Assembly (NCBI GenBank): GCA_963666835.2
Contig: CAXXGO010000006.1
Span: 224,001 to 288,000, forward strand
Origin: Phycisphaerae bacterium
Lineage (GTDB): Bacteria; Planctomycetota; Phycisphaerae; UBA1845
Reading direction: 5' to 3'
DNA: 64,000 bases
Program-made: the position numbers and the translations under genes
Notes under the pieces: generated by a model
The model's database searches: none
What the model was told of the DNA's origin: nothing
What the model saw: only the letters and a program-made list of their open reading frames with translations
Shown: positions 1 through 64,000 of the stretch, one piece after another
Position numbering within the stretch: the stretch's first letter is position 1
Layout of the letters: every line of letters starts with the position of its first letter

Positions 1-294
1 GACAGAAGTAGTGAAGATGAGACCAACGCCAAAGGAGCCGACGCCGCAGAGCAGCAGGAGCATCGTTCGCTGGTCCGGCGGCGGCTTGAAGCTGTGGAGA
101 ACCAGCGGCAGGCCTCAGCCGCCCGCGAGCGCCGGTGGGCGGCGACCCCGGATGAGCCCCTCGACCGGGAATCGTCTCAACGGCCCGTGACGCTGGTCAT
201 CTGCCTGGAGGTCGCAAAACCGGCGTCGCCGAAGCCGGCCCCCAAGGACCAACCGAAACCACGCCCCGGATCTGAATCGTCTCCCGCACAGTAG
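1..294 (+). CDS. 3' end of a hypothetical protein (5' part outside window)
   Basis: Frame +1 is open from base 1 to TAG at 292-294. Pro/Lys-rich tail, no recognisable domain. Confidence 0.45.
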   Translation, partial: DRSSEDETNAKGADAAEQQEHRSLVRRRLEAVENQRQASAARERRWAATPDEPLDRESSQRPVTLVICLEVAKPASPKPAPKDQPKPRPGSESSPAQ

Positions 295-930
295 GGACCG
301 CACCCGTAACGCAGGCATCATGCCTGCAGAACCCCCCTGTAACGCAGGCATGATGCCTGCAGAACGCTGCACAACGTGCAGCTCAAAAAACGCGAGCCGC
401 CACGGGCCAACAAGTTGGCCCATGCCACCCATTTGTCACTTCCCGTAGGGCAGGTCGAGGTACGAGACCTGCCATACTAGCTGCTGCGCCGCTTCGTTTG
501 CCCTGGGCTTTGCTGTTAAACGCCTTCGGCCTATGTTCACAAGACCCACATCGCGCGGAGACCGCGGCAGGTCTCGTACCTCGACCGTACCCTACCGCCG
601 CCTACGCCGCCCTGTGCATGCCGCCGGCGCTCTCCGGCATTCCGGAGAACCCGCCGGCGTGCGTGAACATCATCGGCTCCCCCGGGTCCGAGCCATCCTA
701 CTCCCACGACCCTCAACAATCCGGATCACATCCCAAGCCTAAGAGGACCCGGGCCACCCAAGCCGCCACGGGCTAACAGGTTGGCCCATGACACCCATTT
801 GTCACTTCCCGTAGGGCAGGTCGAGGTACGAGACCTGCCGCAACGGCGCGCCTCAAGCAAAAACTGCGTGGCCATTCGAGTCCCCCGCCTCTAAAGAGGC
901 GGGCCACCCCACCAAACCCATGAATCCCCC
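295..930. repeat. Mosaic cluster of REP-like palindromes, including a 79-bp direct repeat
   Basis: GTAACGCAGGCATCATGCCTGC-type units near 306 and 339. GTAGGGCA(C)GGTCGAGGTACGAGACCTGCC at 445-473 and 811-839, inverted at 566-595. Near-identical direct repeat 395-473 / 761-839. Confidence 0.85.
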
Positions 931-956
931 ACCTGCGCCCCGGGTCAAACGCCGCG

Positions 957-2096
957 TCAATCCAACCAGAGCTTCTTGTTCTTCAAGCGCGACGGCACGT
1001 ACTCGCCGGTAAGATACTCGAGGTCTTTGCTGATCATGGCCTCGACTTCCATCTTGAAGCCGTTGGAGATCATCTTCTTGATCTCGCGTTGCCAGGGGCG
1101 TTTATTCTTGAACCACGGGTAGTTGGCGATTTGCTTGGCGCGCTTGACGTCCCCGGCGTCCAGCTCGATCTTCACGTCGTCGCTCATCTCGCAGCGGTCG
1201 TAATCGAAACTCGACACGCCGATGAAGTGCGCGTCGGGCACGGCCATGCGCCGCGATTCGTAGGCGAGGTTGATCGATCCGTGTTTGATAACCGAGTAGA
1301 TGTAATACCCCCACGGATCGTTATCCAGCAGAACGAAGACCGGCAGCTTCAGCTCTTCATGCATGCGCCGCAGGAGCCGCCGCATGCCCCGAGCCGGCTG
1401 ACCGCCGCCGTGCGAGATGATGCAGTTATGCGTCTCCCAGAACCGGTCCTCGTGGAACCGCCGCCATACGGTGTCTTTTTCGACGTGCAGGATGAACTTC
1501 GCCTGGCACTTTTTGAACTGGATGACGTCGGACTCGACAATACTCGGCACCGCATAGCCCGCACTGCCCATCGCCGCACAATCCAACGTGTTACCCGCGT
1601 CGACCAGCGTAATCGGTCCGGCCAAGTTGCCCCGGTTGCTGGCGAAGACGTGCAACTCTTCCCGCAATGAGTCGATGGCAACCTCTAAATCCTCGATCAC
1701 CGGGTCGGATTCGCTCTGGTCGTCGAAGGTCTTTTCGTTCGTGCCTTTGATAGTGTGTTTGCTGAGATAGTAGATCTGCCGGATGCTGGCCGTCTTGTCT
1801 CGCGCGATCAGCTCCTTGCACTTGGAAGCAACCAGCATAGTCTGCATGAACCGTTTAGCTTGACCATAGTTGAAGAGATTACGCGATTGCTTGTTGGCTC
1901 CGAGTTCTACATGGCGGGTGTCTTCGTTATAGGCAACGTTGCTCAAAGCCCGGACGGGGATCTGAATGGCCGGATCCTCTTCGCGCCGGGCCATATCCAC
2001 TACCGCCTGCGCAAGCCCTTCGATACTCTTCCGCGCGTCGCCGCGGCTTTTGGTACTGGTCTTACGCGTTTGGGGCTTCGTCTTCTTCGTAACCAT
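957..2096 (-). CDS. top6A: DNA topoisomerase VI subunit A (Spo11-like)
   Basis: RQIYY catalytic Tyr motif, FDDQSESD, TOPRIM motifs VEKD and DNDPWG, and a C-terminal KMEVEA motif. Confidence 0.95.
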   Translation of the reverse strand: MVTKKTKPQTRKTSTKSRGDARKSIEGLAQAVVDMARREEDPAIQIPVRALSNVAYNEDTRHVELGANKQSRNLFNYGQAKRFMQTMLVASKCKELIARDKTASIRQIYYLSKHTIKGTNEKTFDDQSESDPVIEDLEVAIDSLREELHVFASNRGNLAGPITLVDAGNTLDCAAMGSAGYAVPSIVESDVIQFKKCQAKFILHVEKDTVWRRFHEDRFWETHNCIISHGGGQPARGMRRLLRRMHEELKLPVFVLLDNDPWGYYIYSVIKHGSINLAYESRRMAVPDAHFIGVSSFDYDRCEMSDDVKIELDAGDVKRAKQIANYPWFKNKRPWQREIKKMISNGFKMEVEAMISKDLEYLTGEYVPSRLKNKKLWLD

Positions 2097-2290
2097 GATG
2101 ACTTTCTCTGTTGCCGTCCCCCACGGCTAAAGGGGGCGTCGGTTTAATCGATTTCGCGAGATTTAGATGGTTGGCTCGGAGCCAGAACATAGGTTGTCAT
2201 TCTTGACAGCCAACTCGTGCGCTCGATTTCGAATAAACCGACAGGCCCTAAAGCCGTGGGCCACCCAACTGGTGGGGAATTCGAACCACG

Positions 2291-4234
2291 CTAGCGCTTC
2301 CGTTTCTTCTTACCCGGCTTGGCGCGGGTTGCTCTTTTGACAGCGGTACGGGTCGCCGGATCCGGGAACAGGGTCTCCTGCTCCACCGTGGCGTCGTTGC
2401 CGTTGTTCTCCTCTACCACCACCGTGTCGGCCAGCCCGAGATCGTTGCCAACCGCGCGTTTCTTCACGATCTTGCCGTGATCGTCGAACTCCAGATCGGC
2501 TTGAGCCGTGAAGGTCTTGGCCAGCGACAACAGCGACCGCCGGAAGTCCTCCTTGTTCACTACCACCGTGTTCCGCACCGCCTCTACAACCTCGTCGATA
2601 TAGCGGGTGTACACATCACGTCGCTTGCTGAACGTGGCTTTCTTACGCTTGCGGCGCAGGAGCATACCCAGCCGCCGCCCGCACTCCGCCAATGCCAGCC
2701 GGACCTCCTTGCGAATCTCGTCGTAATCTGCGACGGCCTCCTTGCCTTCCGACACGAAGGGGACCCACACGCTGGCCATGTGGATCAGCACCACCATCGG
2801 CGCCCGCGGCAGCGATCCGGACGACTGCGACAAGTTGTAGTTGTTCCATTTCGTCTCGACGATCGCCTTGAACATTGAGCACGAACTCTGCTGATAGAGC
2901 AGCGGCACCCGGTTTGCAAAGCGGATTACTCGAACCGACGCCGGCTCGCCCTTGCCCCTGGCGTCACCGTCGCCATCGCGATGGTCTGAGCCGAGCTGAC
3001 CGCCGTAGGCCAGCCCGACCTCGATTTGAAACGGATTCCCGCGATAAACGCTCGGCGGGCGGGTACTGGCCGTGTAGAACTCCGCCTTCACCCCTTTGAG
3101 CAGCCCCGCAAGGATAGCCTCCGCTCCGATCGGCGCCAGGCAATTCGTGGCTGGTGCCTTGAGCTTCGTGTTTTGCAGGGCGTTGTACAGTTTCTCGGCC
3201 ACCGGCGGCGTCACGGAGTTGACCCAAGTTGCTGTGGTCACCCCGGCCTCCGCGCACACTTTCTTCGCTATAGCCGCGCTGACTCTGGAGAACTCACTGG
3301 CCAGAAAGTGCCCCATCTTCGTAGCGGACGTATCCTTTAGCATCTTCATCAGCGTACCGAGTTCGATGCCGTACGGATGCGGTTTGATCTCTTTCGTCTC
3401 GTCCGGCAGGACCTCGGTGCCGCGCGAGTACTCAATGCTTGCGCCGACCGGCGGATGGTAGACGAATCGGGCGTGCGGGTTCGCGATGGCGGTCAGTTCG
3501 AGGTACTCATCAACGCTCTGTCGCCCGCGGTTGTAGCTGGCCTCGATCTCGAGCTTCACTTCGGTACCGTGAGGCCAGTCCACTTCTGCGGTGTCGTCGC
3601 TGATGATGTCCGGCCGGTTCTTCTTCGTATCGATTGCCAAGGTATATCGGTGGGCGAGCGCCCGCGGGCCTGTCCGGCTCACAATTCGGATAGGCTTACC
3701 GGTGGTAATCAAGCCGTACATGCCAGCCGCGCTGATCCCGATGCCTTGCTGTCCGCGCGACATCTTGAGCCGGTGGAACTTCGAGCCATACAACAGCTTT
3801 CCGAAAACGTTGGGAATCTGCTGTTTCACGATCCCGGGCCCGTTGTCCCGGACGATTACCGCAAAACGATCTTGATCGGTCTGTTTAACGGTTACTTCAA
3901 TATCCGGCGGGATGGCCGCGTCTTCGCAGGCGTCGAGGCTATTATCGACGGCCTCTTTGACGGTGGTCAGCAGAGCCTTGCGTTTGCTATCGAACCCGAG
4001 AAGGTGCCGGTTCTTGGCGAAGAACTCTGAGACGGAAATCTCACGTTGTTGTTTGGCGAGCGTTTCAGCCGTTGCCCCGCGGTTCGCTCGCGCCGGCTTC
4101 GGCGGAGCGGACGGTCGCGGGGGGCTCACTTGTTGTGTTTCCGGTGCGCTGTTCATCTGCGTTGCCTGGGGAAACGCCAGAGTAAGTTGCCCGGCCGATG
4201 CGGGCGCTAATCCGGCAGGCGGGTGGTTAGCCAT
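2291..4234 (-). CDS. top6B: DNA topoisomerase VI subunit B (GHKL ATPase)
   Basis: EISVSEFFAKNRHLLGFD, KEAVDNSLDA, DNGPG, SRGQQGIGIS, KPHPYG, RFANRVPLLY. Start placed at ATG 4234, which follows a GGAGG RBS; the ORF track extension to 4591 overlaps dnaA. Confidence 0.95.
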   Translation of the reverse strand: MANHPPAGLAPASAGQLTLAFPQATQMNSAPETQQVSPPRPSAPPKPARANRGATAETLAKQQREISVSEFFAKNRHLLGFDSKRKALLTTVKEAVDNSLDACEDAAIPPDIEVTVKQTDQDRFAVIVRDNGPGIVKQQIPNVFGKLLYGSKFHRLKMSRGQQGIGISAAGMYGLITTGKPIRIVSRTGPRALAHRYTLAIDTKKNRPDIISDDTAEVDWPHGTEVKLEIEASYNRGRQSVDEYLELTAIANPHARFVYHPPVGASIEYSRGTEVLPDETKEIKPHPYGIELGTLMKMLKDTSATKMGHFLASEFSRVSAAIAKKVCAEAGVTTATWVNSVTPPVAEKLYNALQNTKLKAPATNCLAPIGAEAILAGLLKGVKAEFYTASTRPPSVYRGNPFQIEVGLAYGGQLGSDHRDGDGDARGKGEPASVRVIRFANRVPLLYQQSSCSMFKAIVETKWNNYNLSQSSGSLPRAPMVVLIHMASVWVPFVSEGKEAVADYDEIRKEVRLALAECGRRLGMLLRRKRKKATFSKRRDVYTRYIDEVVEAVRNTVVVNKEDFRRSLLSLAKTFTAQADLEFDDHGKIVKKRAVGNDLGLADTVVVEENNGNDATVEQETLFPDPATRTAVKRATRAKPGKKKRKR

Positions 4235-4505
4235 CCATGGCCCTCCAACTCGACACGATCCCACTCCCTTTGGGTCGTTATCATATCCCGCGCTGACCTG
4301 CGTGCAACAGGATTCCGGCAGTGACTGTTGCTCGATTCCCTCTGGCGTCGGCCGCTCAAACAGGTAGAATAGAGCATTGGCTGCCGGGCATTGTCCGGGC
4401 ATCCAATCTGTTGTGTAGCCAGTAGTTACGATCTTCGCGGTCGCGGGCTGCCTTGCTGAAACGAACGGTGGCTGCGCGCACATCGCGCAACCAGATGCGA
4501 TCTTC

Positions 4506-5822
4506 ATGAGTACGGTACCCGCAACACTCTGGGAAGACATGCTTGGCCAGGTAAGGCTGAGCCACCCGCCCCTCATTCGCGGCTGGTTCACCGAGCTTTC
4601 GCTGGTGAGCGTCGATCACGGCGTAATCGAGATCAAGACGCGCAACCATGCTCAATCGCGATACTTAGAACAACACTGCCAGCAGGCCTTCGCCGAAGCC
4701 GCCCAAGCGGCCACCGGGCGACTTGTGTCTGTGGCCTTCCTGACCGACACCGACGGCGATGAGCCGACGGACGGAGGCAGCTCATTCGACGGTGCCGATG
4801 AGGAGCTACGGCTGAATCCGGAGTATCTCTTCGATCACTTCGTAACCGGCCCGTGCAATCGGCTGGCGCACGCGGCGGCCGTCGCCGTGGCGGAGGATCC
4901 CGGGCGAGCTTACAACCCGCTCTTCGTCTACGGTCCGGTGGGCTTAGGCAAAACGCACTTGCTCCAGGCCATCTGCCACGCCATTCAGGACCGCGAGCCC
5001 CGCGCCAAGAGCCTTTACATCTCTTGCGAGACGTTTATCAACCACTTCATTGAAGCGGTAGAGCGGGGTGCTCTCCACCGATTGCGGTACCGATACCGGC
5101 ACGTCGACGCGTTGGTCATCGACGACATCCAGTTTCTTGCGGAGCGAGAGAGAAGCCAGGAAGAGTTCTTCCACACCTTCAACGCTCTGTATCAATCGCA
5201 ACGTCAGATCATCCTTTCGGCAGATTGCTCGCCGTCGGAGATCCCGAGCCTCGAAGAGCGGCTGGTTAGCCGATTCAACTCCGGGCTGGTCGCCCTGCTC
5301 GACCGGCCGTGCCTCGAAACGCGCATGGCCATCGTTCGCAAAAAAGCCAAACTGCGCTGCATCGAGGTACCCGAAGAAGTCATTCGCCTTATCGCCAGCC
5401 GCGTCGCAACGAACATTCGCGAGCTGGAGGGATCGTTGATTAAGGTCGACGCCCTCAGCCAGACGCGGGATGGGAAGATCACCATCGAGGTCGCTCACGA
5501 GGCGTTAGGGACGGAGCCTGGCCGCCCGATCCCCATCCCTCCGATCTTGGAAGCGGTGGCGCGCAAATTCAACGTTCGCGTCTCGGAGCTGCAGAGCAAG
5601 AAACGCTCCAAGACGGTCACTCAGCCGCGCCACGTGTGCATGTACCTCGCCCGGCAATTGACCGGACAGAGTCTCGAGCAGATCGGCGGGTACTTCGGTG
5701 GCCGGGACCATACAACCGTACTCCACGCCGCCCGGGCGATGACGCAGCAGATCGAGGACGATCCGAAGCTCAAGGCTCTGGTAGAGGAGATCATCACGGA
5801 GGTGAAGAATGCGACTTACTAG
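4506..5822 (+). CDS. dnaA: Chromosomal replication initiator DnaA
   Basis: YNPLFVYGPVGLGKTHLL (Walker A), IDDIQFL, QEEFFHTFN, NIRELEG, FGGRDHTTVLHA signature. Confidence 0.98.
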   Translation: MSTVPATLWEDMLGQVRLSHPPLIRGWFTELSLVSVDHGVIEIKTRNHAQSRYLEQHCQQAFAEAAQAATGRLVSVAFLTDTDGDEPTDGGSSFDGADEELRLNPEYLFDHFVTGPCNRLAHAAAVAVAEDPGRAYNPLFVYGPVGLGKTHLLQAICHAIQDREPRAKSLYISCETFINHFIEAVERGALHRLRYRYRHVDALVIDDIQFLAERERSQEEFFHTFNALYQSQRQIILSADCSPSEIPSLEERLVSRFNSGLVALLDRPCLETRMAIVRKKAKLRCIEVPEEVIRLIASRVATNIRELEGSLIKVDALSQTRDGKITIEVAHEALGTEPGRPIPIPPILEAVARKFNVRVSELQSKKRSKTVTQPRHVCMYLARQLTGQSLEQIGGYFGGRDHTTVLHAARAMTQQIEDDPKLKALVEEIITEVKNATY

Positions 5823-6100
5823 TACTGGTAAGGCCGTTAGATTCTCTGTCAGAATCCGCCGAACCGGCTTGCCAACACTGGTAACCGCTCCGCCCCCGTG
5901 CGTTCCAACAGGTGAACTCACAGCGATGCCCACAACCGATTCACAGACCGGTGGCGATGTTGAGGATTCCAGGCTACGGTGGACAAGGAACTTGCGCCTA
6001 AGGCTCGCCGCACAAGGCACGCTTTTCACGGGCTCTAATATGACTACTATATCCAAATAGGTAATATCAATACTAGAACCCCCCGGCAGACACACGAGAG
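5823..6100. other. Putative oriC (dnaA-dnaN intergenic)
   Basis: Degenerate DnaA-box-like 9-mers (ATGCCCACA, CGATTCACA, GGTGGACAA, CTTTTCACG). The last is followed by GGCTC, then trio-like TAATATGACTACTAT and an AT-rich tract at 6036-6076. Confidence 0.7.
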
Positions 6101-6113
6101 AATGCGAGGTCCC

Positions 6114-7217
6114 ATGAAGCTGCGATTTGATCGACATGAGATGGCCGATGCCCTTCGGGCGATATGCAGCGTAGCCGCTATCCGTACCCCCAAGCCGGTC
6201 TTACGATGTGTGCGGATCGAGGCTCAATCGGATGTACTGCTGCTATCGGGTACGGATCTCGAAGTAGGCTTGCGGTGCGCGGTGGCGCGAGTGGAGGTCG
6301 ACGAACCGGGCGACGTACTCGTGGTGGCCGACACGCTGTCGCGGATCGTTAGCGAATGTACGGAAGAGACTCTTAACCTGGAGACAGACGAGCGTACTCT
6401 GCACGTGCGCGGTGAAGGCAGCCACTTCCAAATCGTAACGCAGGAGACCGCAGAGTTCCCCACTGTTCCGACGTTGGATGACGCTGCCGATTTCACCATG
6501 GAATACGGAGTGCTGACGCGTTTGATCGACTGGACCATCTTTGCAGCGGCACGAGAGAGCACGCGGTATGCGATAAACGGGGTGTTCTGGGAGGCTGAGG
6601 GCGAGCGGCTGACCCTGGCGGCGACGGATGGGCGGCGCTTGTCGATGGCTCGTGGGGAGATTCAGGCCGGAAGCGGGTCGATCCCTCGCGCAATTGTTCC
6701 CGGAAAAGCGTTGGCGCTCCTGGGCCGGCTGGCGAGTGAGGCGGATGCCCAGGCTGGGGTGAAGATCAGTAGCAATCAGCTTCTGATCAGGGTCGGGCGG
6801 GCCGTGTTGAGCACCTCGCTCGTCGAGGGTAACTTCCCGAAGTACCAAGACGTCATTCCGGGGGATTGTGATCGCATCGTCGAGTTGGCTACGACGGGTT
6901 TTCTCAGTGCCCTTAAGCGCGCGGCTCTGCTGACGAATGAGGAATCCAAGGGGGTCCGCGTTGCGTTGACGGAGGGCGATCTGACCTTGTCGAGCCGGGC
7001 GCCGGAGCAAGGGGAGGCCACGGTCTCCATGCCGGTCAGCTACAGCGGTGAGCCGGTCGAGATAGGTTTTAATCCGGTGTTTCTGACCGACGTTCTCCGG
7101 GTGGCTCATTCGGACACGGTTACGTTGGCGTTGCGGGCGGCGGACAGGCCGGGAGTGATCCGGATCGGTGATAACTTCGTCTACGTGGTCATGCCGGTGA
7201 ATTTGGCGTCGGCTTAA
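6114..7217 (+). CDS. dnaN: DNA polymerase III beta clamp
   Basis: GTDLE, ATDGRRL, EGNFPKYQDVIP, IGFNPVFL, C-terminal VVMPV; position after dnaA. Confidence 0.97.
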   Translation: MKLRFDRHEMADALRAICSVAAIRTPKPVLRCVRIEAQSDVLLLSGTDLEVGLRCAVARVEVDEPGDVLVVADTLSRIVSECTEETLNLETDERTLHVRGEGSHFQIVTQETAEFPTVPTLDDAADFTMEYGVLTRLIDWTIFAAARESTRYAINGVFWEAEGERLTLAATDGRRLSMARGEIQAGSGSIPRAIVPGKALALLGRLASEADAQAGVKISSNQLLIRVGRAVLSTSLVEGNFPKYQDVIPGDCDRIVELATTGFLSALKRAALLTNEESKGVRVALTEGDLTLSSRAPEQGEATVSMPVSYSGEPVEIGFNPVFLTDVLRVAHSDTVTLALRAADRPGVIRIGDNFVYVVMPVNLASA

Positions 7218-7232
7218 GAGTTACCACTTCTG

Positions 7233-7586
7233 ATGGTTGAGCGCGATCAGTTGAAGTGGGTTCAGGCGAACCGGGCAGAGAAGAGCCGGGCTTGTGCGGC
7301 CGGGGATCTGGTCAAGCGCGTGGCTGAGCAGGTGCTGCAGGGGGCGTACGGCGCCGCGGAGGACGCGGCCGGGCGGCTGAGCGAGATTGTGGATGACGAA
7401 TTCCGCGAGCACTGCCGGGTGGTTGAGTGCCGGGGCGGCGTCTTACGCATCAACGTGGATGAACCGGCTTGGGGCTACGTGATGCGGCAACGCTGGTCGA
7501 GCAGAATCCGCCAAGTATTGGGCTACCGGGTGAAGAACGTCCTGTTTGAGTATGGGGACACGGGGGTGCGGATACCCAACCGTTAG
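7233..7586 (+). CDS. DUF721/DciA-like helicase-loading factor
   Basis: 117 aa between dnaN and gyrB. The motif 'EHCRVVECRGGVLRINVDEPAW' resembles DUF721. Confidence 0.7.
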   Translation: MVERDQLKWVQANRAEKSRACAAGDLVKRVAEQVLQGAYGAAEDAAGRLSEIVDDEFREHCRVVECRGGVLRINVDEPAWGYVMRQRWSSRIRQVLGYRVKNVLFEYGDTGVRIPNR

Positions 7587-7624
7587 GGCGGGTGTCGGAC
7601 GAGCTGTCGGAAAACGGCGATTGA

Positions 7625-10228
<2,604 letters not shown>

Positions 10229-10318
10229 TCACCCGGGGGCGGTCTTGAAATGCCGTCGTCCAGTACGCCCCGGCCAGATGACAGCCCGTTGCCCCATGAC
10301 ACCCGAGTGTCGTCACTT

Positions 10319-10546
10319 GTAGGGCAGCATCGAGGCACGAGACCTGGAAAGCACCGGAATAAACCGGCATGGAGTAGCGGATGAAAGAGCCGTACAGGAA
10401 AGGGCTAAGGTAGGAGCTGTATGACGTAATTCTCCACGTACGGATCTGTGCGGGGGGTGGCCCGAAAGGGCCATTCCTACCGCGACCCGCGAAGACGCAT
10501 GTCGCGCGAAAACCACGGCAGGTCTCGTGCCTCGACCGTGCCCTAC
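10319..10546. repeat. Inverted REP pair (REPIN-like); left arm interrupted by the mini-intron
   Basis: GTAGGGCAGCATCGAGGCACGAGACCTG at 10319-10346 and an inverted copy at 10517-10546. Confidence 0.85.
10347..10486 (+). mobile_element. 140-nt group II intron mini-derivative (5' end fused to DV-DVI) inserted in a REP
   Basis: The first ~61 nt match 35364-35424. They are followed by DV (GAGCTGTATGACGTAATTCTCCACGTACGGATC) and DVI ending CCTACCGCGAC. Flanks are GAGACCTG|CCGC. Confidence 0.9.
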
Positions 10547-10584
10547 AGGCGCCGTCGCTGCCCTACGTTTGCCGCCGGGGCTCG

Positions 10585-11544
10585 TCAGCCGGCTTGGACG
10601 AACAGCAGGGCCGAGCCGGCTACGGCCACGACTGCTCCGACGGCGGCGCGAAGGCTGATGCGCTCCTTCTCGACCCAAACGGCAAACGGCAGGATGAAGA
10701 CCGGCGTCAGCGAACAAAGAGTCTGAGCGATGCCCAGCTCGGTCAGATCCGACGCCACCAAGGACATCCACACTCCCAGATACGGCCCGAAGAAAGCGCC
10801 GCAGAGAGTGAGCACATAGCCTGCGCTGCGCGAACCGATCCTCTCGGGAAGAACTCCCGCCGCCCGCCGGCGTCGCCCGCGCTGGTGATGCAACAGCACG
10901 ATCGGGAACATCCCCAAACCGGCGAAGACCATGCGGATCAACGTGGCGGCCTGTGCCGTCAGGTGCTCATCCTCCGGCAGCCAGCCGTGGCCGATCCCCT
11001 GCTTGCTGAGCAGAAGACCGCCGGCCTGGCACGCCGCGGCCACGAGAGCCAAGACGATCCCCCGAGCGTGGTGAACCGACCTGGGGCGGTCCCGTCGGCG
11101 AGGCCTCTCCAGGACCACCCACGAGACCCCGCCGATGGTCAATCCGACCCCCAACCACGCGCCGCCGTGCAGTGTTTCACCGAGCGCCAGCCAGCCGAAC
11201 AACGCCGCCCAGAGCGGAGAGGTGGCCATGACAAGCATGCACAGCCGAGGCCCGAGATCCACAAACGCAACGAACAAGGCTTGATCACCCAGAGCCAGAC
11301 CTACGATGCCGGACAGGGCCAAGAACATCACCTGGCCCGCCACGGCCGGCGGTATCCAACTGCCGCTGATGATCCGGAACGTCACGGCCAGAAAGACTAT
11401 AGCCAGGCCGATTCGCAACGTGTTCACGAACGTCGGCCCCAGACGCCGCCCGGCGCTCGTAAAGCACAAGGCCGTTCCCGTCCAAAGAAGGGATGTCGTA
11501 ACACCCGCGGCCGGGCCTGCGTATATTCCGAGGTTATCCAACAT
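10585..11544 (-). CDS. DMT/EamA-family transporter
   Basis: About 10 hydrophobic helices in two EamA-like halves ('LFGWLALGETL', 'VWVEKERIS'). Confidence 0.9.
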   Translation of the reverse strand: MLDNLGIYAGPAAGVTTSLLWTGTALCFTSAGRRLGPTFVNTLRIGLAIVFLAVTFRIISGSWIPPAVAGQVMFLALSGIVGLALGDQALFVAFVDLGPRLCMLVMATSPLWAALFGWLALGETLHGGAWLGVGLTIGGVSWVVLERPRRRDRPRSVHHARGIVLALVAAACQAGGLLLSKQGIGHGWLPEDEHLTAQAATLIRMVFAGLGMFPIVLLHHQRGRRRRAAGVLPERIGSRSAGYVLTLCGAFFGPYLGVWMSLVASDLTELGIAQTLCSLTPVFILPFAVWVEKERISLRAAVGAVVAVAGSALLFVQAG

Positions 11545-11749
11545 GGGCGCGGGTATTGTACGAGCGGGCCAACCCGCGACCAGCGGTCTCGAAGCAGAAC
11601 GGATGTCGGAAGTTGCGCGGCTTGACGGGCGGCATGCCCCACGCTAGCGTGGGCATGGCCCGGTTCGTTGTGTCGCCCGCATGCCTTGTGGGCGCTCAAC
11701 ATGGCCACGCAAGCGTGGACCATGGCGCCCGGCACCCGGCGACGCAGCA

Positions 11750-13513
11750 CTACGGAGTACTCGGCGCGTCGGCCTCCGCAGTTTCCACTGGTGACAGCAC
11801 GCGGGTGGCGGCGTCGCGCACGAGCACAGCCAGGGTGTCGTCCGATTCGGCACCGGCCAGCGGCTGCAGAATCTCGATCGCCTGTCGCGGCTCCCCGGTT
11901 GCGTACCGCAGATAGCCTAGCAAGAACGCCAAACCCGGGTTATCGGGGTGCTCGGCCACCTGTACGCTCAGGCCGGCCATGTGCGTCGCCAGCACGTCGG
12001 CGTTCGCGTAGATCGGCCGCAAGTCGATCGGGTTGTCGATTAGCTCGGGAGCCTCGAGCAACGCCGCCCGCAGGGCGCTGACCGCGATCTCATAATCACC
12101 CGTGGCGAAATTGCCCAGGCAATAGAACAGCTTGGCGAACCCGTCATCGTTATCAGCCAGCATCGCCCGAGCGTAGAGTTGCCGGGCGTCTTCGAACAGG
12201 CCCGCTGCAAACGCGTCGTTGCCCTGCCCGACTAGCGCGGGAGCCTCGGATTCCTGCTCGGCCTCGGTCGGGACGCCTTCGGGTTCAGGCGTGCCGACGT
12301 CCGGCTCGACCACCGTGGTTCCGGCGGGTTCGACGTACTCGGTCGTCGGTTGGATGACCGTTGTTGCTCCGGTGACAGGGGCGGAGGACTCCGATATTGG
12401 TGTGCCGGTATCGGGAATCGTCGTGTAGTAGGTTTCAGAGACCGTCGGCGTACCCACCACCACCGTATCCGCGTAGACCGCGTCGGCATCGTAGACCCGC
12501 GTCACCACCGGATCGCTATCGTAGATGGTGATCGAGGTATGGAAGTCATCTCGATCGTAGAGGCGACGGTAGTACGAAGGGCTATAGACCACGTAGTCCA
12601 GGTCGTAGCAACGCGGGAAGCGGCGGTAGTAGCGACGGTACGGCCTCGCCCAGTAGGGGCGGTGACCGTGCGGTCTGTCGTAGCAGCGCGAGTACGATGG
12701 TCCAGCGTAGCTCGACGAGCGCGGATAGCCTGGCCGGATCCGTGACTGATTCCCCCAATACAAAGCTCCGTAGTTGGACGGACCGTGCCGGCCGGGGCGG
12801 TACTCGCCTGGGGTCGGGCGGAATAGACTCCCGCCGATCGTGCTACGGCGTGCATAAGTGGGGGTAGAGCCGTAGGCTCGAGCCTTGCGGCGTGGAGTTG
12901 TGGCCGGCGATGCGCGTCGAGCCCTTTGCACCGGCGCGTGGGAGAACGACCGGTCGGACGTATCTGTGCTGCGGGTCACGTACTTCGTCGAGCGTTGCTC
13001 CGATCCGCGAGGGCTAGACGAGGACCGTATGTACGGGCGGTACGAGCCGGCCGACGATGCCGGAGTTTGCGTGACCCCGGACGACCGGCTCGGTGTTGCC
13101 TTTGTTGTCCGAGCCACCGAGGTTGAAAACCTCGAGGAAGGACTCGGCGCGATCGATCCGCGACGGACCCGAGCTGTGCCCTTACTTCCGCGCTTTGACG
13201 ATGACGAAGCCGTAGCCTGCCTCGGGCTCTGTCTAGTGCCTGTTTGGCTCGGTCTGGACTTCGCCCTACTCGAAGGACGCGACGACGATCGCGAGGCCGA
13301 GCTTCTCGACTTCGAGCGGTTACCTCCGGATTTCGATCGAGAAGCGGTGGAGGCAGACCGCCCGCTTCGAGCGCGCGAGCCTGAGCTTCCAGATGTTGCC
13401 CTGGACTTGGATCGCTTCGGGGGACCGGCCTGCAGAACCTGTGCTTCCGCGGCCACAACGACAAAGGCGACCAACGCCGATAGGAGCGTCCGTCCGCGAA
13501 TCAGTGAACGCAT
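11750..13513 (-). CDS. Secreted protein with Ser/Arg-rich disordered N-terminus, Tyr-rich segment and C-terminal TPR-like repeats
   Basis: Signal peptide (..AAEA/Q), low-complexity region, TPR-like helices (GNDAFAAGLFEDARQLY; LLGYLRYATGEPRQA). Confidence 0.75.
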   Translation of the reverse strand: MRSLIRGRTLLSALVAFVVVAAEAQVLQAGPPKRSKSRATSGSSGSRARSGRSASTASRSKSGGNRSKSRSSASRSSSRPSSRAKSRPSQTGTRQSPRQATASSSSKRGSKGTARVRRGSIAPSPSSRFSTSVARTTKATPSRSSGVTQTPASSAGSYRPYIRSSSSPRGSEQRSTKYVTRSTDTSDRSFSHAPVQRARRASPATTPRRKARAYGSTPTYARRSTIGGSLFRPTPGEYRPGRHGPSNYGALYWGNQSRIRPGYPRSSSYAGPSYSRCYDRPHGHRPYWARPYRRYYRRFPRCYDLDYVVYSPSYYRRLYDRDDFHTSITIYDSDPVVTRVYDADAVYADTVVVGTPTVSETYYTTIPDTGTPISESSAPVTGATTVIQPTTEYVEPAGTTVVEPDVGTPEPEGVPTEAEQESEAPALVGQGNDAFAAGLFEDARQLYARAMLADNDDGFAKLFYCLGNFATGDYEIAVSALRAALLEAPELIDNPIDLRPIYANADVLATHMAGLSVQVAEHPDNPGLAFLLGYLRYATGEPRQAIEILQPLAGAESDDTLAVLVRDAATRVLSPVETAEADAPSTP

Positions 13514-13666
13514 GGCTCGTCCTCCTACTCTAGCCCCAGGCTATCTTCACATGCAAAAAACACCATCAGAGAATAGTACTCATCTGTTAAATAATAACAC
13601 GTCTTCACGAGTCACGCAAGGGAAATCTGATGCTGTACGCAAGTTTGCACTGGGAACCGGCCGGGA

Positions 13667-14407
13667 TCACCCTGCTATCGCCGAGCCTGCCTCCGTATGC
13701 CCATTACGTAAGAGTGGGGCCAGTTCGCCTAATGAAGACAGAGTAAAGTCCGGCTTGCAAGTGCCGATGTCGTGGATACGGTCTTCTCGGCAGATCCAGG
13801 CAGTAGTAATCCCCAATCCGGCGGCCCCGCCGATGTCGGCGTGCAGCGAGTCCCCGACATGGATGGCGCGGTCCGGCTCTATCCCCAATGCGTTGAGCCC
13901 CTGCTCGAAGATGGCCCGGTTCGGTTTGTAGCTGCGGGCATCTTCCGATGAAACGACCGCATCGAACCGGAGGCCGTGCTTCTGGATGGCTTCGAGCAAC
14001 GGCACGGTATCGGCGTTGGAAAGGCAGCAGATCGGCAGGTCGTTCGTTCTGATGAACTCCAACGCGTCGGCGAAGACAGGGGGGTCGGTCCAGTACTCGG
14101 CAAGCTGGGCGACAAACGGGTCCGGATCGGAATGCCGCTGGTGTCCATCAAGGGTTTCTACTAGGCTGACGCGCACGCATTCGTACAGATTACGGAAGGA
14201 GTCGTGGTTGCTCCGGTCGACTACGGCGAAGAAGCACTCCCCCCAGGTGACGGCCAGCTCGGGCGCTCCGATGGGCAAGTCGCAGGTCTGGACGACATCG
14301 CGGCAGACCGCTTCCACGGCCTCCCGGTCACCCGCACAGATCGTGCCGTAGAAGTCGATGAGTATTCCGTCGAACCGCCGTTCGGTCACGCGAGCCGTCT
14401 CCGTCAC
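13667..14407 (-). CDS. HAD-family hydrolase
   Basis: Motif I IDFYGT, motif II LSNAD, YKP, HVGDSLHADI. Confidence 0.9.
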   Translation of the reverse strand: MTETARVTERRFDGILIDFYGTICAGDREAVEAVCRDVVQTCDLPIGAPELAVTWGECFFAVVDRSNHDSFRNLYECVRVSLVETLDGHQRHSDPDPFVAQLAEYWTDPPVFADALEFIRTNDLPICCLSNADTVPLLEAIQKHGLRFDAVVSSEDARSYKPNRAIFEQGLNALGIEPDRAIHVGDSLHADIGGAAGLGITTAWICREDRIHDIGTCKPDFTLSSLGELAPLLRNGHTEAGSAIAG

Positions 14408-15198
14408 CCACGCCGCGCGGCCCCCTTCCGCTTCCCCCTGGAGCGGACCGGTCCGCTCATCCGGCGCGCGGGATTATCCTACCGGCAGCCAGTGCTTCCG
14501 CAAAGCTCCACGATGCGGGACCGCTATTACGCTGAGGGTTTCGACTACTTGGGGAATACGGCCGGGGCAATAAGCATGTCGGCCCGGTAAAAAAGGCGTG
14601 CGGCACCCCGATTAATATTGGCGCGGTCAAAGGGTGCCGCAGCGAGTGGAAGCTCTGATTGTCGGAACGCAACTTCCGGCGAAAACTGCCGACCCTCGCG
14701 TCCATTATCTAGTATATCGGCTCATTCCCGACAATCAAGCAGCTATCGAGAAGATTCCCTTAGGTACAGCCCTGGGCGGACTACATGCCGGTTTCGTCCG
14801 AGAAGATCGGTCTGTGGCTGCAGTGTTTGCGAGGGTCCGGCGATGAGCGAGCCGGGGCAACGTTGCGGCTCGCCGCCCTTTCAGAGATGCGATAGGTGGG
14901 CGGCGTCTTCGGCAGTGCATCACGGCGGCCGAAGTTGTCCGATAACCGGCCCGGCGTCCTCCGAGAAAGAACGTCCGATGCGAGTGCCCCGTCCATTCCG
15001 CCGGGTGCCCCTTCATTCCGGCGCTTGCTGAGCCGCGGCAAGCACGTTGACTCTCCGCCGGAATTGGTGGGGGACGGACGCTCGTAGCGCAGACATCCTT
15101 GTCTGCATCTTCAAACGTGCTGCTAATCTGCGGCCCGTTCGGCAGGCTGGAAACCCGCGTTACTGGGTAAACCCTTCGCAGAGGGGCGCGGGTCGGAG

Positions 15199-15864
15199 TC
15201 AGGCCGTGATGATCCCTTCCCTGACGGCAAACCGGCAGAGATCGACCCGGTCGTGCAGATCCAGTTTGTTCATGATCTTGGCCTTCTGATTGTCCACGGT
15301 CTTGGCACTGAGCCGCAGTAACCGGGCGATGTCTTTCACCGACATCCCAAGTGACAGATGGCGCGTGATCTGCAATTCCCGCGTGCTGAGCGTGGCCAGT
15401 CGCGAGACCTTCTCGATCCGTTTCTTATCGCGAGACAGACGCGAGATTATCCGAGAGGCGACCGTTCGGCAGAAGAACCGGCGTCCGCGTGCCACGTTGC
15501 GGACCCCCTCCAGAACCGAGTCCACGCTTGCCGTTCGATCCGCGTAGCCCCACAGATGAGTACGAAAGACGGCATCGATATCCCGATCGCGCTCGGTTGC
15601 GCTGAAGATCACGACTCGGGGCTTCCGGCCGCGGGACTGCATCTCCGCAGCTTCATCGATCGTGCCGCCGTCGAGCAGCCCGATGTCGAGCAGAACGATG
15701 TGGGGATCAAGTTCGTCAATCAGGCGAAGGGCTGTGGCGGTGTCGCCGGCGGTACCCACCACTTCCACGCCCTCGCGTTTGGTGAGCAGATCACCGAGTC
15801 CTTCGCGGACTATGGGATAGGCGTGAACCAGCAAGACGCGGATCACGTCGGTCGAGAGCCCCAT
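15199..15864 (-). CDS. NarL/LuxR-family response regulator with atypical receiver
   Basis: REC domain (VLLDIGL) plus LuxR HTH (LSTRELQI..GMSVKDIARLLRLSAKTVDNQKAKIMNKL). Start uncertain. Confidence 0.9.
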   Translation of the reverse strand: MGLSTDVIRVLLVHAYPIVREGLGDLLTKREGVEVVGTAGDTATALRLIDELDPHIVLLDIGLLDGGTIDEAAEMQSRGRKPRVVIFSATERDRDIDAVFRTHLWGYADRTASVDSVLEGVRNVARGRRFFCRTVASRIISRLSRDKKRIEKVSRLATLSTRELQITRHLSLGMSVKDIARLLRLSAKTVDNQKAKIMNKLDLHDRVDLCRFAVREGIITA

Positions 15865-16258
15865 CCGGATCGCCCTTCCAACAACATGTAATCCCGGCGT
15901 TGAACTACCGTCGACGCCGCAGAATGTGCCTTCAACCCCGACCGACATGCGGCAGCCCGCCAGGAAGACTGACCGGCCGCCTTTGGCCCTCTCATCAGCA
16001 TGTGTCAGCCCACTTATCGGAAGTCCGCCACACGCTGTTTAGCGCAGGCCGCGTTTCTCCCGAAAAGCGACACGGAGCTGTCACAACGCGCCCCCGTATC
16101 GAACCTTTGCGCCCCGTCTCCCGGTCGAATACTCGGGTAATCCCGATAATACCGCGGCGCTTGCTCGGCGGGATTTGTACCTCCCGGCCGGAGGCCTGAA
16201 GTACGATATCCGATCATGAAGGCAGTTCACCGATGGGCCAGAGAGCGAGACTAAAAGC

Positions 16259-18295
16259 ATGAATCCGCTGAAGATCGGCAACGTAATCCGTGTGGAGAGC
16301 GGTCGCGTGCAGGTGGTAATCACCGCCGCGGAGATGAACCTGGTCCACGACGCCAAGACCTATCGAGTGGGTCAGCTCGGTACCTACATCACCATTCCGA
16401 TGAACGACCGGACCTTGGTCGGTTTCGTTGTGAACGCCGGCCGACAAGAGGTCACCATGGTGGACGTCGAGCCGCAGTTGATTATGGAGGCTCAGCTTCT
16501 GGGGGAGATCCGCGCCGGACGGTTCGTTCGAGGAGTCAACGAGTATCCCATCGTCGGCGACGACGTGTGGGTAGCGGTGCAGGCGGACTTCGAGGCCATC
16601 TTCGGCAGTTTCGATCAACTTCTGCGCGGTTCGAAGCACCCGCAGAGCTTCTCGCTCGGGCGTTTTGCGTTGAACCCGGACTTCGAGGTGAAGATCCTGG
16701 GAACCGAGATGTTCGCCAAGCACGTCGCCCTTATCGGCAACAGCGGCAGCGGCAAGAGCTGCACCACGGCCAAGGTTCTGCAGGAGGTTCTGGACCTCGA
16801 ACAAGCGCAAGTCGTGCTGTTCGACATGCACGGCGAGTACAAGACCGCCTTTTCCGACAGTGACGGGCAACTGAACGCCAACGTCACGTACTTGGACGTC
16901 GACGACCTCGTTCTGCCCTACTGGTTGCTCAAATACGACGAGTTCGACGCCATTTTCGTGGACCGCTCCAACCCGCTGTATATCAGTACGCAGATCTCCT
17001 TTCTTCGCACCGCTCTGTTGGAGTTCAAGCAGGACGCCGCCCGGCAGCTCGGGTTGAGCAAGACCCTGACTTTGGACACTCCGATTTACTTCTCGCTGGA
17101 ATCGCTCAAGACGTACGCAGAGAATCTAAACGAAGCCCGTTTTGTGCTGAATGACGACCATCTGGCATTTAGCCAGTTGGCCCTCCGCTCCATGGACCCG
17201 GAGGAACAGCAGTTGCTCATGCGCGAGAAGCGCTGCCAGTTCAATCGTGGTAACCCCGAGGGAGAGACCCCGCACCCGTTCTACTTCGGGAAGCTGTTGG
17301 GACTGATCGATCAGATCGACACCCGACTTCAGGACCGCCGCTACGAGTTCTTGCTCCGGCCGATCGAACACGGAATGAAATCCAAGTTCTTCCGCGGTCA
17401 ATTGCAGGGCGTGGAAAGTGCCGCGCGATCGTCATCTCTGATGAATCACCTGATCAAACTGCTGACCGGGCGGGTCGAGCCGCGCAGCAACATGACGATA
17501 ATTGATCTGTCCGGTATTCCCTTCGAGATCGTCGACGTTACCGTGGCCGTGCTCACCCGCCTGCTGTTCGATCTGAACTTCTGGACCCCCGCCCATCAGC
17601 GGCACCCGATGCTTCTGGTCTTCGAGGAAGCCCACAACTACATCCCCCGCATCGAGCGCGGCGGAACGACGTTCGCGAAAACCGCGGTCGAGCGCGTTGC
17701 CAAGGAAGGCCGTAAGTACGGCGTAAGTGCTATGGTCGTGTCACAACGACCTTCCGAGCTCTCGGAGACCGTTCTGGCTCAGTGCAACAGCTTCATTGCC
17801 ATGCGTCTGAGTAACCCGGAGGATCAGGAATATGTTGCCAAAGTCATCAGCGATCACTTCGCGAGTCTGATCCAGATGCTGCCGATTCTGCGACCGGGCG
17901 AGGCGTTCGTAATCGGCGACAGCGTCATCATGCCGATGCGTACTCTGGTGGATATCCCCTCGCCCACCCCGCAGAGTGCCAACATCGACTTCTTCAAACT
18001 CTGGACCGAGAGCGCTCCGGACTACGATATCGACAACATCATAGACCACTGGCGCCGGCAAGACCGAATCAACGTTACCGGGGAAGCGTCGGAGCCGGAG
18101 CCGGAGAAACCGGCCCCGGCGCGACCGAAACCCGCGGTTATTCCGCGACCGGGAGGTCCCATGCCTGTTCCCGCGGGGATGCCGGCCGGACCAGGCCCCG
18201 CGAAAGCGCCGGGTGCCCCGGCTCCGGTGGCAACGCCGCCCGATCCGCCCGCAGCGCACCCTCCGCCCCGCCGATCGCGGTGGTTGGCTAACTGA
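16259..18295 (+). CDS. HerA/FtsK-family ATPase (DUF87/DUF853-type) with Pro-rich tail
   Basis: HAS-barrel-like N-terminus, Walker A GNSGSGKS, FDMHGEY, Walker B LVFEEAHNY, KEGRKYG, SQRPSEL. Confidence 0.92.
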   Translation: MNPLKIGNVIRVESGRVQVVITAAEMNLVHDAKTYRVGQLGTYITIPMNDRTLVGFVVNAGRQEVTMVDVEPQLIMEAQLLGEIRAGRFVRGVNEYPIVGDDVWVAVQADFEAIFGSFDQLLRGSKHPQSFSLGRFALNPDFEVKILGTEMFAKHVALIGNSGSGKSCTTAKVLQEVLDLEQAQVVLFDMHGEYKTAFSDSDGQLNANVTYLDVDDLVLPYWLLKYDEFDAIFVDRSNPLYISTQISFLRTALLEFKQDAARQLGLSKTLTLDTPIYFSLESLKTYAENLNEARFVLNDDHLAFSQLALRSMDPEEQQLLMREKRCQFNRGNPEGETPHPFYFGKLLGLIDQIDTRLQDRRYEFLLRPIEHGMKSKFFRGQLQGVESAARSSSLMNHLIKLLTGRVEPRSNMTIIDLSGIPFEIVDVTVAVLTRLLFDLNFWTPAHQRHPMLLVFEEAHNYIPRIERGGTTFAKTAVERVAKEGRKYGVSAMVVSQRPSELSETVLAQCNSFIAMRLSNPEDQEYVAKVISDHFASLIQMLPILRPGEAFVIGDSVIMPMRTLVDIPSPTPQSANIDFFKLWTESAPDYDIDNIIDHWRRQDRINVTGEASEPEPEKPAPARPKPAVIPRPGGPMPVPAGMPAGPGPAKAPGAPAPVATPPDPPAAHPPPRRSRWLAN

Positions 18296-18371
18296 CGTTT
18301 CGCGTCTTCGGCTTTCGAGATAGAATGGACCGATCGAGACCGGGCGTGGGTTGCCGCGCGCCGGACCGGAT

Positions 18372-18812
18372 GGAGTGGGCGAAGGCGATCGCCCGCACGT
18401 CATCAGCACGCGCGGGAGGAAAGTCCGAACTGGACAGGGCCCGGTGATTGGTAACGCCAACCCGGCGTGAGCCGAGGGAAAGTGCCACAGAAAAGACACC
18501 GCCGATGTCGGGGCGTTGTGCCTCCGGGTGACAATGCCCCGGCAGGTAAGGGTGAAATGGTGCGGTAAGAGCGCACCGCGCGACCGGTGACGGTCGTGGC
18601 AGGGTAAACCCCACCGCCAGCAAGCCCAAATAGGCAGCGAGAGGCGGCCCGTCTCGTTGAGCGGGGATCTGCGTCGGCCGAAACCGGCCGAGCGATGACT
18701 CCGCTTTGAAGCTGCGGGTAGGGCGCTCGAGCCGGCGGGTGACCGTCGGCCTAGATAAATGATCGCCACGCCGCCTGTGCGGCGGACAGAATTCGGCTTA
18801 TCCGCCCACTCC
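18372..18812 (+). ncRNA. rnpB: RNase P RNA (type A)
   Basis: GAGGAAAGTCC, GAAAGTGCCACAGAAA, GGTAAGGGTGAAA, GGTAAGAGCGCACC, GGTAAACCCCAC, AGATAAATGAT, ACAGAATTCGGCTTA. P1 helix GGAGTGGGCG/CGCCCACTCC. Confidence 0.97.
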
Positions 18813-19457
18813 ATCCGATCCGGCGCGTTGCTCAGTCGGTCGGCTTTCTGACGATCCGATCTCGCCGGGTGGCTGGAAGTTGGTCCCGTAGACCTGACGC
18901 ACGATATCGGCGAATTCACCGGGAAGCGGATCGGCCGACGGCGAAGTCGGACCGCGGCGCTGGTCGGCGGGCGGCGGCTTGTCCACCCGAACGGCCGCTC
19001 GGCGGCTCTCCGCCAGGATCTTGGCCAGCGCCACCAGTTCGTCGGTGGGAATCTCCTGCTCATTTAGGGCCAGCCGCTCATACACCAGCCCTACCAGCAT
19101 CAGGTATGCCCGGTGATCCCACAGATCCGGGCTGCAGTCGGCCAGGTGGCCGAACATCCCTTCGAGTACGGCCGCAACCGACGCCTGCCGGCGGCGATGT
19201 CGGACCAAAACGCCGCCCGCCCGCGCCGCCGCACTTGCATTCTGCTCGAGGTCATTCACCCTGGCCGCTTGGTGGACCCGCGACAGGTAGTTGCGAAGTC
19301 GACGGCGGGTGATCCCATACCGGCCGGTCAGAGCAAGACGGGTGTCAAGCTCCTCTACAAGGGCGGCGTTCACGTCGTCAGCGGAACGGGCTGCCGATTC
19401 GAGCTCCCGGACGACCGTGGCGGGCAGGAGCCTCTGCAAAGGGGTCCGAGCGGCCAT
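18798..19457 (-). CDS. Mu gp27/DUF3486-like protein
   Basis: Starts MAARTPLQRLLP, has an HTH-like YGITRRRLRNY and a C-terminal 'EFADIVRQVYG'. Coupled by TGATG to the upstream gene. Family assignment is by resemblance. Confidence 0.55.
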   Translation of the reverse strand: MAARTPLQRLLPATVVRELESAARSADDVNAALVEELDTRLALTGRYGITRRRLRNYLSRVHQAARVNDLEQNASAAARAGGVLVRHRRRQASVAAVLEGMFGHLADCSPDLWDHRAYLMLVGLVYERLALNEQEIPTDELVALAKILAESRRAAVRVDKPPPADQRRGPTSPSADPLPGEFADIVRQVYGTNFQPPGEIGSSESRPTEQRAGSDGVGG

Positions 19458-19774
19458 CACTCCTCCAACGCCGGATCGTGGATGCAGCGGTCGGCCAGCT
19501 CGATCCCCCGGGTCGACAGGCGGAACCATCGCCGGCGCCACGGGGTGAACCCGTTGCCGTTCTCACGCTCGGCCACAACCCGATCAACGTAGCCCTTGGC
19601 CATAAGGTAGTGGAGATCGCGCCGGGTATGGTCGAACTCCAACGTGGGGAAGATCACCAGCAGGCTGTGCATGATCTGCTCGGCCGTCAGTGCGGCCGGG
19701 TAGACCGTCCGTAGCGCAACGAGGATTTCGTTGCGAATCCGTTTGATCGCTCGTGCATCTCGGCCGTTTGCCAT
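19457..19774 (-). CDS. Small winged-helix protein, Mu gp26-like
   Basis: RNEILVAL...RRDLHYLMAKGYV...WFRLSTRGIELA pattern, typical of wHTH proteins in Mu-like late operons. Confidence 0.6.
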   Translation of the reverse strand: MANGRDARAIKRIRNEILVALRTVYPAALTAEQIMHSLLVIFPTLEFDHTRRDLHYLMAKGYVDRVVAERENGNGFTPWRRRWFRLSTRGIELADRCIHDPALEE

Positions 19775-20268
19775 CGATTGCGATCCTCACTTTCGTTGCA
19801 ACATTACTTGCCCCAGCGAGGGCGGTGCGACGCCCTGCACCTCGTCCGTTCGTCGACTGTCCGAGTCGGACCCGGTTGCCTGAGCCCTCCAAGCGGCGAC
19901 AACCACCCCGCAGTGCTGCTGATCACAAGAACGCCCTCGGCGCACACCGCCGAATACGAGGTGAGGAATGCGCTCTCCGGCCTGCCCAACGGTGGATCTC
20001 GTGTTTTTTGTGGTGTTTCCTGCACGATGGTCGAGCTCATTCGCACTACAACACGGCCATACCGGTAGGCGCCTCGCCCGGATTGTGTCGGCCAATCGCC
20101 GAAAGCCCCGTTGCGGCATTCGATGTGTTGCACGAAGATAGGCCGTCGAGAGCACGCGTAGCCCGCCGGGAGCGGTGAATCCGTGTTCACAGCGGCCTGA
20201 AGGTTGTGCTCTGGTGTTTGTGAACCGGGCAGGAACAGGGATCCTGCCGGGCGGACCGCGGTAGGTAC

Positions 20269-21066
20269 ATGCACAAGGATTCAGACGTGCCGGCAACGGC
20301 CAGCGACAAACCAACCTCAAACGAAATGCCGGCGGCGGCAGGCGATCCGCGCAAGGAGGAACCGCCGCAGGCCCTTCGTACCGATGGTTGGCTTGGCGGC
20401 GGAAGCGATCCCGGCAATACCGCGAGCCGGTCGACCGGGCGCTGGTGGCTTGGCGTGGTTGTTGGCGTGGTGATAGGGCTTCCGTTGGCGTGGTTGCTGT
20501 CGTATGCGGCCACTCTGCCGTTTCTCCTCGGGCTTTTCTTCTTTGCTCTGTTCGGATTGGTGATCGGGGCGGTGATTCACCGGGTCGCCTCTGCCGGCAG
20601 GCCTTACGGGCGAGCGATCTTGCTCGTGGGGACCACGTTTGCAGTCTTAGTCATTTGGGGGCTCGCTTTGGCCAAGGAAGGCCGAGACATGCCGCTCGAT
20701 CTGGCGAAGGAGGCTTCGCGTAGCAGGCGGATCGATTACGGTGGTCGCACGGTGGACGAGTTCCAGGTTCACGTTGCAGGGCAGATTCGCGACTACTTGG
20801 GCAGGCAATACCCGCCCGGTGGGACGTTGGGATACATGCGTTGGGCTCTGGATAGCGGCGTCATCGGTCGTGGGGAGATTGAGGGGGTCACGCGCGCGCT
20901 CGATCAGCCGCAACGGGGCTTTTGGTGGGCGGTGCGGGTGATTCTATCCGTCGGGCTTCTGGGCTTCGGGATCGGCTCGCAGACCCTGCAGTTGCGTTGG
21001 AAGGCGGATAAGGGGCTCGCGCGGGTGCGCGATGCGGCGGACCCCGACGATTCGGACCATTCGTGA
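20269..21066 (+). CDS. Hypothetical membrane protein
   Basis: About 4 TM segments. Start may be 20326. Confidence 0.7.
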   Translation: MHKDSDVPATASDKPTSNEMPAAAGDPRKEEPPQALRTDGWLGGGSDPGNTASRSTGRWWLGVVVGVVIGLPLAWLLSYAATLPFLLGLFFFALFGLVIGAVIHRVASAGRPYGRAILLVGTTFAVLVIWGLALAKEGRDMPLDLAKEASRSRRIDYGGRTVDEFQVHVAGQIRDYLGRQYPPGGTLGYMRWALDSGVIGRGEIEGVTRALDQPQRGFWWAVRVILSVGLLGFGIGSQTLQLRWKADKGLARVRDAADPDDSDHS

Positions 21067-21078
21067 GCTGACAATACT

Positions 21079-21471
21079 ATGTCATCATCACCGGAACTGT
21101 TCGTGGCCGCGATTGCCGAGCGCCATGATAACCAAATGCTGATCGCCCTTCCGGCAACCGCTACGGACGCCGAACGCTATTGGCAGTTTCCCCGCGGACT
21201 CGCCCACTCCGACGAGTCTCCCGAGAAGGCTCTGCGGAGAGTTGTTCTGGCGGATTTAGGTATCCGCGTGCAGATTGTGGTGGGCCAGCCGCCGCTCAGC
21301 GCACCCGTAGACGGAAAGCAGGCGGAGCTGCGTTACTTCTTCTGCGGGATCGTCGACGGTACGCCGCAACCGGGTCCCTATGCGGAAATCCGCTGGGTCC
21401 CGAAGCACCATCTGGAAGAGTATGAATTCGACGAAGCCTCCCGCCCGGTTGTCGATTGGCTTCTGCATTAG
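21079..21471 (+). CDS. NUDIX-fold protein with degenerate Nudix box
   Basis: WQFPRG..DESPEKALRRVVLADLGI; MutT-like C-terminus (EIRWV..LEEYEF). Confidence 0.8.
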   Translation: MSSSPELFVAAIAERHDNQMLIALPATATDAERYWQFPRGLAHSDESPEKALRRVVLADLGIRVQIVVGQPPLSAPVDGKQAELRYFFCGIVDGTPQPGPYAEIRWVPKHHLEEYEFDEASRPVVDWLLH

Positions 21472-21597
21472 TTGCGCGCCGATGATCAGGCGTTGACAAA
21501 CGCGGCAGGTCTCGTTCCTCGACCAAGCCGTACACTCGCCGACGTTGTCCCGGGAAGAGGCCGTCGTAATCGGTCCGGCGAGCGTAAGCGACCCGTC

Positions 21598-23076
21598 TTA
21601 CGCCGAGGCCTTTTCCCGCGACCGGTCCATGGCCGCGGTAACGTACTTGAACACCAGGATGGCCAGAAACGCCGCGGCCCCCACCCCGGCGTAGATGAAC
21701 CAGATGTAGTGAGCGTGGGCGTACACTTCCGGAAGACTCGTGCCGTTGGCGATGGCGTCCAGACGCTGCTGTTGCACGACGGGGTCGAGTGTTTTGGGGT
21801 CCGGGCAATAAGCCTCGAGCAGAAACCCGGAAGCGATAAACCCGAACAGCCAGGCGAAAAATGTCGTCAAATGGGAATAGCCAAGGTACAGGCCAACATC
21901 CTCCGGCGGAGCCTGCTTGGAAGCATACTCCAGGAACTTCGGCGAAAGGAAGCACTCGGCCAGGCCTTGCAGGGCGATACCCACGATGACCATGAGGGTA
22001 ATAGGATGCAGCGCGAACCAGCCCATGATGGAGACCGAGTTGCCGGATGTCGCTTCTACGGCGGAACTAAGCGCTATGGTCAGCGCCGACAGTGGAATGA
22101 TAAAGAGCCCGATTGCGATTGCGTTTTCCGGCTTGAACTTTCGAATGACGTGGGTGATCGGGACAACCAGGATAACAACGACGAAGGGGTTGATGTTGGC
22201 CAGCCACTCCGGTTTCGCACCCTCGCCCAACAAGCGCAGCATGTACTTCGACATGGTGGCATAGAGCTGTCCCTGAATGAACCAGAACCCCGCAACGATC
22301 ATAATCAGAAACATGAAGCGGACGTGGGTGATCACTTTTAACAAACCCTGGAGCGATTCCTCGAGGGTCTTGCCCACTCCCTTCGTATCGGGGTTGCGGT
22401 AGAAGATCGCCACGCAGATCAGGGCACAGAATGCCATGCTCGCGGCGTAGAAGTTGATGTACTCCAAGCCGAGCTGCTGGCGCAGGGGAGCCGCCGCCGA
22501 CTTCCCGCAGAACGAGCCGATGTTGACCACCCCGTAGAAGATGGAAAACGCCCGAGCGCGATGAGCTTCATCGCTGCACTTTGACACCGTTCCGGAGATC
22601 ACCGGTTTTACAATGGCCCCGCCGAACATGATCAGCCCCAGCGCGGCCAGCACCGCCCACTTGAACTGAATGCCACTCAGAAGACCAGGCTCCGCCGCGA
22701 ACGGCAGCGCTCCAAAGAGCCCATATCCCATGGTCAGCAGACGGGGCTTCGCCGCGAACGGCAGAGCTCCCAACAGACCATACCCCACCGTCAACAAAGA
22801 GAAGGCCAACAGCAACGCCCGTCGGAACCCGATCCGGTCTGCCATGGCTCCCGTAAACGTCGGTAGCAGATAGAGAACCGAGCCGAACCCGCCCGCTACT
22901 ACTCCGGCTTCGACGTCGGTGAAGCCGACCTTGCGAGTCAGGTAGAGGCTCAGCGCGATGAACATGCCGTAGAACGCGGCCCGTTCAAACAACTCGGCGG
23001 TGTTGGCATACCAGAAGGTTGCCGGGAACCGCCAGTTGAGCTTCTGCTCGGGCTCTTTCAGGAGTGAATCGCTCAT
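21598..23076 (-). CDS. MFS / POT-type oligopeptide transporter
   Basis: ELFERAAFYG (ExxERxxxY), ADRIGFRR, FSIFYGVVNIG; about 12 TMs. Confidence 0.9.
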   Translation of the reverse strand: MSDSLLKEPEQKLNWRFPATFWYANTAELFERAAFYGMFIALSLYLTRKVGFTDVEAGVVAGGFGSVLYLLPTFTGAMADRIGFRRALLLAFSLLTVGYGLLGALPFAAKPRLLTMGYGLFGALPFAAEPGLLSGIQFKWAVLAALGLIMFGGAIVKPVISGTVSKCSDEAHRARAFSIFYGVVNIGSFCGKSAAAPLRQQLGLEYINFYAASMAFCALICVAIFYRNPDTKGVGKTLEESLQGLLKVITHVRFMFLIMIVAGFWFIQGQLYATMSKYMLRLLGEGAKPEWLANINPFVVVILVVPITHVIRKFKPENAIAIGLFIIPLSALTIALSSAVEATSGNSVSIMGWFALHPITLMVIVGIALQGLAECFLSPKFLEYASKQAPPEDVGLYLGYSHLTTFFAWLFGFIASGFLLEAYCPDPKTLDPVVQQQRLDAIANGTSLPEVYAHAHYIWFIYAGVGAAAFLAILVFKYVTAAMDRSREKASA

Positions 23077-23104
23077 GGGTAGTCGGGCCCCGATGTATGG
23101 GTGG

Positions 23105-23716
23105 TTACGGTAGTATCTCGACGACGTCGCCGACGCGCAGGACGCTGAACAGCTCTTCGACGTCAGCGTCGGCCAGGGCGATGCAGCCGGCCGTCCAGTC
23201 CTCCCCGCGCCGCCGGCCGTGGATGCCGATCCCGCCGCCCAGCGCTGTGCCCCAGTCCGGACACCGCCCTTCCGCGAGGGCCCGGCGGATGCCGGCCGCC
23301 TCGCCGGTGGAGATCAGGCCCAAACGCAGCCCGCGCTCCAATGCTGCCGCCCCGGGGTAGTCGAGCCCGAGGAAACGGTGGAAGGGGCTCGCTGCGTTCT
23401 TGGTGACCACGTGGAACGTGCCTACGGGAGTACGCCCGTCGCCTTTGTGGAGCTTCTGACCGACCGGGCTCGTCCCGAGATCGATCGGGTAGGTCCGTGC
23501 CAGGGCATCGCCGTCGAACAGGTGCATGATCCTCTGGCTCTTGAGCACCACGACCCGTGGCGAAACGAGTTTGATCTCTGTACTTTCGGCGTTCGATCCG
23601 CCGGCCCCGATGGAGCCTGCGGACACAACGATCGCCACCGCGGCCAGGGACGCCCCGAAAGCGACTAACGCTCGTCTCCGGGTAATGCCCCTCGGGTTTC
23701 CGCCGGAATCGACCAT
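23105..23716 (-). CDS. L,D-transpeptidase (YkuD family)
   Basis: GDGRTPVG, LDYP, IGIHG...WTAGCIAL; RRR-containing signal peptide. Confidence 0.9.
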   Translation of the reverse strand: MVDSGGNPRGITRRRALVAFGASLAAVAIVVSAGSIGAGGSNAESTEIKLVSPRVVVLKSQRIMHLFDGDALARTYPIDLGTSPVGQKLHKGDGRTPVGTFHVVTKNAASPFHRFLGLDYPGAAALERGLRLGLISTGEAAGIRRALAEGRCPDWGTALGGGIGIHGRRRGEDWTAGCIALADADVEELFSVLRVGDVVEILP

Positions 23717-23825
23717 AACCTCTTGTCTGACCTTCTTTAACTGTCTTCTGGTCACCAACGCCGCGTCACCTATGGACCGATAAGCAACTGAAGCGTTATG
23801 GGTCGAGAAACTGGCAGGAAACTCC

Positions 23826-23850
23826 GAACATCGCCTCGGCCGAAACGTAA
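23826..23850 (+). promoter_or_regulatory. Putative ECF-type autoregulatory promoter
   Basis: GAAC-N16-CGTAA just upstream of the ECF sigma gene. Confidence 0.4.
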
Positions 23851-23865
23851 GCATACAATGGGGTT

Positions 23866-24477
23866 GTGGAAGCGCCAACGGATGAGAAACTGCTCCAGGA
23901 ATACCTCGAGGGCAAGTCGGCCAGTTTTGAGCTGCTGGTACGCCGGCATGCACCGGACCTCTACCAGTTCGCCCTTAGGTTCACTACGAACGCAGTCGCG
24001 GCCGAGGACGTCGTGCAGGAGACCTTTCTGCAGATGCACACCTCGGCGAGCAGTTTCGATCCTCAGCGTCGCTTCAAGCCCTGGTTATTCACAATTGCGG
24101 CGAACAAAGCCCGGGACTTCATTCGTAGAAGGAAGCGTCGGCGGGAACTTCCGTTCGATGCGCAAATGTCCAGCGAGGACGACGCCGGGCAGCGGTTCCT
24201 CGATCTCCTTTCCGGCGATAGCGAGCTGCCCCACGACGATCTTCTTCGCGAGGAGAAACGTAGAGTAGTAAAGACGGCCGTGGAGGCGATGCCGACCAGA
24301 TTACAGGAAGTGCTGATTCTCGCGTACTTCCACCGGTTTCCATACCGGGAGATTGCCGAGGTCGTTGGTATTCCGCTCGGGACGGTGAAGAGCCGGCTGC
24401 ACGCGGCCGTAACGGCGTTCGAGGCCGCGTACCGGGCGGCGGTAAAAGAGCAGCTTGGCGATCGAGCTTCAGATTGA
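23866..24477 (+). CDS. ECF sigma-70 factor
   Basis: AEDVVQETF, FKPWLFTIAAN, YREIAEVVGIPLGTVKSRLH. Confidence 0.95.
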   Translation: MEAPTDEKLLQEYLEGKSASFELLVRRHAPDLYQFALRFTTNAVAAEDVVQETFLQMHTSASSFDPQRRFKPWLFTIAANKARDFIRRRKRRRELPFDAQMSSEDDAGQRFLDLLSGDSELPHDDLLREEKRRVVKTAVEAMPTRLQEVLILAYFHRFPYREIAEVVGIPLGTVKSRLHAAVTAFEAAYRAAVKEQLGDRASD

Positions 24478-24529
24478 CGGGGCGCGGTCGCAAGAAGTAC
24501 GACTGCGGGACACGTGGAGTTGACCCCCT

Positions 24530-25552
24530 ATGGAACGTGATCGGAAGAAACGTGAGGAGTTCCTCCTCGACTTCCATCTCGACCAGTTGGCCGACGACGA
24601 CCGGGAGTGGATCGAGGCAGAACTTCTGCGGGACGCCGAGCTGCGGACCAAGAGCGATCGACTTGGCAGCGTTTTGAGGCCGCTGGACCATTGGTCGGTC
24701 GGGCAGACCCCGGCCCGGCTGGTCGACAACATCCTCCGTGCCGTTGAGCAGCCCTCGGCGGAAAAGAGCAGTTCGCGGTCTCGTGTAAGTGCGGGGGAGA
24801 CCTATCGCCCGCGCTCGTTCTTCACCTTACGCGAGGTAGTCGCAATAGCCGCATCGATCGTCCTGCTGATGAGTGTGATTATCCCCGGGGTATCCTCCGC
24901 CCGATCCCGTTCCCAGCGCGAGGCGTGTGCCAGTAACCTCGGCTCGGTCTTCCGTGGTCTGACTTTGTATGAACAGAGCTTCGGTGGTTCGTTGCCCTAT
25001 GCGGGCAGCCGTCCGGGCACCGCGTGGCTGCCGTGTGACGAATCCGGCTCGGCGTGCGCGTCTAACAGCCGCCATCCATACCTGATCGCCCGGCTCAACT
25101 ACGCCAAGCCGGAGGATTTCGTGTGCCCGGCCGACAAGGCGGGGCAGCCGATGCGTCGGGACGAGTTGGCCCTGCGCGATGACTTTGCCAGTGCCGCGAA
25201 CATGAGCTATGCCTCGCTCAATCTGTCCGGGGAGACGCCCAACCTCCATCCGCCGGGCCCGCTTGCGTATATGAGCGATCGGAACCCGTTGTTCGCCAAC
25301 GCTCGGTTCAACCCCGGCTTGGACCCTGCGAAGGCTAATTCTCCGGTTCACGGAAAGGGGTCCGGCCAGAGCGTGCTCTTTTTGGACGGCAGCGTTCGGT
25401 GGATGACGACGCCGATCTACGGGGCCAGGCGTGACAATGTATGGCTAATGGGTGACGTCCGCGAGTATGTCGGCACCGAGGCACCAACCGATCAGCAGGA
25501 CGCTTTCCTTATCCCCGGCTACCCGGCCGGCGAGCCCCGCAAACTGGATTAG
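24530..25552 (+). CDS. Anti-sigma factor fused to a prepilin-like DUF1559/H-X9-DG module
   Basis: Anti-sigma-like N-terminus, one TM (FTLREVVAIAASIVLL), 'SARSRSQREACASNL', FVCPAD, SPVHGKGSGQSVLFLDGSV. Confidence 0.75.
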   Translation: MERDRKKREEFLLDFHLDQLADDDREWIEAELLRDAELRTKSDRLGSVLRPLDHWSVGQTPARLVDNILRAVEQPSAEKSSSRSRVSAGETYRPRSFFTLREVVAIAASIVLLMSVIIPGVSSARSRSQREACASNLGSVFRGLTLYEQSFGGSLPYAGSRPGTAWLPCDESGSACASNSRHPYLIARLNYAKPEDFVCPADKAGQPMRRDELALRDDFASAANMSYASLNLSGETPNLHPPGPLAYMSDRNPLFANARFNPGLDPAKANSPVHGKGSGQSVLFLDGSVRWMTTPIYGARRDNVWLMGDVREYVGTEAPTDQQDAFLIPGYPAGEPRKLD

Positions 25553-25577
25553 CACACACGACCCAGATCACCCGACC

Positions 25578-25870
25578 GTAACGCAGGCATCTTGCCTGCA
25601 AGAACTGTAGCGCGGGTGCCCATCCATTCCGGCGTTCGCCGGGTGGGAACAGCCACGCCTCCTCCCCGCCGGAACGGGTGGGGGACGGCCCCGAACCCCC
25701 GCCCCTAACTCGGATTGTTCATCCACGCGGAGCATAGCCCGTAAACCAATGTAGCGCCAGGGCTTGTCCCTGGCGTGGAAGCGTGCTGTGTTACTCTGAC
25801 GCCACCCACAAGTGATGGCGCCACAGTGAGTTACGTACATTTGTGTGAACGTCGTGAATAATCCGGGCTA
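25578..25870. repeat. REP/MITE-like cluster
   Basis: GTAACGCAGGCATCTTGCCTGC, GTAGCGCCAGGGCTTGTCCCTGGCG, and short terminal inverted repeats TAGCCCG (25736) ... CGGGCTA (25870). Confidence 0.55.
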
Positions 25871-26072
25871 ATCCCCCGACGTCCGGAGTTGGGTTCCAGC
25901 CAGTTACGGTTTAGTCTTGAGCGCACCGGCCTTATGGCGTATATGTCGGCCTATGTGACCTGCGTATACGGGCATACAGGGCAGCCCGTGGCACCGGACT
26001 CGACACGCTCACGTCGGCCTAGCCGGTGGTGTCGCCGGCGGGCTCGATCGAACCTCGCGGAGACGATTCGAC

Positions 26073-29000
26073 ATGAACACGCTAATCGTCCGCCACACCG
26101 GCGGTCCCGACGACGAGCCCAAATTCCACGTCGAACGCTTGGAGGACGGCAAACGCACTAAGCCGGCCGTCATTCGGCCGCCCGTGGGGTTCCCCGTCGA
26201 GGGTCGACCCAATAGCGACCTGATGCGCGAGCTCCGCTGGTACCTTGAGACCTTTCTCGGTTACCCCTTTGAGCCGGAGACCGACCACGCCGACCGCGTG
26301 CTTGACGCCCTGCGCAAGTGGGGCCGACAGGCCTTCGACGCCGTGTTCGATACCAAGGAGGGGGGCAAGTTTCTGGACAATGCGACGGATGACGGCCACT
26401 ACGACCGGCTGCACCTCCAGATATCCAGTGACGACCCCCGCGTTCTCGCCTGGCCGTGGGAGGCGCTGGAAGACTCCGGCGCCGGCCTCCTCGCCCAAAC
26501 CTGCCAGATCGAACGCCGCCTTAACGAGGTCGTCGACCCGCCGTCGCTCGATGAGCGTCTACCACGCGATCGGGTGAACATCCTCCTGGTCACCGCCCGG
26601 CCGTTCCAAGAGGACGTGCGTTACCGTTCGATCTCCCGTCCGCTGGTGGAGTTAGTCGACGAGCACAAGCTCGCCGCCCACGTTACCGTCCTGCGCCCGC
26701 CGACGTTTGATCAACTGCGCCGCCACCTGCACGAGCACCCGGGCCACTATCACATCCTGCACTTCGATGGCCACGGCGGCTACGGCGCAAGCTCCCCGGG
26801 CGACAACACGGCGCACGCCCTTCAGGGCTCGCACGGCGTTCTCGTCTTTGAGGACAAGGATGGAAAACCCGAGAGGGTGAATACTGAACAGCTCAGCAGC
26901 CTGCTGCGTGAGACGGCCATTCCCGCTGTCGTGCTCAACGCCTGCCAATCGGCCATGATCGACGCCCACGCCGAAGACGCCTTCGCCTCGGTGGCCGCGT
27001 CGCTCATCAAGTCCGGCATTCGTAGCGTGGTCGCGATGGCCTATTCGCTCTACGTCAGCGGCGGGCGGCAGTTCATTCCGGCTTTCTACGAACGCCTCTT
27101 CGACGCCGGCAACGTCGCCCAGGCCGTCCGCGCCGGGCGCCAACAGATGTTCGCCCACCCCAACCGCATTTGCGCCCGCGGCGAGTTCCCCCTCAACGAT
27201 TGGCTCGTCCCCGTCGTCTATCAGCAACAACCGCTGGATTTCTCCTTCGCGGCAGAAGCGAAGAAAACGGCCGAGCCCAGGAAGTCCCGCCTGCCGGAGG
27301 GGGCCCACGACGAGGATAATCCCTACGGCTTCGTCGGCCGCGACGGCCCGCTGTTGGCCTTGGAGCGGGCCATGCTCCGCCCACCCGCCGGCATCCTCAT
27401 TCACGGGCTGGGCGGTATCGGCAAGACCACACTCGCCCGCGGATTCGTTCAATGGCTCGAAGCGACCGAAGGGCTGGGGCATGGCTGCTTCTGGTTCACC
27501 TTCAACGACATCTACAACGCCGAGTTCGTCATCAACCGCATGGGCGAGGCGGTCTTCGGCGCCGACTTCATCACCGCCCCGATGGATCGGAAGCTCGACG
27601 CCCTGCAAGCGGCCTTTAAGGACAACCGGTTCGTCATCGTCTGGGATAATTTCGAGGTCGCCAAAGGTATCGAAGGCACATCGGTGACGCCCAACCTCTC
27701 CGCCGAGGATTGTGATCTGCTACTCGCCCTGCTCAAGAAGCTCCGGGGCGGCAAGAGCAAGATAATCATCACCAGCCGGTCGGTGGAGAGCTGGCTGGGC
27801 GACAGCAACCGCTTCCTGCTCACCATCGGCGGGTTGGAGGGGGACGAACGCTGGGACTATTGCGAGGTCGTCCTGCGCGACTTGGGCTTGACGGTCGACC
27901 GTGACGACAAGGACATGGTGGAACTGATGAAACTGCTCGGAGGCCACACCCTGGCCATGCGGGCCGTCATCCCCAAGCTCGCGGAACTCCCCGCCGGGCG
28001 GATCGCCGCCGCCCTGCGCACCAACCTCGACAAGCTGGACCTGCCCGACGACGAGGTCAGCGCCAAGCTGGCGGCCACGTTGCGCTTTGTGGAGGAGTCC
28101 CTGCCCGAAGACCAACGTCCGCTGCTGATTCCCCTCGCCCTGCACGAAGGCTTCGTGGATGCGGATCATCTGGAGTACATGGCTAAGCAGGTGGACGAAC
28201 AGTTCTCGCGCACCGTCATCGATCGCTTCGCCGAGGCTCTCTGCGGCGCCGGCCTGCTGCGCCACCGCACCGGGCCCGTCTTCGAAATGCACCCCGCGTT
28301 GACGGGCTTCCTACGTGCTGCGGTCCTGCCGGCCGGCGCAAAGGAAACCCGCGACGCCTGGGCCCGCGCCTTTGTGGACGTGATGGGGAATCTGGCCGAC
28401 CAACTGGCCCCGCGCGAACTCCACGAGCAGCGGTTTGGCTTCCACGTTCACGGGGCCAACTTCCATCACGCTCTGGCCGAGGCCGAGCGGCTTGGCATGG
28501 ACATGCCCATCCGCGCGCTGATTCAGTCCCTGGGCGCGTATGCTCAAAACACCTGCGACTACGCCGGTGCCGCCCGCCTGTTCACTCGCCTGGCTGAGAT
28601 AGAAAAGAGGGGCGGAGATCCGGAGAGAGAAGCGGCCGCCTATCACCAACTGGGGATTATCGCCGCGGAGCAGCGTGACTTCGCCGGCGCCGAGCATTGG
28701 TATCGCAAGTCGCTGGCCATCGAGGAGAAGCAGGGCAACGAACACGGTGCCGCCATGACCTATCACCAACTGGGGATTATCGCCGCGGAGCAGCGTGACT
28801 TCGCCGGCGCCGAGCAGTGGTATCGCAAGGGTGTGGCGGTCTTCGAGAGGCTGGGCATCGAACATCATGCCGCTGCTGCCTATCACCAACTGGGGATGAT
28901 CGCCGAGGAACAGCGTGACTTCGCCGGCGCCGAGCATTGGTATCGCAAGTCCCTGGCGATCAAGGAGAAGCAGGGCAACGAACACGGTGCCGCCATGACC

Positions 29001-29945
29001 TATCACCAACTGGGGCGGATCGCCCAGGAGCAGCGTGACTTCGCCGGCGCCGAGCAGTGGTATCGCAAGGGTGTGGCGGTCTTCGAGAGGCTGGGCATCG
29101 AACATCATGCCGCTGCTGCCTATCACCAACTGGGGATTATCGCCGCGGAGCAGCGTGACTTCGCCCGCGCCGAGCAGTGGTATCGCAAGGGTGTGGCGGT
29201 CTTCGAGAGGCTGGGCATCGAACATCATGCCGCTGCTGCCTATCACCAACTGGGGATTATCGCCGCGGAGCAGCGTGACTTCGCCGGCGCCGAGCATTGG
29301 TATCGCAAGTCGCTGGCCATCGAGGAGAAGCAGGGCAACGAACACGGTGCCGCCATGACCTATCACCAACTGGGGATTATCGCCGCGGAGCAGCGTGACT
29401 TCGCCGGCGCCGAGCAGTGGTATCGCAAGTCGCTGGCCATCAAAGAGAAGCAGGGCAACGAACACGGTGCCGCCAGCACCTATCACCAACTGGGGATGAT
29501 CGCCGCGGAGCAGCGTGACTTCTCCGGCGCCGAGCAGTGGTATCGCAAGTCGCTGGCCATCAAAGAGAAGCAGGGCAACGAACACGGTGCCGCCATTACC
29601 TATCACCAACTGGGGATGATCGCCGCGGAGCAGCGTGACTTCTCCGGCGCCGAGCAGTGGTATCGCAAGTCGCTGGCCATCGAGGAAAAGCAGGGCAACG
29701 AACACGGTGCCGCCAACACGTACGGTCAACTGGGGATCATTGCGGGGCGGCAAGAGCGGTTTGAGGAGGCGGGGCAATGGCTCATTCAGTCCGTCCAGAC
29801 CTTCTCGCGTTGCAATGACCCCCACGGTGCCGAGCGAAACGCCGGCAACTATATTGTGTTTTGGAGACAGGCTCCCCCGGACGTTCAGGCGAAGCTGAAG
29901 GCCATGTGGCAGAAGGCGGGCCTCGGTGACTGGCCCGCAGACTAA
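26073..29945 (+). CDS. CHAT (caspase-like) protease - P-loop STAND NTPase - TPR protein
   Basis: LAWPWE, HFDGHG and LNAC catalytic dyad, Walker A GLGGIGKT, Walker B VIVWDNFE, GGHTLA, then 40-aa TPR repeats. Confidence 0.93.
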   Translation: MNTLIVRHTGGPDDEPKFHVERLEDGKRTKPAVIRPPVGFPVEGRPNSDLMRELRWYLETFLGYPFEPETDHADRVLDALRKWGRQAFDAVFDTKEGGKFLDNATDDGHYDRLHLQISSDDPRVLAWPWEALEDSGAGLLAQTCQIERRLNEVVDPPSLDERLPRDRVNILLVTARPFQEDVRYRSISRPLVELVDEHKLAAHVTVLRPPTFDQLRRHLHEHPGHYHILHFDGHGGYGASSPGDNTAHALQGSHGVLVFEDKDGKPERVNTEQLSSLLRETAIPAVVLNACQSAMIDAHAEDAFASVAASLIKSGIRSVVAMAYSLYVSGGRQFIPAFYERLFDAGNVAQAVRAGRQQMFAHPNRICARGEFPLNDWLVPVVYQQQPLDFSFAAEAKKTAEPRKSRLPEGAHDEDNPYGFVGRDGPLLALERAMLRPPAGILIHGLGGIGKTTLARGFVQWLEATEGLGHGCFWFTFNDIYNAEFVINRMGEAVFGADFITAPMDRKLDALQAAFKDNRFVIVWDNFEVAKGIEGTSVTPNLSAEDCDLLLALLKKLRGGKSKIIITSRSVESWLGDSNRFLLTIGGLEGDERWDYCEVVLRDLGLTVDRDDKDMVELMKLLGGHTLAMRAVIPKLAELPAGRIAAALRTNLDKLDLPDDEVSAKLAATLRFVEESLPEDQRPLLIPLALHEGFVDADHLEYMAKQVDEQFSRTVIDRFAEALCGAGLLRHRTGPVFEMHPALTGFLRAAVLPAGAKETRDAWARAFVDVMGNLADQLAPRELHEQRFGFHVHGANFHHALAEAERLGMDMPIRALIQSLGAYAQNTCDYAGAARLFTRLAEIEKRGGDPEREAAAYHQLGIIAAEQRDFAGAEHWYRKSLAIEEKQGNEHGAAMTYHQLGIIAAEQRDFAGAEQWYRKGVAVFERLGIEHHAAAAYHQLGMIAEEQRDFAGAEHWYRKSLAIKEKQGNEHGAAMTYHQLGRIAQEQRDFAGAEQWYRKGVAVFERLGIEHHAAAAYHQLGIIAAEQRDFARAEQWYRKGVAVFERLGIEHHAAAAYHQLGIIAAEQRDFAGAEHWYRKSLAIEEKQGNEHGAAMTYHQLGIIAAEQRDFAGAEQWYRKSLAIKEKQGNEHGAASTYHQLGMIAAEQRDFSGAEQWYRKSLAIKEKQGNEHGAAITYHQLGMIAAEQRDFSGAEQWYRKSLAIEEKQGNEHGAANTYGQLGIIAGRQERFEEAGQWLIQSVQTFSRCNDPHGAERNAGNYIVFWRQAPPDVQAKLKAMWQKAGLGDWPAD
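28641..29720 (+). repeat. Nine near-identical 120-bp TPR-coding tandem repeats
   Basis: TATCACCAACTGGGG recurs every 120 bp from 28641 to 29601. Confidence 0.97.
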
Positions 29946-30067
29946 GACGTCTCGGCTAGTGACTCGGACACCCGGTAGGGTGCGCCCGGCCGTACCAATG
30001 CCTCTCCACACCGGCCTCGTAGGGCATAACCACCGGGCTGCAAGGACGCCCCGTCTTCATACATCTT

Positions 30068-30418
30068 CAGGTCGCGGTACGAGACCTGCCGCAATGGCTG
30101 CAATGGCCCGCATCGTACGGAGTTGTGCCACCCGCGTGGCTCGCGGGACCAGCCCGCCAGGGCGGCAGCTCTGCCTAGCCCGCGGCGTGAGCCGCGGGAT
30201 CGAGTCGCCAGGTTGTCCCCAGCCCCGTCAGGGGCGGCACTACGATGCTCGCAGAGGTCCCGGCTGTCGCCGACGTGCTCCCTGCGTGATGTCGAATCAT
30301 CGGTGACCGATGCAAACCTCGATGTGCCTGTGCCGCCCGCAGGGGGCTTGGCATGAAACGGCCGCACGGTCCCCCAGGCTTGCGCCTGGGGCTACCGGAC
30401 CTGTCGCCCCAAGGGGCT
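30068..30418 (+). repeat. ~350-bp composite palindromic element (copy 1)
   Basis: Colinear with 60487-60843; shares CCCGCGGCGTGAGCCGCGGGATCGAGTCGCC and GGACCTGTCGCCCCAAGGGGCT. Confidence 0.85.
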
Positions 30419-30589
30419 CCGCGCGCCTGAACCGAGGGCGCCAGCCCTCGGATACGAGCCCCGCATACGCGCCAACCGATAGGAGGCCTTCAGGCACGAA
30501 CGGCTGCCATCAGTACGGCGAGCGTAAGCGACCCGCCCTCATCCCGGACGGGTCAAGAAGTTGCCCCAGGCCACACGTTTGGCACTCTT

Positions 30590-30630
30590 GTAGGGCAGGT
30601 CGAGGCACGAGACCTGCCGCAACGGCGCGC
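30590..30630 (+). repeat. Empty REP target site of the group II intron
   Basis: GTAGGGCAGGTCGAGGCACGAGACCTG|CCGCAACGGCGCG matches the joined flanks of 35364-36033. Confidence 0.9.
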
Positions 30631-30681
30631 GATATGCGCAAAGGCCTGGGTGGCCCACCTAACCAGAGGTGGGGAACTCCC

Positions 30682-31164
30682 TCACGGCGAATGCCCCGGG
30701 TCGCCACATTCGGGACACGTGCCCGATTCGTTCCCGGTCAGGTCGTAACCGCATTTTCGGCAATGTCCCGGCGGGTAGCGGTTGGGCGCCGGCATCTGCT
30801 TGACTCGCCATAAACCGACTAATCCGTAGACGATTGCAATCCCTCCCATAAACACGCGCATGTCGACCGTCCCGTGATCGACGAAGTCGTTGATGCCAAA
30901 CGCAAACATGCTGATGCCAAGAAGAAGAAAGAACAACGCGGATATTACTCCGCTGCGTTTTGCCATGGCCACGATAGTACTGCCGGTTGGGGTTTGCCGC
31001 ATGTTGCTTTCGATAAGATAGTTCAACGCCCGAACGTCACCCTCGCATTGATTGCGGCAAGCCAGACCCCTGCCGACAACGACGTGGCATTCCTCACACA
31101 GTCCTCTTCCGCACGACTTGCACGTCCCCAGGGCATCTCGGTCGTGGTGGTAATAGCATTTCAT
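30682..31164 (-). CDS. Small membrane protein with N-terminal B-box-like and C-terminal zinc-ribbon motifs
   Basis: CYYH..CKSCGRGLCEEC..C, two TMs, CRKCGYDLTGNESGTCPECG. Confidence 0.8.
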   Translation of the reverse strand: MKCYYHHDRDALGTCKSCGRGLCEECHVVVGRGLACRNQCEGDVRALNYLIESNMRQTPTGSTIVAMAKRSGVISALFFLLLGISMFAFGINDFVDHGTVDMRVFMGGIAIVYGLVGLWRVKQMPAPNRYPPGHCRKCGYDLTGNESGTCPECGDPGHSP

Positions 31165-31220
31165 TCTTCTTGATCCGGCTGGTATTACCCGGCCACCGCA
31201 AGTGCTGCCGGTATTCTCGG

Positions 31221-32477
31221 CTAGGAACGGGGTGCGGGCAAGCGCGACTCCGAACCGTCCAACCGCCCCAGCAGGCGGCCGACTTCTACGACGTCCTTAT
31301 CGCCCCGGCCGGAGAGATTGACGACCATCGTTTGGTCAGGTGACATATCGCCGGCATTTTCAAGAGCGTAAGCCACCGCATGCGCGGTTTCCAAAGCCGG
31401 AATGATCCCTTCGATCTCGCTCAGCTTGGTAAACGCCGCCAGAGCCGCCCGGTCGTCCACCGACACATACCGAGCTCGCCCGGTCTTGTGCCAATGGGCG
31501 TGCTCGGGCCCGACTCCGGGATAGTCCAAGCCGGCCGAAACGGAATGGACCGGGAGCGTCTGCCCGTCGTCATCCTGCAGGACGAAGGTGTGCATGCCGT
31601 GGAGAATGCCCGGACGACCGACGCCGAGGGTCGCCGCGTGCCGGCCTTCGACCAACCCCTCCCCGGCCGCTTCTACCCCGATCAGCTCCACCGTGGCATC
31701 GTCGAGGAACCCGGTGAAGATACCGGCCGCGTTACTCCCGCCGCCGACGCAGGCGACGACTCGGTCCGGCAGCCGGCCGGCCGCTTCGAGCATCTGCGCC
31801 CGCGTCTCGCGCCCGACGATCGACTGGAAGTCCCGCACCATGCGGGGATACGGGTGAGGTCCCATAACACTGCCGATGGCATAGTGGGTGTGGTCGCTGG
31901 TGGCCATCCAATCTCGCAGCGTGGCGTTGATTGCGTCCTTCAACGTCCGTTGCCCGGTCTCTACCGGAACGACTTTCGCCCCGAGCAACTCCATGCGAAA
32001 CACGTTGAGCTTCTGGCGGCGGACGTCTTCGGCGCCCATGTAGACCGCGCATTCGAGCCCGCACGCCGCGGCGGCCGTAGCGGTCGCTACGCCGTGTTGC
32101 CCCGCTCCGGTCTCGGCGATAATCCGCCGCTTACCCATCCTCCGGGCGAGCAGCACTTGCCCGATCGTGTTGTTGATCTTGTGGGCTCCGGTGTGGTTGA
32201 GATCCTCTCGTTTGAAGTAGACCCGGGCACCGCCGAGCTGGTTCGAGAGCCGATCCGCCCGGTAGAGCGGGCTGGGCCGGCCGACGTAGTCGCGCAGCCA
32301 GCCGTGCAGTTCTTGCCAGAAAGACTCGTCCGAGCGGGCAACGGCGTAGGCGTCGGTCAGTTCCGTGACCGCCGGCATCAGGGTCTCGGGCACAAAACAG
32401 CCCCCGAAATCCCCGAACCGCCCCCGAGCATCGGGCCCCCAGCGGCTGTCGTCCGGCGGCATGATGTCGATATCCAT
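31221..32477 (-). CDS. trpB: Tryptophan synthase beta chain
   Basis: [58 protein letters not shown]. Confidence 0.97.
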
Positions 32478-32659
32478 GGCGATACTCCCTCGGTCCCGCG
32501 GCAACTTCGAGCCGGTCCTGCTTTCTACGTTTGGCGGATCATGGTAGCCCTGCTCCCGGTGAGCGTCCAAGCCTCCGCTGTGACCGGCGGGAGCGGGAGA
32601 TCTGCATCGTCCGCTAAGATCACGCATTCAACCCCAAATCGGAAAAAACTACTGGCCGG

Positions 32660-32696
32660 TTGACGCGAGGCCGATATATCCTAGTATCCGGATATA
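32660..32696 (+). promoter_or_regulatory. Sigma70-like promoter overlapped by a palindromic operator (SahR-like site)
   Basis: TTGACG-N16-TAGTAT; palindrome TATATCC-N8-GGATATA at 32675-32696. Confidence 0.6.
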
Positions 32697-32740
32697 CGGA
32701 TTCTCGGGCGCGGGTCGGGCTCGAATAGGTGGGCGTGCGG

Positions 32741-33679
32741 ATGAAGCCGGAGATAGTCTTCAAGGCCATGGCGGACGGAACGCGTCAGCGGGTGTTGATC
32801 GCGCTGAGCCGGCACGAGCTGAGCGTATCGGAGCTGGTGGAAGTGCTCCGGCAGCCTCAGTCGACGGTCTCGCGGCATCTAAAGACACTGCGGGAGGCCG
32901 GGCTGATTCGAGACCGGCGGGACGGCTCGACAGTGCTGTATGCGGTGGTCGAGCCGACAGTGGGGAACGGCGAGGATGCGCTGACGGCGATGATGCTGAG
33001 TTGGGTCGCTGAGCAACAGACGACGTCGGCTCTGGATCGCCGGTTGGAGGCGGTAATCCAGCGACGCAGCCAGATGAGCGACCGGTTCTTCCATGATCTC
33101 GGTCGGCACTGGGATACTCTGCGTGAGGAGAGTTTCGGGGCCGGCTTCCACCTCGAAGCTCCGCTGGCGCTGCTGCCGCCGGAGTGGGTGGTAGCCGATT
33201 TGGGAACCGGAACCGGTTACATGCTGCCGGCGTTGGCGAACCACTTCGCGAGGGTTATCGGAGTGGACCCGGTCGAGGCGATGTTGGAGGGAGCTCGGCA
33301 TAGGGTAGCGCTGGCCGGTCTTACGAACGTGGAATTGCACAACGGTGATCTTTCGGAGTTGCCGATTAGCGACGAGGCGGTGGATCTGGCGGTTGCGGTT
33401 CTAGTGTTGCATCACGTACCGGTTCTGCAACGGGCTCTGGTGGAGATTCACCGGATTGTCCGCCCCGGCGGCCGCGTGTTGATCGTCGAACAGTTCGCCC
33501 ACGAGCACGACAACTTTCGCGACCGGATGCAGGATCACTGGTTCGGCTTCGAGCCGGCCGCACTTACCGGTCAGATGGAATCGGCAGGATTCGACGACGT
33601 ACGATTGAGCCGCCTTGCCACGGTAGAGCGAGCGGCGGACGCCCCGGATCTGATGGTCGCCACGGGTACGAGCCGGTAG
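32741..33679 (+). CDS. sahR: ArsR-HTH + SAM-binding methyltransferase-fold regulator (SahR-like)
   Basis: [32 protein letters not shown] motif, directly upstream of ahcY. Confidence 0.8.
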
Positions 33680-33740
33680 CGCGATCGGATTAGACCTTGA
33701 TAACGGGAACAACAGAGAGCTTGTTTTTCTGGAGATTACG

Positions 33741-35168
<1,428 letters not shown>

Positions 35169-35235
35169 CAACGGCGGGCTCGTGTGCCGCTGCTCCTGAG
35201 CGGAGCAGGGCCGCCGGTGTTGCAGTCAGTGCGCA

Positions 35236-35281
35236 TGAGAAAAGGGGGAGCCGAGCCCATCCGGCTCCCCCGTTCTCTTTT
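35236..35281 (+). terminator. Intrinsic terminator-like hairpin after ahcY
   Basis: GGGGGAGCCG-loop-CGGCTCCCCC followed by GTTCTCTTTT. Confidence 0.6.
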
Positions 35282-35363
35282 CGCTACCCCCTTGACGGAG
35301 GCTCGCTCATAGACGCCATTCCGTTGGCATACCCCGTAGAGCACGGTCGAGGCACGAGACCTG

Positions 35364-36033
35364 GAAAGCGCCGGGATAAACCGGCATGGAGTAGCGGATG
35401 AAAGAGCCGTACAGGAAAGGGTTAGCGTCCCATCCTGACCCCGAGTCATGCGCCGGGGGTCGCAAGGCCCCGGGCGAAGCGTTGACAGGGGCACAGGTGG
35501 GCCCGGCTATTGAGCTCCGAAAACGTGTACGTCTGCCGTGCCGACCCAGTCAGGTCACGGGGAAGGCCACATGAGCGGTGACGATAAGCGCGAGCCGTCG
35601 CTTGACGCCACGGAGTCGAAGACCCTGGGCACGCTTGGAAGCTCTATGCGCGAGAACCGGGAGGCCCCGAAGACTCCCTCGGCGGATAGCACCGGGGAAC
35701 GGTCGGAGAAGGGGGTTTGCCGAACGTCCGGCATGTACGTCTACGGGGAGTCGGACGATCTCATAGTACCAACGAAGCTGGCGAACAAAGCTGGGTAACC
35801 GGTGGCGGAGTCGGTGGAGGGAAGGGGATCGACCAAGGGCAACACCTTGCAGACTGCTGCGGGCCGGGCACAGCACCGGAAGCCCGGGCTCAGAACCGGG
35901 AAGCCCGCATCGATCGGGCTGGATGGTGTACGATCGACTGATCGTTATGACCCGAGGTAGGAGCCGTATGAGGTAATTCTTCACGTACGGATCTGTGCGG
36001 GGGGTGGCCCGAAAGGGCCATTCCTAGTGCGAC
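35364..36033 (+). mobile_element. ORF-less group II intron inserted in a REP
   Basis: DI-like motifs (CCCCGAGTCATGCG, GAAGCGTTGACAGGGG, ATTGAGC), Id3 loop with EBS1 CAGGTC at 35551-35556, GGGGAGTCGGAC/ATAGTACC DII-DIII region, DV GAGCCGTATGAGGTAATTCTTCACGTACGGATC, DVI, 3' GAC. No RT ORF. Confidence 0.93.
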
Positions 36034-36083
36034 CCGCAACGGCGCGTGGCGCAGCGCTTTGTAGTGAGTTGTGTTCCACAGCG

Positions 36084-36653
36084 CTAAAGCGATGGGCCAC
36101 CCGGCGTCCGCGGGACGCAGAACAGCCCTAAAGCCACGACCAGAAGCCCTACGGACATGCACATGACAACCGGACGGGTCTCGCGATCGCAGAAGACGCG
36201 GTCGTAATCGTAGGCCGGCAGATGACTCGCAAAATTGGTGACCAGCGGCGGCGGAGCCGCCGGTTGGGGTATAAACGGCTCCGCAGAGTGCTCATCGAAG
36301 GCTACTAATGAAACCGGGGCGTAATCGGCGGCGGCAGCCACGCGGACCGTGCGATCGCCGATCCGGCGGAATCGCAGATCGCGTTGGGCCAAGCGGTCGA
36401 TGACGGCCGGGTCGGTCCGCATCGCCTCCAACTGCCGCCGCTCCCGGTCCACCGCTCGCTGCACTTGTTGCAACCGATGTTCCTCCGCCTGACGGGCCAG
36501 GTCGAGCGTCTGATAGGCCCGCCATTCCGGGAGGATCACGCACGGGGTAAACGTACCGAAGGCCAGCAGCACAAGAAGCCAGAAGACAACCGTCCCCCCG
36601 TGACGAGGCGGATGGTGCGCCGGCGGCGGTGACCCGAAGTTCGCCTCAGTCAT
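36084..36653 (-). CDS. FtsB/DivIC-like septum-formation-initiator protein with extra C-terminal TM
   Basis: N-terminal TM, coiled coil, 'MRTDPAVIDRLAQRDLRFRRIGD' motif; immediately downstream of eno. Confidence 0.65.
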   Translation of the reverse strand: MTEANFGSPPPAHHPPRHGGTVVFWLLVLLAFGTFTPCVILPEWRAYQTLDLARQAEEHRLQQVQRAVDRERRQLEAMRTDPAVIDRLAQRDLRFRRIGDRTVRVAAAADYAPVSLVAFDEHSAEPFIPQPAAPPPLVTNFASHLPAYDYDRVFCDRETRPVVMCMSVGLLVVALGLFCVPRTPGGPSL

Positions 36654-36656
36654 TGA

Positions 36657-38630
<1,974 letters not shown>

Positions 38631-38682
38631 TCCTTGTGACTCTCGCGCGTCCGCCCGGGCGGGCAGACGCCTTGGGCTCGGG

Positions 38683-40245
38683 CTACGTCCGGAAGGCGTC
38701 CACCGCGGGAAGCGATTCTGCCAGCTTTTTCAGAGCGGTCTTGCGACAAAGGGCCACGAAGAACTCCCGCGATCGGGCGATACCGTTCCAGCGAATATCT
38801 TCGACAGCTTGATCCACGGCCGCTTGCCGTTGGGCGACGGCCTCGGGGCAAGCCGCCAAGATCGCCGCACTAATGTCGCGAATCTCCTGAAAGACGGCCG
38901 CCCGCGCCCGGTGGTTCCGCGGGTAGTTATCCCGGAGTCTGTTTGCCCGGTTCACGGCATCGGTGCGCTGTTCGATCAGCGGAAGCAGGTCCGGGCGGAG
39001 CCCGACATTGCGTTGCGGGTTGTGCTGCAAATCGCGCAACGCCTGGCGGGTGGTTCGTAACGTCTCTGCGGTGGCGGGCCGGGTCGGCAGATCCAACCCC
39101 AACGTTGCGGTCACGCACCCTACCTGCGGCGGGGTCAGGCCGTAGTAGTCTCTAATGATCGCGTCCGTGATCCGGTCGTATTTCGCCCCTCCGATGCCGT
39201 GGATGAACAGATCCGCCACCAGCAGCCGAGCCCAGAGCGTGAGAGTAAGGGCTCGCGGACGCAGCCGCCATCCGCCGAAGGGCTCCGGGGGCCAGGCAGG
39301 CTCCGCCGTGCCCATCGCGGGAAGAGCACCGAGGCGAGTGTCATTTGCAAGTAGCTGCACTTCGCCGCCGCAGGTCCGGGCGAAGAGCCGGGTGCGGCGT
39401 GAACTTGCTCGCTGCGCCCACACCGGTACCTCCCACCAATCCCCGTTCTGTTTGAGGTCGGGAATCGGGCGGTTCGTCCCGCGCACTCGGTTCGCCCGGC
39501 GGTAATCAGCCAGCGCCTTGTTATAACTAGCCGCGAACCGCGGAGCGTTACACAGGAGATCGACCAGCAGCGGTCCGCCCCAATACTCGCTGACCCGCCG
39601 GTCCGTAAGGGTCACTCCGCATAGCGCATCAAGACCTTTGCGGCCCGCGATTATCTGATCGACCCAATCACGCACATTTGCTGCCCCGCGCAGAGCGCTC
39701 ATGAAGTCCGGCATCGCAGACTCGGCGTACCGCTTTCCAAGAGCAGAGATCACTTCCTGCTCGAAACGGTTGAGGTCTTCGACCCCGGCACGAGGAACCT
39801 GTTCGAACGTGTGCCCGGCCGGGAGGTCGGTGAATCGCACCTGCTCCGTAGTGAGGCGCTCGTTACGTATCGCCGGCACTGAGATGGTCGTTTGCCGGAG
39901 AGTATCGTTGTCGACGACGACGTTGATTCCGATTCCCTCGACAGCCTGCGCCAGCCGTCCGGCCACGATGCCCTTGGCCCAGGCCCCGGCGTGCATGAAC
40001 TCCGGCTGGTGCCCGGTGACGACAATGAGCTTGTCATCCGTACCGGCGAGGGCGTTGCGAGCAGAGCGACGGCAATCCGCAAGGGCGACGCCGGCGAGAC
40101 AGATGGGAGCATGCCGCAAGGCCGCGGCGTTCGCCTGCGCGATCCGGCCCCACAGCGCCGGATCGGGCGCGACCAGTACGTCCCCGTGCCTTGCAGGCGC
40201 CTGCAGCGAGGCATAATCAATCGTCGTTGGGCTGGTCACGTGCAA
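38683..40245 (-). CDS. Conserved hypothetical, possibly BshC-like ligase fold
   Basis: IVVTGHQP near the N-terminus, LRPRAL, FIHGIGGAKYD, coiled-coil region; coupled to the GT2 gene. Confidence 0.6.
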   Translation of the reverse strand: MHVTSPTTIDYASLQAPARHGDVLVAPDPALWGRIAQANAAALRHAPICLAGVALADCRRSARNALAGTDDKLIVVTGHQPEFMHAGAWAKGIVAGRLAQAVEGIGINVVVDNDTLRQTTISVPAIRNERLTTEQVRFTDLPAGHTFEQVPRAGVEDLNRFEQEVISALGKRYAESAMPDFMSALRGAANVRDWVDQIIAGRKGLDALCGVTLTDRRVSEYWGGPLLVDLLCNAPRFAASYNKALADYRRANRVRGTNRPIPDLKQNGDWWEVPVWAQRASSRRTRLFARTCGGEVQLLANDTRLGALPAMGTAEPAWPPEPFGGWRLRPRALTLTLWARLLVADLFIHGIGGAKYDRITDAIIRDYYGLTPPQVGCVTATLGLDLPTRPATAETLRTTRQALRDLQHNPQRNVGLRPDLLPLIEQRTDAVNRANRLRDNYPRNHRARAAVFQEIRDISAAILAACPEAVAQRQAAVDQAVEDIRWNGIARSREFFVALCRKTALKKLAESLPAVDAFRT

Positions 40246-40982
40246 AGCAGGCCGTGTTCTTGCGGAAAGTCGGACCGGGAGTCGCTTCTATCCAGCTCGG
40301 CCGTCAGCGCCGAAAGGTAGTATTCCAGCCTCGTCACGGGATCATCCAGCCCGCCCCCAAAGAAGCGGCAGGGGTTGTTGTAGATCAGCCGAACCGGCAG
40401 TTCCCGAACTCGCAACCCGGCTCGGGCAATCTGCACCCACATTTGAATCGGCGCGGCGTACCCCGGCTCGGTGATCGCCAAGCGCGCGAGCGAGGCCACC
40501 CGATAGGCTTTGAATCCACAAAACGCGTCGGTTATTCCCAGCCCGAGGCGCGCGTTAATGATCCCGGTTATCCGACGATTGATTTCGCGTCGGTCGGTCG
40601 GAGCCGCCTGGCCTGCATCGTAGCCGGCGGGGTAGCGCGTCCCGCTGACCACATCGGCCTTGTCCTGCCGGGCTACGGCGAGAAACCGCGGAATGTCCGC
40701 GGGCTCATGTTGTCCGTCACCGTCCATGACGATCAACCACTCGTAGGTCCGGGCTGTGGCATACTCGATAGCGTCCGCCAGACTCCGCCCGTATCCGAGG
40801 TTCTCCGAATGCGTGAGAACTTGCACATCGCCGCACCGGCTCAGGACCTGCGGCGTATCGTCGGTCGACCCGTCGTCGACGACGAGAACATCCGCGCAAA
40901 AGCGGCGGGCCTCGGTCAGGACCGTAGCGATGGTCTGTCCCTCGTTCAGGGCTGGAATCGCCAACAGGCAGCTATTCGGCAT
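40236..40982 (-). CDS. Family 2 glycosyltransferase (DPM1-like)
   Basis: IPALNE, VVDDGSTD, NLGYG, MDGDGQH, DAFCGFKAY. Confidence 0.92.
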   Translation of the reverse strand: MPNSCLLAIPALNEGQTIATVLTEARRFCADVLVVDDGSTDDTPQVLSRCGDVQVLTHSENLGYGRSLADAIEYATARTYEWLIVMDGDGQHEPADIPRFLAVARQDKADVVSGTRYPAGYDAGQAAPTDRREINRRITGIINARLGLGITDAFCGFKAYRVASLARLAITEPGYAAPIQMWVQIARAGLRVRELPVRLIYNNPCRFFGGGLDDPVTRLEYYLSALTAELDRSDSRSDFPQEHGLLCT

Positions 40983-41217
40983 CCGGCTGAGTTCCTCGCG
41001 ATAATCCCCGTTTGACTGGTCAGGCACGCCGGGGGATCGTAGACTCAGACCCGGAAAAATCAAACCGCCGCCCTTGGAAGGGGCGGTGGAGGACGTCGGA
41101 GCCTTGCTTACCGATCAACCGCCGGCGCCTTGAGGGAATCCGCGCCGGTGTGCTACGCTGGGTAGAACTTGAAAGCGTGGATCCGAACAGCCGAACACGG
41201 AACTTCTAATAACCCGT

Positions 41218-42258
41218 ATGTATCGAACGTCGCCGGAAACTACCGTTGCCACAAGATCAAAGCCAATGGGCCGAGTCGCCTTTCTGGCCGCTGCGATGGC
41301 CTGCGCCGGACTCGGCTGCGTGCCGCTCGGGACATACCGGGCTCGACAGTATGTCTCCTACGGCGAGGCTTACCTGGCCGAACAGAACCTGGAAGCTGCC
41401 CTGGCCGAGTTTCAGGCCGCGGCCCAGGTCGACCCGCAGATGGCCGAAGCCCATTCGAAGATGGGCGACATCTATCAGCGGATGGGCGAATACGACCGGG
41501 CGATAGACTGTTTCATCGAGGCCATCCGGCGCAACCCGTTCTCTTTCGCCGACACGTTCAACTTAGCACAGTTGTACCACTTCACCAAGCAGATCAAGGA
41601 CGCTATCCAGGCGTACCTGCACGCCGTCCAACTCCAGCCCGACCACTTCGACGCTCAACTGAATCTGGGCACGTGCTATCAACAGACCGGAGACTACGCT
41701 CAAGCCGTCGAACGGTTCGAGAAGGCTATTGCGATTGACCCGAACCGCTCTCACGCGTACGTCAACCTCGGTGTCGCTCTGGACGCTCAGGGCAAGTACT
41801 ACGAGGCAATTAAGGCTTATAAGGAATCCCTCGAGCGTGATAGCCGCCAGCCGTTGGTGCTGGTCAACCTCGCTCATACGTATATGAACCAGGATCGGCT
41901 GAAGATGGCCCGGCAGTCGCTGGACCAGGCTATCCGCATGGATTCGCAACTGGCCGCGGCCCATGAGGCGTTGGGATACTGTCTGTTCAGATTGCGGGAG
42001 TTCGACGCCGGTGCGGCGGCGTATCGCCAAGCGCTGGCCTGCAACTGGCGGCTGCCTCGCGCCCACGCCGGTTTGGGCTCGATCAGCATGCTCCAGTATC
42101 TTGAAGACAAGACGAACCCGAGGCTGCGAGACCAAGCCTTGGAGCATTGGCACCAATCCCTGGAGCTGGACCCCGACCAACCGCGCATCCGGAAGCTGCT
42201 CGCCCGCTACCGACCTCAACGCCGCGATCCCGAGTCCGCTCTGCTCAAGCAGCAGTAG
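41218..42258 (+). CDS. TPR-repeat lipoprotein
   Basis: Lipobox-like GLGC after a hydrophobic stretch; multiple 34-aa TPRs. Confidence 0.88.
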   Translation: MYRTSPETTVATRSKPMGRVAFLAAAMACAGLGCVPLGTYRARQYVSYGEAYLAEQNLEAALAEFQAAAQVDPQMAEAHSKMGDIYQRMGEYDRAIDCFIEAIRRNPFSFADTFNLAQLYHFTKQIKDAIQAYLHAVQLQPDHFDAQLNLGTCYQQTGDYAQAVERFEKAIAIDPNRSHAYVNLGVALDAQGKYYEAIKAYKESLERDSRQPLVLVNLAHTYMNQDRLKMARQSLDQAIRMDSQLAAAHEALGYCLFRLREFDAGAAAYRQALACNWRLPRAHAGLGSISMLQYLEDKTNPRLRDQALEHWHQSLELDPDQPRIRKLLARYRPQRRDPESALLKQQ

Positions 42259-42579
42259 CGCAGGCATTCTGCCTGCAGCGCGTAGGGCACGGTCAAGGGA
42301 CGAGACCTGTCATGATGGCTCTTGGTCGGGTGGCGAGTGTGCCCCTGGTCCAGAGCAGTGTGCCGGGCGGCCCGGATCCTCTTGGATTCGACGCGTCTTG
42401 CGGCCCAGCGAGGAAGAAACGCCGTTACTTTGTTGAAAACCGCGTGGCGGTTCCCATACAATCGGGGAGGGACATCCGGGGCGTTCGCTCGATGCGGTAC
42501 GCCGGTTGGCAGCAATATGATCGCTGTCGACAAGCCGTACTCGAGCGCCACCGGGCCGCCCCGAATACGGAGACCGCAC

Positions 42580-44397
42580 GTGAAGACCCCGAAACCAGCC
42601 AAAGTGCTTGCCGAGCCGGCGGCCGTGTTGCTCTTCCTTGTTTTCGGATTCCCACCCGTATCCTCGACCGCATACGGCGGCGAACCTCAGCCCGGCTCGG
42701 ATCCTCTCGCCGCCCCGGCATTGCCGGGGGAGGTGGCGGACAGTCCCTGGCCGACGTTCCGCCATGATCTGCGGAATACGGGGTATACCCCCTACACGGG
42801 GCCGGCTACGCCTGACGTCGCCTGGATTTTCTCCGCCTCCGGCGAGATTCTCGCCTCTCCAACTCTGGGCCGCGACGGGACGATCTACATAGGCACTCGT
42901 GGGCGTTTCTCCGGAGGCAACCAGGGCGATTTCTATGCCCTACGTCCTGACGGCACCGTCCGCTGGACGTATCCGGTGACGTCAGGGTTCTTCGCTTCGG
43001 CCGCCCTGGGGCCGGGAAATATCATCTACGTGGTCTCTCTCGATGGAAATCTCCATGCCCTTGCGGATCACGGTACTCATGCGGAAGTACAATGGGTGAC
43101 CCAACTCGACGTCGCATACAGCTCCCCTGCAGTTGCCTCAGACGGTACGATCTATGTAGGTGGTCTGGCTTTTGCATTCTATGCTATAGACCCGACTGAT
43201 GGATCCATCAAATGGGATTGGACGACGGGCTGGTGCATTTTTTCCTCCGCGGCCATTAGCGATGACGGGATCGTGTATGTCGGTTCCAAGGACCAACAGC
43301 TTTATGCCCTGGATCCAGCTTTGGAGGCAGCCGTTTGGCAGTTTGCGGCCGGCGATTTTTATGACGGACATATGGTCGATTCGTCCCCCGCGGTCGGTGC
43401 CGACGGTACGATCTACTTCGGCACGGACCCGTATGGCTCTTGCTGCCATACCCCCGTGGCGGTCGATACCAGCTTCTGGGCGGTAAACCCAGATGGCAGC
43501 CTGAAGTGGTCTTTCGATACCGGTGACGGAGTGGAGTCATCTCCTGCAATCGGCCCCGACGGCACCGTATATTTCGGATCCTATGATCACCATCTGTACG
43601 CCGTTGCGGACACCGGTTCCGCGGGCGTCCTGCAATGGAAGTTCCCTACCGGTGGCACGGTCGACGGGTCTCCAACCGTAGATCGCGACGGCGTGGTGTA
43701 CTTTGGCTCCCGTGATTCGAACATATACGCCCTTCATGCTGACGGGACAGTGAAGTGGAGTTTTCCGACAAGCGGGGACATCGAGAGTTCGCCGACCATC
43801 GATCACAACGGGTATCTGTATATCGGAGGCTTTGACGGCAACCTCTATGTTCTGGGCACGGGCGCCCCGGACGTCGGGGTGGTTTCTATAGACCTGCCCG
43901 ACGAAGTGGTGGCCGGAGCAGCCTATTCACCCAGGGCCACAGTGGGGAATTTCCGGGCGGCGGACCAGCAGGTAGACGTTGCCTGCAGCATCACGACAGA
44001 TGGTATGGCCGTATATAGCGATACAACCACTCTCATACTTAGCGGAGGAAGTGATGAGCAGTACACCTTCGCCCCCTGGGCAGTTGAACTGGAGTTAGGC
44101 ACGGCGTACGTAGTGGCGGTGACGACTTCTCTGGCTGAGGATGAGAACGTCGGTAACAACTCACGCGTCGTACAAACGCTCAGCTACGGCGGGCAATGTG
44201 GAGACGGGATCGTAAGTGTGGGGGAGGAGTGCGACGACGGCAACCGCGTCCCGGGCGACGGGTGTGACGCTGATTGCCTGATCGAGGTGGAGGGAATCCC
44301 CACGGTCTCCGGCTGGCACGTGATAATCCTAGCCCTGCTCCTGGCCGCCGCGGGCAAAACCCGGCTCGGACTGAATCGGCGTAGACGAGCAGCCTGA
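42580..44397 (+). CDS. Secreted PQQ/BamB-like beta-propeller protein with Cys-rich repeat and IPTL-CTERM sorting signal
   Basis: Repeated SSPAIxxDGTVYFGS, Ig-like domain, CGDGIVSVGEECDDGN, IPTVSGW+TM+RRRR. GTG start follows GGAG. Confidence 0.85.
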   Translation: MKTPKPAKVLAEPAAVLLFLVFGFPPVSSTAYGGEPQPGSDPLAAPALPGEVADSPWPTFRHDLRNTGYTPYTGPATPDVAWIFSASGEILASPTLGRDGTIYIGTRGRFSGGNQGDFYALRPDGTVRWTYPVTSGFFASAALGPGNIIYVVSLDGNLHALADHGTHAEVQWVTQLDVAYSSPAVASDGTIYVGGLAFAFYAIDPTDGSIKWDWTTGWCIFSSAAISDDGIVYVGSKDQQLYALDPALEAAVWQFAAGDFYDGHMVDSSPAVGADGTIYFGTDPYGSCCHTPVAVDTSFWAVNPDGSLKWSFDTGDGVESSPAIGPDGTVYFGSYDHHLYAVADTGSAGVLQWKFPTGGTVDGSPTVDRDGVVYFGSRDSNIYALHADGTVKWSFPTSGDIESSPTIDHNGYLYIGGFDGNLYVLGTGAPDVGVVSIDLPDEVVAGAAYSPRATVGNFRAADQQVDVACSITTDGMAVYSDTTTLILSGGSDEQYTFAPWAVELELGTAYVVAVTTSLAEDENVGNNSRVVQTLSYGGQCGDGIVSVGEECDDGNRVPGDGCDADCLIEVEGIPTVSGWHVIILALLLAAAGKTRLGLNRRRRAA

Positions 44398-44819
44398 TAA
44401 CCTGAGCCGCGGGCACTGGCCGTGGCACGCGGAAGGAGCTTACGCGTCGCTACGCGTACGTAGGGCAATCGTAACGGACCGAGGCGCGAGACCTGCCGCC
44501 GAGGGCGGCATGGGCAAGCGTCGCCGATTCGCGCGGCGAAGTACCGTTCGTTACTTAATTCCGCGTTAGGGTTATGGACCGTTCCAGCTTGCCCGGGGAT
44601 GCCCGCGCCGCATCGCGCACCACGGGTCAACAGGTTGACCCAGGCCACCCAATTGGCACTTTTGTAGAGCACGGTTGGGGGGCGAGCCCCCCCGTGGTCT
44701 TTGCGTGATGCAGGCATTGCGGCAGGTCTCGTTCCTCGACCGTGCCCTACGGGGCTTCGCGCGGTGGTCGGCGTTGCGGCAGGGTCTCGTGCCTCGGCCC
44801 GGCGTTACTTGGCTTGGCG

Positions 44820-45956
44820 TTATTCGGTGACGGTCAGGTATTCCTCCAGCCGGGTCGCAACGAGGCGGCCACAGTCGTCGTGGGACTTCGGCGCGACGCT
44901 CGTGAAGTCTGCATGGTGATCGTTCTGGAAGTCGACGATGACCCACTCTCCGGCTCGATCGCAAACGACGAAGTGTACGGCCATCACACGTCCGTCGCGC
45001 GGGCTAATCATGTACTCGGCGTAAAGGGCGTAATCGGCATCCGGCGGGGTCTCGCGCACATAGGCGCGAAAGGCGCGGGCCAAGTCCCAGAGGCGACGCT
45101 GTTCATTCCGCCCGCCGGCGAGCTCGAAGACCGGGCGTTCATCTGCCATCGTCGCGGCGGTTAGGTTCTGCTCGGCGACCAGCCCGGCCAGATGGGCGCC
45201 GCTCTCCGCGTCGACCGTTCCGCCAACGAGAACCGGATAGACCGCCAGGGAGGTCTCGGGTCCGCGGTTTCGCATGGCCTTCGCTCGTTGCTCGATGGCG
45301 GCGCGTTCCTCTCGGTCTGGGAGCCGGGATTTCTCGGCCCACATCTTGGCCATCTTCCCTTCGCCGCTGTCGTCTGCGGTGGCTTCACTCAGTGAGAACG
45401 GCGTGTGCAACCGTTTGGCCAACAGCACGCAGCAACTCATCGGGCACTGCGGCTTGACGCGTTTGAAATCGGCATCGCTTGGCGTCTGCCGATCGAGCCA
45501 GACCGCGGCGCCCGTGCGATTGACCAGAACGGCACGTACTTCGTCGACCCCCGTCTTCGGCGCGCCGATATACTCGGCGTAAAGGGCATACTCCGTCTCT
45601 ACCGGGTTCTCGCGGACGAATTGTCCGAACAGCACGGGAGCTTCGTCGAACTCCACGTCTTTGGGCAACTGAAAGACGGCGTCGGTCGTTGTCAGGTTGC
45701 TCATGCCGCTCTTCTCGAGAAGGAGCCCGAGCGCATCGGCGACGTCCTTCATCGGCTGACCGGCCAGGACGATTGGAAACACGGTCAGAGACGCTGCAGC
45801 CCCCTCTGCTTGCACCTTCTCCAAGCGCTCCTGGCGTTCCTTCAGGTCATCCGCTTCCGCCCGAGCGTTTGCCCCGGCGATCAGGATCATCGCAACCCCG
45901 GCGACCATAACCAATCCGCCCACCACACCCGTTATCTGCTTTCGTTTCTTAGTCAT
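44820..45956 (-). CDS. Exported hypothetical protein with two homologous domains
   Basis: N-terminal signal/TM; two copies of a YALYAEY-containing domain. Confidence 0.8.
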   Translation of the reverse strand: MTKKRKQITGVVGGLVMVAGVAMILIAGANARAEADDLKERQERLEKVQAEGAAASLTVFPIVLAGQPMKDVADALGLLLEKSGMSNLTTTDAVFQLPKDVEFDEAPVLFGQFVRENPVETEYALYAEYIGAPKTGVDEVRAVLVNRTGAAVWLDRQTPSDADFKRVKPQCPMSCCVLLAKRLHTPFSLSEATADDSGEGKMAKMWAEKSRLPDREERAAIEQRAKAMRNRGPETSLAVYPVLVGGTVDAESGAHLAGLVAEQNLTAATMADERPVFELAGGRNEQRRLWDLARAFRAYVRETPPDADYALYAEYMISPRDGRVMAVHFVVCDRAGEWVIVDFQNDHHADFTSVAPKSHDDCGRLVATRLEEYLTVTE

Positions 45957-45986
45957 CTCGTTTCTCCTCAAACCTGGTTGGAGCAA

Positions 45987-46006
45987 ACGTAAGTGTTTGC
46001 TTACAA
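45987..46006. promoter_or_regulatory. Putative TetR operator 1
   Basis: ACGTAAGTGTTTGCTTACAA palindrome, matching 46647-46666. Confidence 0.7.
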
Positions 46007-46027
46007 TAACGACAAATAGAAAGGGGA

Positions 46028-46621
46028 TCATTCCCCATTACCTTTCAACAACAGGCGCCCCGTGTCACCGATCAGCCGTCGGCGTTGGGGCGCGGTGATC
46101 AGGCCCAGCTCGCGGCTGATGTTCGCTACGGTGCCGAGCCCAACAACCGCCCAAGCCGCAATTGCCGCCTCCTGCTCCGTTGTGCCGGATTCGGCGCCGC
46201 GATAATCCACGATTTGCTGGCGGATGAACTTGTGGAACCGGCCGTACATTTTACGCAGCGCTCCACGGATCTGTGGATCGTCAATCTCGCTCAAACCCGC
46301 AAAGACCAGCCGATACAGCCCGAACTCTCCGAGATGGTCAGACTCGTAATCGAGCAGACGTTCCGCCGGGCTCGCGGTGGTTTCCCCCTCGCGCAGCAGC
46401 TTCGCCCAGACCTCGGCCGAAAGCTGGTAGACATGTTCGATAGCAGCCACAAACATGGCTTTTTTGTCCGGCCAGAGGCGGTAGAGCACATTTTCGCGAA
46501 CGTCGCACCGTTGCGCCAGCTCCGCGGTAGTGGCTCGCCGATAGCCCAACTCGGCGAACGCCCGCGCGAGAATCGGCAAGAACTGCCCGCGTCGTTCATC
46601 AGATTGGTCAGGCTTGGCCAT
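46028..46621 (-). CDS. TetR/AcrR-family regulator
   Basis: FAELGYRRATTAELAQRCDVRENVLYRLWPDKKAMF HTH. Confidence 0.92.
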   Translation of the reverse strand: MAKPDQSDERRGQFLPILARAFAELGYRRATTAELAQRCDVRENVLYRLWPDKKAMFVAAIEHVYQLSAEVWAKLLREGETTASPAERLLDYESDHLGEFGLYRLVFAGLSEIDDPQIRGALRKMYGRFHKFIRQQIVDYRGAESGTTEQEAAIAAWAVVGLGTVANISRELGLITAPQRRRLIGDTGRLLLKGNGE

Positions 46622-46646
46622 CCGCCACCCATCCGACAAGACCGTT

Positions 46647-46666
46647 ACGTAAGTATCCACTTACAA
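46647..46666. promoter_or_regulatory. Putative TetR operator 2 (autoregulatory)
   Basis: ACGTAAGTATCCACTTACAA palindrome upstream of tetR. Confidence 0.7.
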
Positions 46667-47441
46667 CATACCTTACTGAGGGTCGCTGTCAAACGGTTGG
46701 GCGGCGTTTACACAAGAAGATACGTCCGGGGGACTTGGACAGGTGTTTTCGCAGTATTTTCTTGGGGAATACGGGGGGGGGTACGGGCGACGGCCCTGGG
46801 ATTCCGCCTCAGGGCGCGCGATGTCGCGACCGATAGACTTAAAGCGGGCGTTCTTTTTTCTGCGGGTGGTTCTGCCGCAAGCAGCTCCATCGCGCGGCGC
46901 TACGCAGGCGGCGCCAGGGCGGAAGATGGTTGTGGCAGAGTTGTCGCTCGTGCTATCATGGCTTCGCCAGCGAAGGCGGGGCCATCTGGCCCGAGGACGC
47001 GTGGGTCGGGCAACCGGCGTTACGAACGTCGACCGTCCGGTCGGAAGCGGGTCATTTCAGTAAGACACATGAACGTGAACGGACGCGAGGGCGATGCGAA
47101 GGCCGACGGCGAGACCGGGAGGCCGGCCCGGCAGAAGTAGCTTCGGGGCACCAAGGCCCGGGTAGGAGGACGGATTGAATGAACGGCGCCAACCCTTCTG
47201 CAACAACTCGATGCGAAGCTGCAGCCAACGGGCGCGCGGTGACGGAGGTTATCGCGTTCGCGCAGATAAGCGAATGGCCGGAGAACTCGGCCGGTCGCGC
47301 GCATAGCTTCAACGCGGAAAGTGCGAGAAAGCGCCGGGGAAACCGAGGCTTCGGATCGTCCGGTTCGCGGCGAGAGCAGCGCCGCGGCGACTCCACCGTC
47401 GCAGATCGGAACCATGCGTCCGACAGAGGGAGTGTTGGCCA

Positions 47442-50400
47442 ATGAGAGGCAAGTCCGGAAGAGTCCTGGGGCTTCTTGGAGCTGGACTGGCTGCGATTGC
47501 CGTCGTCGTCTTGTTGGGTTGCCTGGCCCGGACTTACGCCCTCGACCAAGCGGAGCGGCGCGTACGCGATGCGATGCTTGAATGCCGCGCATTCCACCGC
47601 TATGTGCAGGGTGGCATGCACCCGGCATACAAGAAACTCATCGAAGACGGCCGGCTGCCCCAGGGGTTCTTCGCCCCGGAGTTGCTGTCATCGTCGTATA
47701 TCGCGCGGTCGATCCACCGGCACTATAACACGGAACGGCGCGAGGCGGGGTTGCCGGAAGTGCGATACCGTATGGCGACTGTGAACCCACGCAACCCGGT
47801 GAACAAGGCCACCCCCGCAGAACAGGAGCTGATCGCCTGGTTCAATGAAGACCGTGCGCGAAAGAGTTACCGGGAGGTCATCAAGGAGGACGGCCGGGAG
47901 TATTTGCTCTATGCCCAGCCGTTCCTAACTGTCGAGCAGCGCTGCCTGAAGTGCCACGGCAAGCCGGAGGACGCCCCGGCGGAGCTCAGGGAAGCCTACA
48001 ACTGGACCGGGGGGTGGAACCTGAAGGTCGGTGACATAGTGGCGGTTGAGTCCATTCGTTCGCCGTTGGAGGGCGAGTACAACATTGCCATGGTCGTCGT
48101 TGCTGGGCTCGTGGTAATTACCGCCGCCGTGGTGATCTTGTTGATCTTCAACAACCGACTTCGCACCCTCGTCTCCCGGCGGTCGAAGGACCTGCAAGAA
48201 AGCGAAACAAGGTACCGGCTGCTGGCGGACAACTCCGCTGACCTGATATGGACGTGTGCCGGCCGCGAAGACAACTTCCGAATGACGTACATCAACCCGG
48301 CGATCAAGGAGATGCTGGGTTACTCGGTCGAGGAGTTCCTGCAGCTACCGATCGAGGAACGAATGTCGCCTGAGTCACTCGATATCGTGGATGAGGCGAT
48401 AAGCGAGATGACGCGCTCGCGACGGCCGGCGGTCTTCCAGATTCAGCACATTCACAAGAATGGTGAACTCGTCGATTGTGAGCTATGGGCCAGACCTATC
48501 TTGGGCCCGGATGATCAGATTACGGGGTTCCAGGGCAGGACCATTGATATCACCGAGCGCAAGCGAGCGGAACGGGCGCGGCAGGAGGCTGAAACGCGAT
48601 ACCGTGAGCTGTTCAACAACATGGCTAATGGCGTAGCCGTCTACGAACCGACCGCTGACGGCCGGGACTTCATCATTAAGGACATGAACCGAAACGGCGC
48701 GAAGGCGAGCCGCTGCGATAGGGGTGACGTTGTGGGCCGCAGCGTGCTCGAGGCGTTCCCGGGCATCGAAGAGATGGGTCTCTTTGACGTTCTCCAGCGA
48801 GTCTGGCTGACGGGTGAGCCGGAACGTGTCCGCGCGAGCTTGTATCGGGACCAGCATACGCGCGCCTGGTATGACAACCAGGTATACAAGTTGCCCTCGG
48901 GAGACGTCGTTGCCGTCTATGATGATGTCACCGAGCGCAAGCACGCGGAAGAGGCCCTCCGGGAAAGCGAAGAACGGATGGAGCTGGCGCTGCAGGGCGC
49001 GGACTTAGGGACCTGGGATTGGGACGTTCGAACCGGCAAGGTGACGTTCAACGAACGCTGGGCTGCGATGTTGGGTTACACGTTGGATGAAATCGAACCT
49101 CACGTGCGCACGTGGGAGGGAATGGTCCATGCCGATGATCTGCCGCGGGTTCGGGACGAGCTGAACGCGCACCTCGAGGGCAGGACGGATTCCTATGAGG
49201 CCGAGCATCGCGTGCGGCACAAGTCCGGCGATTGGGTCTGGGTGCTGGACAAGGGACGAGTCACCCATCGTGACGACAACGGCAAGCCCCTGCGCGCCTG
49301 TGGGACGCATCTTGATGTCACGGATCGAAAACGCGCGGAACAATCGCTCGTGGAGCAGAACAAGACCCGGAATGCGCTGATCGAGGCCCTGCCCTATCCC
49401 ACCATGTTGATACGCAAGGATAGAACGGTTCTTTTTGCCAATCGCAAGGCTCGTGATTTCGGAGCGACAGTCGGCGGTCTATGCTGGCGTGATTTCGGGC
49501 GCAGCTATTATATCTCCGAGGCAGACAAAGCCTACATCGATGAGCACGGGAACCCACCGCCGAGCGGTACTCATTGCACGTTCTGCCTGGCCGACGAAGC
49601 TCTGGGCACCTCGAAGACCGCGACGGCGCCGGACGTTGCTTTCCTTGGTGGGATCTCGGAGATCAGCTGGGTCCCGATCGACGAGGATACTTATCTGCAC
49701 TTCGCGATGGACATCACCGAACGCAAGCGGGCCGAGGAGACCCTGCGGCTGGGCGAGGCGCGGCTGTCTCTCGCCCTTGACGTAAGCGGGGCGGGCATCT
49801 GGCGCTGGAACATCAAGACCGGCGAGTTAAACCTGGATGACCGTTTCCATGAGATGCTCGGGTACCTCCCGAATGAGCTGCCTGCCAACGTGGAAGACTG
49901 GAAGCGGTGGCATCATCCCGACGAGATCGATTCGGTAATGGCCAAGCGCGAACGTCACTTGCGGGGTGAGACTCCCGTTTACGAGGGTAACCATCGGCTC
50001 CTTCGCAAGAACGGAGACTGGGCCTGGGTCTTCACTCGCGGAAAAGTGGTTAGTTGGGATGCGGACCACAACCCGGAGACGTTCCTCGGAGTCGCGATGG
50101 ACATCACCGAGCGCAAACGCGCCGAGGAAGCCCTGGAGAAACGTGTGCTGGCGCTGACTCAGCCGCTTGAGGACACGGGCACCATTGCATTCGACGACCT
50201 GTTCAATCTGGACGATATCCAGCGTCTGCAGGACAGGTTTGCCGAGGCCACCGGGGTCGCATCGATCATCACCCAAACCGACGGGACGCCCCTCACGAAG
50301 CCAAGCAACTTCACCCGACTCTGCAACGATATCATCCGGGGGACGAAGGAAGGCTGCGCCAACTGCTATAAGTCCGATGCCCAGCTAGGCTGCTTCCGTC

Positions 50401-52700
50401 TCGACGGACCTACTATCGAGCCCTGCCAGAGTGGGGGACTCTGGGACGCCGGCGCCGCAATCACCGTGGGCGGCAAGCACGTTGCCAACTGGCTGATTGG
50501 CCAGGTGCGAAACGAGACTCAAACTGAAGAGAGAATGCGGGAGTACGCCCGAAAGATCGAAGCGGACGAAGAGACCTTCATTGAGGCCTACCGCGAAGTG
50601 CCGGTCATGCCGTACGAGCAGTTCGAGCGGGTCGCCCAGGCGCTGTTCACGATCGCTCGGCAATTGTCCGCTTCCGCCTTTCAGAACGTGCAGCAGGCGC
50701 GCTTCATAACTGAGTGCAAGCGGGCGGAGAACGAACTGGCGTCAACCACGGCGTTTCTCGATACGGTTGTCGATATGAGCCCCTTTGCCATGTGGGTCTC
50801 CGATGAGACGGGGATGATCATCAGAACGAACCGCGCCCTGTGCGAGATCCTGAATCTGGCAAGTGAGGAGATTGTCGGGAAGTACAACGTACTCGAGGAT
50901 CAGAACCTGAACGATGCCGGCTTGATGTCCTTGACGAAGGGGGTGTTCGAGGTGCATCAGCCGATCCGATTCAACATGCCCTGGAAGGCCACCCAGGCCG
51001 GTGATGTCTCGTTCGAAGGAGCGCGGGATCTGTATATCGATGTCTCGATGTTCCCGATTCTCAACGACGCCGGCGAGCTGACCAACGTGGTGTGCCAATG
51101 GGTGGACATCACCGAGCGCAAACGGGCGGAAGAATCGCTGCTGAGCGAGAAGTTGCTTTCCGAAGACTACATCAACAGTCTACCCGGTCTGTTCTATGTG
51201 TTCGATGAGACTAGGTTCGTCAGATGGAATACCCAGTGGGAGACCGTCACCGGCTACACCGCAGAAGAATTGAGCGTCATGTACTGTACGGACTTCTTCG
51301 AAGGAGAAGACCGGAGGATCATTCAGGAGAAAATGCTTGAAGTGTTCCGCGAAGGCGGTGCGGAGGTCGAGGCGGAACTCACTACCAAAGACGGCCGGAG
51401 GATACCCTATCTCTTCACCGGTCTTCGTCGAGAATTCAACGGCAAACCCCATCTGGTAGGCTTTGGATTGGACATCACCGAGCGCAAGCGGATGGAAGAA
51501 GAGCGCGCGGCTCTGGAGGATCAACTCCGCCAGGCGCAGAAGCTGGAAGCGGTGGGGCAACTGGCCGGAGGCGTCGCCCACGACTTCAACAACATCCTGA
51601 CCGCGATCTTCGGCAATACGCAATTGGCGGTCAGTCAGCTCAAATCGGCTTTCCCGGAGGCAACCAAGGCGGTCGAACGCATCGAGCAGGTTCGCGAAAG
51701 TGCCAAGCGAGCGGCGTCATTGACCCGGCAACTGCTCACTTTCAGTCGTCGGCAGGTCATTCAGCCCGAGGTGCTCGACCTTAACCGAATCCTGGCGGAC
51801 CTGGACAAGATGCTGCGGCGATTGATCACCGAGAATGTGACGCTCGAAACCATCGCCGACCCGAACCTGCAATCGGTGCGGGCGGACGCCGGCCAGCTCG
51901 AGCAGGTGGTTGTGAACCTGGTGGTCAACGCGGTCCACGCCATGCCCGATGGCGGCCGGCTCACCCTGGAGACCAAGAACGTCATCCTGGAGGAGGAGTA
52001 TATCGAAAGCCACGCCGAGGCCCGCTCCGGCCCGCACGTGTTGTTGGTGGTCAGCGATACGGGGCACGGTATGGACGCCGCCACCTGCGCACGGATCTTC
52101 GAACCGTTCTATACCACCAAAGCGGTAGACAAAGGCACCGGGCTCGGGCTCGCGACGGTACACGGCATCGTCAAGCAAGCCGGCGGCCATATCGTGGTCT
52201 ACAGCGAACCGGGGCGGGGAACCACGTTCAGAGTCTATCTGCCTGCGATTGACGCGACCCCTGTAGAGCCGGCGCCGGTCTTGGAATCGGAGAAGCCGTC
52301 AACCGGAGCCGAGACGGTTCTACTGTGCGAGGACGACCGCTTCGTACGCGAGCTGGCCGCTCAGTTGCTGCGAAACGCCGGCTATACGGTGATTGCGGTG
52401 GGCAGCGGCAATGAAGGCCTCGAAGCCGCGCGGAATCATACCGGGTCTATCGACCTACTGATAACCGACGTAATCATGCCGGGCATGAACGGCCGGGAGC
52501 TGTCCGAACAACTGGGTGCCGCATTACCTGGTTTGCCGACTCTGTTCATTTCGGGTTACACTTCCAACGTCATCGCCCACCACGGAGTGCTGGACGAAGG
52601 AGTCGAGTTCCTCGAGAAACCGTTTACCCAACAGGGGTTGTTGACCAAAGTCCGCACCGTGCTCGATGCGAAGAAACCGGATGCCAGCTTGAAAGTCTGA
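47442..52700 (+). CDS. Hybrid sensor kinase: heme-c DUF3365 sensor, ~7 PAS, PocR, HisKA/HATPase, REC
   Basis: NPRNPVN...CLKCHG, repeated DITERKRAE, PocR (CYKSD..CQSGGLWDAGAAI), AHDFNN, FEPFYTTK, GTGLGL, LLITDVIMP. Confidence 0.95.
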   Translation: MRGKSGRVLGLLGAGLAAIAVVVLLGCLARTYALDQAERRVRDAMLECRAFHRYVQGGMHPAYKKLIEDGRLPQGFFAPELLSSSYIARSIHRHYNTERREAGLPEVRYRMATVNPRNPVNKATPAEQELIAWFNEDRARKSYREVIKEDGREYLLYAQPFLTVEQRCLKCHGKPEDAPAELREAYNWTGGWNLKVGDIVAVESIRSPLEGEYNIAMVVVAGLVVITAAVVILLIFNNRLRTLVSRRSKDLQESETRYRLLADNSADLIWTCAGREDNFRMTYINPAIKEMLGYSVEEFLQLPIEERMSPESLDIVDEAISEMTRSRRPAVFQIQHIHKNGELVDCELWARPILGPDDQITGFQGRTIDITERKRAERARQEAETRYRELFNNMANGVAVYEPTADGRDFIIKDMNRNGAKASRCDRGDVVGRSVLEAFPGIEEMGLFDVLQRVWLTGEPERVRASLYRDQHTRAWYDNQVYKLPSGDVVAVYDDVTERKHAEEALRESEERMELALQGADLGTWDWDVRTGKVTFNERWAAMLGYTLDEIEPHVRTWEGMVHADDLPRVRDELNAHLEGRTDSYEAEHRVRHKSGDWVWVLDKGRVTHRDDNGKPLRACGTHLDVTDRKRAEQSLVEQNKTRNALIEALPYPTMLIRKDRTVLFANRKARDFGATVGGLCWRDFGRSYYISEADKAYIDEHGNPPPSGTHCTFCLADEALGTSKTATAPDVAFLGGISEISWVPIDEDTYLHFAMDITERKRAEETLRLGEARLSLALDVSGAGIWRWNIKTGELNLDDRFHEMLGYLPNELPANVEDWKRWHHPDEIDSVMAKRERHLRGETPVYEGNHRLLRKNGDWAWVFTRGKVVSWDADHNPETFLGVAMDITERKRAEEALEKRVLALTQPLEDTGTIAFDDLFNLDDIQRLQDRFAEATGVASIITQTDGTPLTKPSNFTRLCNDIIRGTKEGCANCYKSDAQLGCFRLDGPTIEPCQSGGLWDAGAAITVGGKHVANWLIGQVRNETQTEERMREYARKIEADEETFIEAYREVPVMPYEQFERVAQALFTIARQLSASAFQNVQQARFITECKRAENELASTTAFLDTVVDMSPFAMWVSDETGMIIRTNRALCEILNLASEEIVGKYNVLEDQNLNDAGLMSLTKGVFEVHQPIRFNMPWKATQAGDVSFEGARDLYIDVSMFPILNDAGELTNVVCQWVDITERKRAEESLLSEKLLSEDYINSLPGLFYVFDETRFVRWNTQWETVTGYTAEELSVMYCTDFFEGEDRRIIQEKMLEVFREGGAEVEAELTTKDGRRIPYLFTGLRREFNGKPHLVGFGLDITERKRMEEERAALEDQLRQAQKLEAVGQLAGGVAHDFNNILTAIFGNTQLAVSQLKSAFPEATKAVERIEQVRESAKRAASLTRQLLTFSRRQVIQPEVLDLNRILADLDKMLRRLITENVTLETIADPNLQSVRADAGQLEQVVVNLVVNAVHAMPDGGRLTLETKNVILEEEYIESHAEARSGPHVLLVVSDTGHGMDAATCARIFEPFYTTKAVDKGTGLGLATVHGIVKQAGGHIVVYSEPGRGTTFRVYLPAIDATPVEPAPVLESEKPSTGAETVLLCEDDRFVRELAAQLLRNAGYTVIAVGSGNEGLEAARNHTGSIDLLITDVIMPGMNGRELSEQLGAALPGLPTLFISGYTSNVIAHHGVLDEGVEFLEKPFTQQGLLTKVRTVLDAKKPDASLKV

Positions 52701-53001
52701 GCGGTTAGTGCAAGCCCGGACAAGCTTCGGCAGCGCAACCGCTGGAGCATTGGGCGACCTACCAGCTTCGCGCGATGTGCTACTTTGATAGGCTTTATGC
52801 CTCGACCACGTACTACGGAAGCTGCCAATCGCGTAGTATTCGTGCATTCGTCGCGGCTGTTCTAACCTTCGCGGGGTGTTTTGCTGCAGTAAGTAGTGAC
52901 TCCACGTACGCGAGCGGCAGCGGCGCAAGCCGATGACGTCGGTCTCCATCGTCCCGCGGTCTCAACGCACCGCCGGAGGCCTCATTCCACGGCCACAATA
53001 C

Positions 53002-53360
53002 CTACTGTCCAGATAACGGGCCTTGAATCACGCCCACACATGTCGAGTAGCGGTGGCGCAGATCGACCCACAAATGCAGCAATCTGAACGGTGATGGACG
53101 CACCTCACGATCAAAGCTTTGGTCCAGCCGCGTGACACCATGGTCAACCCAACCCCCTGACGCTCTCTCGAGCGCGGGAACCTTGATCTTCTTCGCGTAA
53201 CCGTTCACTTCCTTCAGGATGTCGTTCGCCGACATCGTCTGGACATAGCCGATCATTGCACCTGATTCGGCACCTTCCCCGTACCCCCAGTCAGGATCCA
53301 TGAACCGTTTGACGCCGTTCCGCGTGTAGTTCTCATTCAGAATCCACCCAGGTGATGAGG
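53002..53360 (-). pseudogene. 5'-truncated gene remnant (C-terminal half of a conserved hypothetical, possibly nuclease-fold)
   Basis: Protein-like stretch WILNENYTRNGVKRF..YG..GAMIGYVQ..FRLLHLWVDLR with no credible start; upstream the frame runs into lemA antisense. Confidence 0.5.
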
Positions 53361-53535
53361 GTCTGGGATCCCATCGGGGCTGGGAACACCGCCGACATGT
53401 TTGGTTGGGCACCCGTCTTTCGCTTGACGGTCCACCCCGTTGCCGGGATACTCGTTTTGGCCGTTTTAGAGGGGGCGAAGCGCCGGCGGTGGGCTTCGTT
53501 CGTTGGATTGGGTCGATGGCTCTGGGAGACGGACC

Positions 53536-54141
53536 ATGTCGTCGTTGTTGATCGCACTCATTGTTGTGGCGGTTCTGGCGGTGCTGTTCGGCGGCACGGC
53601 CGTGAGCATGTTCAACAAGCTCGTCACGTACAAAAACCGTTACCAGAACGCCTTCGCCCAGATCGAAGTGCAGTTGAAGCGCCGGTACGACCTGATCCCC
53701 AACCTGGTCGAGACGGCCAAGGCCTATATGGAGCATGAGCGCGGCACGCTGGAGGCGGTTATTGCCGCCAGGAACCAGGCGGCGAGCGGGCTGGAGAAGG
53801 CGGCTTCCGACCCGAGCAACGCCGGGGCGATGAAGGCGCTGATGGGAGCCGAAGGGGCGCTAACCGGCGCGATGGGCCGACTGTTCGCGGTCATGGAAGC
53901 CTACCCGGACCTCAAAGCCAATCAGAACATGCAGCAACTCAACGAGGAGCTGACCTCGACGGAGAACAAAGTCGCCTTTGCCCGACAGGCGTTCAACGAC
54001 GCGGTCACGTTCTACAACACTTACAAGCAGACGTTCCCGCCGGTGCTCTTCGCGGGCATCTTCGGGCACAGTCAGGACGCCACTCTGCTCGAGTTCGACA
54101 GCGAAGCGATTGCGGAGGCTCCGAAAGTGTCCTTCAGTTGA
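53536..54141 (+). CDS. lemA: LemA family protein
   Basis: IEVQLKRRYDLIPNLVE, EAYPDLKAN, ENKVAFARQAFND, FPPVL. Confidence 0.95.
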   Translation: MSSLLIALIVVAVLAVLFGGTAVSMFNKLVTYKNRYQNAFAQIEVQLKRRYDLIPNLVETAKAYMEHERGTLEAVIAARNQAASGLEKAASDPSNAGAMKALMGAEGALTGAMGRLFAVMEAYPDLKANQNMQQLNEELTSTENKVAFARQAFNDAVTFYNTYKQTFPPVLFAGIFGHSQDATLLEFDSEAIAEAPKVSFS

Positions 54142-54165
54142 CACCAGCTCGCTTGAGACTCCGAC

Positions 54166-56109
54166 ATGGCCATGGACTTCTTCGAAAGCCAGGATGTCGC
54201 GCGGCGTAAGACCGGCCGGCTGGTGATCCTGTTCATCCTGGCCGTGATTGCGATTATCGCCGCGGTTCACGTTCTGGTCGGATTGCTCTGGGGTTATGTG
54301 GGGCGGGATCCGGAAACGCATGGCCTCCAGTGGTCGCATCTGCTGGACTGGCAGCTTTTGGGGATTGTCGCCGGCAGTACGATTCTAGTAGTGGGCGGCG
54401 GGAGCCTTTTCAAAATCGCGCAGCTTCATGGCGGCGGTAGGGTCGTGGCGGAGACGCTGGGCGGCCGGCTCGTGCACGCGTCCACCAATGACCCCGACGC
54501 GCGCAAAGCGCTCAACGTGGTCGACGAGATGGCCATCGCCTCCGGCATTCCCGTGCCGCCGGTGTACTTGCTGGAACACGAGAAGGGTATCAACGCCTTC
54601 GCCGCCGGTTTCGCGCCGGGCGATGCGGTGATCGGCGTGACCCGCGGATGCATCGAGCAGCTCTCGCGCGACGAACTCCAAGGCGTCATCGCCCACGAGT
54701 TCAGTCACATCCTCAACGGCGACATGCGTCTGAACATCCGGCTGATAGGTGTTCTGCACGGCATTCTGGTGATCGGTATCATCGGCTACTTCATGTTCCG
54801 GTCGTCGTTCTATTCAGGGCATCGCCGGAGCCGCTCCAGCAAGGACGGCAGCCCCGTGCCGCTTCTGGCGCTCGGTGCGGGCCTGGCAATCATCGGGTAT
54901 GTGGGCACGTTCTTCGGTAATCTGATCAAGGCCGCGGTCAGCCGGCAGCGCGAGTTTCTCGCCGACGCCTCGGCCGTGCAGTTCACCCGGAACCCGCATG
55001 GAATCGCCGGGGCACTTAAGCGGATCGGCGGGTTCACGTCCGGTTCGAAGCTCGAAAGCCCCGGGGCGCCAGAGGCGAGCCACATGTTCTTCGCTCGGGG
55101 GGTGGCTTCGGCCTTGGGATCGCTTTCCGCCACTCATCCGCCGCTCCCGGAGCGAATCCGACGGATCGAACCCAACTGGGACGGCGGATTCACCAAAGGC
55201 GACCGACGGGAGCGCAAGGCGCGGGCGCCCGCCGCGCAGGCCGCCGGTTTCGCCGCGGCGCCGCCTTATGTTGCGCGGGCCGCGGAGCCGGCTCCGGCCG
55301 TGAGTCAGATCGGGCAGCTTACGGAGGCCCACGTCGACTACGCGGGGCAGCTTATAAGGAGCTTGCCGGCAGCTGTTACCGCGGCCGCCCGTGAGCCGTA
55401 CGGGGCGCGGGCGGTAGTGTATGCGCTGCTCATCGACAAGGAACCGGAGCCTCGTCGCGCCCAGCTTGCGAGGCTCGCGGAATACAGTGACCAAGGCGTA
55501 AGCGCCGAGACGGAACGGCTGTTGCCTTTGGTAGAACAGTTGGGGAGCGAAGTCCGTCTGCCTTTGGTCGACCTGCTCATTCCGACTCTGCGCGAACTCT
55601 CTCCGGCTCAGTATGACATCTTCAAACGCAACGTGGACGAGCTGGCTAAGGCCGACAAGAGGGTTGATCTGTTCGAGTGGACTCTCGGTCGGATTCTGCT
55701 GCACCATCTCGATCCGCATTTTGTCCGGACAGCGCCGCCGCGGGTGCAGTATTACGCTTTGAGTCGGCTGCAGCGGGAGTGCGAGGTGCTGCTATCCACG
55801 CTGGCGTATTCGGGTCACAAGGACCACGATCAAGCGCGGTCAGCCTTCGAACTTGCGGCCCCACGTTTGGGTTTGCCCAAACTGGGTATGACGCCGGTGA
55901 ATCAGTGCGGGCTCAAGGAGTTGGATAGCGCTTTGGACGCCCTGGCCTTGGTCGCGCCCCGGCTGAAGAAGCAGCTCGTCGAATCGTGTGCGGCGTGCGT
56001 CGGCGCGGATCGGGAAGTTACGGTCAAAGAGGCCGAGCTGCTCCGCGGCATCTGCGACGCCCTGGCCTGCCCCATGCCGCCGCTACTGCCGGGGCAACGG
56101 CTGATCTAG
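54166..56109 (+). CDS. M48 (HtpX-like) Zn metallopeptidase
   Basis: INAFAAG, HEFSH, SRQREFLADA, THPPL..RI; follows lemA. Confidence 0.93.
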   Translation: MAMDFFESQDVARRKTGRLVILFILAVIAIIAAVHVLVGLLWGYVGRDPETHGLQWSHLLDWQLLGIVAGSTILVVGGGSLFKIAQLHGGGRVVAETLGGRLVHASTNDPDARKALNVVDEMAIASGIPVPPVYLLEHEKGINAFAAGFAPGDAVIGVTRGCIEQLSRDELQGVIAHEFSHILNGDMRLNIRLIGVLHGILVIGIIGYFMFRSSFYSGHRRSRSSKDGSPVPLLALGAGLAIIGYVGTFFGNLIKAAVSRQREFLADASAVQFTRNPHGIAGALKRIGGFTSGSKLESPGAPEASHMFFARGVASALGSLSATHPPLPERIRRIEPNWDGGFTKGDRRERKARAPAAQAAGFAAAPPYVARAAEPAPAVSQIGQLTEAHVDYAGQLIRSLPAAVTAAAREPYGARAVVYALLIDKEPEPRRAQLARLAEYSDQGVSAETERLLPLVEQLGSEVRLPLVDLLIPTLRELSPAQYDIFKRNVDELAKADKRVDLFEWTLGRILLHHLDPHFVRTAPPRVQYYALSRLQRECEVLLSTLAYSGHKDHDQARSAFELAAPRLGLPKLGMTPVNQCGLKELDSALDALALVAPRLKKQLVESCAACVGADREVTVKEAELLRGICDALACPMPPLLPGQRLI

Positions 56110-56289
56110 TGCCGCTTCCAGTAAGAGGTGGTCCAGAATCCTCCCCCCTTGCCAAGGGGGGATTGAGGGGGTTCATTTCGCCGGGATGAACGATCCAGGC
56201 TAGTCGGCCGGGGCGCACCGCCCATCCGCCCAGCGGACACGGCCGGCAAGAGCGCATCGAGCGACGGGCCTCGCTCGCCGCGCGGGCTT

Positions 56290-56673
56290 TCAGCAGTTCT
56301 TCTGCAGATCCTGATAGAGCATCAGCGTGTTGCCGTCCGGGTCGAAGAAGGTCGCCAGTTTGACCATACCTTCGATGATGCGCGTGGGGCCGTCGAAACG
56401 GACGTCCTTGGCCTCGAGCTGCGCGCGGGCGTCGTCAATATCCACGACGCCGAAAGTGAGTACAACGCCGCCGGATCCGCCGCCAGCATCGCCACGCGAT
56501 AGCCCCACGTTAACGTTCGCGACTTCGGTGGCCAGCTCGCACCAACCCAGGTCGTCCATGCGGTACAGCATGCTGAAACCCAACACCTCCTGGTACCATT
56601 TGATGGCACCTTCGAAATCCGCGACCTGGATCCCGCAGGTCAACCCGCCGTCGTATTTGAGAGGTGATGCCAT
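56290..56673 (-). CDS. VOC/glyoxalase family protein
   Basis: VADFEGAIKWYQEVLG, FGVVDID, FFDPDGN. Confidence 0.92.
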   Translation of the reverse strand: MASPLKYDGGLTCGIQVADFEGAIKWYQEVLGFSMLYRMDDLGWCELATEVANVNVGLSRGDAGGGSGGVVLTFGVVDIDDARAQLEAKDVRFDGPTRIIEGMVKLATFFDPDGNTLMLYQDLQKNC

Positions 56674-57479
56674 GGTGCGCGCCTTTCCCGTTCGAGGTTC
56701 ATTTGAATAGACCAATCGTAGCACGGCCCCGTCATTGCACTCGACTATCGCGTGCGACGCAACCCGGGCTCGCTTGTGGCATGGCGATACCATACGCCCT
56801 GCCCACCCGACCTTGGGGCCGGCGGTGCTCCTCCGCCTCGAGTACTCGGCATTTGCGAAACCGGCGAAGACAATGAGACTGCGACCTGTCGTTGAAGCAG
56901 GTAGGGTCCGCTCCGCGGACCAATTCGCTTGTTGGCGGCAAAGGGCATCGAGGTTCGGATCGGACACCGGTGATTCAACATCATAAGGGAACCACGTTGG
57001 CGACCGCCGGGAGCTCTTCGATCATCGAAGTGCCGCCCTTGGGTTGACGTGCGACGCGATCCCGCGGCTTACGCCGCGGGCTGGACAGAGCTGTCGCCCT
57101 GACGGGCTGGTCCCGCACGCCACGCAGGTGGCACATATACGGCACTGTCGACCACGGGCAAGCTGCGCGCGTGCATGCTGGAAGCGCGGGCTGTGCGGCG
57201 GAATGCACATGAGCTGCGCTCATGCCACTCTCGATGGCAGGTCTCGTGCCTCGACCGTGCCCTACGAGGTCTTCGCGGGACGCGCGCCCGCATGGCGGGT
57301 CTCGCACCTCGAACGTCTACGGGGGGATGGTACGTGGGTGGCATGGGCCAACTTGTTGGCCCGTGGAGCGTGGTGCGGCGCAGGCGTCCACGAGCAAGCT
57401 GGAACAGTGCATCAGCGTAACGCGAGATCGAGTGACGAACCGTACTTCGCTACACAAACCGGCTATGCTTGCCACCCGC

Positions 57480-58048
57480 CGCGGGTCTCGTTCCTCGACC
57501 GTGCCCTACAGCCGCCGATGCTGCCCTACAAGGAGGCCGTCGTAATCAGCCTCGGTGGCAGGTCTCGTTCCTCGACCGTGCCCTACACCCGCCGATGCCG
57601 CCCTACAAGGAGGCCGCCGTAATCAGCCTCGGTGGCAGGTCTCGTTCCTCGACCGTGCCCTACACCCGCCGATGATGCCCTACAAGGAGGCCGTCGTAAT
57701 CAGCCTCGGTGGCAGGTCTCGTTCCTCGACCGTGCCCTACAGCCGCCGATGCTGCCCTACAAGGAGGCCGTCGTAATCAGCCTCAGTGGCAGGTCTCGTT
57801 CCTCGACCGTGCCCTACAGCCGCCGATGCTGCCCTACAAGGAGGCCGTCGTAATCAGCCTCGGTGGCAGGTCTCGTTCCTCGACCGTGCCCTACACCCGC
57901 CGATGCTGCCCTACAAGGAGGCCGTCGTAATCAGCCTCGGTGGCAGGTCTCGTTCCTCGACCGTGCCCTACACCCGCCGATGCCGCCCTACAAGGAGGCC
58001 GTCGTAATCAGCCTCGATGGCAGGTCTCGTTCCTCGACCGTGCCCTAC
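57480..58048. repeat. 77-bp tandem array built on the REP (7 units plus terminal REP)
   Basis: GGCAGGTCTCGTTCCTCGACCGTGCCCTAC starts at 57480 (degenerate), 57557, 57634, 57711, 57788, 57865, 57942 and 58019, with near-identical 47-bp linkers. Confidence 0.95.
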
Positions 58049-58627
58049 AGGGGTGCCAACCGGGTGGGTCAACTTGTTGAGCCGTGGAGCAAGTACGGTC
58101 CACGGAGTGGGCCCTGCACGCTGACGTACAATGGTGCGAGACATCTCATGCCGCCCGGTTGCGAGTGAATATCCGGTGCTTTCTCGCGGGGGACACCGAA
58201 CGAACATAAGCGGCGGGCAAGCGTGGAGGGACAGAGCAGTGTCACAATGGCGTGACCCCGTTGGGGTAGACTTCTCATCTGAGCGTGGACCCAGGGTAGC
58301 CGCTGCGCGGCAACCCTGGGCTTCAGGGCGAAACGCCTTCGGCGTAGTTCCACACGGCGAGGTGTTTATGTTTGGCGACGCGGGAACCTTCGGAAGAGAG
58401 ACGCCCACGTCACCTGCTGAGCCACCGTACGATTAGCAAACCGCCGGCACACCGCTCGTGGCAGTGCCCCGTTTGCAATACGTAGCTGTGGCCGCTTGCG
58501 ACGTCAAGAAGGTGTTTCTGGCTCGTCCGTTTTCGGCGGGGGATGTAAGAACCCGTCAGATTCGGCGAGGGGTAAGGGCGGGAGCGGGCATTACTATGGT
58601 AGAAGATCATCGATGAGGAGTATTCAC

Positions 58628-59221
58628 GTGGAAATCGCCGGGGCGGCCGCCGGCCTGCGACAAACCGCATCGATCGAACGCACCTGTAACCGGGACGACC
58701 GGCTGCGGGAGGTGTTCGACCGGGTCGGGGAGGGGCTGTACCGCTTCATCCTGATGCGTGTGGGTGGAGATCGGCACACGGCTGATGATCTTCTGCAGCA
58801 GACGTGCTATGAGGCGGCACGTCATCGTCGACCGCCGACCGATAACGGCGAGTGTGCGGCTTGGATGTGGGGGATCGCGCGTAACCTGCTCCGCCGGCAC
58901 TGGCGTGATCAGAAGCGGCAGGCGGGGTTGATTCCGTTGGACAGTGCGGCGGCCCAACTGGCCGACTGCCTGGAGGCGCGTCCGCTACCGCAAGACGCTC
59001 TGATCCGGGAGGAGATGGCCGACGCCTTGTTGTTAGCTGTCACAGAGCTGGCAGCAGAGGATCAACGCCTTGTGTTTGGTTATTACTTCGACGGGCGCCG
59101 CCAGGCGGAGATCGCCCGCGACGAGGGTATTACGGAGAAGAGCGTCGAGACCAGATTGGCTCGGGCGCGGCAGCGGCTGCGGAACACTCTTCGCAGCATG
59201 GGAAGGTCAGGTGGACGATGA
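58628..59221 (+). CDS. ECF sigma-70 factor
   Basis: ADDLLQQT, AWMWGIARN, EIARDEGITEKSVETRLARAR. GTG start follows GAGGAG. Confidence 0.9.
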   Translation: MEIAGAAAGLRQTASIERTCNRDDRLREVFDRVGEGLYRFILMRVGGDRHTADDLLQQTCYEAARHRRPPTDNGECAAWMWGIARNLLRRHWRDQKRQAGLIPLDSAAAQLADCLEARPLPQDALIREEMADALLLAVTELAAEDQRLVFGYYFDGRRQAEIARDEGITEKSVETRLARARQRLRNTLRSMGRSGGR

Positions 59222-60342
59222 ATACGCCACATGATCCGGATAAACAGTTTCACGACAATCTACGCTCGGTGGGTCGGCAAGTGCAGGTCCCTGACGGACC
59301 TTCAAGCCAGACCATGGCGCGGTGCCGCGCTGCTTTGGACCCGGCCAACCGAACAACGAAATGGAGTATTTTTGCGATGATTAAGAAACCAGCCGTCTTG
59401 TCGGCAGTTGGAGTGGCGGCTTCCATCGTTGTGGCCGTGGGGTTTTTCCTCCCGGTCGGCACCGGTCCGACCGTCCAAGCCGCGACCATCATTCAGAAGC
59501 TCGACGAGCAGATCCAGCAGAACCCGCGCATCGAGGTGACCATCGACTCGCTGAGCGTCGATGAGGTTTTCGTGAATGGGACCGTACAGATCTCGGAGCA
59601 GGGAGTGGCCGGCGATATGGCCGTTCAGGTCTATGACCAGCCCGGCGGAGAGCTCGAGGTGGAAGTTGATCTTTCCCTGGGGATTACCGACGACGGCGGT
59701 TGGGTGCTGCTCCGCAAATTGGTGGTTCCGGACCCGAAGGCCCAGGCGATGCTGGCGATGTTCATGCCGCCGGGCGGCGAAATACTGCTTCTGTTGCCTA
59801 AGGAAGCCCTCGACGCGGATATCGGAGCCGACGTGAGAACCGAACTGGGCAGCCTGAACGAACTGCAGTCCGGGGAGCTGGTGTCCATATTCCAACAGTT
59901 GATCGAGGCCCACGCCGACTACGGCATTAACCTCGTGAACCAAGCCGATGGTACTGTGCTTCTTTCGCTATCGATAGATGACGCCGAAGCGCTGGCCGGG
60001 TTTGAGCAAATGCTCATCGCCTCTGCCGGAGCCGCGGCTGAAGAGGCTATCGCGGATGTTACGGCCGACGCCGACGTTGAAATCAATCTTCTGGATATGG
60101 ACGAAGGCAACGAACTGATCGGCTGCACGCTAAGCGTCGTGTACGACCCGGCTACAGAGAAGGTCCGGTCCTTCGGGATTGAAGGGCTCGGCGGGCCCGA
60201 CAGCCGGATCAACATAGTCATTGGCGAAGGTGAGATCGACCCGGACTTGTTCGACTCGGATCGCGTGGTGACCCCCAGCACGCGGACCTTCGACCTGGGC
60301 GCTTTGGAAGCCATGTTCGGGCAGTTTGACTCCGAAGAGTAA
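59218..60342 (+). CDS. Probable anti-sigma factor (single TM, acidic extracytoplasmic domain)
   Basis: ATGA overlap with the sigma gene; TM GVAASIVVAVGFFL. Confidence 0.75.
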   Translation: MNTPHDPDKQFHDNLRSVGRQVQVPDGPSSQTMARCRAALDPANRTTKWSIFAMIKKPAVLSAVGVAASIVVAVGFFLPVGTGPTVQAATIIQKLDEQIQQNPRIEVTIDSLSVDEVFVNGTVQISEQGVAGDMAVQVYDQPGGELEVEVDLSLGITDDGGWVLLRKLVVPDPKAQAMLAMFMPPGGEILLLLPKEALDADIGADVRTELGSLNELQSGELVSIFQQLIEAHADYGINLVNQADGTVLLSLSIDDAEALAGFEQMLIASAGAAAEEAIADVTADADVEINLLDMDEGNELIGCTLSVVYDPATEKVRSFGIEGLGGPDSRINIVIGEGEIDPDLFDSDRVVTPSTRTFDLGALEAMFGQFDSEE

Positions 60343-60486
60343 ACCCGGCTAAGCCCGGTAGGATGAGAACGCAGCGCCCTCGGGAACCGACCAGGGACCC
60401 GAGGGCGTTGCTTATCCTGACTTCAACATCGGGGCAGCCAATCAACGGAGTACGTCGTACAGTTACCGGGATCGCGCGAAAACCCC

Positions 60487-60843
60487 GTAGGGCACGGTCG
60501 AGGCACGAGACCTGCCATCGAGGCCGCAATGGGCCGAATCGCACGAGAACGTGCCACGCGCGTGGCTCGAGGAACCAGCCGGTCAGGGCGACAGCTTTGC
60601 CTGACCCGCGGCGTGAGCCGCGGGATCGAGTCGCCATGTTGGCCCCAGCCCCGCCCGCGGCGGCACTTCGATACTCGAAGAGGTCCCCGCGGTCGCCAAC
60701 GCGCTCTCCCTATGATGTTCAATCACCGGCGTCCGATCGAAACTTCGAGGTCCTCTGCCGCCCGCAAGGGGCTTGGCGCAAAGCCGCACAGTTTCCCCCA
60801 GGCTTACGCCGTGGGGCTACAGGACCTGTCGCCCCAAGGGGCT
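60487..60843 (+). repeat. ~350-bp composite palindromic element (copy 2)
   Basis: Colinear with 30068-30418; partial inverted copy at ~57010-57130. Confidence 0.85.
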
Positions 60844-60892
60844 GTCCGCCGGCGGCGTATGTTCGGAGAAGGCGCGTTGCGCAAGGGCGCAG

Positions 60893-61704
60893 GCAGGGAT
60901 GCCTGCGCTACGCGAAAAGCAAAGGCAGGTCTCGTGCCTCGACCGTGCCCTACCCCTGGCACCGCGGCTCCGCCCACGCCGAGGGCGTACTCGGACGGGA
61001 CGCAGTCCGCACATCACAGAGAGGACTCTCTCATCTCGTCTGCCAAGGCTAGTACCATTGGGCTGAGCCCGACCTACCGCACTGCAGGGATGCCTGCGCT
61101 ACGCGAAAAGCAAAGGCAGGTCTCGTGCCTCGACCGTGCCCTACCCCTGACACCGCGGCTCCGCCCACGCCGAGGGCGTACTCGGACGGGACGCAGTCCG
61201 CACATCACAGAGAGGGCTCGCTCATCTCGTCTGCCAAGGCTAGTACCATTGGGCTGAGCCCGACCTACCGCACTGCAGGGATGCCTGCGCTACGCGAAAA
61301 GCAAAGGCAGGTCTCGTGCCTCGACCGTGCCCTACCCCTGACACCGCGGCTCCGCCCACGCCGAGGGCGTACTCGGACGGGACGCAGTCCGCACATCACA
61401 GAGAGGGCTCGCTCATCTCGTCTGCCAAGGCTAGTACCATTGGGCTGAGCCCGACCTACCGCACTGCAGGGATGCCTGCGCTACGCGAAAAGCAAAGGCA
61501 GGTCTCGTGCCTCGACCGTGCCCTACCTCTGACACCGCGGCTCCGCCCACGCCGAAGGCGTATTCGGGCGGGACGCAGTCCGCACATCAGAGAGGACTCT
61601 CTCGTCTCGCCTGCCAAGGTTAGTACCATTAGGCAAAGCCGGACCTACCGTACTCTCTCGTTTCGTCTGCCAAGGTTGGTGCCATTGAGCAGAGCCCGAC
61701 CTAC
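60893..61704. repeat. 191-bp tandem array (4 units plus partial) of three REP families
   Basis: GCAGGGATGCCTGCGCTAC starts at 60893, 61084, 61275 and 61466. Confidence 0.95.
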
Positions 61705-61735
61705 CTGGCTACCGTGCGGGCGGCCTGGATCCGTA

Positions 61736-64000
61736 TTACTCCATTGCCGATTGCAGGACGGCAAAGTCCGCACTATCCACGTCACCGTCGACTCCAAAAT
61801 CAAAGGCGTTTAGACAATCGTCCGCGGTTACGCCCGGGAGGCTCGGGGTCGGATCCGCGTTCGGACCGGCCATGCAGTCACTGAAAACGAGGTAGTCGTC
61901 CAGATCCACCACGTCGTCTCCGTTCCAGTCACCCGACATCTGCCCAACCGTAATCGTGACGCTGCCGGAGTCATAGGTAACCGTATACTGCCCGGCCGAT
62001 TGGATCTCATCGAACTTCCCGTCCACCGCACCGGCGGTCAGGATCGTAAAAGAGTCACCGATTGCCGGCACGAAGCCGTCAGTCAGCACGATCCGCAGCT
62101 TGCCGCCCAACCTGGCCGTGGAACTGACGGTTAACAGGTCGTAGCTGTCGCCCTGGACAAGCCCGCCTAACTCGATGACGAGGGTCCCGTCCGCATCTTG
62201 GATGTACGTGCCTTGAATGTGCAAGCTTCCCGTTTCGCTCCCGGGGGCAACCGTACCCTCGACGTTGCTGACACTGCCCGAGAAAGTCCCGTCACCGGTC
62301 AGTGTGCCGCTCAGCGAGGTCACCCCGGGGGCCGTGATGGTACCGTCTACTTCGGTAACCGAGCCGGACGAAGGCGTATACTCTCTGGTCAATAGCAACG
62401 TCTTACCTGTGGGCACTTCGAGAGCCCCTTCGTTAATAAGGAACGACCGGATGTCGTTGTTGCCAAGGATGCGCATTGTGTGGCCGGCGGAGTTGGTGAG
62501 ATTGTAGGCGTTGTCGATATCGTTGTGCCCGCCGATACTGAACACCCCGGTCCCGGTCAGCACGGTGTCGCCGGCCAGGAGAAGATTCGTTCCGGACCCG
62601 CCGCCTTGCACTTCAAAGGTCCCGAGGTTGGTGATAGTGCCCGAAACGTAGCCCGGGCCCTGCCCGTTAGGTACCATGAGGGTGCCGAGGTTAGTCAGGT
62701 CGGAGATCAAAGAGTTGCTCGCGAGTTGGATGACCCCGTCGTCCGTGGTGTCCAGTGCACCGCCTCGCACGGAGGCACTGCGTAGAGAGGCGATTGAGCC
62801 GGCCAGGGCCCGGATAAGACCGCCGGTGTTATCGTAGGCTCCGGAAGTGACCTGCAGCGTTCCGCCGCTGCTACCCTGCATTATTCCGGTGTTGTAGTTG
62901 GTTTCGCCGTCGGTCGTGTTGATGATCAGCGGATAGGCCGGGTTGTCGGCGTCGATTGTGCCCTCGTTGGTGAGAGTCATCAGGTTCTTGCCCAGCTCGC
63001 GCGATCCGCGGATGGTGTGGTTGGCGGCATTGGTAAGGCGGTCGGTGGCGGTCGCCCCGCGCAGGGCGTTCGGTCCGGACGGACCGAGGACCACCTCGCC
63101 GGTGCCGCTGAGGGTCACGTCGCCGTTCATATACAGGTTCACGCCGTTTCCGAGACTGGTTAGTTCGATGGTGCCCTGGTTGATAATGGTTCCCTGGGCG
63201 TAGCCACCTCCGCCGGCGTCGTTCGGCAGCAGGATCGCGCCGTCGTTGGTCAAGTCGGCGATGACGCCGCCGGCGCGTAGTTCGATGTTCCCGCTTCCAT
63301 CCGTAACGAGCCGGCCACCGCTGACCAGCGCCCCGGTTGAGATCTGGGCGGTCGAGCTGTCGGCGGCTTCGATCTGCCCATTCGTGTTGTCGTAGGTTCC
63401 GGAGGTAATCTGAAGAGTCGCGCCGTTGCTCGCCCGCATCGTGCCGGTGTTGTAGTTGGATTCGCCGTCGGTCATGTCGATGGTCAGCGGGTAGGCCGGG
63501 TTGTCGGCGTCGATTGTGCCCTCGTTGGTGAGGGTCATGCGGTTCTTGCCCAGCTCGCGCGAGCCGCGGATGGTGTGGTTGGCGGCATTGGTAAGGCGAT
63601 CGGTGGCGGTTGCCCCGCGAACGTAGTTTGGTCCCGACGGACCGAGGACGATATCACCGTCACCCTCGAACGTAACGTCACCGTCGATGGACAGCGCAGT
63701 GCTGTAATGGACGCTGGTTAGTTCGATTGTGCCCTGGTTGGTAATGGTCCCGCGAACGAACCCGGTGCCGCCGCCGTTGGGCACACGGAGGGTTCCGGTG
63801 TTGGTGATGTCACACGCCACAGCGGAATCGCGCAGTTCAACGACGCCGTCACCGACGGTGGTAGTCTCGCCGTTGGACACAACGGCCCCGGTGGTGATCT
63901 GGGCGACGGAACCGTCCATGCCGCGAATGAGCCCGTCGGTGTTATCGAAGGTGCCCCCCAGCAGTTGGAGGGTGCCGCCGGCGGAGGCCTGCATAGTCCC
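61736..64000 (-). CDS. C-terminal part of a large extracellular beta-strand-repeat protein with dockerin/EF-hand-like tail
   Basis: G/N/T-rich ~186-aa internal repeats, autotransporter-passenger-like 'GTVAPG..GSL.I.G.Y.Q' segment, GDWNGDDVVDLDD and DGDVDSADF. Frame is open to the window edge. Confidence 0.85.
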   Translation of the reverse strand, partial: GTMQASAGGTLQLLGGTFDNTDGLIRGMDGSVAQITTGAVVSNGETTTVGDGVVELRDSAVACDITNTGTLRVPNGGGTGFVRGTITNQGTIELTSVHYSTALSIDGDVTFEGDGDIVLGPSGPNYVRGATATDRLTNAANHTIRGSRELGKNRMTLTNEGTIDADNPAYPLTIDMTDGESNYNTGTMRASNGATLQITSGTYDNTNGQIEAADSSTAQISTGALVSGGRLVTDGSGNIELRAGGVIADLTNDGAILLPNDAGGGGYAQGTIINQGTIELTSLGNGVNLYMNGDVTLSGTGEVVLGPSGPNALRGATATDRLTNAANHTIRGSRELGKNLMTLTNEGTIDADNPAYPLIINTTDGETNYNTGIMQGSSGGTLQVTSGAYDNTGGLIRALAGSIASLRSASVRGGALDTTDDGVIQLASNSLISDLTNLGTLMVPNGQGPGYVSGTITNLGTFEVQGGGSGTNLLLAGDTVLTGTGVFSIGGHNDIDNAYNLTNSAGHTMRILGNNDIRSFLINEGALEVPTGKTLLLTREYTPSSGSVTEVDGTITAPGVTSLSGTLTGDGTFSGSVSNVEGTVAPGSETGSLHIQGTYIQDADGTLVIELGGLVQGDSYDLLTVSSTARLGGKLRIVLTDGFVPAIGDSFTILTAGAVDGKFDEIQSAGQYTVTYDSGSVTITVGQMSGDWNGDDVVDLDDYLVFSDCMAGPNADPTPSLPGVTADDCLNAFDFGVDGDVDSADFAVLQSAME

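What the first reader, a model, noticed from the sequence alone, without database searches (positions are those of the whole stretch)
10319..10546. 140-nt ends-only mini-intron at the identical REP bond, in an independent locus
Seen: 10347-10407 is the intron's first ~61 nt, joined directly to the DV-DVI 3' end (10408-10486). It has the same GAGACCTG|CCGC junctions as the long copy, but the more distant flanks differ, so these are two insertion events. It lacks EBS1 and most of DI-DIV, yet its DVI basal stem (GCGG/A-CCGC) is intact, whereas the long copy has GTGC there. Inference: it is either a post-insertion deletion or a SINE/MITE-like non-autonomous derivative that moves, or trans-assembles, with a partner ribozyme.
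Basis: partly seen in the sequence, partly recalled or inferred. Interest (0 to 1): 0.8.

Follow-up and report, generated by a model that had tools for sequence, protein, structure and literature searches.

The report
Gutted group II intron remnant
This 140-base stretch behind gyrB is the two ends of a mobile self-splicing intron joined by one internal deletion; it was found only once and its catalytic hairpin has broken base pairs, so it is most likely an ordinary dead remnant and not a miniature mobile element.

Summary
Window 10347-10486 is nt 1-61 plus the last 79 nt of the intron family whose 670-nt ORF-less copy lies at 35364-36033, at the same GAGACCTG|CCGC bond in a different REP-like site. 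The junction is in contigs of two samples.

The mobile mini-intron reading is not supported. The junction occurs once in the genome. A pattern for such minis found no other copy in 278 same-order genomes, the species-genome collection or viral contigs, and 0 of 95 informative metagenome family loci were minis. The mini breaks 2 of 4 upper-stem pairs of domain V, which 33 of 33 other family ends keep. It has lost EBS1 and the partners of 20 of 27 predicted pairs of its 5' piece. The genome holds four copies of this family, each broken differently.

Best reading: a full-size parent homed into the REP, suffered one deletion, then drifted. Whether the deletion came after or during insertion is open; the ancestral allele of the site was not found. 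The scan has noted similar gutted class C remnants on other DNA (e1-4835931, e1-935299).

The parts
10319..10346 (+). REP-like palindrome unit forming the 5' exon; ends in IBS1 GACCTG (10341-10346)
   Evidence: Repeat family D13; at least 149 similar units in the genome (an undercount); pairs 6 of 6 with EBS1 CAGGUC of the long copy
10347..10407 (+). Intron nt 1-61: GAAAG start, 5' strand of the domain I basal stem, two small hairpins, 5' half of the next helix. Private changes at 10353, 10358 and 10405
10405..10408 (+). Deletion junction; removes 530 nt relative to the 670-nt copy and 1,783 nt relative to the 1,923-nt IEP-bearing relative in G014; possible CTA microhomology
10414..10446 (+). 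Domain V with AGC triad (10415-10417). 10418 gives a U-G wobble in the lower stem; 10425 and 10434 break two upper-stem pairs
10448..10486 (+). Domain VI with intact basal stem, bulged A at 10479 and terminal AC
10487..10546 (+). 3' exon CCGC, spacer, and an inverted second REP unit (10519-10546) that can pair with the first around the remnant
   Evidence: Inverted repeat I16, arms 10306-10346 and 10519-10559; fold
35364..36033 (+). 670-nt ORF-less copy of the same intron family, used as the reference; EBS1 CAGGUC at about 35551-35556; DVI altered at 36027-36028
   Evidence: Rfam RF02005 at 172 bits

Best explanation
The element is the two ends of a group II intron joined by one internal deletion, and it is most likely a dead remnant left where a full-size parent homed into the REP. 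Step 1 (inferred): a parent with domain I intact paired its EBS1 (CAGGUC) with GACCUG and reverse-spliced into the REP at GAGACCTG|CCGC, which explains the exact junctions. Step 2 (junction shown, timing inferred): a single deletion, probably a slipped or microhomology join in the chromosome, removed nt ~59-62 to the base of domain V. Step 3 (shown): the retained ends took six private changes in 140 nt, including two that break the domain V upper stem. Both ends survive because the deletion fell inside the intron, not because they work. It is predicted to be unable to splice or move, and it probably persists because it lies between two convergent genes where it interrupts nothing.
For: Single copy: the junction word occurs once in 6.02 Mb; 1 of 279 same-order genomes matches a mini pattern, G000 itself; 0 matches in genome contigs and viral contigs (the pattern hits the mini in the window); no match spanning both halves among the listed hits from 400 phylum genomes; 0 minis among 95 of 120 metagenome family loci with at least 160 nt downstream. 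Decay: domain V keeps 4 of 4 upper-stem pairs in 33 of 33 other distinct ends, with changes on both sides, but 2 of 4 in the mini, whose fold is the weakest (-5.4 against -8.5 to -17.2 kcal/mol). Missing parts: EBS1 pairs with the last 6 exon bases at 5 or 6 of 6 in 16 of 16 scorable introns and is absent from the mini; 20 of 27 predicted pairs of nt 1-61 have lost their partner. Context: the genome has four copies of this family, each broken differently (670 nt, 140 nt, nt 1-93, nt 1-28) and none with its own IEP. Among the metagenome loci 19 break off on the 3' side and 4 carry deletions that reach outside domain IV. Fragmentation is the usual fate of bacterial group II introns (passages of PMC4424553, PMC2504315, PMC4181065, PMC4496777).
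Against: No allele of this site with a longer intron or with no intron was found, so the order of events is inferred. The microhomology is 3 nt only if the parent had the CTA variants seen in G014 and L108 (3' side) and in 41 of 120 loci (5' side); with a parent like the long copy it is 0-1 nt. First breaks at nt 58-71 occur in 4 of 19 broken metagenome copies (P = 0.25 by a uniform scan test; 0.045 with the mini added), a faint hint of a preferred break region. The C1 remnant ends exactly at the 3' exon bond, which random DNA deletion would seldom give. Only 120 of about 780 metagenome stretches were seen, and the patterns need exact matches to this subfamily.
Confidence: 0.7

Rival explanations
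1. Dead on arrival. The full-size RNA reverse-spliced into the REP, and during cDNA synthesis the reverse transcriptase or a host polymerase copied DVI and DV, then skipped the folded core and resumed near nt 60. The element is equally dead; only the timing differs.
For: Both exon bonds are exact and the right break lies at the foot of domain V. The C1 remnant joins nt 93 to the exact 3' exon of a common REP subtype (26 sites with GAGACCTG-CCGTGG). L129 has a left break at about nt 67-74 joined to the ORF region. PMC2504315 names incomplete reverse transcription as a cause of fragments (passage).
Against: The clustering of breaks is not significant without the mini (P = 0.25), and one of the four clustered breaks (L039) is followed by another intron. 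Breaks in the family are scattered from nt 50 to 1665. No ends-only product was seen among the 12 recent insertions of the active family A in this genome.
Confidence: 0.22
2. A non-autonomous mini-element that moves, or splices, by assembling in trans with a partner intron that supplies the domain I core, EBS1, domains II-III and the protein.
For: Both ends, the AGC triad, the bulged A and the DVI stem are kept. The 670-nt copy has a matching EBS1. Twelve copies of a related intron encode an IEP 55-56% identical to the family's own. PMC3753933 states that DI and DV alone suffice for single hydrolysis steps in vitro (passage).
Against: One copy only, against at least 149 REP targets. No second locus or 18/41. 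Domain V upper stem broken and G7 changed at a pair that trans-assembly would need. The active family inserts at GGGTGGGGG|AC, not at this bond. A partner's own 5' strand and domain V would occupy the same places in cis (inference).
Confidence: 0.03
3. The remnant has been kept as part of the 3' end of the gyrB or EamA transcript, acting as a stabilising or terminating structure together with the inverted REP pair.
For: It lies between convergent genes. The REP arms fold into a long stem around it (z = -6.6). The same allele is in two samples. PMC4181065 hypothesises cis-regulatory roles for intron fragments (passage).
Against: The fold comes mainly from the REP arms, which an empty site would also have; the 140 nt alone give z = -2.4. 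No terminator-like or promoter-like site. The substitutions break rather than keep the intron's pairs.
Confidence: 0.04
4. Assembly artefact: a collapse between the two ends of a longer copy.
For: The locus is made of repeats, and the run contigs break around it.
Against: A 90-nt contig spans the junction with no difference in X1, X2 and X4, and the joint is in X3. The mini has six private bases found in no other copy in the genome.
Confidence: 0.01

Closest known systems
Fragmented bacterial group II introns, e.g. FRE652 and the internally deleted RmInt1 copy of S. meliloti AK83 (PMC4181065, passages; also passages of PMC4496777, PMC3522654, PMC2504315)
   Same: Intergenic, inactive, single-copy remnant of a mobile intron whose intact relatives exist elsewhere.
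   Different: The papers stress loss of the 3' terminus; here both termini remain and about 93% of a full-length intron is gone. The survey in PMC3522654 discarded hits under 100 bp, so 61- and 79-nt pieces like these could have been missed.
ORF-less bacterial group II introns mobilised in trans, e.g. B.c.I7 of Bacillus cereus E33L (PMC2504315, passage; PMC4424553, passage)
   Same: No IEP of its own; related IEP-encoding introns are in the genome.
   Different: Those lose the ORF only and occur as near-identical copies at several sites. The mini has lost the ribozyme core and occurs once.
Group III introns of Euglena chloroplasts (PMC4424553, passage)
   Same: Similar size class (90-120 nt against 140 nt); a domain I piece plus domain VI.
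   Different: Group III introns lack domain V, number over 150 with degenerate group II introns, and lie in genes from which they must be spliced. The mini keeps a damaged domain V, is single and is intergenic.
Bacterial class E (IIE) group II introns, e.g. Cl.be.I2 (PMC3753933, passages)
   Same: The parent family matches Rfam RF02005 (172-184 bits) and uses a 6-nt EBS1-IBS1 pairing.
   Different: The family starts GAAAGCG rather than GUGYG (120 of 120 loci). The class E label is recalled and taken from earlier scan notes; I built no IEP tree.

Membership tests
Group II intron (descent) | Domain V-VI homology | tested here: met
   RF00029 at 32.3 bits, E 0.0025, below the gathering score of 40; the G014 relative scores 43.8. 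94% identical to the G014 3' end.
Group II intron (descent) | Precise insertion at an IBS1 complementary to the family's EBS1 | tested here: met
   GACCUG pairs 6 of 6 with CAGGUC of the long copy; CCGC is the commonest word after the REP unit, 54 of 149.
Functional group II ribozyme | Domain I scaffold with EBS1, and domains II-III | tested here: not met
   Deleted; 20 of 27 predicted pairs of nt 1-61 have no partner; no RF02005 match at the mini.
Functional group II ribozyme | Intact domain V hairpin | tested here: not met
   Triad kept, but 2 of 4 upper-stem pairs broken against 0 in 33 other ends.
Functional group II ribozyme | Domain VI with bulged A and terminal AY | tested here: met
   10448-10486.
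Functional group II ribozyme | Splicing shown in vitro or in vivo | not testable with these tools
   Needs an RNA assay.
Non-autonomous mobile derivative (SINE/MITE-like) | Several copies of the same unit at different sites | tested here: not met
   One copy.
Non-autonomous mobile derivative (SINE/MITE-like) | Autonomous partner in the genome | tested here: inconclusive
   No IEP of the same family; a related IEP at 55-56% identity in 12 copies. The assembly is 92% complete.
Group III intron | Lacks domain V and is spliced from coding transcripts | tested here: not met
   Domain V is present and the site is intergenic.
Class E (IIE) lineage | IEP falls in the class E clade | not tested
   No tree built; label recalled and given in earlier notes e1-8304425 and e1-8304985.
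REP element (target) | Multicopy intergenic GTAG-headed palindrome with a Y1 (RAYT-type) transposase in the genome | tested here: inconclusive
   At least 149 units; 9 PF01797 matches, not tied to this repeat. The GTAG/RAYT association is recalled.

The most novel reading that the evidence does not exclude
A bacterial counterpart of group III introns: an ends-only group II derivative that was placed in the REP, or is excised from the gyrB transcript, by assembling in trans with the 670-nt copy's domain I core and a related intron's protein. It would be a natural split ribozyme resembling an early step towards snRNA-type splicing. It would have to be confined to one unsampled lineage and already decaying.
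Probability: 0.03. Interest if true: 0.75.

Novelty: new member of a known kind. Interest (0 to 1): 0.1.

Why it matters
Little as it stands: it is one more intron fossil, at the extreme short end of a continuum of deletions. It is a useful control for screens that take 'both ends kept' as a sign of a mobile mini-element, and it records a fourth past insertion of this intron family into the host's REP-like repeats. If ends-only copies proved to arise during retrohoming, they would give a genomic signature of polymerase skipping on structured intron RNA. If the mini proved to splice in trans, it would be a natural split group II ribozyme in bacteria.

Tried and rejected
One search, the first genome-contig scan, found 0 but is void as a test: its pattern would not match the mini's own altered domain V. 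One search replaced it, with a positive control.

No RNA holder listed, so expression and excision are untested.

No joint skipping 10347-10486 was listed in the run contigs, but contigs drop rare variants. The 10346-to-10517 joints carry about 30 other letters and look like other REP loci. Run X5 covers part of the EamA flank but not the junction.

The junction contig's depth is close to its flanks (4.5 against 4.3 and 2.8 in X1; 13.7 against 13.1 and 10.7 in X2; 2.1 against 3.4 in X4). The tool warns that depth is no copy number, so this is only a weak hint.

Orthologous-site test: no same-genus genome is held.

Breakpoint hotspot at nt 58-71: tested on 19 first breaks within nt 28-450. I left out three breaks beyond nt 450 (L081, L102, L107) and four domain IV-only deletions. 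Not significant without the mini.

One search scored only two candidates per genome, so it is a weaker negative. The REP count recovered only 1 of the 3 known intron-bearing sites and is a lower bound.

No promoter-like or terminator-like site in 10150-10700. No look-alike in the scan's notes by sequence.

Literature: five searches listed no paper describing a mobile ends-only bacterial group II element. I read passages of six papers and no supplements; subscription journals are largely outside the library.

Full report
What is there. The locus lies between gyrB (7664-10228, +) and a convergent EamA-family gene (10585-11544, -). Window 10347-10486 consists of nt 1-61 and the last 79 nt of the intron whose 670-nt ORF-less copy lies at 35364-36033. 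Both sit at GAGACCTG|CCGC in a REP-like palindrome. Beyond the repeat the flanks are unalike and the neighbouring genes differ, so these are separate sites. A second, inverted REP unit at 10519-10546 can pair with the first around the remnant. A 90-nt contig spans the junction without differences in runs of two samples, so it is not an assembly error.

The parent family. A 1,923-nt relative with an intact reverse transcriptase ORF lies in G014:C446; it is 96% and 94% identical to the two halves of the mini. The family is widespread: about 780 metagenome stretches hold its 5' motif, of which 120 were returned. In 16 of 16 scorable introns the EBS1 loop pairs with the last six exon bases at 5 or 6 of 6; for the long copy it is CAGGUC against GACCUG. 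This explains the shared bond. The class E label for the family is recalled and given by earlier notes; I did not test it with a tree.

Is it a mobile unit? The junction word occurs once in the 6.02-Mb genome. A pattern allowing a range of deletion sizes matches the mini in the window and nothing in genome contigs or viral contigs (records of the own genome may be left out there). A looser pattern matched 1 of 279 same-order genomes, G000 itself. None of the listed hits from 400 phylum genomes spans both halves. Of the 120 metagenome loci, 95 have at least 160 nt downstream of the 5' end and none is a mini. The 32 with both ends visible are 27 full-length, one of 1,345 nt and four ORF-less of 679-722 nt. 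These negatives are limited to this subfamily and to exact patterns, and most of the metagenome matches were not seen.

Is it under selection? Against the long copy, the C1 remnant and G014, the mini has six private changes in 140 nt; the long copy has two over the same positions. In domain V, 33 of 33 other distinct ends keep all four upper-stem pairs, with changes on both sides, while the mini breaks two and folds most weakly. Its Rfam RF00029 score is 32.3 bits against 43.8 for G014; the long copy scores 31.8 because of its DVI change. Of 27 predicted pairs that start in nt 1-61, 20 have lost their partner, and EBS1 and domains II-IV are gone.

Context. The genome holds four copies of this family, each broken differently: 670 nt, 140 nt, nt 1-93 (C1:352856) and nt 1-28 (C6:1508537), with no IEP of their own. 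A related family is active, with 12 near-identical 1.93-kb copies at another target, GGGTGGGGG|AC, and an IEP 55-56% identical to that of G014. Among the metagenome loci 19 break off on the 3' side and 4 have deletions reaching outside domain IV. The mini is the short end of this range. Passages of PMC4424553, PMC2504315, PMC4181065, PMC4496777 and PMC3522654 describe truncation, fragmentation and internal deletion as the common fate of bacterial group II introns.

How it arose. I favour homing by a full-size parent, one deletion in the chromosome, then drift (0.70). The two closest DVI relatives, G014 and L108, have CTAAGG before domain V, and GGGCTAG is the commonest 5' variant (41 of 120), so a 3-nt CTA microhomology is possible; with a parent like the long copy it would be 0-1 nt. 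The main rival is skipping during cDNA synthesis at the time of insertion (0.22). For it: the right break lies at the foot of domain V, and the C1 remnant ends exactly at its 3' exon bond. Against it: the clustering of first breaks at nt 58-71 is not significant without the mini (4 of 19, P = 0.25; 0.045 with it), and one of those breaks is followed by another intron. Both readings leave the element dead. Trans-assembly or mobility gets 0.03, a kept role in transcript ends 0.04, and artefact 0.01.

Comparison. It works like no active element; it is a fragmented group II intron. It differs from ORF-less introns mobilised in trans by lacking the ribozyme core and by being single. It resembles Euglena group III introns in size only: those lack domain V and are spliced from genes (PMC4424553, passage). 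Five literature searches listed no mobile ends-only bacterial group II element. Earlier notes of this scan reached the same verdict for gutted class C copies in other genomes; I did not check those loci.

Limits. No same-genus genome is held, so the ancestral allele is unknown. Splicing was not tested. Supplements of the papers were not read. Verdict: real, ordinary, interest 0.1.

Noticed in passing
G000:C1:352764-352856 (-), L018: A remnant of nt 1-93 of the same intron joined to CCGTGG, the exact 3' exon of a common REP subtype. The intron's 3' end is gone with no exon base lost, which random deletion would seldom give.
   Followed up: partly
G000:C6:1508537-1508564: A fourth copy reduced to nt 1-28 behind a decayed REP end, followed by another REP unit.
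   Followed up: partly
window 36023-36033; L028 (G032:C265): The long copy's altered DVI reads CCTA-GTGCG-AC. In G032 a family member has CCTA followed by GTGCG and a long sequence with a weak group II match (RF02003, E 0.0035). The long copy's change may be the scar of a second intron nested at that bond and later deleted; speculative.
   Followed up: partly
window 35611-36008, run X2: Two variants of the ORF-less copy's interior (20 and 2 differences in 231 nt) and about doubled contig depth across its ORF-deletion junction: a weak hint of a second ORF-less copy or strain in that sample.
   Followed up: no
L038, L046, L085, L109; also L022-L026: ORF-less forms of about 680-720 nt with breaks near the same two places in domain IV recur in unrelated records: either repeated loss or a mobile ORF-less lineage.
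   Followed up: no
L095 at about nt 404 of the intron: A second copy of the family nested in the first begins GTGCGCC, so canonical and GAAAG-start members coexist with the same downstream sequence.
   Followed up: no
L137: A family 3' end joined directly to the 5' end of another copy: a tandem insertion or a circle-derived junction.
   Followed up: no
L039, L042: Two family copies are interrupted, at nt 63 and nt 295, by the same other group II intron type (RF01999).
   Followed up: no
window 57404-58127 and 60893-61574: Tandem arrays of 77-nt and 191-nt units that contain the same REP-like palindrome.
   Followed up: no
window 18372-18816: RNase P class A RNA with two sizeable insertions relative to the Rfam consensus.
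   Followed up: no
G000:C6:1065621-1067030 and C7:69129-69536: A further, more distant group II intron region (IEP 44% identical to that of G014) and a 3'-only fragment of the active family.
   Followed up: no

Follow-up and report, generated by a model that had tools for sequence, protein, structure and literature searches.

A probable relic of a group II intron lineage guided to a dispersed GTAG-tagged REP repeat in a Phycisphaerae bacterium

Introduction

The intron RmInt1 homes into ISRm2011-2. The nested introns of Methanosarcina acetivorans have been described as having "a perpetual homing site" (PMC4424553), and three target habits have been distinguished among bacterial introns, namely homing sites, terminators and attC sites (Zimmerly & Semper 2015, PMC4424553). 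Class C (IIC) introns use attC sites or positions that follow terminator hairpins (PMC4424553). ORF-less introns accompanied by related IEP-encoding introns have been described in Thermosynechococcus elongatus (Mohr et al. 2010, PMC2882425), and the dnaN introns of Trichodesmium are also ORF-less and occur alongside related introns that encode an IEP (PMC12584367, PMC4424553).

REPs have been described as targets of other mobile elements. GTAG-tagged REPs, in which GTAG stands 5' of a short hairpin, are present in hundreds of intergenic copies, both single and arrayed (Di Nocera et al. 2013, PMC3733652), and introns are mentioned nowhere in the paper that describes them. The ISs known to target REPs include ISPpu9, ISPpu10, ISPa11, ISPsy8 and IS1397 (Tobes & Pareja 2006, PMC1525189), and a group II intron of P. 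putida KT2440 is listed in the same source as REP-associated in 2 of 9 copies (22%) (PMC1525189). That table entry is the sole prior hint of REP targeting by an intron in the literature searched, which includes few subscription journals and in which no description of EBS-guided homing into REPs was found.

In this study, we carried out a computational analysis of a group II intron located in a 64,000-nucleotide stretch of DNA from a Phycisphaerae bacterium (hereafter the window, to whose numbering all positions refer unless a contig is named). An original prediction, made from the letters of the window, had described it as an ORF-less intron programmed against a dispersed REP and mobilised by an RT supplied in trans, and we compared the intron, its guide sequences and its target with those of its relatives in this and other genomes.

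Results

The group II intron occupies positions 35364-36033 (+) and is 670 nt long. In the Rfam search that the original prediction had proposed, RF02005 (group-II-D1D4-6) matched the domain 1 core at 35401-35625 (+) over the full model (1-225) with 172.4 bits, far over the gathering score of 49, and RF00029 (D5/D6) matched 35959-36033 (+) with 31.8 bits (E 2.9e-4), under its gathering score of 40. The 3' limit of the latter match, 36033, is exactly the 3' end that had been predicted, and a candidate branch-point A lies within it at 36026. The D2-D4 region (35571..35933, +) still holds a piece of the IEP frame from its 5' end, as detected by tblastn, and the RT/maturase ORF of domain 4 is absent from this copy except for such remnants. 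The domain 1 score, the end of the D5/D6 match and the loss of most of the IEP frame agree with the description as an ORF-less group II intron. The lineage is classed as IIB-like on the strength of the Rfam D1D4-6 type.

The joined flanks of the intron, which read GAGGCACGAGACCTG followed by CCGCAACGGCGCG, were found unbroken at 30602-30629 (0 mismatches) and 823-850 (1 mismatch), with 0 of 100 shuffles giving any match, so that both uninterrupted sites predicted near 30590 and 811 were confirmed. Excision of 35364-36033 also restores a GTAG-tagged REP hairpin, as had been claimed. The 5' part of this REP, which runs from the GTAG tag through the 5' arm and the loop to ...GACCTG in the 3' arm, lies at 35336..35363 (+), as delimited by 28-mer matches, and the last two bases (CC) of the 3' arm lie at 36034..36035 (+), in accordance with the REP consensus ending ...GACCTGCC. 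The intron is hence located inside the 3' arm, two bases from its end (GACCTG/CC). The boundaries cannot be shifted, because the bases on either side of both junctions differ. The intron begins with 5' GAAAGCG and ends with GCGAC 3'; the terminal AC agrees with the AY of the boundary consensus, and the beginning departs from the consensus GUGYG. The GAAAGCG start is common to 12 near-identical copies of a sister intron in the same genome and to homologous introns of the genomes G014, G023 and G032, and the 5' ends found elsewhere were GUGCG (G017) and GAUGCG (G024). The comparison indicates that GAAAGCG is a clade variant compatible with mobility and not a defect of the window copy.

The locus lies between convergent genes. 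Upstream of the intron is ahcY (33741-35168, +; Pfam AdoHcyase), with a bidirectional terminator-like hairpin (35244..35271) between it and the REP, and downstream are an ORF of no known identity (36084-36653, -) and an enolase gene (-). Four of the 21 sequencing runs listed contained at least half of the sampled words, and the runs X1, X2, X5 and X7, all of them in the form of contigs, were compared with the locus. Among the runs, no RNA run contained the locus. The contigs of X1 and X2 represent the occupied allele with 0 differences over both junctions, and no contig linking 35363 to 36034 was present among those of X1, X2, X5 and X7. One contig joint, 35363>36082, whose shorter side is only 21 letters, most likely represents another REP locus, and a second one, 35421>35955, corresponds to the mini copy at 10347-10486 described below.

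EBS1 CAGGUC (35551..35556, +) was located, as predicted, in a terminal loop, the 9-nt loop GUCAGGUCA (35549-35557) of the hairpin of the Rfam model, and it forms 6/6 pairs with IBS1 GACCTG in the 3' arm of the REP (35358..35363, +). We aligned the window intron with six homologues (the 12-copy sister and the introns of G014, G023, G032, G024 and G017), and in all seven of them EBS1 is complementary, at 6/6 positions, to the hexamer that closes the 5' exon of the same intron, even though the loop holds seven different hexamers, whereas the 42 non-cognate combinations of EBS1 and exon give 0-5 pairs. Because of this covariation of EBS1 and exon in seven introns, EBS1, IBS1 and the 5' splice site can be regarded as fixed. 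The D1 alignment also offers a candidate EBS3, G35618 (+), which pairs with C36034 (IBS3) and is located just 3' of the stem closing the EBS1 subdomain. Among the five introns in which the +1 base is known, to which this comparison is limited, its column is Watson-Crick to the +1 exon base in all five (G-C three times, U-A and A-U), and it is the single such column in the 300-nt D1 alignment. We read it as EBS3, engaged in the IIB-type pairing with the first base of the 3' exon.

For EBS2, the candidate CGUGU (35524..35528, +), which the Rfam alignment places in an internal loop 5' of the EBS1 hairpin, forms 5/5 pairs, one of them G-U, with the candidate IBS2 GCACG in the REP loop (35352..35356, +). 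The chance of a 5-bp match in a 13-nt loop is about 7% by our own estimate, and in a cross-test over the seven introns the cognate exons paired no better than the non-cognate ones. The predicted EBS2/IBS2 pairing is thus borne out in its complementarity and in the internal-loop position and not in a separation of cognate from non-cognate exons, and it can be called plausible. In the five REPs occupied by the lineage, which are described below, the variable loop base is C four times, T once and never A, and A accounts for about one-third of all REPs. The T still permits a G-U pair, and this pattern is a small point in favour of EBS2.

The REP has the consensus GTAGGGCAyGGTCGAGGnACGAGACCTGCC. 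When up to 4 mismatches were allowed, its 28-mer core matched the genome at 659 sites (220 on the + strand and 439 on the - strand), and a 21-mer with one free base gave 801 matches with up to 1 mismatch, compared with 0 for the reversed control. The window itself contains 20 or 21 copies by the same respective limits, which agrees with the prediction of many copies and falls short of the figure of about 25 given there. The exact 13-nt target, GCACGAGACCTG followed by C, occurs 272 times in the genome against 0.18 expected by chance, and all 272 of these perfect targets are without an intron. One of them is the empty REP at 30590..30618 (+), whose fold consists of GTAG followed by a stem of 8 bp with a loop of 9 nt (DNA folding energy -8.9 kcal/mol, z -2.6), and the empty REP at 811..839 (+) has T at the variable loop base. 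At this base, n in the 760 exact 14-nt REP ends G-n-ACGAGACCTGCC, C was found 270 times, A 242, T 244 and G 4. The REP was also sought in 40 further genomes from this family and order, none of them from the same genus or species; 39 were without a REP match and G023 had 1, indicating that the REP is specific to this genome within that sample.

The REP shows the RAYT-type form, a GTAG tag beside an imperfect palindrome at high copy number, and in its tag, its short hairpin and its hundreds of intergenic copies, both single and arrayed, it resembles the GTAG-tagged REPs described by Di Nocera et al. (PMC3733652). It differs from them in that no RAYT gene flanked by this REP (REPtron) was found in the assembly, which is 92% complete and from which such a gene could be missing. 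None of the nine Y1_Tnp matches in this assembly has the REP within 1.5 kb. Three RAYT-like proteins scored 64-73 bits, under the NF047646 cut-off of 80, and their genes are flanked by terminal inverted repeats of their own, unrelated to this REP. The label "RAYT-type" in the original prediction accordingly fits the tag and hairpin, with no RAYT gene flanked by the REP to go with them.

A BLAST search of the genome with the intron revealed four further pieces of the same lineage. The most complete one is a 140-nt mini derivative (10347..10486, +), which consists of the first 61 nt and the last 79 nt with D5/D6 (95% and 94% identical to the window intron, respectively), matches RF00029 with 32.3 bits over 10412-10486, occupies a REP copy at 10319..10346 (+) and is followed by the CC of that REP. 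The others are a fragment of the first 93 nt of the intron (C1:352856-352764, 98.9% identical), a fragment of 27 nt (C6:1508538-1508564) and one of about 20 nt (C7, near 29180). All four start directly after the ...GACCTG of a REP, and the REP variants and all upstream sequence differ from one another among the five sites of the lineage. Nine matches to the junction motif were found in the genome, five of which are a REP with the 5' end of the intron and four unrelated chance matches. All five copies or fragments (5/5) are therefore at the same position of the REP, in five different REP copies.

Because the four additional fragments follow different REPs at one and the same junction and because the relative in G014 is without a REP, these comparisons indicate that the REP is the target and not a cargo of the intron. 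Two findings that might have spoken against targeting were absent: no copy had unrelated flanks, all four fragments adjoining ...GACCTG of a REP, and the REP flank does not travel with the element, as the closest full-length relative lacks it. For the lineage, the claim of an intron programmed against a multicopy REP was thus supported, with EBS1 and EBS3 matching the REP and 5/5 copies lying in REPs. The possibility that the REP forms part of the element was considered and rejected, since the G014 relative has no REP flank and the G014 genome has 0 REP matches.

As to the form of the fragments, three of the four keep the 5' end without the 3' part, and abortive cDNA synthesis predicts the opposite. 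In the C1 fragment, nt 93 of the intron is joined to a point no more than 1 nt from the 3' exon, an arrangement that simple random deletion does not predict.

The full-length relative in G014, which is another genus, is a 1923-nt intron that is 87% identical to the window copy in nt 1-550 and 90% identical in its final 104 nt. Its frame is open over 564 codons and matches RVT_1 with 133.5 bits, the sole Pfam family at E<=0.01, with no match to the GIIM maturase or HNH models; the RT of the lineage may be called endonuclease-less on the basis of this Pfam negative and of a frame that ends just before D5. The G014 intron is inserted between GCAGGCAGGATGCCTG and CG, and its EBS1 CAGGCA matches that site. 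The target is a 17-nt palindrome that is itself dispersed: allowing no more than 1 mismatch, we found 26 matches in G014 and 69 in the present genome (G000). Of its 13 target positions, 10 agree with the REP site, and it seems that few changes of EBS took the lineage from one palindromic repeat to another, similar one.

The sister intron of the present genome is 1927 nt long. Its 12 copies differ from one another by 0-3 bases; the frame is intact in 11 and broken in the remaining one, which has 1928 nt. All 12 are inserted in a different repeat, between ...ATGGGTGGGGG and ACGGA, which the EBS1 CCCCCA matches, and the ribozyme is about 70% identical to that of the window intron. With the G014 frame as the query in tblastn and blastp, no cognate RT for the window intron was detected in the genome, and the nearest RT was that of the sister (56% by tblastn, 58.7% by blastp). 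A related IEP is thus present in the genome, in the 12 sister introns, with only 56-59% identity to the cognate type. The search for an RT-encoding parent, another check proposed at the outset, had this related sister RT as its positive result, and a full-length REP-homing parent was not found in the genome, in the relatives' genomes or in the contig collections. In metagenome contigs, the 22-nt EBS1 loop and a degenerate 28-nt junction gave 0 matches each. Four exact matches to the 20-nt REP/intron junction in genome contigs were rejected as chance matches to unrelated sequence without an intron.

The window copy corresponds to nt 1-550 plus nt 1820-1923 of the 1923-nt relative. At the deletion junction (about 35930-35934), TACGAT is followed by CGACTGATCG; the full-length form has an ACGA motif on either side, and the ORF seems to have been lost by a deletion of about 1269 nt through microhomology. 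The IEP remnant amounts to the first ~114 and the last ~10 codon equivalents; it is 72% identical to residues 1-114 of the G014 frame (tblastn), is broken by a stop and includes the conserved block GAGTCGGAC...CATAGTACC...GCGAACAA. The most conserved D4 block, which is common to the sister intron, is kept in the window copy and could be an RT-binding site. ORF-less relatives are present in G023 (672 nt) and G032 (788 nt), with left junctions different from that of the window copy. Because the identity of the window copy to the full-length G014 intron (87-90%) is far above that to the ORF-less G023 intron (73%), the three ORF losses (window copy, G023 and G032) can be regarded as independent.

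The state of the ribozyme was evaluated by the Rfam scores. For D1 (RF02005), the window copy scored 172.4 bits, compared with 169.4 for the sister and 184.4 for the G014 relative, and for D5/D6 (RF00029), it scored 31.8 bits, compared with 36.9 and 43.8, respectively. D5 of the window copy aligns base for base with that of relatives scoring 39-44 bits and differs from G014 solely by a variant that is also present in G032. In D6, a CC-to-GU change at 36027-36028, directly 3' of the candidate branch A36026, produces a G-G mismatch. This change is exclusive to the window copy, the mini copy and the introns of G014, G023 and G032 all having CCGC.

When the genome was searched with the entire 670 nt by BLAST, the one full-length match was the intron itself, and no second copy with its deletion was present in the genome, the four fragments carrying other deletions. 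The contig depth inside the intron was 4.35 and 3 in two runs, compared with 3.9-4.2 and 2.4-2.7 in the unique flanks, which is weak evidence. We infer that the window copy is no longer mobile and that its insertion was a retrohoming event, at a time when the matching kind of RT was still present. The locus is probably the relic of a REP-homing group II intron lineage whose guides read the loop and the 3' arm of the REP. In the proposed course of events, the genome-specific REP would be read by EBS1 CAGGUC pairing with GACCUG at -6 to -1, by EBS3 G pairing with C at +1 and probably by EBS2 CGUGU pairing with GCACG at -12 to -8. Ordinary retrohoming, in which reverse splicing guided by the EBS pairings is followed by cDNA synthesis, would have brought the lineage into no fewer than five separate REP copies, each time with insertion after ...GACCTG and before CC, and all five insertions would later have decayed through deletion. 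From the window copy, a deletion between the ACGA microhomologies would have removed about 1269 nt of the RT gene in domain 4, sparing D1-D3, D5, D6 and the 5' part of D4.

Several observations run against a relic. The D1 score is as high as that of the 12-copy sister, D5 is intact and the D4 block is kept. The genome holds 11 intact copies of a related RT. The fragment pattern, with 5' ends kept and the peculiar C1 joint, and the failure to find a full-length REP-homing parent belong here as well.

The alternative that the intron is a living non-autonomous retroelement, which splices, binds the sister RT in trans and retrohomes into new REPs, seems to us rather unlikely. It draws on the presence of the related RT-encoding intron in 12 copies, 11 of them with an intact frame, on a D1 score on par with that of this multicopy sister, on the conserved D4 block and on the 272 perfect targets on offer; moreover, the independent ORF losses in G000, G023 and G032 have a similar right-hand boundary, which could mean that such derivatives are maintained. 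However, the deletion is confined to one copy (1/1), with its junction in no second copy, and the other four insertions were deleted differently. Identity to the cognate type is no higher than 56-59% for the RT on hand, and the two ribozymes are about 70% identical. In addition, D6 is mismatched next to the branch A, a terminator-like hairpin precedes the intron, and hundreds of perfect targets are empty. The part of the original prediction that invoked mobilisation by an RT in trans was not supported, given the one copy with this deletion, the lack of a cognate RT, the 272 empty targets and the D6 mismatch. There was also no sign that the ORF-less form itself homes, as it is the sole copy with this deletion and the fragments are deleted otherwise.

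It is very improbable that the intron is a splicing-only or domesticated RNA of this locus, for example one that modulates ahcY read-through, with the REP site as a historical accident. The well-preserved ribozyme core and the sense orientation downstream of ahcY would suit such a role, but the intron stands after a terminator-like hairpin and between convergent genes, where there is no exon function to restore, the location of 5/5 lineage copies in REPs is no accident, and conservation of the locus in other genomes could not be shown. Nor is there much reason to believe in a single insertion from which pieces of REP and intron end were spread by REP recombination or RAYT-type mobilisation, since, although three fragments have just 20-93 nt of the 5' end beside a REP, which retrohoming seldom gives, the REP variants and all upstream flanks differ among the five sites, both ends of the intron lie within a restored REP in the mini copy, the search for a RAYT linked to the REP gave none, and the match of EBS1 and EBS3 to the REP needs no such process.

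Discussion

The relic interpretation, which we prefer, places this locus beside several described systems. It shares with the introns of T. elongatus and Trichodesmium the deletion of the D4 ORF, the retained ribozyme and a related RT-encoding intron in the same genome; it differs from them, as far as the cited accounts go, in that there is one ORF-less copy, the resident RT is distant (56-59%), and action in trans is not supported. As with the IIC introns, the landing site is a multicopy DNA hairpin that is safe to enter, and the RT lacks an endonuclease domain. In contrast to the IIC introns as described in PMC4424553, however, the intron is IIB-like, uses a 6-bp EBS1 and EBS3 and probably EBS2, and is inserted in the 3' arm of the hairpin, 2 nt before the end of the arm, rather than downstream of it; its specificity would come from base pairing to the sequence of the repeat and not from the shape of the hairpin. 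The site just downstream of a hairpin and the IBS1 of 3-4 nt, which together with the lack of an EBS2 mark the IIC introns, were not found.

The REP-targeting ISs are likewise mobile elements with a REP family as their target, but they are DNA transposons. The intron of P. putida KT2440 differs in its partial association with REPs and, in the passage concerned, in the absence of a tie to EBS sequences, whereas here 5/5 copies are at one position with EBS1/EBS3 complementarity. The multicopy and neutral nature of the homing site is reminiscent of the nested introns and of RmInt1, except that the target is a 30-nt REP hairpin of about 800 copies rather than an IS or an intron. Taken together, REP homing is well supported for the lineage by these comparisons, a conclusion that does not yet extend to a working non-autonomous retroelement, and splicing by the window copy, or rare mobility in trans, may still occur.

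On a more tentative level, the endonuclease-less GAAAGCG clade in this family may specialise in dispersed hairpin repeats, among which it would switch through few EBS changes. If this is true, one branch read the GTAG-type REP of about 800 copies, the 12-copy sister branch reads a second hairpin repeat, and a third palindrome, with 10 of 13 target bases in common with the REP, is read by a close relative from a different genus. Dispersed palindromes of this kind would add a fourth target strategy of bacterial introns to unique homing sites, terminators and attC sites, and ORF-less copies like that in the window could persist as riders. In this clade, EBS sequences retargeted in nature form a series that is open to study, as are the three independent losses of the ORF. 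Group II introns persist in bacteria by inserting where they are harmless, and the match of the guides to an ~800-copy REP, together with the presence of related introns in two other dispersed palindromes, shows that one class of selfish element lives off another. If the clade does specialise in such repeats, small selfish repeats would be a niche for the homing of retroelements that is both renewable and neutral.

Derivatives of the REP-homing intron

The ORF-less REP-homing intron was found to be accompanied in its genome by shortened derivatives. A 140-nt mini derivative at 10347-10486 of the window consists of the first 61 nt and the last 79 nt of the intron, the 3' domains D5/D6 included, and occupies another REP, with an inverted REP downstream at 10519-10546. 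Another is a fragment on the minus strand of contig C1 (352764-352856), which is 98.9% identical to intron nt 1-93 and has nt 93 joined within one base to the 3' end of a REP. This fragment is an internal-to-3' deletion with its end at the splice site.

Dispersed repeats and RAYT-like genes

The REPs themselves form same-strand tandem arrays in the window, of eight copies with a fixed spacing of 77 nt at 57482-58048 and of four copies with a fixed spacing of 191 nt at 60926-61526, and further arrays elsewhere in the genome have periods of 58, 83, 150, and 362 nt. The window also carries a bacterial class A RNase P RNA at 18372-18816 (285 bits). Three RAYT-like tyrosine transposase genes were identified (L016 1129-2364, L017 1111-1981, and L018 1415-2187), with NF047646 scores (64-73 bits) that fall short of the cut-off of 80. 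The inverted repeats on either side are particular to each gene and show no relationship to the GTAG-tagged REP. A dispersed 17-nt palindrome, GCAGGCAGGATGCCTGC, has 69 matches with at most one mismatch in this genome and 26 in another genome, G014, where a full-length relative of the REP-homing intron sits in it.

Sister and third introns

The RT-encoding sister intron (1927 nt) is present in 12 copies that differ from one another at 0-3 positions, one of them being 1928 nt long with a broken frame. The copies are located on contig C6 at 319967-321893 and at 476402, 556014, 673538, 686648, 696219, 726754, 800583, 1555347, and 2624129, on C1 at 23317, and on C7 at 44585-46511 (minus strand). 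In all 12 cases the insertion point is ...ATGGGTGGGGG|ACGGA, which falls within the 5' arm of a different dispersed repeat (GGGTGGGGG ... CCCCCACCC); the EBS1 is CCCCCA, and the exact string GGGTGGGGGACGGA is unoccupied 41 times. C6:1065094-1067035 (L025 94-2035) holds a third intron, likewise a group II intron of Rfam type D1D4-6, scoring 146.6 bits for D1D4-6 and 41.9 bits for D5/D6, and its RT is about 44% identical to those of the other introns.

Relatives in other genera

The REP-homing intron begins with the non-canonical 5' end GAAAGCG (window 35364-35370), a start also seen at loci L002, L003, L004, and L023, in the multicopy sister intron as well as in relatives from three further genera; related introns begin with GUGCG in G017 and GAUGCG in G024. 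Two ORF-less introns of the same clade, of 672 nt (L003 303-974, in G023:C237) and 788 nt (L004 146-933, in G032:C123), belong to other genera, and the EBS1 of each matches its own exon. The right deletion boundary is similar among the ORF-less introns of the clade, just 5' of D5. The left deletion junction is different in each, and the ORF losses were therefore independent.
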